In this document: piece after piece, positions 1 to 18,609 of the stretch
Numbering within the stretch: position 1 is the stretch's first letter
Layout of the letters: each line of letters starts with the position of its first letter
Assembly (NCBI RefSeq): GCF_006345805.1
Contig: NW_021824470.1
Location: forward strand, 1 to 18,609
Direction: 5' to 3'
DNA: 18,609 nucleotides
From: Octopus sinensis
Taxonomy: Eukaryota
Translations under genes and position numbers: made by a program
Notes under the pieces: model-generated
Told to the model about the DNA's origin: nothing
Database searches by the model: none
Seen by the model: only the letters and a program-made list of their open reading frames with translations

Positions 1-35
1 CGCTGAGGTGAGAGTATATGAGACGAAAGAATTTA

Positions 36-179
36 AAATAATAGTAATAATAATAATAATAATAGTAGTAATAATAATAATAATGATAATAATAATAATA
101 ATAATAATAATATCAATAACAATAATAATAATAATAATAATAATAAAATAATAATAATAATAATAATAACAATAATATT

Positions 180-212
<33 letters not shown>

Positions 213-271
213 TATAATAATAATAACAATAATATAATAATAATAATAATAATAACAATAACAATAATATT

Positions 272-312
<41 letters not shown>

Positions 313-325
313 TAATAATAATAAC

Positions 326-366
<41 letters not shown>

Positions 367-373
367 TAATATT

Positions 374-409
<36 letters not shown>

Positions 410-554
410 TAATAATAATAATAATAACAATAATAATAATAACAATAATAATAATAATAATAATAACAACAATAATAATAATCATTATAATAATAATAAC
501 AATAGTAATAATAATAATAATAATAACAACAACAACAACAATAATAATAATAAT
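36..554 (+). repeat. (AAT)n microsatellite with AAC/AGT/TTT interruptions
   Basis: About 520 bp of AAT triplets, read directly. It explains the poly-I/Y/L ORFs 33..617 and 212..472. Confidence 0.98.
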
Positions 555-1056
555 GGCGTTTGTTTTACAAAAAACCTTCAAGTAGATAAGAATATTCTCT
601 GGGTGTTGCCAGGACATATGAAAAATAAATTTTGTAATTTAAAAGAAGTCGAGTACACATGAAATCGTGATTAGGGAACAAGGTCGTGATTTCAAATACA
701 GGACCGAGAGGTGTTTTGCGCACAAGATACTTCATCTCATGTTACACAGCGACCATTTCAACACTTGACGTGTAGGGATGGTGACTAGCTGGAAAATGGA
801 TTTATTTTCCGGATATTAAAGAATTTCAGCCAATCACGTACCTCAAGGTGAAAATACTGCCACTCTCGTTTAAAAAAAATTGAGAATTATTACAACAGCG
901 TATTTCATTCAGTATGCTTATCGGATAGCAGCCGGAACGGGAGACTAAAAATTTATATGAGGCAATAGAATATTCAGATAAGTGGATACAACTTTTAATT
1001 TCAGTAAAAAATTTGAAACTGAAGTAATATTTGGAGTCGGCGTTATAAAGGTAAAC

Positions 1057-1459
1057 CAATTTTTATTACATTTCTTTTAAGAGTTATCATTTATATACAC
1101 ACACACATATGTATGATTTATTTTTCCCTCTCTCTCTATCTTTCTGTAACTATGTAACTTAATAGAATAATGTTGTTCCTGACAATCATTTGTCGGTGAG
1201 CATTTGGTTCCAAGCAACCATAACGTTGGTACATGCACGTCAGAATTATTATTTAAATATTTGTTTGTCCTGTTCATCCTATATATAGACTTCTACATAA
1301 ACACATATGCATAGGCGTGGCTATGTGGTAAGAAACATGTGTTGCAAGTAGATTGGTCCAGGTTCAGTTTCACTGCATGGCAATTTGGGAAAGTGTCTTC
1401 TACTATAGCCTCGGGCCGACCAAAGCCTTACGAGTGGATTTGGTAGACGGAAACCGAAA
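1057..1459 (+). repeat. Copy A of a local ~350-400 bp duplication (flank plus SINE head); copy B is 2495-2839
   Basis: Shared blocks include caattttt(a/g)ttac, gatttatttttccctctctctctatctttct, aaatatttgtttgtcctgt and gagtggatttgg..gacggaaaccgaaa. Copy A carries an extra ~53 bp (1178-1230). Confidence 0.9.
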
Positions 1460-1489
1460 GAAGTTCTTTATATATATATATATACATAC

Positions 1490-1531
<42 letters not shown>

Positions 1532-1557
1532 ATATAATATATATATATATATGTATG

Positions 1558-1597
<40 letters not shown>

Positions 1598-1858
1598 TAT
1601 ATATGTATTGATGTATATGGGTGTGTGTGTGAGTTTGTTTGTGTATGTTTATTACCCATTCTTATCTTGAAAGCAGGTTTTTTAGGCCCCCCTCCTTAAC
1701 ATTGCGGTTCGGCAAAAGAGGCCAATAAAATAAGTACTTGGCTTACAAAGAATAAGCCCTGATGTCAATTTTTGGGGCTTCAAGGCTTTTGATATGGTGC
1801 TCCAGCATGGGCGCAGGCAAATGACTTCAACAAGTAAAAGATTTAAAGAAAAAGAATA
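1311..1858 (+). mobile_element. tRNA-derived SINE (octopus-type) with an internal (TA)n/(TG)n microsatellite
   Basis: Head: ggcgtggctatgtggtaag...ggttcagt (A/B-box-like), then gtgtcttctactatagcctcgggccgaccaaagcc...gagtggatttggtagacggaaac. Internal TA/TG tract at 1468-1640. Tail: gcggttcggcaaaagag...aataagtact..gcttacaaagaataag...gtgctccagcatgg..gcag..aaatgact..aacaagtaaaaga. The family match is from memory, not a database search. Confidence 0.8.
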
Positions 1859-1864
1859 CACATT

Positions 1865-2060
1865 TATATATGTGTGTGTATACATCTAAATGCGTATAAA
1901 ATATATATCTATGTATTTATATACCTATATATATACGTGTGTGTGTGTGTGTGTGTGTGTCTGTGTGTGTGTGTGAATGTTTCGCTTCGTACATATGTGC
2001 ATGTATTCACACACGCAAGTAGACACACGCCCGCATATACATACATATATACATACATGC

Positions 2061-2132
<72 letters not shown>

Positions 2133-2272
2133 GTATATATATACAAATATACATATATATACATATATATATACAAATGTACATAGATATACACACTCAT
2201 GTGCACACACACACTCATACACACACATATAGTTGTGCGTGTTTGTGTATGTATATATATCCTCATGCATCT
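1865..2272. repeat. Compound (TA)n/(TG)n/(CA)n microsatellite
   Basis: Read directly. Source of the spurious IY/VC/TH ORFs. Confidence 0.95.
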
Positions 2273-2349
2273 TTATATAACCATACATGATTACATATGA
2301 CACCGCGTAGCAATTCTTTGTCCTAAAATCCTAGATTGCCACCTACTAA

Positions 2350-2494
2350 GTGGTTTCTGGATTAGGTAGAATGCCAGTGGTTTTGTTATTGTGGGGAAGG
2401 TGGACTGTCGACTAATTGGACTTCAGTACCTCTGAGAAATGAAAGGCAAAGGGGAGTTCGACAGGAAAGGAACTCAGAACGCAAATAGTGAAAT
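2350..2494 (-). mobile_element. Degenerate SINE fragment (second family)
   Basis: gggaaggtggactgtcgactaattggacttcagtac...atgaaaggcaaagg..g...gaactcagaacg. The reverse complement gives a B-box-like ttctgagttcc followed by ctttgcctttcat. Confidence 0.55.
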
Positions 2495-2839
2495 CAATTT
2501 TTGTTACTTTTCTTTTAAGATTTAACATTTATACACACACACGTATATATGATTTATTTTTCCCTCTCTCTCTATCTTTCTATAACTATGCAACTTAATA
2601 GAATAACTTTGTTACACGCACGTCAGAAATATTATTTAAATATTTGTTTGTCCTGTCCATCGTATATATAGACTTATACATAACACACATGCATAGGCGT
2701 GGCTGTGTGGTAAAAACTTGCTCCGCAAGCACGTAGATCCAGATTCAGTTTCCACTGCATGGCATTTTGGGAAATTGTTTTCTACTATAGTCTCGGGAAC
2801 CAAATCTTTGTGAGTGGATTGGGCAGACGGAAACCGAAA
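2495..2839 (+). repeat. Copy B of the local duplication, including a 3'-truncated SINE head (about 2690-2839)
   Basis: Aligns with 1057-1459. The SINE stops after gacggaaaccgaaa and abuts the truncated hAT transposase. Confidence 0.88.
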
Positions 2840-2869
2840 TTTTATAGGTTCTGTTGATTTGGGGTAATC

Positions 2870-5370
2870 CTGTATATGTTGAGCTAAAGGGTGAAAGCCG
2901 AGCTGAGGCGATTTTCTTCAAGAATTGAATCTTTCAGGCAACGTCTCCCAGCGATTGAAGATGGCAACTGAATTCTGTAAGCTGCTTCTTTCAAGAGATT
3001 TTCGTAATTCCATATATTTTCCCCCCATAATTCTGAGTGGTTAATTCAATCATTTCCACTTCAAAACTATCCTGTATATTTGTTTTTGAGCCAAAATGTG
3101 AGAGATTAAATGAGTTCGTTTTCAATCCCTCAAAGTCGGGTTTCATGAGAAATGAAAATATAGGAGCATCTGTTTTCGAAATATTTATCTCACTTGGAAA
3201 ATTCTTCTTTCAACGTTGCAATATATTTTTGAAGTTCGTTTTTATTAAATATTAAATCGATTTGAATAATCTTTACATTTGGAAAGTATTTTTATGTATT
3301 GCTAAATTTATCACGCAAAAAAATCTGATTTTAACAAAATCCTTTCCAATATTCAAAAACATCAAGTACTGTTTGACCTCTCTCTTGTAAATGCAAATTT
3401 TAATCATTCAAGTACCTGTCACTTAGAAGCATCAGTTTAAATAACCCGTCTTCGTTGTTCAATTCTGGCAACTGTTTCCTTTCAAGAAATATTCTTCTAA
3501 GCATGATACAAATCTGTTCAAAACATTACCCCGACAAAGCCAACGTCTGTAAGGACCGTGCGATGCGAGTTGACAAGAATGGCTCTTTAGTACCACATCA
3601 CACAGCCCTTACAATAAAGAGAAAATTGATAGTACCATCTATTTGCCAGATGGATAAAGGAGACAACCGCGTAGAATGATTAAAAGAAGATTATTGATAT
3701 GTTAACAGATGTGTCTGTGTGTGCATCATGTATACTGAACGATAGACATGCCGTCATGAGAACAGAATGTATGCGTATGGGTTCATAGATGTAGGAGACA
3801 ATTAGAGGTATATGTTGAACGTGATGTCGTGGCTGTGATGCTGCTGCCTGGGTAACTTGTACAGGAATTCATACTGGTTGTATATTTGTTGTTGACCCAT
3901 GATGAAGTAATTCATGAACAGTGAAGTGTTGGAACCTGGGTGCATCGCTTGCAGAGCTGTGTACATAGAGAGATGATGTTGAAGACGTTAAGGACATGGT
4001 GATAGCGACGAAGATGGAGGTTGTTGGAATGCTGTTGGACAAAGTTGGTAAGTCTCTGGAACTGGCTGTGTCTTTGTGTCAGAGGCTAGTCCTTAAAAGG
4101 TCTGGAACCAAAAGACGAAAGGAGAAAAGGGGGAGCGTTTATAAGGAGAAGTAGGCCAAAACGGGGTAGAGAACAGGCTGACTCCGACTGGTTATACGCG
4201 GCAGTTTGGCGCGACAAATTGCGCCAATACCAACTAATCAGAGTAGTGGACAGAACGGGATCCAAATAGCGGCAAAAGGCTAGCTGTTCCGTGCTACTCT
4301 CGAATGCACGTATATATAATAAATGGGAGAGAGAAATTTTTAACCGAGTCTACGCTGCAGGACTTTACTGTGAAGTGGGAAGTCTGCATATTCGCTGTCC
4401 AGTTCCTGCAGAAGAGACTTAAATTGTCTGTGAGTCAGTGAAGAGCAAGAAACCATGAAGGTAACTATTTTAACAACAGTTTTCCACGACAGAACTCAAG
4501 CTTTGTGACGAAAGTTTTGCAACTAAATTTTCCTGATGTACAATGCAATTAAAACACATTAAACTGCGTGAAATGTGATTTTCAAGACGCTTAATAAATC
4601 TTTTTTCCTTTCCACCCTGCACGTGCACCACCAGTAGTAATACAAAATATTTTTTTGTATTAATGGCTTGATTTTCGAAATAATTTAGAAATGCAGTCAG
4701 AATGTCCTGTCCTGTAGATGTATTGGTAAGAGGAATCAAACAACATGATTCTTCGTAAATACGATCATTGTCGCAGTATCTTGCAACAATTGCTAGGTGC
4801 GCCATGTCATTCACTTGAGTACTTTCATCGATAGGGGTCACTGAATGCAGCAGCATTTTGTAATCTAACTTTCTGTGTTATAATTATGTTTTCAGCTATA
4901 TCAGTTACACGTCTCTCAACTGATCATGCAGAAGTTGGTATTTCTTGAATTCGAGACAGTATTTATTCAGCGTTTGCTTAATCACTGAACAAAAGTTTTG
5001 CACTTCTCAGAAAATCTTTTTTGATAAATTCTCCGACTGTTAAAGGTTTACCTTTCTCAGCTCTACATTGAGCAATTGTCTAACTACATTATTTGGCTTC
5101 ATTGTTGGTTCCAAGCATTTGAACAAAAACAGAAGTGCTTTTATTGTAACTAGAAATAGCCCTTTTTATGATTTGCCTTTTATCATCAGCGTTTTTTAGA
5201 CATAGTCTGGTGTCTAGTTTGATAGTGTCTTTGTACACTTGATGTACGACATACGACAAATTCACAGCAGAACGCACACACAACTCGATTTTGTTGTACA
5301 AATCCATACTCAGTGCTCCAGAAATCTTGAAACGAACGTCAATTTTGGTCCTTTGTTATTCAATTTGGGG
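2870..5370 (-). pseudogene. Decayed hAT transposase (~560 aa after removing the insert; many stops and frameshifts)
   Basis: Motifs in the correct order on the minus strand: BED-like VCAFCCE..RHYQTRH (~5290-5210), KGKPLTVGEFIK, DEST (first catalytic D), TTGG (decayed TTDG), CIVHQE, LTHRQF..HSKV|RWLCRG, LFKLM..NLHLQERGQTV..WKGF, WETLPERFNS.KKIA...FSSTY. Confidence 0.92.
3548..4359 (-). mobile_element. Solo-LTR-like insertion (812 bp) inside the hAT transposase
   Basis: Boundaries are defined by the interrupted hAT frame. Ends are TG...CA (TGTAAGG at 3548, GCTGCA at 4359). A minus-strand TATAAA at ~4137-4142 is followed by a pyrimidine-rich tract. No coding motifs were recognised. The TSD is not clean (cgtc vs ggac). 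Confidence 0.65.
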
Positions 5371-6429
5371 CACTATATATTGATAATGATATGACAGTGT
5401 ATAACCCCTTAAATTAGGTTCTACAAATAAAAAAAACTAAATAAAATAATTAGAATAAAATAAATAGTAAAAAAGAATGAAATTAATTTAGAATTAATTT
5501 TTTGTAATAATAAAATAATTAGATTAAAATAATGATATGATAAACAAAAAAATATATACCCAAAAGATCAGACAACTTGACTCCCGAAGGAGAAATTGAA
5601 ACCTAAGAAAATTTTTGACTTTTCATGTTTAATTTCCTTTTGAAAACCCTACTCGTTACCCCCGCTTTTTCTTCCCAAATTGTGAGAATATTTTAAAAGC
5701 GTCTACTTATAGACGACCCGCATGTAGCAGCCGATTTTAAAGAGTGTATTTATTTAGACTGGCTGCTGTAAAGTGGTCAACCAAGTTTAACATAGTATGA
5801 TCTGCACTGCTAATATACAGCCGAGTTCGAAACAACAAGCGTTCGCACCTCTAGCTCCCGGCTTCAGTAATAAAGTCCATAGAAATGCTTTCAGCACCAG
5901 CTTACAAACAAATTAATGAGCTAACATTCATAATTTCGTATCAAAATTGTGTTCAGTAGTACTATATTTTTAAGGAAATGTAATACTACCAAATACAACT
6001 AACTTCAGATAGTTTAGGCTAGAATAGATGGATCGTAAAAAAGATATGTAAATAATTATTATGATGTCGCTTCCTCAGAGTTAGTTATAAATAAAATTTT
6101 ACTTTTATTTTTTGCCAAGTGGTGTGCATGCCATTGTGAATTGTTCCGCGTGCTACACATGACACGCGTGCCACAGGTTACAGACACCTGGTCTAGACAC
6201 TCCAAGGAGAAAACCTCCAGAGTCTGAAGATGTTCAGCTATCCTGAACGTGTCGAGGCATAACAGCCACCAGACTGAGGACACCTCCGTTACTACTGTTC
6301 ACGACGTCAGGACCACCAACTTACCTTCTGGGTCCAGGAAGATAATCTTTGTGTTAGATCCAGGCGTCTCTGGACAACACTGCCATTCCACCCCCGCACC
6401 CCTCATTCCCGTTTGACATGGAAATAATA

Positions 6430-7560
6430 TCAGGCTGAGTAAAAAGTAAGCAGCACGTTTGAAACATGAAATTCATCACAATTATTTCACCAATGCGGAA
6501 ATTTATTATCAAAAGTCTGTACCATTAATATAAACACATTTTTGCCAATGAGTTACAAAGTTTGTTTATTCCGTTAACATAAAAATCTGGAGTTCTGGAG
6601 TTGATGGACTTTTTGAACGCGCTTTCAGCATCGGTTTGATTTTTCAACTCCTTCTCTCGAGGAAACTATAAAGATACTTGAAAAAGTGGTAGTCGTTGGG
6701 AGAAGGTTGGGAATAAGCTGAGTAGGGAATATCTTCGTAGCCAGATTCCCTAAACCTCTGGGGCGTCATTAGTGAAACGTGTGGTCGAGTATTGTCATGA
6801 AGAATGATTGACCTCTTCTGTTGACCAGTCTGAGACAGAGGAGTAGCAATTTTTCGTTCATATTGGCAATTCTTGGTAATATGTTTCTGCAGTAATGGAT
6901 TTTCTGGGTTTTAATAAGTTATAGTGGATGAGTCCAACAAGCACATCACTAAACAATCACCATAATCTCTTTTGAAGAGATCGGGTTTAGGGAAGCTTTT
7001 CGGTGCTTCATTTGGTCCATCCACTGCGAAAAACATTTTCTATTATTATACAGAATCTACTTTTCATCGCAAATACGGTCAAGAATTGGATCGGTCTGGT
7101 TTCATCGAAGAAGCGACGAGCACATTTCATAAGTTCACATTTTCTGATTTTCATTCAAATCGTGTGGTACTCAAATGTCGAGCTTTCTGATTTTCCGATC
7201 GCATGCAAATGGTTTCAGGCATTTTCTGGCTGACTTGAAGTTCTTTTGCCAGTTCTCGAGTGGTTTTACGCGGTCTTTCTCAATGACAATCTTCAGTTGA
7301 CCATCATCCGGACAGACGGGCGTCCACTACGCTCACGATCTTCAGGTTTCCACTGCTAAATCGTTTTAAAACCTTTTCAAACTGACCACTCACTGGTCAT
7401 TCCTCACCAAATTTAGTTGACATCGTGAGCAGTTTCAGCTGCTTTACATCCTTTTTGATGTTGAATAGCAAAATTGCTCGAATATCGTGCTTTGACAGTT
7501 GCATTTCAGATGATTGCAACAACGGGAAAATATATCAATGTTAATTTATTGATGCATTTG
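6430..7560 (-). mobile_element. mariner (Tc1/mariner, D,D~34D) transposon with a decayed transposase at ~6505-7504; only one end recognisable
   Basis: Minus-strand translation gives MQLSKHDIRAILLF, EDRERSGRPS, (W)VPHDL, CDEK(W)ILYNN, HDNTRPHV, YS.PSPNDYHFF and HWQKCV..NG. A TA is followed by TCAGGCTGAGTAAAAAGTAAGC at 6428-6451, a probable TIR. No matching opposite TIR was found. Confidence 0.93.
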
Positions 7561-7569
7561 GGAAAGTCT

Positions 7570-8390
7570 ATGTCTGAATTGTCTGTGTGTTTTGGGTTCT
7601 GTTCTTTTTCTTTGTGTGTTTCAGGCGACTACTTGCCATTTTGTCTTTCGTCGTCCCTATCCGCGCAAGGTATGTCTGAGTGCTCCGAACAGGGAGGGGC
7701 AAATCGTGTAGAGCTTTTTGCCGTTGTCCTATTCATAACGTTGTTGCTTTTTTGGTGGCGGGGACCGGGGTTGATGCTGTTGTTTTTGCTGCTGCCCGTG
7801 CTGCTGCGATTAGTGTTGCTGCTACTGTTACTATTGATTTTGTAGCCGCGATGGTCACCTGCCTCTGTTGGTGCTGTTGCTATTGTTGTTATTGTTGCTG
7901 TGGTGGTGGCGGTGGTGGTGGCGGTGGTGGTGGTGTTGATGATGTTGGCAAAATTGAGAGGCTCCTTTCTCTAATTTGTTGTGGGCAATAGAAGATCTTT
8001 AGATGATTTGTGTTCCCACACAGATGATACCGAAACCATCAGCTTTCAAAGGCCACGTGGAGGTTGGTGCCACCGTGTGAATTTATGATATCTGGAATTG
8101 TGTCCAGATTTTGGCTGTCCATTTTCACCCACAATTTTAGGCCTTGACCAGAATAGTTTTGTTAGTAAAGTTTCCGCATCTGTAAGATGCTCGTTTTGAC
8201 CTATATGTCCAAGAGGACATCTACCACCAAGAATCAGCTGTCTATTTCTGGTGGTGGTGTGTCTTCTTTTTTAGGTCAAAGTGGATTGATTCCTGCCTTC
8301 TATCATTTTTCTGTTATGTTTTTGTTGGTGCTGATGGTTGTGATGCTGTTGTGTTGTTGTTGTTGCTACTGCTGTCTTTGCTTGTTTCTC
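7570..8390 (-). pseudogene. Degenerate gag-like ORF1 of a non-LTR retrotransposon (L1/Tx1-like) with a zinc-knuckle remnant and a P/T/A-rich tail
   Basis: A largely single-frame minus-strand translation with scattered stops: GQGLKLWVKMDSQNLDTIPDIINSHGGTNLHVAFES*WFRYHLCGNTNHLKIFYCP, a decayed CX2CX4HX4C, followed by poly-P/T/A. The clade assignment is inference. Confidence 0.5.
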
Positions 8391-8516
8391 AAAATATTCA
8401 GAAGCGGAGGTGACAAAATGTCAAAACGGATGATGTAAGAACCTTTACTTGCCTCGATTTGGAAGCCAGACTGAACTTTTCTTTTTAAAATATAATTTGT
8501 AGTTTTTAAAACTCAA

Positions 8517-8593
8517 AATTCGCCTTTAAGGGGCGAATTCTGGCCACCGCAGCTAGCCCCGCTTACAGCGAGGTGGGTTCTGTGGTCAATAAA
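8517..8593 (+). other. Two adjacent GC-rich stem-loops followed by AATAAA; possible 3' end of a LINE
   Basis: aattcgcc/ggcgaatt (8517-8539). tggccac/gtggtca encloses agccc/gggtt and cgct/agcg (8541-8588). AATAAA is at 8588-8593. Confidence 0.35.
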
Positions 8594-8690
8594 ATTTTGA
8601 AAACAACATTGTAACAACAAATTCTAAAGAAAACTTAGAGCTCCGAACAACTAGTCTCCAAAACCGACACAAATAATAATAATAACAATA

Positions 8691-8878
8691 AAGAAATGAG
8701 AAACTTTCAAAATACAAAGACCTGGAGATAGAGGTAACTCGAACGAGGAATCTAAAAACAGAAACAATTCCTATCATAGTAAGTGCATTAGGCATGATAA
8801 AAAATTATTCAGACAAATACATAACAAAAACACCAGGATTTACAAACACATATAACATACAGAAAATTGCATTGTTGA
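8691..8878 (+). mobile_element. C-terminal remnant of an R4/Dong-like non-LTR retrotransposon (restriction-like endonuclease tail)
   Basis: The frame starting at 8701 reads KLSKYKDLEIEVTRTRNLKTETIPIIVSALGMIKNYSDKYITKTPGFTNTYNIQKIALL. This fits the KxxKY..L...(W)......PiivGalG...IQK.aLL pattern. It begins directly after a short (AAT)n run (8671-8690). Confidence 0.75.
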
Positions 8879-8893
8879 ATTATTCTTTTAGAA

Positions 8894-9679
8894 CAGTATT
8901 TCTCAACGAGGATATCAGAGGAGAGTTTCAGGGAGTCGCTAGCGATATATTGTGATGATCAAAAATCCAACCTGCTAAAATTTGGTTAGTGATTCAAACT
9001 GCAGACTCAACGCAAAATGGTCACATTTAATTCAAAGCGTTAAAAATGGTATGAAAACAATTGGTATGAGTTCACAAAGTCCAAACGATTAATAGGGAAA
9101 AACCCTCCAGGCTACATCCCGAAAATTCATTTCTTTGCCGAATTTCTACAATGTTTACGGCGATTCGTCTTGCTTTTTTATTTTTCATGCAATTTACGCA
9201 TGCTTGCACGCGTGGTGAACACAGTTCACGTCAAACAGCTGACTGAGTAAAGTTCACTATTCAATGCATGGGAGAAGGCCTAAACAAACACATTATCGAT
9301 TTTTGCACTTGCGAGATGAATTTCGGAACAGAAATAGCGCAGTTCAATTTTCATTCGCCTAAACTTTAAGTGACCCATGTTTGGTGGTTCTACGATTTTT
9401 GGTTAGGAGGGGATGTGCCGGGAAGTAAAAAACACAGACACACACACAGATACACAGATAGACACACAAGTTGAGTTTTATATATATAGATTTACGTTCA
9501 TGCTTTATTCTTGTTTTCAGTAAAAAAAAAAGTAAGTAAAATGAAATCATGAAAGTGTATTTTAGGAAAAATGTGTATGATGCTTCTAAAACTGGGGTAC
9601 AGGAAAAATCCTTTGATACAATACAGTTGCTTGTGGGGTCCCATCGGATTTAACGACCCAACCGGGTTTACAACCACTG
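8894..9679. mobile_element. Probable degenerate non-autonomous hAT element (MITE)
   Basis: Left end CAGTATTTCTCAAC follows TTTTAGAA. The right end reverse-complements to CAGTGGTTGTAAAC (10/14 match) and has subterminal ggggtccc/gaccc motifs. The 8-bp flanks do not match, so these could be two separate fragments. Confidence 0.45.
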
Positions 9680-10016
9680 CGTATTTAGGGTCTACGAAAC
9701 TCATGGTTCGCTAGTTTGTATATATATATATTACACCCCCTCCGAGTATGGTTACAGATGTGTGTAGGAGTGCGTTTGTGTTTGTGTGTGTGAGTTTGGT
9801 GTTTTCTTTGATATTATTACGCGTTAAAGCTATAATATTTTTATAAATTCTTCACACTAATTTATCGAAATTTAATTTTTAGCTTTAAATATCCAATCAC
9901 GAAAAAAATATATTTGTCATGTGGAACAGGGGTGAATTTTAGTTCCTTCGGAGAATCTGCAATTTGAAGTTAATAACATTGAAATCTCTGACATTTCCTA
10001 TTTTCTTCTTTTACAG

Positions 10017-10228
10017 ATAAATCTACGCCTGGCAACATGTTTCACCACGTAGTAATATAGACGGTCTCTTGTGTTGATACTGTGTACGATATTGTTTTTG
10101 GAGACTCAAGCTGATTCAGATATATGCAAGATATGTACTTGCAATTCACTTACAACCAATATAGATTGTTGTGTACATCGCAATTTACCATCGATTCCAC
10201 AACCAATTCCGACGAATGTTGAATATTT
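10017..10228 (+). CDS. Exon A of an extracellular LRR protein gene: signal peptide plus LRR N-terminal cap; apparent 2-nt frameshift near 10055-10060
   Basis: Acceptor: ctctgac...tttcctattttcttcttttacag|. Start: caacATG at 10037. Donor: tt|gtaagt at 10229. The downstream frame reads YRRSLVLILCTILFLETQA-DSDICKICTCNSLTTNIDCCVHRNLPSIPQPIPTNVEY(L), a hydrophobic leader plus a CxxCxC...C....L..IP..IP LRRNT. As written, the ATG frame stops at TAG 10058-10060; adding AT to ATAT restores the join. Confidence 0.8.
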
Positions 10229-11597
10229 GTAAGTATTTGACACTTTCTACGTATTTTCCACATCCAATATTTTAAATTCTCATTGATTATGTTCTCAGCT
10301 AATCGCTTATGCTGTTTATCTCACAGCTTTAAGCACAATCTTATGTTAGAGTAAAACAATCGATATGTTACCTGCTGTGAAGTCAAATAAACTGTTACTT
10401 ACCATATTGAATTATAATATATAACATCGCATACACAGAGATTGGCTATGACTAGTATCTGACTTTGATTTCATTTGTCTGAACTTATCAAATCTTACGG
10501 TATATTCAATGAATGGACAGTATAAAAACTTTAGTGCTAAGAAAACGTGTATTCCACATAGTTATATTATATCATTAATTAGTTGAATTGTTACTTATTG
10601 TTACAGTAATATGATATAATATCAGTTGATCGTGTCACAGAATAATTGTTAATTATTGTTTGTGTTAATTTTATTATAGAATATGCAGCGAGCTATCAGA
10701 ATCGTTGTGCACGCCAGACAAAATGTTGAGCGGTATTTCGTTCGTCTTTACGTTTCGATGTTAAATTCTGTCGAGGTTGACATTGTTTTTCATTCTTTTG
10801 GAGTCGGTAAAATAATTAGCAATTTATCTCTGAGATCAATGTAAAGGACTTGTCCCTTTCCCAAAATTTCAGGTTTGTTCCTATAGAGAAATTATTATTT
10901 TTATAATTAAAAATGAAACAGATGGATTAAACAGCAGATAATGACGAGATCCGCTTAAATTGCCAATTCTTAAAATACCTAAGTGAAGAAATCAAAATAG
11001 TTTGTGTTTTAACAAATTATGAGGAATTATTTTTGATAGAATGTCATCAGTAAAATTTACCCTATCACGAACACAATAAAACTTATTACAAAATTATGCA
11101 AGCTTAATTGAAGTTTCGGCTGATTGATGTATCCCCGTTCACCTGAAACCTTACGCAATTTTTAAGTAAATTATTAAAATTTAACGTCTCAAGAAATGGA
11201 ATAGAATAAAAAAGAGAAATTATTTGATACATGCAATCATAACAAATACTCTGTTGCAACACATTGCTCTTCCAGGTGATTACTTCCAGTTAATTGGCTT
11301 GCATCATTGCATTAATCACCTTAAACTTTCAGTTTTAATCAAATATTCTAATACTAAAGTGGATCAATTCATTCGATCATATCTATTTCTCAAAACATTT
11401 GGAAGGTTTTGACAAAATGAGAAATCCTAATGTAAAATAAAGAGAAAAGTTTCAATAATGGAATCCCTAAATCTCGTATAACTCAAGATGTTGAATAGTA
11501 AAGTTGAAGTTCTGTTTAATAAGTTAGATATTTTCATCGTTCATAACTTGAGCGAGGATAGGCACAAATCTTTTGACCGTCTAGTAGAATACATTGC

Positions 11598-11695
11598 GTT
11601 CTGACACACGGCAATCTGACGTCAAATCCCGCCAAGGTCAACCTTGGGTCATTCATTTCAGAGATCAATAAAGAACCATAACTGTTCAATGAACA
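11598..11695 (+). mobile_element. Degenerate SINE head (paralog at about 16426-16520)
   Basis: tctgacgtcaaatcccgccaaggtcaaccttgggtcattcatttcagagatcaataaa resembles the B-box ..gttcaaatcccgccgaggtcaactttgcctttcat family also seen at 2350-2494. Confidence 0.5.
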
Positions 11696-11856
11696 AATGC
11701 AACCATGAGGACCTCGAATAAGACACCTTGCAGTATATTGTCCAGTTGTCTGTGACCTGAGTTAAAATTCCACACTTTTTATTTTAGCGATTTTGGAGAA
11801 AGGATCATACAAGTTTTTTAACCCCTGCAAGATCTCCAATACTTGTGAGACAGATA

Positions 11857-12237
11857 TCTCTCTCTATATAAACGGCAGTTTGTCTGTGCGTTTTCTGTGT
11901 GTCTGTTTACTCGTACCTTCACTCTGACCACGGCTTTCAACCGATTCTGATGAAACTTGACACACACATAGCCCAATGTCATAATTCAAAACTAACGCAG
12001 CGAAATTTTAAAGTTCCCCCAGTTCTGAAAAAAATCGATAAATTCGACATGGGGTCGAGAATCAGAAATCCAAACCACAGACCGTCAAGGGGACGCAACT
12101 CCACCTTTTTTAACTCTCAAAAAAAATTTACCATCATTTTTTTTCCATTTTTTTGCTATTTTTTGGCTATAACTCTCTAAAAATGCTTTATAGTTATTTC
12201 CCTTACAAACCTGAGCAACGCCGGGCGATACTGCTAG
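11857..12237 (+). mobile_element. Non-autonomous Helitron (381 bp)
   Basis: Starts TCTCTCTCTATATAAAC and ends CTAG. A subterminal hairpin, cctgagcaacgccggg, lies ~11 nt from the end. It is inserted between A and T with no TSD, and the empty site cagata|tcatt is at 16686/16687. Confidence 0.93.
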
Positions 12238-12929
12238 TCATTAATATTCCGTTTGAGCTGTTACAGGAATGATTAACAGGGATGCTATTTAGGGGATGAA
12301 GGATTTAGCATAGATGGCAAATAATGGGAACAAACTGAGGTTTAATACAGCAAGAGTAAGGAGCAAAGGGCTAAAAAAAGACGAAAAAACTAAGGCAATG
12401 TATGTTGCCACATCCCTTTTTTAAATAACACCCTTAACCAGTTAAATCACCATGTAAGGTTGTTCTCCTTTGTAGCACACAACTCAAAATTATATCAGGG
12501 TTTCCCCACTCTACCATCACCAATTCTATTAATAAATCCCTTTCTATTTCTGTTATGTTTTCCTTCCTAGTCTATTATTTCAGTCTTGAAGTTTTGGGGG
12601 CTTATTTATTTTTGTGAAGAACTTTTATGCATCAATTATGCAAAGGAGAGGAGTTTACTTTTGCAAAGATAAATTACTTTTGACAGCAAAGTGTAATAAC
12701 AAATAGAATGCTCATTGGACAGAAACAAGATATTTATAAATAAAGCTGACTTCTGAGATGATAAAAATATCTTCCACTGAAAACTGATGTTGCAACGAAG
12801 GCTTTGTAAATCTAATTCAAATCACAAATATTTTGAACATCCATTCTTTTCTCATATTTTACATGCATGTGTGTTTTTCATTCATACTTTACGTGGTGAC
12901 TTAAATCTGTTTTATATCTTATATAATAA

Positions 12930-13675
12930 AATATACGAAAATGCAAACAGAACCTTCGTGAAGACGAAAAGAAAGCCTTACAAACTGCAAATTGACAATT
13001 TAATCATCCTAAACGAAACCGATTGGGGAAGGTGATAGCAGTCACGGACCAAGACTACTATAAAGATAAAATATTGGAAACAGACTAATCCTGCTACAAG
13101 GAAGAACCAAGACACGCGGAGAAAGTAATAATGAATACACCCAAAATTAAGATAAATGAATACCAACGTTCGTTCACAGATAAAGAGAAAGATTATTTAT
13201 GCAGCTCTGTAATGAAAGAGAGTAATTTCTATGGATCACCCAAGATCTGCGAATGCTCCAAAATGCAAGGATCAGCATATAAAAATACTAAGACCTACTG
13301 ACATCAAATTGAGACCAACAGTTGCTGGACCTTGAGCCCCAACACAACAACTGAGCCATCTTTTGGATATGCTCCTCAAACCGTTGTGCCCATTAATGCC
13401 CAGCTATACCCGAGACGATATGGATTTCATCAAACACATTCACCCACTGTCCCAGAACGTACTATACTTAAAAGATTTGACTAATCTTTGTACAAATACA
13501 TCACACTTTGGGCCTGGGAGCAATCAAACACTGGGTAGAAAAACATAGCGGACGGATGGACGAACGCTTCAAAACGCATTTCCAAAGACACACGCCGGGA
13601 ACTAGAAGACAACACCTTTAGATTCGATAATAAACTGTATCGACAGATAAAAGGACGCCACTACGGGGACGAGGT
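12930..13675 (+). pseudogene. Penelope-like element reverse transcriptase fragment (copy 1)
   Basis: Pieces read NLREDEK..AL, DQDYYKDKIL, ESNFYGSPKI, LRPTVAGP.APTQQLSHLLDMLLKPL, SYTRDDMDF, DLTNLCTN.SH..G..AIKHW and NTFRFDNKLYRQIKG, in the order expected for a Penelope-type RT. Confidence 0.85.
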
Positions 13676-13877
13676 TCACACACATACTCGCACCCAGAGT
13701 AGATATACATATGTGTGTATATTTCTGAGTGTATATGTGTGTATGTGCTTATATGTGCATACATGTGCGTGTATGTGTGTGGATGTGTGTGTTGGTACAT
13801 AGAGAGGCGAAGCGGATACTCGAGGTTGTGCAAGTCAAGTAGGAAATAAAAATGAAACGGCTGCCACGTTAAGATAT

Positions 13878-14022
13878 TCTTCTCCTCCTGCTTCTTCTTC
13901 TTCTCCTTCTGCTTCTTTTTTTTCTCCTCCTTCTTCTTCTTCTTCTTCTTCTTCTTCTTCTTCTTTATCTTTCTTCTTCTTTTTCTTCTTCGTTATCTTT
14001 ATTCTTTTTCTTCCTTTCATTC
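13878..14022 (+). repeat. (TTC)n pyrimidine tract ~75 nt upstream of exon B; paralog at about 18330-18462 upstream of exon C
   Basis: Read directly. Confidence 0.93.
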
Positions 14023-14097
14023 TCAAGTCACAGTGTTTGATATCGTATCACAAATATTTTCCAAATAATCTATTTTACACTTTCTTTACTACCACAG

Positions 14098-14169
14098 AGC
14101 TCTTTGGGGCAACAGGATTTCAAGCATCAATGAAGGAGCATTCACGGGGCTTTCAAATTTAAAGGGATT
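14098..14169 (+). CDS. Exon B: one 24-aa typical-class LRR (72 nt, phase 2-2)
   Basis: tttctttactaccacag|a gct ctt tgg ggc aac agg att ... aag gga tt|gtaagt encodes (L)ALWGNRISSINEGAFTGLSNLKG(L). It is exactly 72 nt, matches LxLxxNxIxxIxxxxFxxLxxLxxL and splices in frame to exon A. Confidence 0.92.
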
Positions 14170-15159
14170 GTAAGTTCGTTCAGTTTCTTGATACTATTTT
14201 CCGAAAGTAATAATTGATGCTGATATATAAGCTCACAAATGTATAAAATTTCAGACTGAACGAAACAAAATTAATTCAAATTTGAGGATCGAACAAAATT
14301 TAGGAAGATACAAAGAGAATAGGAGAGAACGAGACAATGTGACAGAAAGAGAGAGAATTTGAGAGAGAAAGTGAAATAATAGGAAAAATATAATGTTCCT
14401 TTATTGTAGTTGCTTTGTTTCAATTCGCATCTCAATAACTCATTTTTGTTCCCCAAATTTCAATGATTTTGATATGAATTTGTATTAGAAATGGTAACGT
14501 TTGTGAGTTTACATGTTTTCATCAAATATATATTTAGCTGAAGTATATGTGTATGTTCATATATAAGTGTAGTTCTGTGTGAAATGTGACTATATCATTC
14601 CTTTATTTTATATTTTGCATCTTCCTCCATTTCTTATTTCAATAATCTCCTTCGTGTTTCGATATTATCATTCAACTTCGAATTTTGTCATTCACTTCAC
14701 GTTATTTATGTAATAGAGCAACTGAAGTGGAAGCGGAAAATATATATTCGAATAATATAGTCACATACATTCTATCTGTAAACCTGAAATACTTACTGTA
14801 CTTGTAAGCTGGGATATTTGGCCTGATACAATTAAACTGCTGATATATTTCTTGTAAGCGTGTGTTTTCTAATATTCTTGTGACAATGAAGCGATATGAA
14901 ATAAATAATCTCTCTCACCATATTTCCACAAGGGTGAGTGGGAATATGTGTGATGTGAGTGTGCATACCGCATTCCGTCGTTGATACTATGAATATAAGA
15001 ATGCGTATGAGTGCATTTGAATATGTTGATTTCTGATTCCGTATATTCCCTGATTTTTCAGCCATGTCTCCTCGCCCAAAATTTATCGATCTATCCTTGA
15101 ATTATTTCCTGATATTTTAAGAACATTTTCAGTTTCATCTTGAACGCCATAATTTTCAA

Positions 15160-16392
15160 TGTATCTTCTTCGTCTTCTTCTTCTTCTTTCCTCCTCTTCT
15201 TCTTCTTCTTCTTCTTCTTCTTCTACTTTCCTTCTCTTCTCCTTCCTTTTCTTCTTCTTCCACTTCTTTTCTTCTTTTTCTCTCATGCTCCTACTGCTGT
15301 CCTTTCCTCCTTCTTTTTCTCTCTTCGTTTTCTTCTTTTCCTTCTTCTTCTTCTTCTTCTTCTTCTAATCTTTTTCTTTTCATCTTCTACTCATCCTACT
15401 CCTTCTTCCTCTTCTAATTTCTTTCTTCTTCTTATTCTTCATTTTCTTCTTTAAATTCTCTTCCCCCTCCACTCCGCCCCTCCTCCTCATTTTTCCTCTT
15501 GTAATTCTCCTCCTCCCCTCCTCTCCTGCTCGTTTTTTCTTTTCTTCTTCTTCTTCTTCTTCTTCTCTTCTTCTTCTTCTTCTTCTTCTTCTTCTTCTTC
15601 TATCGCTTCTCCTTCTCCTTATTCTTTTTCTTCTTCTATCGCTTCTACTTATTTCTTCTTCTTCTTCTCCTACATCCTCTTCTACTTTCAACTTTTTCAA
15701 CTACTCCTCCTCCTCCTCCTCCTCCTCTTCTTCTTATTCTTCTTCTTTTTCTTCTACTCCTACTTTTCCACTTCATTGCTTCCTCCTCCTTTTTCCTCTT
15801 CCTCTTCTACTTCTTTTTTCCTCTTCTTTCTTTCTTCCCAATCCTCTCCGCCCTTCCTCCTCCTTTTTTCTTGTAATTCTCCTCCTCCCCCTCCTCTCCC
15901 GCATCTTTTTCTTCTTCTTCTGCGTCTTTCTTCTACTTCTTCTTCTTCTTCTTTTCCTCCTTCCTTCTTCTTTTCTTCCTTCTCATTTTTCTACCTTTTT
16001 TTCTTCTTATAATTCTTCTCTTCTTCTTCTTCTTCTTCTACTACTTTCTACTTCAACATTTACTTCTCCTCCTACTCCTCGTTCGTCTTCTTATATTCTT
16101 CTTTTTGTTATTCTCATCCTCCTCCTCCTTCATCTTCTTCTTCTTTTCCATATTCTCCTACTTATTCTTCCCCATCATTCTCCTCCTCCTCCTTTTTCCT
16201 CCTCTTCCTTCTTCTTCTTCTTCTTTCTACTTCTTCATTTACTTGTCATCCTCCTCCTCCTCCTCCTCCTCCGTCTTCTTCTTTTACTTTTTCCGCTACT
16301 ACTTCTTCCCTTTTACCATCCTCCTCCTCCTTTTTCCTCCTATTACTTCTTCCCCTTCTTTTTCTTCTCCTTCTTCTCCTTTCTTCTTCTAC
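15160..16392 (+). repeat. ~1.2 kb (TTC/TCC/TAC)n polypyrimidine microsatellite
   Basis: Read directly. It explains the poly-S/F/L and poly-E/R/K ORFs. Confidence 0.98.
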
Positions 16393-17389
16393 TAATACTT
16401 TTGACCGTCTAGCAGAATACATTGCGTTCTGACACACGGCAATCTGACTTCAAGTCCCGCCAAGGTCAACCTTGGGTCATTCATTTCAGAGATCAATAAA
16501 GAACCATAACAGTTCAATGAACAAATGCAACTATGAGGACCTCGAATAAAACACCTTGCAGTATATTGTCCAGTTGTCTGTGACCTGAGTTAAAATTCCA
16601 CACTTTTTATTTTACCGATTTTGGAGAAAGGATCATACAAGTTGTTTTAAACTCCTGCAAGATCTCCAATACTTGTGAGACAGATATCATTAATATTCCG
16701 TTTGAGCTGTTGCAGGTTAACCTTTACAGGAATGATTAACAGGGATGCTATTTAGGGGATGAAGGATTTAGCATAGATGGCTAATAATGGTAACAAACTG
16801 AGGTTTAATACAGCAAGAGTAAGGAGCAAAGGGCTAAAAAAAGACGAAAAAACTAAGGCAATGTATGTTTGCCACATCCCTTTTTTAAATAACACCCTTA
16901 ACCAGTTAAATCACCATGTAAGGTTGTTCTCCTTTGTAGCACACAACTCAAAATTATATCAGGGTTTCCCACTTACCATCACCAATTCTATTAATAAATC
17001 CCTTTCTATTTCTGTTATGTTTTCCTTCCTAGTCTATTATTTCAGTCTTGAAGTTTTGGGGGTTTATTTATTTTTGTGAAGAACTTTTTGCATCAATTAT
17101 GCAAATGAGAGGAGTTTACTTTTGCAAAGATAAATTACTTTTGACAGAAAGTGTAATAACAATAGAATGCTCATTGGACAGAAACAAGATATTTATAAAT
17201 AAAGCTGACTTCTGAGATGATAAAAATATCTTCCACTGAAAACTGATGTTTGCAACGAAGGCTTTGTAAATCTAATTCAAATCACAAATATTTTGAACAT
17301 CCATTCTTTTCTCATATTTTACATGCATGTGTGTTTTTCATTCATACTTTACGTGGTGACTTAAATCTGTTTTATCTTATATAATAAAA

Positions 17390-18127
17390 TATACGAAAAT
17401 GCAAACAGAACCTTCGTGAAGACGAAGAAAGCCTTACAAACTGCAAATTGACAATTTAAATCATCCTAAACGAAACCGATTGGGGAAGGGTGATAGCAGT
17501 CACGGACCAAGACTACTATAAAGATAAAATATTGGAAACAGACTAATCCTGCTACAAGGAAGAACCAAGACACGCGGAGAAAGTAATAATGAATACACCC
17601 AAAATTAGATAAATGAATACCAACGTTCGTTCACAGATAAAGAGAAGATTATTTATGCAGCTCTGTAATGAAAGAGAGTATTTCTATGGATCACCCAAGA
17701 TCTGCGAATGCTCCAAAATGCAAGGATCAGCATATAAAAATACTAAGACCTACTGACATCAATTGAGACCAACAGTTGCTGGACCTTGAGCCCCAACACA
17801 ACAACTGAGCCATCTTTTGATATGCTCCTCAAACCGTTGTGCCCATTAATGCCCAGCTATACCCGAGACGATATGGATTTCATCAAACACATTCCACCCA
17901 CTGTCCAGAACGTACTATACTTAAAAGATTTGACTAATCTTTGTACAAATACATCACACTTTGGGCCTGGGAGCAATCAAACACTGGGTAGAAAAACATA
18001 GCGGACGGATGGACGAACGCTTCAAAACGCATTTCCAAAGACACACGCCGGGAACTAGAAGACAACACCTTTAGATTCGATAATAAACTGTATCGACAGA
18101 TAAAAGGACACCACTACGGGGACGAGG
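17390..18127 (+). pseudogene. Penelope-like RT fragment (copy 2)
   Basis: Near-identical paralog of 12930-13675. Confidence 0.85.
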
Positions 18128-18539
18128 TTCACACACATACTCGCACCCAGAGATAGATATACATATGTGTGTATATTTCTGAGTGTACATGTGTGTATGT
18201 GCTTATATGTGCATACATGTGCGTGTATGTATGTGGATGTGTGTGTTGGTACATAGAGAGGCGAAGCGGATTCTCGAGGTTGTGCAAGTCAAGTAGGAGA
18301 TAAACATGAAACGGCTACCACATTAAGACATTCTTCTCCTCCGCTTCTTCTTTCTTCTCTTCTTGCTTCTTTTTTTTTTCTCCTTCCTTTTCTTCTTCTT
18401 CTTTCGTTATCTTTCTTCTTCTTTTTTTCTTCGTTATCTTTCTTCTTCTTTTTTCCTTCCATTCTCAAGTCACAGTGTTTGATATCGTATCACAAATATT
18501 TTCCAAATAATCTATTTTACGCTTTCTTTACTGCTATAG

Positions 18540-18609
18540 AGATCTGCAATGGAACAACATTGCAACCATCAAGAAGGTACATTCACGGGGCATTCGAATT
18601 TAAAGACAT
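18540..18609 (+). CDS. Exon C: second LRR exon, running to the window edge, with a 1-nt deletion
   Basis: tttctttactgctatag|a gat ctg caa tgg aac aac att gca acc atc aa- gaa ggt aca ttc acg ggg cat tcg aat tta aag aca t encodes (L)DLQWNNIATI?EGTFTGHSNLKT. It sits at the position paralogous to exon B. The donor site is expected just beyond the window. Confidence 0.82.

What the first reader, a model, noticed from the sequence alone, without database searches (positions are those of the whole stretch)
10017..18609. Hidden LRR receptor-like gene built from duplicated intron+exon cassettes with hypervariable exons and near-identical introns
Seen in sequence: three phase-2 exons splice to signal peptide-LRRNT-PTNVEYL|ALWGNRISSINEGAFTGLSNLKGL|DLQWNNIATI?EGTFTGHSNLKT. 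About 2.2 kb of intron upstream of exons B and C is ~96-99% identical, and ~60 consecutive identical nt end about 20 nt before the acceptor. The exons nevertheless differ by 17 substitutions plus 1 gap in 71 nt (~75% identity; 9 amino-acid changes, 3 synonymous). All four variable positions of LxLxxNxI differ (A/D, W/Q, G/W, R/N) while the L, N and I framework is kept. Established knowledge: these positions form the concave ligand-binding face diversified in lamprey VLRs and plant and animal LRR receptors, and exons normally diverge less than introns. Inference: an array of interchangeable single-LRR cassettes, in which unequal crossover or conversion homogenises the introns while selection keeps the exons different. 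It could be an undescribed diversified immune or recognition receptor, using module-number variation, exon skipping or cassette exchange.
Basis: partly seen in the sequence, partly recalled or inferred. Interest (0 to 1): 0.88.

Follow-up and report, generated by a model that had tools for sequence, protein, structure and literature searches.

The report
Broken copy, octopus LRR-cassette gene family
The window holds the damaged 5' end of one member of a young, many-copy Octopus sinensis gene family in which every leucine-rich repeat is its own 72-base exon. Across the family the few codons that face the ligand vary far more than the surrounding introns, a pattern known elsewhere but apparently not described for octopus.

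Summary
The sequence facts hold. Exon A (10017-10228), exon B (14098-14169) and exon C (18540 to the contig end) have the stated splice sites and phase. About 2.2 kb upstream of B and C is 1.0% diverged in substitutions. The exons differ by 17 substitutions plus one gap.

The gene is not hidden or unique. The window is a whole unplaced contig of Octopus sinensis. At least 27 near-full copies of exon A plus intron exist. RefSeq names intact paralogs "slit homolog-like" or "LRRC15-like". Paralogs carry 10-15 tandem 72-nt LRR exons in cassettes of about 2.5 kb.

The "near-identical introns" are two copies of the family's intron-1 segment. Copy 1 is closer to other loci than to copy 2. The junction at 16398 is unique to this contig, so it is either a private rearrangement or a misjoin.

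Exon-limited hypervariability is real across the family. Intron diversity is 0.03-0.13, against 0.30 in exon bases 1-24. It peaks at LRR positions x3, x5, x7 and x8. Exon synonymous divergence (about 0.2) exceeds intron divergence, which favours exchange or retention of old exon variants.

This copy is frame-broken in exons A and C. An immune role is untested.

The parts
10017..10228 (+). Exon A. It holds the start codon region, a hydrophobic signal-like stretch and the LRRNT (CKICTCNSLTTNIDCCVHRNLPSIP), and ends in phase 2 (..GAA TAT TT|gtaagt).
   Evidence: Thirteen paralog sequences read MFHHVVSYRRSLVLILCTILFLETQADSDIC... from the same ATG.
10037..10060 (+). ATG (10037-39) followed by a private 2-nt deletion (TC missing between 10054 and 10055). 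This brings TAG (10058-60) into the ATG frame. A private 3-nt insertion further on adds a Cys to the LRRNT.
   Evidence: alignment with 13 paralog sequences; frames.
10229..14097 (+). Intron 1. The first 1.34 kb occurs once in the window. The rest is the segment repeated at 16398.
11570..14097 (+). Copy 1 of the family's intron-1 3' segment. It is present once per paralog at 91-99% identity and is not an independent mobile element.
   Evidence: all near-full copies lie on contigs that also hold exon A; distances.
11859..12237 (+). A 379-nt insert. It is present in copy 1 and in paralogs C29a and C29b. It is absent from copy 2, C11145 and C25.
13871..14005 (+). Short pyrimidine microsatellite (92% C+T) upstream of exon B. 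This is where the family's 2.5-kb cassette begins.
14098..14169 (+). Exon B. A 72-nt phase-2/phase-2 single LRR, (L)ALWGNRISSINEGAFTGLSNLKG, intact. Its acceptor region carries 3 private changes.
14170..16397 (+). The ordinary cassette intron. About 0.95 kb of mixed sequence is followed by a 1.3-kb tract (15120-16397) that is 90% pyrimidine on the coding strand.
16398..16400 (.). Junction between the pyrimidine tract and the second intron-1 segment. It is unique to this contig.
   Evidence: every other genome match to 16300-16480 stops at query positions 99-101.
16398..18539 (+). Copy 2 of the intron-1 3' segment. It is 1.0% diverged from copy 1 by substitutions, lacks the 379-nt insert and carries 13 private indels.
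18540..18609 (+). Exon C. A first-LRR-type exon, (L)DLQWNNIATI[K]EGTFTGHSNLKT. It has a 1-nt deletion (frameshift) and a private Leu-to-His change at a framework position. The contig end cuts it off.

Best explanation
The window is a whole 18.6-kb unplaced contig of Octopus sinensis.

What it holds. It carries the 5' end of one member of a recently amplified gene family. The protein plan is signal peptide, LRRNT, n x 24-aa LRR, LRRCT, then a Cys-rich module. Each LRR is a separate 72-nt exon flanked by phase-2 introns, inside a roughly 2.5-kb cassette. A cassette is the exon, about 1 kb of intron, a 1.3-kb pyrimidine tract and about 100 nt of conserved pre-exon sequence.

What the repeat is. 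The two "near-identical introns" are two copies of the family's intron-1 segment. That segment differs by at most 1.3% among at least 8 loci because the loci are young or are kept alike. The second copy, with exon C, is a first-LRR unit placed behind the first cassette. It got there either through a private duplication or unequal exchange, or through an assembly misjoin.

Shown here. Diversity peaks sharply in the exon, at LRR positions x3, x5, x7 and x8. The AlphaFold model puts x3 and x5 in the beta-strand, with x7 and x8 directly after it. Exon synonymous divergence (about 0.2) is several-fold higher than intron divergence. Most exon variants are shared with cassettes at other positions.

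Inferred. The exons draw on an old pool of variants. That pool is moved between cassettes by short-tract gene conversion or exon shuffling, or is shielded from the homogenisation that keeps the introns alike. Selection favours different concave-face residues. Unequal crossing-over changes cassette number. Because all exons are symmetric and 72 nt long, cassettes can be skipped in frame.

State of this copy. It has frame breaks in exons A and C. It is therefore either a pseudogene fragment or poorly polished sequence.
For: Species and contig.
- RefSeq names and contig lengths identify the species. The window is all of contig C941.

Family size.
- Exon A plus intron gives 41 matches, 27 of them nearly full length at 94-98%. 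They include loci on chromosome-scale scaffolds C29, C25 and C5.

Cassette arrays.
- There are 10-15 exons of 72 nt per paralog. The unit corresponds to window 13877-16400 and repeats every 2.4-2.7 kb.

Intron-1 distances.
- Copy 1 to copy 2 is 1.0%. Copy 1 to C6338 and C29a is 0.7%, and to C3171 0.8%.

Diversity profile.
- Across 36 cassettes, pi is 0.03-0.13 in introns and 0.30 in exon nt 1-24.
- In 7 closely related first-LRR units, divergence is 0.4% at 700 nt upstream and 5% just before the exon. It reaches 26% in exon nt 1-24 and 10-12% in the rest of the exon, then falls to 2.5-9% downstream.
- Fisher p=6e-4 to 3e-10.

Codon analysis.
- Framework codons: pS 0.18-0.21, pN 0.03-0.05.
- Four concave codons: pN 0.56-0.58, pS 0.40-0.43.
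- A concave set chosen beforehand gives pN/pS 1.03, against 0.35 elsewhere.

Shared variants.
- 25 of 35 minor exon variants of first-LRR exons recur in cassettes at other positions. Upstream the figure is 4 of 20.
- The intron tree mixes genes and positions.

Structure and isoforms.
- The LRR part of the model has pLDDT above 90, with strands at x3-L4-x5 every 24 residues.
- Isoforms X3 and X6 of the C25 gene include different cassettes.

Damage in this copy.
Against: - No reads or transcripts were available. I could not establish whether B and C are adjacent in the real chromosome, whether they are spliced together, or whether the frameshifts are real.
- dN/dS above 1 rests on four codons chosen after seeing the data, with about 2.5 synonymous sites and saturated differences. 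The set chosen beforehand gives only about 1.0.
- High synonymous diversity rests on about 12 sites and four or five two-state positions.
- Some "loci" are redundant haplotigs. C11691 equals part of C29, so the number of independent comparisons is lower than it looks.
- RefSeq isoforms are models, not sequenced full-length transcripts.
- Gene conversion was inferred from patterns. Tracts were not mapped.
Confidence: 0.72

Rival explanations
1. Assembly artefact. The last 2.2 kb (16398-18609) would come from intron 1 and the first LRR exon of another paralog or haplotype, joined to the contig by a chimeric or misplaced long read. Exons B and C would then not be neighbours in one gene, and the within-window contrast would simply be a comparison between paralogs.
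For: - The junction is unique in the genome.
- The contig is short and unplaced, and ends inside exon C.
- Copy 2 has 13 private indels against 3 in copy 1 and 0-1 elsewhere, as expected for thinly covered sequence.
- Copy 2 lacks the 379-nt insert.
- Copy 2 is no closer to copy 1 than to C6338.
Against: - The join is not inside a repeat shared by both sides. A pyrimidine tract meets mixed-sequence intron, so an overlap error is not an obvious cause.
- Another family fragment, C7677, also shows a local duplication of the same intron piece, so real rearrangements occur.
- No reads could be examined.
Confidence: 0.4
2. This locus would be a working, previously unrecognised diversified immune receptor. 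Its cassettes would be kept different by selection and used through exon skipping, shuffling or cassette exchange.
For: - Concave-face hypervariability.
- Cassette arrays of variable length.
- Isoform models with different cassette content.
- Clustered, fast-turnover family with broken members.
Against: - This copy has no open frame from its ATG and a frameshift in exon C.
- Paralogs are already annotated.
- No immune signalling domain was found in the models.
- The downstream modules and O. vulgaris model names point to an adhesion-GPCR-like ectodomain. The published octopus expansion of that kind is expressed in suckers, skin and axial nerve cord (PMC6408891).
- Somatic change is untested.
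Confidence: 0.12
3. Plain positive selection after very recent duplication. Exons and introns would be equally young, and the exon differences would be new mutations fixed by selection, with no exchange between cassettes.
For: - The concave codons show pN of at least pS.
- Introns of at least 8 loci differ by at most 1.3%.
Against: - Synonymous sites of framework codons are also about 0.2 diverged, against 0.004-0.05 in adjoining introns.
- 71% of the exon variants, including all the synonymous two-state sites, recur in cassettes at other positions.
- Divergence decays gradually away from the exon.
Confidence: 0.1
4. The 2.2-kb repeat is a transposable element that inserted twice, once before each exon.
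For: Part of it (window 12940-13680) has 74-80% matches on many chromosomes, so it contains an old interspersed repeat.
Against: - Every near-full copy lies on a contig that also carries exon A of the family.
- The 5' piece (11570-11858) has only 34 genome matches. The 29 at 87-100% identity all lie on contigs that also carry family sequences. Three of the four at 77-79% lie beside diverged exon A matches.
- Similarity runs on through the microsatellite into the pre-exon sequence common to all cassettes.
Confidence: 0.02

Closest known systems
Ectocarpus LRR-ROCO genes with shuffled single-LRR exons (Zambounis et al. 2012, PMC3341825)
   Same: - Each LRR is one 72-nt, 24-aa exon.
- Recently duplicated loci are almost identical except in the LRR domain.
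- Repeat number varies.
- Inactivated exons and pseudogenes are common.
- Selected sites lie on the concave face.
- The genes are clustered, with a high rate of gene birth and death.
   Different: - The Ectocarpus proteins are cytoplasmic GTPases of a brown alga. Here the protein is an animal extracellular type with LRRNT and LRRCT caps and a Cys-rich module.
- I saw no reverse-strand intronic LRR exons in the window.
- Intron conservation relative to exons was quantified here, and each cassette carries a long pyrimidine tract.
Slit and LGR/glycoprotein-hormone-receptor genes (stated from my own knowledge, not tested here)
   Same: - Extracellular LRRs of the typical 24-aa class, encoded one per exon of about 72 nt with the same intron phase, so that exons can be skipped in frame.
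- RefSeq names the octopus models "slit homolog-like".
- LGR4 is among the best PDB sequence matches.
   Different: - Those are conserved single-copy genes with conserved exons.
- The octopus models lack Slit's EGF, LamG and cystine-knot parts.
- The octopus genes form a young multi-copy family with hypervariable concave positions.
Lamprey and hagfish variable lymphocyte receptors
   Same: LRR modules whose concave-face residues are the variable ones, and a stock of many alternative LRR cassettes in the germline.
   Different: - VLR cassettes are not exons. They are copied somatically into an incomplete gene.
- Here every cassette has AG and GT splice sites and sits inside a complete gene.
- No sign of, and no test for, somatic assembly.
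Octopus-specific adhesion-GPCR expansion "group 3" (Ritschard et al. 2019, PMC6408891)
   Same: - An octopus-lineage, co-localised expansion reported with signs of positive selection, with LRRs in 5 of 22 members.
- O. vulgaris RefSeq models of the present family are named "adhesion GPCR G6-like".
- HRM-like exons lie downstream of several loci.
   Different: - No 7tm_2 match was listed within the part of C29 that holds the young LRR loci. The O. sinensis models end before any GAIN or 7TM part.
- Identity of the two families was not tested.
- The paper's passages I read do not mention cassette exons or exon-limited variation.
Plant LRR resistance-gene clusters and other exon-faster-than-intron families such as venom PLA2 and conotoxins (stated from my own knowledge)
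   Same: - Diversity is concentrated in solvent-exposed LRR residues.
- Sequence is exchanged between paralogs.
- Coding differences exceed those in non-coding flanks.
   Different: Plant LRR domains are mostly encoded in large exons. Here the unit of exchange can be a single 72-nt exon with its conserved flanks.

Membership tests
Typical extracellular LRR proteins with Cys caps (Slit/LINGO/LRRC15/IGFALS class) | Tandem 24-aa LxxLxLxxNxI repeats | tested here: met
   Window exons B and C carry the motif. Paralog models hit Pfam LRR_8 at 1e-42 to 1e-76. The best PDB matches are IGFALS, LGR4, TLR3 and LRRC15.
Typical extracellular LRR proteins with Cys caps (Slit/LINGO/LRRC15/IGFALS class) | N-terminal Cys cap (LRRNT) after a signal peptide | tested here: inconclusive
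   The CxxCxC...C...LxxIP pattern is present in exon A. Pfam LRRNT scores only E=0.003-0.009, below its cut-off. The signal peptide was not run through a predictor, and the AlphaFold model shows only an N-terminal helix.
Typical extracellular LRR proteins with Cys caps (Slit/LINGO/LRRC15/IGFALS class) | C-terminal Cys cap (LRRCT) | tested here: inconclusive
   Paralogs have an exon reading ...NNLKRCGCHLPAFVKY...GTCQEGSGKRIPILDYSQCQ. There is no Pfam LRRCT hit. It is not present in the window.
Slit orthologues | Four LRR domains followed by EGF repeats, a laminin-G domain and a cystine knot | tested here: not met
   Pfam finds only LRR families in P0001, P0004, P0006 and P0008. The models are 385-606 aa long.
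Adhesion GPCRs | GAIN/GPS domain and a 7tm_2 membrane domain in the same gene | tested here: inconclusive
   No model reaches a 7TM part. HRM is weak, at E=0.002 and below cut-off. HRM-like exons lie 13-50 kb downstream on the same strand of some loci. No 7tm_2 match was listed at C29 0.57-0.90 Mb, but the search gives lower bounds only.
Single-LRR-exon shuffling families (Ectocarpus ROCO type) | Each LRR is one 72-nt exon with identical intron phase on both sides | tested here: met
Single-LRR-exon shuffling families (Ectocarpus ROCO type) | Repeat number and order differ between recently duplicated loci, and inactivated exons and pseudogenes are present | tested here: met
   I counted 10, 10 and about 15 LRR exons in three paralogs. 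There is a 74-nt frame-broken exon in C25. This window's copy is also frame-broken.
Single-LRR-exon shuffling families (Ectocarpus ROCO type) | Positive selection on concave-face residues | tested here: inconclusive
   pN/pS is 1.8 at four codons chosen after the fact, 1.03 for the set chosen beforehand and 0.35 elsewhere. The sites are saturated and no likelihood site model was run.
Lamprey VLR-type system | Incomplete germline gene completed somatically from flanking, non-exonic cassettes | tested here: not met
   The cassettes are spliceable exons inside complete genes. Somatic change itself cannot be tested with these tools.
Ly6/uPAR three-finger domain | About 90 aa with 8-10 Cys, ending CCxxxxCN, with a three-finger fold | tested here: inconclusive
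   The Cys pattern ...CTGCCVGHLCN is present in paralog models. Pfam gives only UPAR_LY6_2 at E=2.4. There is no PDB sequence match. The model of that part has pLDDT below 50.

The most novel reading that the evidence does not exclude
Octopuses of the vulgaris/sinensis group may carry a germline-encoded combinatorial recognition repertoire. It would consist of a cluster of a dozen or more loci, each with 10-15 single-LRR cassettes whose ligand-facing residues are kept different. Cassettes would be exchanged between positions and loci, and included alternatively during splicing. That would yield a large set of surface or secreted LRR proteins for non-self, prey, chemotactile or neuronal self-recognition. 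It would be an LRR counterpart of Dscam or protocadherin logic.
Probability: 0.15. Interest if true: 0.85.

Novelty: new member of a known kind. Interest (0 to 1): 0.55.

Why it matters
If the family-level pattern holds up, it gives cephalopod biology a concrete, clustered candidate for a diversified recognition system. It would be built from spliceable LRR modules, in a lineage already known for expanded protocadherins and GPCRs.

It also offers a clean case for measuring how gene conversion, unequal crossing-over and selection act at the scale of a single 72-nt exon. The introns on either side serve as an internal neutral yardstick.

For genome annotation, the result is a warning. Unplaced, thinly covered contigs of such families can look like novel "hidden" genes.

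Tried and rejected
1. Extending the contig. The window is the whole contig. The first-LRR comparison therefore rests on 8-9 units.
2. Transposable-element origin of the 2.2-kb repeat. Rejected: all near-full copies are linked to family loci.
3. The idea that the two window copies are each other's closest relatives, as a simple in-place tandem duplication would predict. Not supported.
4. Pfam scan of nine other window ORFs plus one ORF in the 379-nt insert. I suspected transposase or reverse-transcriptase remnants, but there were no hits.
5. Ly6/uPAR identity of the Cys-rich module. Pfam, PDB sequence search and AlphaFold all left it open.
6. A link to 7TM exons. None was listed near the young loci.
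7. A search for the 16398 junction elsewhere in the genome. None was found.
8. Clustering of cassettes by gene or by position in an intron tree. The tree is shallow and mixed, so it fits neither pure concerted evolution nor pure orthology.
9. Literature. Only Ritschard 2019 touches the family, and no paper found describes the cassette hypervariability.

Full report
**Observation check**

- Exon A is 10017-10228.
- Exon B is 14098-14169.
- Exon C starts at 18540 and runs to the contig end at 18609.

All have AG acceptors and GTAAGT donors, and a split TT|N codon, which is phase 2.

The segment 11570-14097 is repeated at 16398-18539. In its clean part there are 23 mismatches and 17 gap events in about 1,630 columns. 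A 61-nt identical run (14018-14078) ends 19 nt before the acceptor. The two exons differ by 17 substitutions and one 1-nt gap.

1. The ATG at 10037 is out of frame with the signal-like stretch. This copy lacks two bases that 13 paralog sequences have.
2. The gap in exon C is a frameshift.
3. Copy 1 holds a 379-nt insert.
4. Copy 2 carries 13 private single-base indels, against 0-1 in most loci.

**Where the window comes from**

The window is the whole of contig C941 in a 2.72-Gb, 13,516-contig assembly. Protein matches and contig lengths identify the species as Octopus sinensis.

Exon A with its intron has 41 matches in the genome. Twenty-seven are near full length at 94-98% identity. Several lie on the chromosome-scale scaffolds C29, C25 and C5. 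Some small contigs are plain duplicates of scaffold sequence, so the number of distinct loci is lower. It is still at least six on placed scaffolds.

RefSeq already models intact members as "slit homolog-like", "LRRC15-like" and, in O. vulgaris, "adhesion GPCR G6-like". The gene is therefore not hidden.

**Architecture of intact paralogs**

Three paralog regions show the same start, MFHHVVSYRRSLVLILCTILFLETQADSDIC..., and the same LRRNT. They then have 10-15 exons of exactly 72 nt, each encoding one LRR.

The repeating genomic unit corresponds to window 13877-16400 and recurs every 2.4-2.7 kb. It consists of:
- about 100 nt of conserved pre-exon sequence;
- the exon;
- about 1 kb of intron;
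- a 1.3-kb tract that is 90% pyrimidine on the coding strand.

After the last LRR come an LRRCT-like exon and a Cys-rich module ending CCVGHLCN. Pfam confirms only the LRRs. LRRNT and HRM score below their cut-offs. The Cys-rich module could not be assigned.

HRM-like exons lie downstream on the same strand of several loci. No 7tm_2 exon was listed near the young loci.

**What the two "near-identical introns" are**

The repeated 2.2 kb is not the family's cassette. It is the 3' part of intron 1, present once in every paralog.

In substitutions, copy 1 is 0.7-0.8% from C6338, C29a and C3171, and 1.0% from copy 2. Copy 2 is 0.9% from C6338. The within-window pair is thus an ordinary between-locus comparison.

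Copy 2 with exon C is a "first-LRR unit" sitting behind the first cassette. The junction at 16398 occurs nowhere else in the genome. The contig ends 2.2 kb later, in sequence of visibly lower quality.

I cannot tell a private duplication or unequal exchange from a misjoin without reads. I put the misjoin at about 0.4.

A transposon origin is excluded, because every near-full copy is tied to a family locus.

**The exon-limited variation is real and family-wide**

- In 36 cassettes, nucleotide diversity is 0.03-0.07 within 100 nt of the exon and 0.11-0.13 deeper in the intron. It is 0.30 in exon bases 1-24.
- In seven closely related first-LRR units, mean pairwise divergence is 0.4% at 700-900 nt upstream and about 5% just before the exon. 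It reaches 26% in exon bases 1-24 and 10-12% in the rest of the exon. It falls to 2.5-9% downstream.
- Segregating sites are enriched in the exon, with p between 6e-4 and 3e-10.
- The variable codons are the exon's first, third, fourth and last codons. These are x5, x7, x8 and x3 of LxxLxLxxN.
- In an AlphaFold model with pLDDT above 90 across the LRRs, the beta-strands fall on x3-L4-x5 of every repeat.

**Selection or exchange?**

Framework codons are under purifying selection, with pN 0.03-0.05 and pS 0.18-0.21. The four variable codons have pN 0.56-0.58 and pS 0.40-0.43. A concave set chosen in advance gives pN/pS 1.03, against 0.35 elsewhere. Whole-exon dN/dS is 0.54-0.65.

The striking point is that even synonymous sites in the exon are several-fold more diverged than the adjoining introns.

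In addition, 25 of 35 minor variants of first-LRR exons recur in cassettes at other positions. These include the two-state synonymous sites CTG/CTT, ATT/ATA, GGA/GGT and TCA/TCG. Upstream of the exon only 4 of 20 variants recur.

The intron tree is shallow and mixes genes and positions.

My reading, which is inference, is that exon-sized pieces from an old pool of variants are moved between cassettes, or are protected from the homogenisation that keeps introns alike. Selection then favours different concave residues. Very recent intragenic duplicates still have identical exons (C29a cassettes 7-9). Nothing therefore suggests exon-directed hypermutation.

**Splicing**

All LRR exons are 72 nt long and symmetric in phase, so any of them can be skipped in frame. 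RefSeq isoforms X6 and X3 of the C25 gene include different cassettes, and both skip a 74-nt frame-broken exon. These are gene models, not sequenced full-length transcripts.

**State of the window's copy**

- Exon A has a private 2-nt deletion and a 3-nt insertion.
- Exon C has a 1-nt deletion and a Leu-to-His change at a framework position.
- Exon B is intact but has three private changes next to its acceptor.

The contig has many private indels, so both decay and poor polishing are possible.

**Comparison with what is known**

- The closest described system is the LRR-ROCO family of Ectocarpus. There each LRR is also a 72-nt exon, recent duplicates differ mainly in the LRR domain, and selected sites lie on the concave face (PMC3341825).
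- From my own knowledge, Slit and LGR genes share the one-LRR-per-72-nt-exon layout but are conserved single-copy genes.
- Lamprey VLRs share the variable concave face, but their cassettes are assembled somatically and are not exons.
- Ritschard et al. 2019 reported an octopus-specific, co-localised adhesion-GPCR expansion with LRRs in some members and signs of positive selection (PMC6408891). Whether it is the same family was not tested.
- No paper found describes the cassette structure or the exon-limited variation in octopus.

**Verdict**

The window itself is a damaged, possibly chimeric fragment. The family it belongs to is a new animal member of a known kind of system and is worth a proper census. 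An immune function is not indicated by anything tested here.

Noticed in passing
window 15120-16397 (also 13871-14005 and 18330-18460): Every LRR cassette carries a tract of about 1.3 kb that is about 90% pyrimidine, always on the coding strand. In four paralog regions, 19-55 windows of 500 nt exceed 85% pyrimidine and none exceeds 85% purine. It may serve splicing control, or act as a substrate for unequal exchange. Neither was tested.
   Followed up: partly
window 11859-12237: A 379-nt insert with A/T-rich runs. It is present in intron 1 of this copy and of paralogs C29a and C29b. It is absent from the second window copy, C11145 and C25. This presence/absence marker cuts across the substitution distances.
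   Followed up: partly
window 12940-13680: This stretch of intron 1 has 74-80% matches on at least 12 other chromosomes, so it holds an old interspersed repeat. Its ORFs gave no Pfam hit.
   Followed up: partly
window 14006-14097 and 14170-14270, and the same positions in 36 cassettes: The 100 nt on either side of cassette exons are less diverse (pi 0.03-0.07) than the deeper intron (0.11-0.13). From my own knowledge, conserved flanks like these are often seen next to alternatively spliced exons.
   Followed up: no
G000 contigs C11691, C12785/C10451/C9761 and C12515/C12516: The assembly holds redundant copies of family loci. C11691 is identical to C29:590-613 kb over 1.6 kb. The other groups give identical hit statistics. 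Copy counts from this assembly overstate the number of loci.
   Followed up: partly
G000:C7677:1087-2276: This contig has two copies of the intron-1 piece (window 11570-11858) only 910 nt apart. It is another rearranged fragment of the family.
   Followed up: no
C25 reverse strand, position 24427-24500 of the 36-kb stretch fetched (L038-L041): A 74-nt, frame-broken LRR exon sits inside an otherwise intact array. Both RefSeq isoforms skip it.
   Followed up: partly
protein P0006 (O. sinensis): The Cys-rich module ending CCVGHLCNKNDFI is repeated three times in tandem in this model. That part of the gene therefore also duplicates as a unit.
   Followed up: no
window 1-600 and 1436-2300: Long AAT/ATA microsatellite at the contig start. 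Further on there are AT- and TG-rich simple repeats that form long imperfect inverted repeats.
   Followed up: no
G000:C10:79.8-80.6 Mb: A dense cluster of more than 30 single-exon 7tm_2 (class B GPCR) open frames of about 650-700 aa. It is unrelated to the window but is a striking tandem expansion.
   Followed up: no
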